Positions 1-13,436 of a DNA stretch of 13,436 nt are shown here, piece after piece; within the stretch, counting starts at the first letter, position 1; every line of letters begins with the position of its first letter. Below the pieces are notes generated by a model that was given only the letters and a program-made list of their open reading frames with translations, was not told the DNA's origin and made no database searches. Location: assembly GCA_043813365.1 (NCBI GenBank), contig JBDRLB010000027.1, forward strand, positions 1-13,436, in the 5' to 3' direction. A program made the position numbers and the translations under genes. The stretch comes from Candidatus Micrarchaeota archaeon. Its GTDB lineage: Archaea > Micrarchaeota > Micrarchaeia > Norongarragalinales > SBBD01.

Positions 1-30
1 TTTTATATTACCGTCTGATTCTCTAGTCAT

Positions 31-705
31 ATGGCGAAGCTTAAGAGCCAGGTGGATGCTCCAATCGAATTGGTAATAGCCGTAATCATCCTCCTAACTT
101 CGATTTCAATTTCATTGCTCATTTTCGGCAATACGAGCGAGCAGCAGTGCCTTGCGGAGATGAAGGGCGAAATACAGAAGCTGCAGCTGGCAATGCAGGA
201 TCTTGCACTGCAATCGCCGCCTGCAACAAGGACGATTGATTTCACCTTGCCCAGGTGCGGCTCCAAAAAAGTGGATCTGCTGAGGTTCATCTATTTCGAC
301 CAGCCGGAGCCTTTCTGCAGGAAATGCCCGGGGCATTTTTCAGGCTGCTGGGTGCTGCAGCCGGTAACCTATAATCTGGAGGCGGACAGGTACGAGCCGC
401 TTGCCGATCAGGAGGTTTGCGTTGACATTTCAGGCGAATTCCAGGTGGCAACGGATCCTGAGCCCGGATGCAAAGAGCTTACGGATAACCCCTGCCCTGC
501 TGGGACGGATTGCGACCCAAAAATTTCCGGCATTGCAAGAGTGGTGTACAACCGGGACAGCCCCGAAACATCGCCGGCAAGATTTGCAACTCTGCAAACC
601 GAAGGCACGAATTACAGGATTACGTTGAAGAAGGACATTGGAGTATGTGGAGGGGATCCAACCTGCCCGAAATTCAATATCTGCGCAATCAGTCCCTCAG
701 GATGA
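31..705 (+). CDS. Cys-rich secreted protein with class III (type IV pilin-like) signal peptide
   Basis: N-terminus MAKLKS|QVDAPIELVIAVIILLTSISISLLIF: basic residues, small residue + Q, a Glu, then a hydrophobic helix. 12 Cys in the mature part. TTTATA-like box at 2-7, about 25 nt upstream of the ATG. Confidence 0.7.
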   Translation: MAKLKSQVDAPIELVIAVIILLTSISISLLIFGNTSEQQCLAEMKGEIQKLQLAMQDLALQSPPATRTIDFTLPRCGSKKVDLLRFIYFDQPEPFCRKCPGHFSGCWVLQPVTYNLEADRYEPLADQEVCVDISGEFQVATDPEPGCKELTDNPCPAGTDCDPKISGIARVVYNRDSPETSPARFATLQTEGTNYRITLKKDIGVCGGDPTCPKFNICAISPSG

Positions 706-1807
706 ACTTGTCTAGCGTTTTCCTTGCAGCTTCGCGTTTCCGCTGGTGCTCCTTCATGAACGCTTGGAGCTTTTCTATTAGGATGAGCTTTAGCTCGCCC
801 GAGAGCAGCTTCCCGGATTTATACTCATCGTGAATTTTTTTCAGCTTCGCATCATCCTCCTCGAAGAATGTGAGCCATTGGTAGGAAATGTCGATGTCGG
901 GATTGCCGCCGTGCTTGCGATGCTCCTCAATTGTATCCGCGCCGCCCGAGAATGCGTATCTTTTGACCTTTTTTTCGATTGTTTCCGGGGAGTCGGTGGT
1001 GTATATTGCAGTATCCGCCTCCGATGCGCTCATCTTCTTATTTGCAGAGAGGCCCGGAAGGAAGCGGCAGTGTATCGCGGCTGGTTTGAAATAACCCAAT
1101 TTCGGGAGTATGTCCCTGCTGACTCGGAAATGCGCATCCTGGTCAATTGCATGCGGGATGAGGCACGGGATGTTCTTCCCTTTTTTCACGCTGGGAAGGA
1201 AAGCGGGCACTGACTGCATCGAAGTGAAGAAAATCTCCCCCACATTCGAGGAGTCGGTGAAGCCGAAAACCGCCTTTGCAGTTGAGAATGTGAGCTTTTT
1301 GGATACTTTGAGCGCCTCCCTGTAAAGCGTCTTGGCATAATCTATGTCGGAGAAGATGAACGTCTTTCCGGGCTTGAAGCCCATTGCAATCACATCGAGC
1401 GCATTCTCGTAAGCGAGCTTGTTTGTCTCCTCCAAGGAAAGCGCATCCTTGAAGAGGAATTTCTCGTCATCCGTCATCTGGAAATAAAGCTCGACATCGA
1501 ATTTTTCCTGCAGCCATCTGGTGAGCATCCATGGGACAAGATGGCCTATATGCGTCTGCCCGGAAGGGCCCCTGCCGGTATAGAGGAAGAACTTGTTTCC
1601 CTTCTCGTACTCATCAAGAAGCCAGTTCATGTCTCGGTGCGAGAAGAAAACCTTCCTCCTGAGCAGATGGTGGAGCGTCCCCGTGTGCTTTTTTATGCGG
1701 GAGAGCAGCTTTTCATCTATATGCTCCGTGCCGAACTCCTTTACCAAACGTTCGTAATCAATTTCGCCCTCCACTTTCCAGGGAGTTACGATGAATTCCT
1801 TGGCCAT
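689..1807 (-). CDS. trpS: Tryptophan--tRNA ligase (archaeal/eukaryotic type)
   Basis: VTPW N-terminus, FFLYTGRGPS, HIGH motif (THIGH), QMTDDEKFL, AIDQD, KMSAS (KMSKS-like), AFSGG. Overlaps the convergent upstream gene by 17 nt. Confidence 0.97.
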   Translation of the reverse strand: MAKEFIVTPWKVEGEIDYERLVKEFGTEHIDEKLLSRIKKHTGTLHHLLRRKVFFSHRDMNWLLDEYEKGNKFFLYTGRGPSGQTHIGHLVPWMLTRWLQEKFDVELYFQMTDDEKFLFKDALSLEETNKLAYENALDVIAMGFKPGKTFIFSDIDYAKTLYREALKVSKKLTFSTAKAVFGFTDSSNVGEIFFTSMQSVPAFLPSVKKGKNIPCLIPHAIDQDAHFRVSRDILPKLGYFKPAAIHCRFLPGLSANKKMSASEADTAIYTTDSPETIEKKVKRYAFSGGADTIEEHRKHGGNPDIDISYQWLTFFEEDDAKLKKIHDEYKSGKLLSGELKLILIEKLQAFMKEHQRKREAARKTLDKFILRD

Positions 1808-1831
1808 GGCACTTTTTCCCCTCTAAAAACC

Positions 1832-1839
1832 TTTAAAAA
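1832..1839 (-). promoter_or_regulatory. Putative TATA box for trpS
   Basis: TTTTTAAA on the minus strand about 24 nt upstream of the trpS ATG, in the trpS/rps6e divergent intergenic region. Confidence 0.45.
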
Positions 1840-1941
1840 AGCTTTACTGCATTTACTATTGCTTATTCTTTCAGATGGCATGCTTTTAATTGCTATACTA
1901 ACGGGGAATAGGTCTGCGACTATCGCTTAAAGGGGATATGG

Positions 1942-2373
1942 ATGAAATTGGTAATAAACGACGTGAAGGCTGGCAAGAGCTACCAGAAGGAGATATCCAA
2001 GGAGAAGGAGGCATTGCTCTATGGGAAGAAGATCGCCGACCAGATTGACGGCGCATTCATCGCTGAACTGCCGGGTTATAAACTCGAGATACGCGGCGGC
2101 TCGGACAAGGATGGCTTTCCCATGAGGCCGGACGTGCCCGGCCAGAGGAGGGCGCGCTTGGTGCTTTCAAAGCCCCCTGGGATCACAATCAAGAGGAAGG
2201 GATTCCGGAAGATGAAAATGGTCATCGGGAATACGGTAACGGTTTCGATCAATCAGCTCAATATGAAAGTCATTGAGTACGGCCCGAAAGCGCTCGAGGA
2301 GCTGGGGCTGAAGCTCACTCCGAAGGACCAGAAGCCCAAGGAGGAAAAGAAAGCTGACAAGAAGAAAAGGTAA
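1942..2373 (+). CDS. rps6e: 30S ribosomal protein S6e (eS6)
   Basis: MKLVIND..GKSYQ, GYKLEIRGGSDKDGFPMRPDV and QLNMKVIEYG match eS6. Lys-rich tail. Confidence 0.96.
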   Translation: MKLVINDVKAGKSYQKEISKEKEALLYGKKIADQIDGAFIAELPGYKLEIRGGSDKDGFPMRPDVPGQRRARLVLSKPPGITIKRKGFRKMKMVIGNTVTVSINQLNMKVIEYGPKALEELGLKLTPKDQKPKEEKKADKKKR

Positions 2374-2406
2374 GGAGAGATTTAGTCGTGGAGAGACTGG
2401 ATTCAT

Positions 2407-3252
2407 TTGGACTGGAGTGGAATCGCATCCGAATTGGCTGAGCTGCACGATTTTTCCATTTATCTTGGCAATTACAATTACGCTAGCCTGCAAAAGCAGC
2501 TTGTGCAGGCGGATTTTGGCATCTCAGCAAGGAAGTGGGTATCGTTTTCAATTGCTGCTGCCGGAATGTTTTCAGCTTTCGCATCACTGATTACGCTCAT
2601 ATTGCAGATAAATGCCTATCTTGCATTTGAAGCCATGATCTTCTCTTTTTTCGGAGCGGCTTTGCTATTGCTTAAATTGCCATCCTATGTGAAAAAGAAG
2701 CGTGCGGAGGAGATTGAGGCCGAGTATTCAATTGCCTTGCGGGAGATTATTCTCGGGATGAGGATGGGGCAGCCCTTCGAGAGGATTATCGGGAATGTCG
2801 CAAGGGGGAATTACGGCAAATTGGGCAGGGAGTTTAGGAAGGCTTATTTGGAAATTGAAAACGGGGCGGAGGGCGTGAGGGGTGCGCTGGAAGGGATTGG
2901 AAAGAGAGTGGATTCGCAAATGGTGTCGAGGATAAACTCGCAGCTCATTTTTGTGTATGAGAACGGCACAAAGGGGTCGGGGCTGTCTAAATTGGCGGAA
3001 GAGATGATGCTTGTGCAGAAGATGAAAATGCGCGAGTATTCATCTAAAATGGCGTTCCTCGGGCTCCTGTTCATCGCAATAAGCTGCATCGTGCCCGCGC
3101 TTTTCGCGGCATATGTGATAATCGGCTCCTCCTTCCTTTCCCTCACAATAACGGAAGGGGACATTTTGGCAGCATACCTGATCATATTCCCTGCGGCTTC
3201 ACTTGCAGCGCTATTGTTTATTAAGGAAAAAAGTCCCGCAATATTGATTTAA
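2407..3252 (+). CDS. Type II secretion system F / TadC-like pilus membrane platform protein
   Basis: Two N-terminal TM helices, KKRAEEIEAEYSIALREIILGMRMGQPFE, YGKLGREFRKAYLEIENG, ALEGIGKRVDS and two C-terminal TM helices match the T2SSF/TadBC layout. TTG start is the only start after the in-frame TAG at 2383. Confidence 0.82.
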   Translation: MDWSGIASELAELHDFSIYLGNYNYASLQKQLVQADFGISARKWVSFSIAAAGMFSAFASLITLILQINAYLAFEAMIFSFFGAALLLLKLPSYVKKKRAEEIEAEYSIALREIILGMRMGQPFERIIGNVARGNYGKLGREFRKAYLEIENGAEGVRGALEGIGKRVDSQMVSRINSQLIFVYENGTKGSGLSKLAEEMMLVQKMKMREYSSKMAFLGLLFIAISCIVPALFAAYVIIGSSFLSLTITEGDILAAYLIIFPAASLAALLFIKEKSPAILI

Positions 3253-3380
3253 TGGGTCCAAATATAATCAGTTCTATTGTTTCGGGATGGGAAATAAGTA
3301 GCGGCGCAGTTAAGAGATAGGAAAAAAGCAAACTGCCACCTTCACCAGGCTATTTGCAACTCATTGCAACTCCCACAAAT

Positions 3381-3388
3381 AAAAAAAA
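3381..3388 (-). terminator. Oligo-T archaeal terminator
   Basis: T8 run on the minus strand directly after the stop codon of 3389..4504. Confidence 0.45.
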
Positions 3389-4504
3389 TTAATTCAGCGG
3401 CTGGTTTCCACAAGTAATGCTGGTTATGCAGCCGTTCTGGTCGTTTTGCGCATTCCAGCCCATGTTCGAGCTACGGCACTCGAGCGCCTTGCTGATTATC
3501 GCATCGGAAGGAATGCCACAATTTGGCGCCTGACGGAGATCCGCCAAGATCCTGTCTCTTTCATTCCTGCACGCATATTTGGTCACGCAATTCCTCTCGT
3601 CCCTGATTGGGTCCATTTGTCCGCCCTTTAGCCTGCAGGCGTCTTGCTCGGATTGCGGAGGCTGTGAAACTGGGGTGCAGGTTACCTTTTCAAAGCATTG
3701 CGGATAATAGACCGCCGAAGATTTCTCGTTTGAAACTTTGGTAAGCTTCACATCGAAACCGTTCGCGACCGTATAGGAAACGGTGAATGGAAGAGGCACT
3801 TTCTTGGTTATTTTCGCGATGCATGCATCCATTTCCGAGGGTCCCTGGCCTTGTTCCAACAAGGCGAATTTGGTGCAGGGGATTGTGAATTCACCCGTTT
3901 CGTCCCCTTTGATTATGGAGAGGTTGGCAAAACTGTTGCCGAATTGCACGTTCTTCAGTATTATGGGTGTGGTGCTCTTCCAGACATCATCCGTCATGAA
4001 GTTCCTCCCTACGGATGCGAACATGTCGTTCAGGGTAAGGAAGAAATCAAAATCCATATAGACGGATTTGGCATTGTCGAAGGCAAGATCGCTTTTTGGA
4101 GCGCCTTTGGTAACCGCCATGGACCCATCATCCTCATATACAGTTACCTTCGACCATGCGGAACTTTGTCCCGGCATGCTCTTATCTTCCGATGACTGCA
4201 TCACGCCCAAATATGCATTCCTGCCTCCGCAATCCTTCTTTTCATTAAGCCATAGGGTGAAAAACAGATTTGTCACTGGGCCTCCTTGTGGACCGCCACT
4301 CTGCTTGAATTCATACTCCAATTTCAGGGGCTGGAATGCTTCGGGGGTTGGGGAGGGAATTGTTGTCGGGGTTGCAGTAGCGATTTTTGTTGGAACCTGG
4401 GTTGGAACCGATGTGGGAACGGCAGTCGGAGCCGGCTGGGGTTGAGTGCATCCAAACAACAAAACAAGCGAAACAATCAGGACAAAAACCACTGCCTTAG
4501 TCAT
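3389..4504 (-). CDS. Putative lipoprotein with Pro/Thr linker and C-terminal 4-Cys repeats
   Basis: Signal MTKAVVFVLIVSLVLLFG|C (lipobox-like), P/T-rich linker, Cys-rich C-terminus. SD GGGTGA at 4509-4514 (minus strand). Confidence 0.8.
   Translation of the reverse strand: MTKAVVFVLIVSLVLLFGCTQPQPAPTAVPTSVPTQVPTKIATATPTTIPSPTPEAFQPLKLEYEFKQSGGPQGGPVTNLFFTLWLNEKKDCGGRNAYLGVMQSSEDKSMPGQSSAWSKVTVYEDDGSMAVTKGAPKSDLAFDNAKSVYMDFDFFLTLNDMFASVGRNFMTDDVWKSTTPIILKNVQFGNSFANLSIIKGDETGEFTIPCTKFALLEQGQGPSEMDACIAKITKKVPLPFTVSYTVANGFDVKLTKVSNEKSSAVYYPQCFEKVTCTPVSQPPQSEQDACRLKGGQMDPIRDERNCVTKYACRNERDRILADLRQAPNCGIPSDAIISKALECRSSNMGWNAQNDQNGCITSITCGNQPLN
3410..3679 (-). repeat. Two 37-aa four-cysteine protein repeats (3569-3679 and 3410-3520)
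   Basis: CTPVSQPPQSEQDACRLKGGQMDPIRDERNCVTKYAC and CGIPSDAIISKALECRSSNMGWNAQNDQNGCITSITC share the spacing C-x13-CR-x10-D-x3-C[VI]T-x3-C. Confidence 0.75.
4389..4436 (-). repeat. Imperfect 12-bp coding tandem repeat (PAPT/AVPT/SVPT/QVPT linker)
   Basis: Plus-strand units gttggaacctgg / gttggaaccgat / gtgggaacggca / gtcggagccggc. Confidence 0.6.
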
Positions 4505-4629
4505 ACACTCACCCGCATTGAATTCAAAGTAGTATTAAACGGTCAAATTAAAGCTTTGCGGTGGCTTTTTCGATCTACTGCCTTGCGCCACGGGGAAATT
4601 TGACGAAAGAGCGCGCGGCTTTTTTTAGC

Positions 4630-5814
4630 CTACTGCCTTGCGTCGCCGAGATTGAACTTAAGGGGCACGTAGCCCACTGCGCCGGTATCAAAAATAAGCT
4701 GCAACCCTATGGCTGCTTTCGGGACCTGGAACGGGATTTTTCCCCTTATTTTATCCCCCGCGGGCAGATTTCCCTCGATGCTCTGGCCGAAGATCATGTT
4801 TGCACCCAGATCCAAGGAATACGAGTAGCTTTCGGAATCCTTCACCTTGAATTGCATGCCGCGAACCGTTGCTGCTTCCTTTCCGGCATTTTCCACGGTT
4901 ATATCCGCAATCAGGAAAATATTCCCCTCGTTCGCCCTTGCTTGCATCCCCAGGGATCCATTAATTTGATCTGAAAAGGAAACGGAATTGAGCGTAACAC
5001 GTAAAGCTTTGGCCGAAGGGGTCGCCGCCGCCGGCCTTGGGGAACCGCCCGATGGCTTAATGTTTTGAGTTTCTGTGTCAGATAAATCAACCCTTGCGCC
5101 AACACCCGAAAAGTACCCCTCACTGATTTCCAGAAGAACCACTTCCGTATTCTCGGGCACTTCCACATAGCAGTTGGCGTAATCCGCGCTTAGGCCGGGC
5201 TCAATCCGCTCCCCGATCGACATGCCGCCCCTCAACTTGTCCTCGCAGCCGCCGACATCGAATACACGGCCGTTTTCGTCCCTCACCTTCAAGTTGGAAG
5301 CCCCGAATGAAACAGAACTCTTGCCCCTATTCTCAACAATTGCCTCAAAAATGTAAAAAACCGCGCCAGCACGGGCATTCTTTACCGTATTTCCTGCAAT
5401 TATCGAATCCGCCTTTACCGCGGAAGGGACGCTTATTTGCATGCTCCCGACCATGAAATTATCCCCGATTTTATATGGAGGGGTTTTATCGGTGACATTG
5501 GAATTCATCGAGCTGGAAAACTCCGCATAAGGGAACATGGCAACTGCCGCGGAGAGAAGTAAAATTGCGGAAATCACAATCCTAAGCCAGACGCTCAGGA
5601 TGAAATGGAACCGTTTCAGGAGAAAAACGTTGAATGTCGGGATGATCACGATCCCGGCAAGTAGCAGCAGCAGCCCGCCGACTGCCGAGCTGAACAGCAC
5701 GCTTACACCTGCGAGGATGTAAACCGAGCCGAATATGAATCCGAGTACCGAAAGGACCCCGATTTTGCGCACGGGTTTTTGCACCGGCAGAATTTCAAGG
5801 GCTTTCTTGGCCAT
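4630..5814 (-). CDS. Membrane-anchored protein with two tandem DUF4352-like (Ig-like) domains
   Basis: Likely start MAKKALEILP at 5814 (the longer ORF to 6147 overlaps the divergent gene). About 3 TM helices, then two related domains (FYIFEAIVENRGK..LKVRDENG..IEPG..VEVP and FLIADITVENAGK..FKVKDSES..LPAG..FQVP) separated by a P/A/S linker. Confidence 0.78.
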   Translation of the reverse strand: MAKKALEILPVQKPVRKIGVLSVLGFIFGSVYILAGVSVLFSSAVGGLLLLLAGIVIIPTFNVFLLKRFHFILSVWLRIVISAILLLSAAVAMFPYAEFSSSMNSNVTDKTPPYKIGDNFMVGSMQISVPSAVKADSIIAGNTVKNARAGAVFYIFEAIVENRGKSSVSFGASNLKVRDENGRVFDVGGCEDKLRGGMSIGERIEPGLSADYANCYVEVPENTEVVLLEISEGYFSGVGARVDLSDTETQNIKPSGGSPRPAAATPSAKALRVTLNSVSFSDQINGSLGMQARANEGNIFLIADITVENAGKEAATVRGMQFKVKDSESYSYSLDLGANMIFGQSIEGNLPAGDKIRGKIPFQVPKAAIGLQLIFDTGAVGYVPLKFNLGDARQ

Positions 5815-5926
5815 GACCGTCACTTTAGAGTATATCATTAAAGGGAATTTAAACCTATCAAAATCTTTTGAAGCGGGCATGCAAAGGCTTTTCAACAATT
5901 CAGCATTATTTTTTATCGGTGTTCTT

Positions 5927-7174
5927 ATGGGAATCATTCGCTGGCCTGCACTTGGGATGTTCATTATCCTTGCGATGGGCTGTGTAGGGCCATCGCCATC
6001 ACCTGCTCCGACGATGCCTGCATCAACGGCTACAGACCAAGCAAGAGTGACGCCCACATTGGCGGGCACGGTGCTGCCGGCCCCGACGGCAACGGAAATG
6101 CCCACGTTTACAATCCCAGTTGACCAGCAATGCATGGACGGTAGCAATTGCAGGCCTGCTCCTTCCCAGGCAGCTGTAAACCCGGCATCCCCAACAGTTC
6201 AGCAAGCGATAATTCCGGCTCCCGAAGCGCTCGCACTTGAAAATTACGACGGGAAATTCTTCACAATCAGGAAACCTGCTGGCTGGGAGATAGCAACAGG
6301 GGGCTCGTGCTCCACATTCTCGTTCGTTATGAAGGATAAAATGATGCCGCAGAGGCAGATATTCTACTTCGGCGAGATCGGCCCGGTATACCTGGATGAG
6401 AGCCAGAAACTGCTCGATAGGCAATACATGGATATGGGCGGCTTCCAGATTTTCTGGTATGAGATGCCGGTTGTAAAACCATTGACTCCGGAGAATTTCC
6501 TGGAAAGCGAATACCTGCTCATGAAAACGAGCCTGCTAAAGCAATTCATGGCGGATTTGCCGGAACTGAACGAGGTGGAAATTATTTACTCCGAATCGGC
6601 GAAATCACCTGTTGCAGGCGACACCAAATTGATGCGGGCGCTGTTCAAAACGCAGGGGGGTTTGGGGGAGGGGCAGTTCTTCCTCACTACAAGGGAAGTT
6701 TTGCCGCTGAGTGGGTTCGCAAGCGGGGGGATCGGCTATGGATTCACTTTCATCGGAATTGCAGCCGAAAAGAAGGAATTCAAGTATCTGGAAAAAACGC
6801 TTACTGAGAGCATCAATAGCTTCACAATGTCGCAGGAATACGTTTCAAATTGCCTGCAGCAGCAGCAAAAAACAACGGAAGGGATACTGAAGGCGGGGAA
6901 AACGCTTTCCGAAACCTCCGACATCATCATGTCCTCCTGGGAAAGCCGCAATAGGGCGGATGACATCATCTCGGAAAAGAGGAGTGATGCAATTCTTGGG
7001 AGGGAAAGGGTATACAATCCGGACACGGGCACCGTTTACGATGTAAATAACGGCTTTTACGACGATTACGATTCCGAACGCCAGAATTTCGACATGAGCA
7101 GATTGGAAATGCTGCCGGAGAACGATTGGAACCTTTGGAACGCTCCGGCAGAGGATGGGAGCAAAATCCATTAG
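5927..7174 (+). CDS. Putative lipoprotein with Pro/Thr/Ala-rich linker, function unknown
   Basis: Likely start MGIIRWPALGMFIILAMG|C at 5927 with GGTG just upstream. Long P/T/A linker, then a globular domain beginning YDGKFFTIRKPAGWEI and an acidic C-terminus. Start is uncertain (5879 is possible). Confidence 0.75.
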   Translation: MGIIRWPALGMFIILAMGCVGPSPSPAPTMPASTATDQARVTPTLAGTVLPAPTATEMPTFTIPVDQQCMDGSNCRPAPSQAAVNPASPTVQQAIIPAPEALALENYDGKFFTIRKPAGWEIATGGSCSTFSFVMKDKMMPQRQIFYFGEIGPVYLDESQKLLDRQYMDMGGFQIFWYEMPVVKPLTPENFLESEYLLMKTSLLKQFMADLPELNEVEIIYSESAKSPVAGDTKLMRALFKTQGGLGEGQFFLTTREVLPLSGFASGGIGYGFTFIGIAAEKKEFKYLEKTLTESINSFTMSQEYVSNCLQQQQKTTEGILKAGKTLSETSDIIMSSWESRNRADDIISEKRSDAILGRERVYNPDTGTVYDVNNGFYDDYDSERQNFDMSRLEMLPENDWNLWNAPAEDGSKIH

Positions 7175-7270
7175 TGCGGATAGGCATAAAAAAACCAATT
7201 GGACTCATTATTTATTAAGGAAAAGACGCCAAAGGTAATTTCTGCTCGAGAAGGAAAAAGGTCATAGGAA

Positions 7271-8116
7271 ATGAGAGGCGGATTCAGGGATTGGATGAGG
7301 CTTGCGAGAGTTGAGCATGCGGCCATGGTTATTGCCGCAGTGATAATTTCGGAGGCGCTGGCAGCTAAATATGCAGGGATAGCGTTCGCAATAACAGCTG
7401 GAATAATTTATTCGGCGTTGGGGCCGTTCGCACTGACAATCGGGGCATTCATTTTGAACGATTATTTCGGTTATGAGACGGACAAGGCGAACAGGCGGAA
7501 AGATAGGCCGATTGTTGCGGGAGTGATTGCCAGGAGGGATGCATTGAAAGCGGCGTATGTTTTTTACGCAATTGGGCTGGCGCTGATATTTTTCGTTAAC
7601 TTCTACTGCTTCATTGTAGGGCTAATTTTTGCCATCCTTTCCGCTACGTACGACAATTACCTGAAAAAATTGCCGCTTTTGGGGAACATGTACATAGCGA
7701 GCAGCATGTCAGCCTCATTCATTTACGGGAATTTCGCGGTTACCTACAATTTGCAGGAAATCATCCTGCTTTTCGTTGCCATCTCCTTCCTTGCAGGGGT
7801 CGGGAGGGAATTGATAATCACCTTGAGGGATGTTGAGGGCGACAGGAAGGTGGGAGGGAAGACGCTTCCGATGGTGATCGGGAACAACAGCACAATTGCC
7901 CTTTCTGCGGCACTGTTCTTAATCGCGATGATCATCAGCTGGGTGCCAATGGAAGGGAATTATTATTCCGCTTATGCAATCCTGATTTACCTGAACAACT
8001 TCCTCCTTGCATTCACAGTATATTCCGCAATGGATGGGGAATTCGGGAATGCGAGGAACGCGAGCCTGCTCGCGCTTGCGGTTGGATTGGCTGCTTTTGG
8101 TACGCTGGCGCTCTAG
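7271..8116 (+). CDS. UbiA-family prenyltransferase, DGGGP synthase-like (divergent Asp motifs)
   Basis: Polytopic membrane protein with NDYFGYETDKANRRKDRPIVAG, YDNYLKKLPLLGN and GRELIITLRDVEGDRKVGGKTLP, matching UbiA/DGGGPS motif positions. Confidence 0.85.
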   Translation: MRGGFRDWMRLARVEHAAMVIAAVIISEALAAKYAGIAFAITAGIIYSALGPFALTIGAFILNDYFGYETDKANRRKDRPIVAGVIARRDALKAAYVFYAIGLALIFFVNFYCFIVGLIFAILSATYDNYLKKLPLLGNMYIASSMSASFIYGNFAVTYNLQEIILLFVAISFLAGVGRELIITLRDVEGDRKVGGKTLPMVIGNNSTIALSAALFLIAMIISWVPMEGNYYSAYAILIYLNNFLLAFTVYSAMDGEFGNARNASLLALAVGLAAFGTLAL

Positions 8117-8955
8117 ACTAATTTACGTTGTGACATTAACTCATTTAAGTCGAGTTTGAGCCCTTCTTCCGCGAGCATTATTGGGACACCGGTTTCCTCC
8201 TGCACCTTTTTTCTTTGCGCTTCCTTCCCTGCCTGAAGGAATTTCATCCCCAGATGGGTGAGGAAGCACAGTTTGGGCTTTTTCACCATCTCATTCAGAA
8301 TGGCAATTACTTCGGAAGCTGCCATGTGGAACTCCAGCTTTTCATTGTCCGGCCGGAGGCAGTTGAAAACCATGAAATCCGCCCCCTCGAATTGTGCGGC
8401 GATGCCGCGGAAATATTCCGTGTCAGCTGTGTAGCCGATTTTTATGCCTTCAATTTCAAAGAGGAAGCCGATGCAGCTTGGATCCTCGTGGGAGGTTTTC
8501 ATTGCCTTGATTGTTGGCGGTTTAGAATGAGTTTTGCTGGCATCTGGTTTTTTGGTATCGAGGAATTCGTACGATTCCCCAGCTTTCATCGCCCAGCATT
8601 CCTTGAGCATCATCTTGAAATATTCGTCCACCTGCTTCTCGAATTTCCCGAAGCCGTTTATCACGCTTTCGGAGCCGAGGAGGATGCCCTTCTTCCGATC
8701 ATAACTGCCGAAATTCATCGCCTCGATCATCATGTTCACATCATTGCAGTGGTCTATATGCGCATGGGAGCAGAATAGTGCATTCAATTCAACAGGATCC
8801 TGCTTGTGCTGGAGGGATTTCAGGAATGCGCCGGGGCCGGGGTCGGCGTGCATCTTGAAGTGCGGGGAGTTTATGCGGAACCCGCCGGTAGCCAGCACCT
8901 GCCGATCCAGTACAATCCTGCCGCCGCCGCTTCCCAGGAAAACGATTTCAACCAT
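8113..8955 (-). CDS. Metallo-beta-lactamase fold hydrolase (archaeal family)
   Basis: IVFLGSGGGR, DPGPGA, SHAHIDH (HxHxDH), TSHED, GYTADT, FH and LTHLG motifs. Stop overlaps the UbiA stop by 4 nt (CTAG). Confidence 0.9.
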   Translation of the reverse strand: MVEIVFLGSGGGRIVLDRQVLATGGFRINSPHFKMHADPGPGAFLKSLQHKQDPVELNALFCSHAHIDHCNDVNMMIEAMNFGSYDRKKGILLGSESVINGFGKFEKQVDEYFKMMLKECWAMKAGESYEFLDTKKPDASKTHSKPPTIKAMKTSHEDPSCIGFLFEIEGIKIGYTADTEYFRGIAAQFEGADFMVFNCLRPDNEKLEFHMAASEVIAILNEMVKKPKLCFLTHLGMKFLQAGKEAQRKKVQEETGVPIMLAEEGLKLDLNELMSQRKLV

Positions 8956-8996
8956 AAGAATTTCACGCGCCGAGGAAATAGGATTCTCTCCTTACG

Positions 8997-9004
8997 TTTA
9001 TAAA
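8997..9004. promoter_or_regulatory. Palindromic TATA box (TTTATAAA) between divergent MBL and aIF5A genes
   Basis: Self-complementary TTTATAAA, about 42 nt from the MBL ATG and about 54 nt from the aIF5A ATG. Confidence 0.45.
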
Positions 9005-9057
9005 TATGCAGCTAGTAAATTTAGCAAAAAGGTATTCCTGATTTTTGGGTGAACTTA

Positions 9058-9459
9058 ATGGTTGACAAGATATATGGCTCAATGGGCGATCTGAAAGTTG
9101 GAAAATATGTGATAATCGACGATGTGCCTTGCCGCGTTATGTCTATTGACAAGAGCAAGCCGGGGAAGCATGGGGCTGCGAAAATGAACGTTGTTGCAAT
9201 TGGGATTTTTGACAATTCGAAGCGCTCGCTTATGAAACCATCTGATGCGGATGTGGAGATACCGATCATTGAAAGGAGGAGGGCGCAGGTTGTTGCGGTT
9301 ACGGGCTCCTCCGCGCAGCTTATGGACCTTGCAACTTACGAAACGTTCGAGGTCGAAGTGCCGGAGGACATGCGTTCGGAAGTGGAGAGCGGAAGGGAAA
9401 TTGAATATATGGAGACGATGGGAAGGAAACTGCTTCTTAGGGTCAGGGGAGAGGACTGA
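9058..9459 (+). CDS. eif5a: Translation factor aIF5A (eIF5A/EF-P family)
   Basis: SKPGKHGAAK hypusination motif, LKVGKYVIIDDVPCRV, AQLMDLATYETFE. SD GGGTGA at 9047-9052 supports the ATG at 9058 rather than the GTG at 9049. Confidence 0.97.
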   Translation: MVDKIYGSMGDLKVGKYVIIDDVPCRVMSIDKSKPGKHGAAKMNVVAIGIFDNSKRSLMKPSDADVEIPIIERRRAQVVAVTGSSAQLMDLATYETFEVEVPEDMRSEVESGREIEYMETMGRKLLLRVRGED

Positions 9460-9466
9460 TTTTTTT
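9460..9466 (+). terminator. Oligo-T terminator after aIF5A
   Basis: T7 run directly after the TGA. Confidence 0.45.
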
Positions 9467-9474
9467 CTGATTGG

Positions 9475-9903
9475 CTAAATGACAACGCTCCCACTCATGG
9501 TTGAGCATCCGCCTTGGGGAGTGCAGGAAGTGACCTTGAAATCGTAAGCGCCAGAGGGCCCGTTGAATGTCAGCGAATGGGATGTGACGTAATTGCTGTC
9601 ACGCAGGTTGCCCTGGGCGAGTCCGGCATATTGCAAGTAAGAATCGGCATTAATGTCGGTTTCCCACGTGACAAGGGCAGTGCCGAGTCCGGGAGCGGTA
9701 GGTAGCAGGTTGGATATTACCGGTGCCTTTCCGGGAATGGAAGCGAGCACATCGCCCAAAGTCGTCGTCTGGTTTTCAATATTGCTCTGGCTGGTGCTGA
9801 AAATATTCCCCCTAGTCAGGATTAGCACAATTGCAACAAAAGCCAGCACTCCGCCGACCATGAGCATGTACTCGAGCGAAGTTTGTGCGCGCTTTTTTTC
9901 CAT
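9475..9903 (-). CDS. Class III signal peptide (pilin-like) protein with fibronectin type III-like domain
   Basis: MEKKRA|QTSLEYMLMVGGVLAFVAIVLIL has canonical Q+1/E+5. The C-terminal PVISNL..ALVTWETDINADSYLQY..HSLTF..YDFKVTSC is Fn3-like. TTATAAAT at 9925-9932 (minus) supports the 9903 start over 9957. Confidence 0.85.
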   Translation of the reverse strand: MEKKRAQTSLEYMLMVGGVLAFVAIVLILTRGNIFSTSQSNIENQTTTLGDVLASIPGKAPVISNLLPTAPGLGTALVTWETDINADSYLQYAGLAQGNLRDSNYVTSHSLTFNGPSGAYDFKVTSCTPQGGCSTMSGSVVI

Positions 9904-9924
9904 GGAATTGGGTAGGGATTCCTG

Positions 9925-9932
9925 ATTTATAA
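9925..9932 (-). promoter_or_regulatory. TATA box for the pilin-like gene
   Basis: TTATAAAT about 21 nt upstream of the ATG at 9903, inside the 72-nt gap after the lonB-N stop. Confidence 0.5.
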
Positions 9933-9975
9933 TCATCACAGTGAAGGGGAAATTCAATGGCTACTTCCGGGATGC

Positions 9976-11163
9976 TCAATTTGCGATGAATACCCTCATC
10001 CCCTTGCGCAGTTTCCTTGCGGTTTTTTCCGAAGGGTTTGAGATGTATGAATGTTCGGGCGTTGTAACAAGCCGGTTTTTGCCGATTTTAAGCTCTACGA
10101 CTTTACCCCCATATGGCCTGCGGTTGATTATGAGCAGTTTTGCGGCCTTCGCCGAATTCCCCTTCCTTCCCCGGACCCTCGCTTTTTCCTTTTTCGGGAG
10201 CACGATCGCCTCATAGCCGTCCTCGCGCCTTTCAACAGGGTACTTGCCGGAATAATGGTTCCAGATGTTTTCAAGCGCCATGTTCTCCCCGTTAATCTCA
10301 ACTTTCGTTTTACCATCGAATGACTGGAACGGGTCGTGCTTCACATCGCCTAAAAGCGCTCCGGCTCTGGAGCCGGTCGCGTCCACAAAAGGGGCCTTTT
10401 TCTTGCCGGAATTATCAACAATCAGCTTGAAGCTCTCGCCCTGCTCGAACATCCTTCCCCTTCCCAATTGCATAGCGAAAATCATCGCAGCGCCCATCAT
10501 GAAAGTCCCTATTAGAAGCGCGGCAACTATGTTCACGGGAAAATATTTCGGCAGCACGTAAAGCCCTATCAGGAGGGAGAGCATCATGAAACCGATCATC
10601 ATGAAATTCGAGTTGCCGGCAGTCATGCGCGCTTCCATTCTTTCCGAACCAACCAGCTTCCTTCCTTCCCCGGCCTTCACGGATTTCACTTTGGGCATGT
10701 TGTCATCCTCCTTGTTTGCAATGACGAGGATGTCCTCTAGTTCCTGGATGGGTATGAGCTCTGCCATGGCCTGCGCAAGCATGCTCTTGCCGGTTCCGGG
10801 AGTGCCTACCAGAAGCACATTGCGTTTTTGAGTAGCCGCTTTCTTGATGACCTCTATTCCCCTTTCCTGACCGATCACCTGATCAATGAGCTGGTCGGAT
10901 ACGAGCACATCTGCGGTCGTGTTTATTTCCTCTAGGCTCTTGATCTGCCCTATGCGTTTGGCATTCTTGTTCGTCGGTGCGTTGAATTTTTTTTCTGCGG
11001 ATTTGCCGATTGTTGCGTTCGAAATGGGCTGTGCGGATTGCTTAGCAGCAGGCGTTTTCAGCATGGCAATGTTCTTCGCAGCCCTGGCGGCCCTTGGCGA
11101 ACCCATTCTTCCGGCTGTTGCATAAGCGTAGGCTGCCTTCCTTTTACGCATCCTCTTCCTCAT
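9976..11163 (-). CDS. lonB: Archaeal Lon protease LonB, N-terminal half only, fused to an N-terminal intein fragment (putative split gene)
   Basis: TTADV..LIDQVIGQE, Walker A GTPGTGKS (10783-10806), two TM helices and PFVDATGSRAGALLGDVKHDPFQ. Walker B and the Ser-Lys protease domain are absent. Start is uncertain (11187, 11163 or 11064). Confidence 0.9.
   Translation of the reverse strand: MRKRMRKRKAAYAYATAGRMGSPRAARAAKNIAMLKTPAAKQSAQPISNATIGKSAEKKFNAPTNKNAKRIGQIKSLEEINTTADVLVSDQLIDQVIGQERGIEVIKKAATQKRNVLLVGTPGTGKSMLAQAMAELIPIQELEDILVIANKEDDNMPKVKSVKAGEGRKLVGSERMEARMTAGNSNFMMIGFMMLSLLIGLYVLPKYFPVNIVAALLIGTFMMGAAMIFAMQLGRGRMFEQGESFKLIVDNSGKKKAPFVDATGSRAGALLGDVKHDPFQSFDGKTKVEINGENMALENIWNHYSGKYPVERREDGYEAIVLPKKEKARVRGRKGNSAKAAKLLIINRRPYGGKVVELKIGKNRLVTTPEHSYISNPSEKTARKLRKGMRVFIAN
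9979..10323 (-). mobile_element. Putative naturally split intein, N-fragment (IntN, 115 aa, Ser1)
   Basis: Begins right after HDPFQ with block A-like SFDGKTKVEI, has block B LVTTPEH (TxxH) and a KLRKGMRV strand, then TGA. No endonuclease, block F or block G, and no Lon C-extein follows in any frame before the next gene. Confidence 0.82.
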
Positions 11164-11255
11164 AATCAGACCAATTACCATTGTCATTCGGGGAATTAAA
11201 AAGCGTTTGGTTTTTGTACTGCCAGAAGCACAGGTTTGCTCCCTTCAACTCAGCG

Positions 11256-11293
11256 TATAAAAACCCTTTTTCCCTAATGTATGCCTCCGGTGA
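11256..11293 (+). promoter_or_regulatory. TATA box and Shine-Dalgarno for rtcB
   Basis: TATAAAAA at 11256-11263 and GGTGA at 11289-11293 ahead of the ATG at 11299. Confidence 0.55.
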
Positions 11294-11298
11294 TGCTT

Positions 11299-13436
11299 AT
11301 GGTTTTCAAGGAATACAAAACAGCTATTTATGAGACTGGAATCGAGGGCGCGATGAAGGTGCCGGTTCGCGCAGTCTCAACAAGGGAAATGCTGGATAAG
11401 ATGATGACAGACCGCACATTGGGGCAGGCGAAGAACGTGGCAAGCCTCCCGGGAATTTTGGAGGCGAGCTATGTGATGCCGGATGGGCATGAGGGGTATG
11501 GTTTCCCAATTGGGGGCGTTGCTGCCTTTGACCCGGACGAGGGAATCGTTTCACCCGGAGGAGTCGGGTATGACATAAATTGCCTAGCTGAAGGTACCAA
11601 AGTCAGGCATGCATTGGGATTCCATCTGCCTATCGAGGAATATAAGCGTTTTTTCCACAACTTCGACCAGTCCGGCTCTTATGAGATAAGTATAACCGGG
11701 ATGGGGATAAGTGTTCCCTCGCTTGACACGAGTTTGGGAAAGATCGGGAATAAGCGCTTGCTTGCATACATGGAAAAGAAAGCGGATAAGAGAATGCTTA
11801 AAATCCGTTCGAAAAATGGCTTTGAAATTATTTGCTCCGAGGATCACCCATTGCTGGCGAGGAATGGCATGTTGAATTCAGGGAGCTTTAAAATTGGGGA
11901 TGCGATAGGTGTAAAATATTTTGAAGGCACCCCGCTGGATGGGAAACTGGAATATGAAAAAGGCATCCTTGTAAAAATACTGGGATATCTATTCGGGGAT
12001 GGAACGCTGACTGTTTCCGGGAAAAAAGCGAGGGTAATTGCCTTCGGGAAGGAAACGGATCTGCTCGGCATGCAATCTGACCTTAAAAGCATCGGTATAA
12101 AATCCAGCTATTTCCTCAGGCAACGGAAAGGCAAAATCACATCGCAATATGGCACACGCGAATTCTACTCAAAGAGTGGGGAGCTGCACGTTTATTCCCA
12201 GGGGTTTGCAGAAAAGCTTATCGGATTAGGGATGCCTATCGGTAACAAGTCAGTGGGCAATTACGGAGTCCCAGAATGGATCATGGAAGCGCCAAAATGG
12301 GTCAAACGGCTGTTTTTGGGGGGATTTTTTGGCGCAGAGCTCTCTTCCCCGGCAACACATTCAAAAACCGGATTCTATTCGCCCATAATTTCGCAAAACA
12401 AGAATGAGGCAGCAATAGAATCGGGGCGCATTTTCCTCGGCCAGATTTTTCAGCTGCTGGCTGATTTCGGGATTGAGTGCACCAAAATCGCCCAGAGGGA
12501 GGAATTCCATAACAGGGCGGGAAAAACATGCAGGCTGAGGCTGGAAATCTCGGCGGATGAAAACAACCTGCTTAGGCTCTACCGGCTCGTCGGATTCGAA
12601 TACAACCAAAAAAGGCAGGGGCTTGCGGAAATTGCGTGCGCATACATAATTGGAAAGAAAAATGCGCAGAGGATGAGATCGGAAATATCGGCCAAAGTGA
12701 AGGCGTTCAAAATGAAAGGGTTCTCGCTTAAGGAGGCTCAAAAGCTACTTGTTGGCCCAGCGTCCAATCCGCGCTTTATTGAGAGGGCATATTACGAAGG
12801 GGTAGAGCCGAGAATAAACCTCGATCATATTTCTTTCGAAAAATATTCTGAGAGCGCATCAAAGGATTTGGACAAATATGGCTGCCTTTATGATGAAATA
12901 GCTGAAATCCAAGAACTCCCTTATGAAGGGAAAGTGTATGATTTCACAGTAGCGGAAACGCACAATTTCATTGCAAACGGCATTGTGGTTTCGAATTGTG
13001 GCGTCCGGCTCATCAGGACAAATTTGATGGAGAAGGATGTTAAGCCGAAATTGAAGCAGCTGATCAATTCGCTGTATGACAACGTGCCTTCGGGAGTGGG
13101 GAGCAAGAGCAAGGTGAGGCTGAACCCGCAGCAGTTGGAGGAGGCGGTTACGGATGGATTGGATTGGTCGCTGAAAAACGGGTATGCGACGCAGAAGGAT
13201 TTGGAGCATTGCGAGGAGAACGGCCATTTTGCCGAGAGCGACTATTCGAAAGTGTCCGACATGGCAAAGAAGAGGGGCGGGCCGCAGCTTGGAACATTGG
13301 GTGCGGGAAACCATTTCATGGAAGTGCAGAAAGTGGAGAAAATTTTCGACCCGGAAATTGCGAAGGCATTCGGGATTAAGGAGGAGGGGCAGATTACGGT
13401 GATGGTGCATTCCGGAAGCAGGGGATACGGGCATCA
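11299..13436 (+). CDS. rtcB: RNA-splicing ligase RtcB, intein-containing, 3' end beyond the window
   Basis: Hand translation is open from 11299 to the window end: MKVPVR, KNVASLPGI, MPDGHEGYGFPIGGVAAFD, VSPGGVGYDIN|intein|CGVRLIRT, VPSGVGS, QLGTLGAGNHFMEVQ, MVHSGSRGYGH. Confidence 0.97.
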   Translation, partial: MVFKEYKTAIYETGIEGAMKVPVRAVSTREMLDKMMTDRTLGQAKNVASLPGILEASYVMPDGHEGYGFPIGGVAAFDPDEGIVSPGGVGYDINCLAEGTKVRHALGFHLPIEEYKRFFHNFDQSGSYEISITGMGISVPSLDTSLGKIGNKRLLAYMEKKADKRMLKIRSKNGFEIICSEDHPLLARNGMLNSGSFKIGDAIGVKYFEGTPLDGKLEYEKGILVKILGYLFGDGTLTVSGKKARVIAFGKETDLLGMQSDLKSIGIKSSYFLRQRKGKITSQYGTREFYSKSGELHVYSQGFAEKLIGLGMPIGNKSVGNYGVPEWIMEAPKWVKRLFLGGFFGAELSSPATHSKTGFYSPIISQNKNEAAIESGRIFLGQIFQLLADFGIECTKIAQREEFHNRAGKTCRLRLEISADENNLLRLYRLVGFEYNQKRQGLAEIACAYIIGKKNAQRMRSEISAKVKAFKMKGFSLKEAQKLLVGPASNPRFIERAYYEGVEPRINLDHISFEKYSESASKDLDKYGCLYDEIAEIQELPYEGKVYDFTVAETHNFIANGIVVSNCGVRLIRTNLMEKDVKPKLKQLINSLYDNVPSGVGSKSKVRLNPQQLEEAVTDGLDWSLKNGYATQKDLEHCEENGHFAESDYSKVSDMAKKRGGPQLGTLGAGNHFMEVQKVEKIFDPEIAKAFGIKEEGQITVMVHSGSRGYGH
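11581..12996 (+). mobile_element. RtcB intein with LAGLIDADG homing endonuclease (472 aa)
   Basis: Block A CLAEGTKV, block B CSEDHP, block C ILGYLFGDG (11977-12003), block E FLGGFFGAEL (12313-12342), block F KVYDFTV, block G HNFIANGIVVSN followed by Cys+1. Removing it restores GYDIN-CGVR. Confidence 0.95.

Follow-up and report, generated by a model that had tools for sequence, protein, structure and literature searches.

In the 13,436-bp stretch analysed here (the window, which is the whole of contig C27), the reading frame of a LonB protease turns into intein-like sequence and then stops, before the Walker B motif has been reached. The question raised by this locus is where the remainder of LonB is encoded and how two parts could become one enzyme. 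The contig belongs to the 1.34-Mb, 78-contig bin of a Micrarchaeota archaeon, which is 88.6% complete with 3% contamination. The explanation that we favour, with a probability of about 0.88, is that lonB of this archaeon consists of two unlinked genes, the products of which are joined after translation by a naturally split, cysteine-free intein of class-1 type.

Results

The N-terminal half of LonB in the window

The minus-strand ORF with the limits 9976-11187 in the window has 403 aa if translation begins at the upstream ATG (11187). A start at the second ATG (11163) is more likely, since the resulting length of 395 aa is that of the identical database protein P0006 and a TATA-like element lies about 35 nt upstream of it (Table 1). 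Residues 88-290 of the 403-aa frame correspond to positions 4-197 of the 608 positions of the NCBIfam LonB model TIGR00764 (E 2.1e-60). The frame runs to ...ALLGDVKHDPFQ and is followed by 115 residues that start with SFDG, contain TTPEH and end in ...FIAN at the stop codon. The initial annotation had described the frame as LonB that switches to an intein N-terminal splicing region (IntN) and stops cleanly after 115 aa, and this was correct in every detail that could be checked. It had also stated that the 72 nt after the stop contain the TATA box of the next gene and no continuation of LonB, which is borne out by the sequence and by a genome-wide LonB search.

Public read support for this region comes from Logan contigs of four DNA runs, which are short, low-depth pieces. 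Read coverage across 9900-10050 had been proposed as a check and was obtained in part: a piece covering 9942-10229 spans the IntN stop codon with zero differences, and positions 9926-9942 are bridged by no Logan piece of the four runs. The coverage neither strengthens nor weakens the assembly. Among the public runs listed for this stretch, none was of RNA.

Table 1. Positions of the two lonB half genes and of the elements in and around them
Feature	Contig	Position	Strand	Basis
LonB N-half gene (N-extein + IntN)	C27 (window)	9976..11163	-	ORF scan and TIGR00764 match
TATA-like gctttttaatt, 5' of the N-half gene	C27 (window)	~11194-11204		read from sequence
N-extein: basic N-terminal extension, then first part of the AAA+ module, end ...HDPFQ	C27 (window)	10324..11163	-	
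Walker A GTPGTGKS	C27 (window)	10783..10806	-	sequence reading; P-loop Pfam matches centred here
Hydrophobic region, residues 193-242 of the 403-aa frame, with room for two membrane helices	C27 (window)	10462..10611	-	Kyte-Doolittle
IntN: 115 aa, Ser1, no cysteine, net charge +14	C27 (window)	9979..10323	-	
Intein block B TTPEH	C27 (window)	10051..10065	-	alignment
Stop TGA ending IntN, at the canonical split / endonuclease-insertion position	C27 (window)	9976..9978	-	
72-nt spacer with TATA-like gattataaat of the next gene	C27 (window)	9904..9975	-	
Next gene downstream of the N-half, pilin-like, class III signal peptide, ATG at 9903	C27 (window)	9475-9903		
LonB C-half gene (IntC + C-extein), 469 aa	C66	519-1928	-	genome-wide LonB and Lon_C model search
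TATA-like ttttatat	C66	~39 nt upstream of the first ATG of the C-half		

The C-terminal half and other Lon-type genes

A separate ORF had been predicted, in which a Met is followed by a short intein C-terminal fragment (IntC) ending in Asn and then by SGG[LM]xTP. Such an ORF exists on contig C66 and matches positions 194-607 of the 608-position LonB model with 660 bits, against a cut-off of 516.6. Its order is Met, an IntC of 44 or 48 aa (depending on the Met) with VYNITTDTGN...VLVHN, and SGGLGTPPHL...KGVLYIDE. The C-half has the AAA lid of LonB and the S16 protease domain (Lon_C), and it has no hydrophobic segment; Kyte-Doolittle values of 19-residue windows exceed 1.6 only at residues 193-242 of the N-half and nowhere in the C-half. 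Its upstream neighbour is an unrelated 1111-aa ORF. Both halves are internal to their contigs, have unrelated neighbours and are each preceded by a TATA-like element of their own.

The two matches to the LonB model are complementary and overlap at the junction only. LonB consists of an AAA+ module, in which a membrane insertion separates Walker A from Walker B, and of an S16 Ser-Lys protease domain, an architecture that only the halves taken jointly possess. At the junction, five intein-free relatives have an uninterrupted HDPFQSGGLGTP or HDPYQTGGLGTP. The domain matches and the hydrophobicity agree with the view of the initial annotation that the protease is encoded by two genes, one for a membrane half with Walker A and the other for a soluble half with Walker B and the protease domain.

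The window contains no C-terminal part of LonB, and the genome-wide search with the LonB model places this part only on C66. No other full LonB was found when the LonB and Lon_C models were searched against the 88.6%-complete genome. The sole other LonB-like AAA gene (C42:17444-18937) is intein-free, has a zinc-ribbon-like insert and lacks both the membrane region and the protease domain. Five more Lon_C matches in the genome are short membrane-anchored proteins with a stand-alone S16 domain. This AAA paralogue and these five proteins were the only candidates for a second intact lonB, and the idea of such a gene within the assembled contigs was rejected.

Intein features of the two segments

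A profile made from the IntN of the window and 14 orthologues was compared with solved inteins, and it matched 2jmz (E 5.6e-9), 4o1s (E 0.0018) and 6rpp (E 0.0023). When IntN was scanned alone, Pfam gave nothing at E<=10, and NCBIfam gave a weak match to the intein part of an IF-2 model (E 0.0028). The IntC profile matched 8ubs, which is the NrdJ-1 split intein (E 4e-4), and gave a weak match to 5oxx_B, the NEQ528 chain of Nanoarchaeum (E 0.18). IntC scanned alone reached 15.8 with TIGR01443 (cut-off 15.6), E 6.8e-9 with the intein part of an intein-containing IF-2 model, and 20.4 with PF14890, which is below its cut-off of 35.8; scanned within the whole C-half it stayed below the curated cut-offs. 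To judge from these profile matches, the 115-aa tail is genuinely the N-fragment of an intein, and its likeness to inteins is not due to chance.

In the 15-row IntN alignment, position 1 is Ser in 14 rows and Thr in one, and T-x-x-H of block B is invariant (T96, E98 and H99 in alignment numbering). Beyond these 15 rows, the split N-halves start with Ser, except for Cys in G043, and the endonuclease-bearing N-half of G048 starts with Thr. All 13 aligned IntC sequences share, without exception, block F (YN.TT.TGN), the terminal Asn and the +1 Ser. The penultimate His of block G is kept in nine of the 13 and is replaced in four, by Ser in two, Arg in one and Lys in one. Cysteine is absent from IntN and IntC across the family. 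Net charges in the genus are +14 to +18 for IntN and +1 to +3 for IntC (up to +4 in the family). With this nucleophile and these blocks B, F and G, the two segments are, as far as motifs can tell, halves of a class-1-type intein of the HINT superfamily.

The predicted complex of IntN and IntC scored 0.86 (median of three runs), the best of three controls scored 0.00, at least 89% of the contacts were common to the runs, and the partner pLDDT was at least 72. Of 157 solved complexes, 116 reach the mark applied to such predictions, as do two of 215 mismatched pairs. Since split-intein complexes have been solved, this pass may reflect mere likeness to known structures.

Conservation of the split in relatives

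The survey covered 67 species genomes of the order. An N-half of the split type, which runs through IntN and then stops, was found in 26 of the 67, including all ten genomes of the family of the window; the open frames of N-halves in the order are 325-502 aa long. An IntC-started C-half was found in 25 of the 67 and both halves were found in 23. Thus the same split, which the initial annotation had proposed to look for in related genomes, does recur there. The N-half was found alone in G003, G004 and G052 and the C-half alone in G041, and all four of these assemblies are incomplete. Within the genus, the C-half was not found in two of six genomes (G003 and G004, each about 90% complete).

Junctions were inspected in 25 N-halves and in 23 C-halves. 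In every C-half inspected, a Met lies 33-50 aa ahead of an HN|S-type junction. Three genomes carry both halves on one contig: they are about 89 kb apart on opposite strands in G006, about 28 kb apart in G031 and about 21 kb apart in G027. The 7-contig genome G002 is also among those that carry the split. Among 401 genomes sampled from the phylum, all five of the family f30, which belongs to another order, have the split N-half, with C-halves on separate contigs.

Within the genus, pN/pS is 0.32 for IntN, 0.34 for IntC, 0.18 for the N-extein and 0.13 for the C-extein. Synonymous sites are saturated (pS 0.7-0.8), and nonsynonymous change is far from saturation. Such ratios indicate that both intein fragments are under purifying selection. 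Decay is excluded, because pN/pS is about 0.3 at saturated synonymous sites.

Intermediate forms and trees

In G020 and several f19 genomes, the intein is contiguous, about 500 aa long, and contains an endonuclease-like insert; in G020 this insert lies within a contiguous frame of 1190 aa. Contiguous mini-inteins of about 155-175 aa were found in G033, G327 and G256. The N-half ORF of G048 stops only after IntN and the insert, and the C-half comes next in a frame that overlaps with it, as the result either of a break downstream of the insert or of a frameshift. On one strand of G019 lie, in this order, the N-half, an endonuclease-like ORF of 347 codons that stands free, and the C-half. The free-standing ORF of G019 and the insert of G020 are 35% identical over 322 aa (E 2e-51). 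In G038 the halves are adjacent, and the 611-bp gap between them contains an endonuclease remnant that by eye resembles the end of the G019 ORF. Complete dispersal of the halves is seen in the family of the window. Pfam gave nothing at E<=5 for the free-standing ORF, and for the insert of G020 it was LAGLIDADG_3 that matched, at E 0.12 only. The inserts are termed endonuclease-like because the G019 ORF and the G020 insert are homologous and because LAGLIDADG-like motifs were seen by eye.

The IntN tree (41 rows, 119 columns) has two groups at 97/92 support. The clade of 30 contains every canonical split form together with G033 and G019, and the clade of 11 contains the remaining contiguous inteins (the endonuclease-bearing ones and two mini-inteins) together with G048. 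The N-extein tree follows taxonomy, unlike the IntN tree, in which the IntN of the genus is placed with one f11 genus, away from the other members of its family. On the N-extein tree (30 split and 13 whole rows), at least five changes between the split and the whole state are needed, a rough figure because all fetched split genes and few whole ones were included. We read the discord between the trees as repeated fracturing or movement of the intein before the split, either of which could give this pattern.

Discussion

Proposed mechanism

The two genes and their motifs suggest the following course of events. Gene 1 would give a membrane-anchored polypeptide with a basic N-terminus, Walker A, two membrane helices, ...HDPFQ and the 115-aa IntN. 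Gene 2 would give a soluble polypeptide, in which the IntC of 44-48 aa and SGGLGTPP are followed by Walker B, the AAA lid and the S16 Ser-Lys protease domain. Together, the two intein fragments would form one HINT fold, in which Ser1 would initiate an N-O acyl shift, the N-extein would be transferred to the +1 Ser of the C-extein, and cyclisation of the terminal Asn would set the intein free. The expected product is normal LonB at the membrane, with the same HDPFQ-SGG junction as in the intein-free relatives. The association of the fragments in the cell and their covalent splicing are steps that we infer from the motifs and their conservation.

It is tempting to regard the split as a selected, recurrent state that has been fixed in whole Micrarchaeota families rather than as a one-off accident, given the five or more state changes on the host-gene tree and the discord between this tree and that of the intein, although we consider this rather doubtful. 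If selection does maintain the split, it may act as a post-translational checkpoint, since the ATPase site and the tethered protease would form only when the two products meet at the membrane. The dependence of assembly on this meeting, an idea of the initial annotation, is a hypothesis, and a regulatory role of the split is speculation.

Other explanations

Splicing is not the only way in which intein halves could serve this enzyme. They may be a dimerisation module only, so that LonB works as a two-chain enzyme. The complex prediction concerns association and not chemistry, and the replacement of the penultimate His in four of the 13 aligned IntC sequences also speaks for this view; moreover, a fragmented ribonucleotide reductase is reported to be assembled via interaction domains derived from a mobile element (PMC3045599). 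However, the residues of the splicing chemistry (Ser, Thr or Cys at position 1, Thr and His of block B, and the terminal Asn) have been kept over deep divergence, and about 160 unspliced intein residues would sit between Walker A and Walker B in the AAA+ fold. A purely non-covalent enzyme is therefore improbable. The two halves might instead have diverged to separate functions, as a membrane AAA fragment and a soluble protease that are mutually dispensable. Modular Lon parts do exist in this lineage, which keeps several membrane proteins with a stand-alone S16 protease domain and a LonB-like AAA protein that lacks this domain. Nevertheless, intein fragments would not stay conserved without the need to rejoin, both halves occur together in 23 of the 26 genomes with an N-half, and neither half has a complete ATPase site because Walker A is on one and Walker B, the sensor and the lid are on the other. 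Independent functions were rejected on the grounds of this divided site, the conserved intein fragments and the co-occurrence, and we give them very little credence.

The apparent split could also be an artefact of mis-assembly, a frameshift or a binning chimera, or a decaying pseudogene, with a normal lonB on unassembled DNA. A genome in 78 contigs that is 88.6% complete leaves such a second lonB a small chance, and the public contigs of the likely source run are short and of low depth, with the gap at 9926-9942. Against this, the stop position and the Met-IntC start are the same in independently assembled genomes, with 26 N-halves and 25 C-halves among the 67, and these include the 7-contig genome and those with both halves on one contig. 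The initial annotation had named three findings that would refute a split gene: the absence of an IntC-LonB-C gene, an assembly break or chimera at about 9976, and an intact lonB elsewhere beside a decaying copy. What was found are an IntC-LonB-C gene on C66, halves that lie inside their contigs with their own TATA-like elements, no other full LonB match, and intein parts with a pN/pS of about 0.3. Artefact and pseudogene were rejected because of the recurrence, the selection and the contig-internal positions, and are hardly to be believed. We thus keep to two unlinked genes whose products would be joined by trans-splicing.

Origin of the split intein

The split intein most likely arose from a contiguous one by way of a fractured gene, as far as the present-day forms allow such a reconstruction. 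The starting point would have been a contiguous intein with a homing-endonuclease insert at the known LonB site. A 'fractured gene' stage would have followed, and then the dispersal of the two halves. Forms that can be placed along this route are the contiguous intein with an endonuclease insert, the mini-intein, the fractured gene, the adjacent halves with a remnant and the dispersed halves. Because one clade holds this full series of intermediates, the route to split inteins is testable by comparison.

Significance

A natural split intein in Lon or LonB was not found in a search of open-access papers and preprints (PMC and bioRxiv), and an earlier mention may exist elsewhere. A search by word in the main text of Dassa et al. 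(2009) gave no Lon host gene. The kind of element is not new: split inteins have been described before, as have inteins in LonB and fractured genes. Only a small number of split inteins occur naturally, mostly in replication or phage genes, and here it is a membrane-anchored quality-control protease that is divided between Walker A and Walker B. The split is conserved across dozens of uncultured DPANN species. The N-halves carry the public labels 'ATP-binding protein' or 'hypothetical protein', and because of such labels the annotations and metabolic reconstructions of these archaea would miscount LonB.

Comparison with known systems

The PolB split intein of Nanoarchaeum equitans (NEQ068/NEQ528) also belongs to a DPANN archaeon and also has the halves of its host gene at separate loci. 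Its host is a replicative polymerase, whereas the host here is a membrane-anchored AAA+ protease. To our knowledge the PolB case is known from one species, while the split LonB intein was seen in 28 of the 67 genomes of one order and in all five sampled f30 genomes. The cyanobacterial DnaE split intein is bacterial, has a replication protein as its host and a Cys as its nucleophile. It resembles the present one in its break at the endonuclease-insertion position, its dispersed halves and its conservation across a clade. In cyanobacterial and metagenomic split inteins, the interacting strands are oppositely charged, according to the accessible text of Dassa et al. (2009). Unlike in DnaE, both fragments are net basic here, a comparison that is suggestive, as our charges were computed on whole fragments and not on strands and so are not directly comparable with those of that study.

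'Fractured genes', described in the accessible part of the same study, have exactly the layout that was seen in the relative G019. The genome of the window lacks this layout, as its halves are on two contigs and the N-half is not followed by an endonuclease ORF. IntN and IntC are 111-138 and 33-50 aa long in most of the split LonB inteins seen here, which is close to the 88-105 and 33-54 aa given there for the fractured genes. The latter were, in the same text, found in fragmentary ocean metagenome reads that are largely viral, and in other host genes. A paper on ARMAN archaea reports, in the portion available, that intein trans-splice genes are missing in Mia14.

In host protein and insertion point, the split intein of Micrarchaeota is the same as the LonB inteins of Thermococcales. 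The LonB sequences of Pyrococcus abyssi, P. yayanosii and Thermococcus nautili all read HDPFQ|C...KN|SGGLGTP, in agreement with the initial annotation, which had recognised HDPFQ/SGG as the Thermococcales LonB intein site. Those inteins are encoded by a single gene, splice in cis, are 333-474 aa long and start with Cys, whereas here there are two genes, a Ser start and neither cysteine nor an endonuclease part. For LonB of Euryarchaeota as a whole, 10 inteins have been counted in the accessible text of Novikova et al. (2016, PMC4760082).

In their Ser1, their +1 Ser and their lack of cysteine, the cysteine-less split inteins (Aes123 PolB1/CLm, LCGC14, PolB16 OarG and CL) are like the present one. 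They differ from it in host protein and lineage, and the Micrarchaeota intein is known from sequence alone. Cysteine-free inteins with Ser at 1 and +1 are called a rare class with four usable members, sought after by protein chemists, in the part of Humberg et al. (2026, PMC13014065) that is accessible. If the split is indeed a selected, recurrent state, the family would also offer a natural supply of cysteine-free split inteins whose halves find each other without the customary steering by opposite charges.

Neighbouring genes in the window

The divergent neighbour of the LonB N-half gene is an RtcB tRNA ligase gene whose coding sequence is broken by a large contiguous intein: in the Pfam matches, Intein_splicing spans residues 141-572 and RtcB is picked up again at 565-718. 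Thus, two intein-bearing genes are adjacent on this contig, one with a cis-splicing and the other with a split intein. Elsewhere in the window, a long minus-strand ORF and a long plus-strand ORF overlap each other. Since only the minus-strand ORF matched a family and no family match was found for the plus-strand ORF, the latter may be spurious or novel.

Genomic location of the features
Feature	Location	Strand	Basis
Long ORF with DUF4352 match	window 4630-6147	-	
Long ORF, 479 aa	window 5735-7174	+	
RtcB tRNA ligase gene with intein	window 11281-13434, open at contig end	+	Pfam
LonB-like AAA+ paralogue, about 490 aa	G000:C42:17444-18937	+	
Stand-alone S16 protease-domain proteins	G000 contigs C58, C75, C74, C47 and C59 (off window)		
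LonB N-half ORF and IntC-LonB-C ORF	L057 (G048:C38) 1118-3235 and 3178-4662		

Other Lon-related genes

Outside the window, the same genome encodes a LonB-like AAA+ paralogue that has no protease domain and carries a Cys-rich insert (CxxC...CxxC) where LonB has membrane helices. Of the 40 relatives searched, nearly all have a second, weaker match of similar frame size, the frames being about 400-550 aa, with a few longer or truncated. The genome also encodes five stand-alone Lon S16 protease-domain proteins (frames of 214-654 aa), which are membrane-anchored and have no ATPase domain.

LonB loci and inteins

In the relative G048, the N-half ORF runs on past the intein N-fragment (IntN), takes in the entire endonuclease-like insert and then stops, and the ORF of the intein C-fragment (IntC) and LonB C-half starts in an overlapping frame. 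This layout has two readings: the split lies behind the endonuclease domain, or there is a frameshift. On contigs C28, C47 and C41, another relative, G030, has two N-half pieces along with two C-halves (65-67% identity to the query); either two copies are present or two strains were binned together (contamination of G030, 2%).

In some genomes of the window's order, this same LonB site holds a second, unrelated intein lineage with Cys1 and the start CIPxG... (L047 in G025 and L058 in G066). This lineage is similar to LonB inteins that carry the labels Diapherotrites, Woesearchaeota and Nanoarchaeota.

In IntN (window 9979-10323) and its orthologues, the segment that separates block A from block B contains a strongly basic stretch; the net charge is positive in both IntN and IntC. 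For interacting strands of other split inteins, an opposite-charge pattern has been reported (Dassa et al. 2009), whereas the two LonB fragments, by whole-fragment values, are both net positive.
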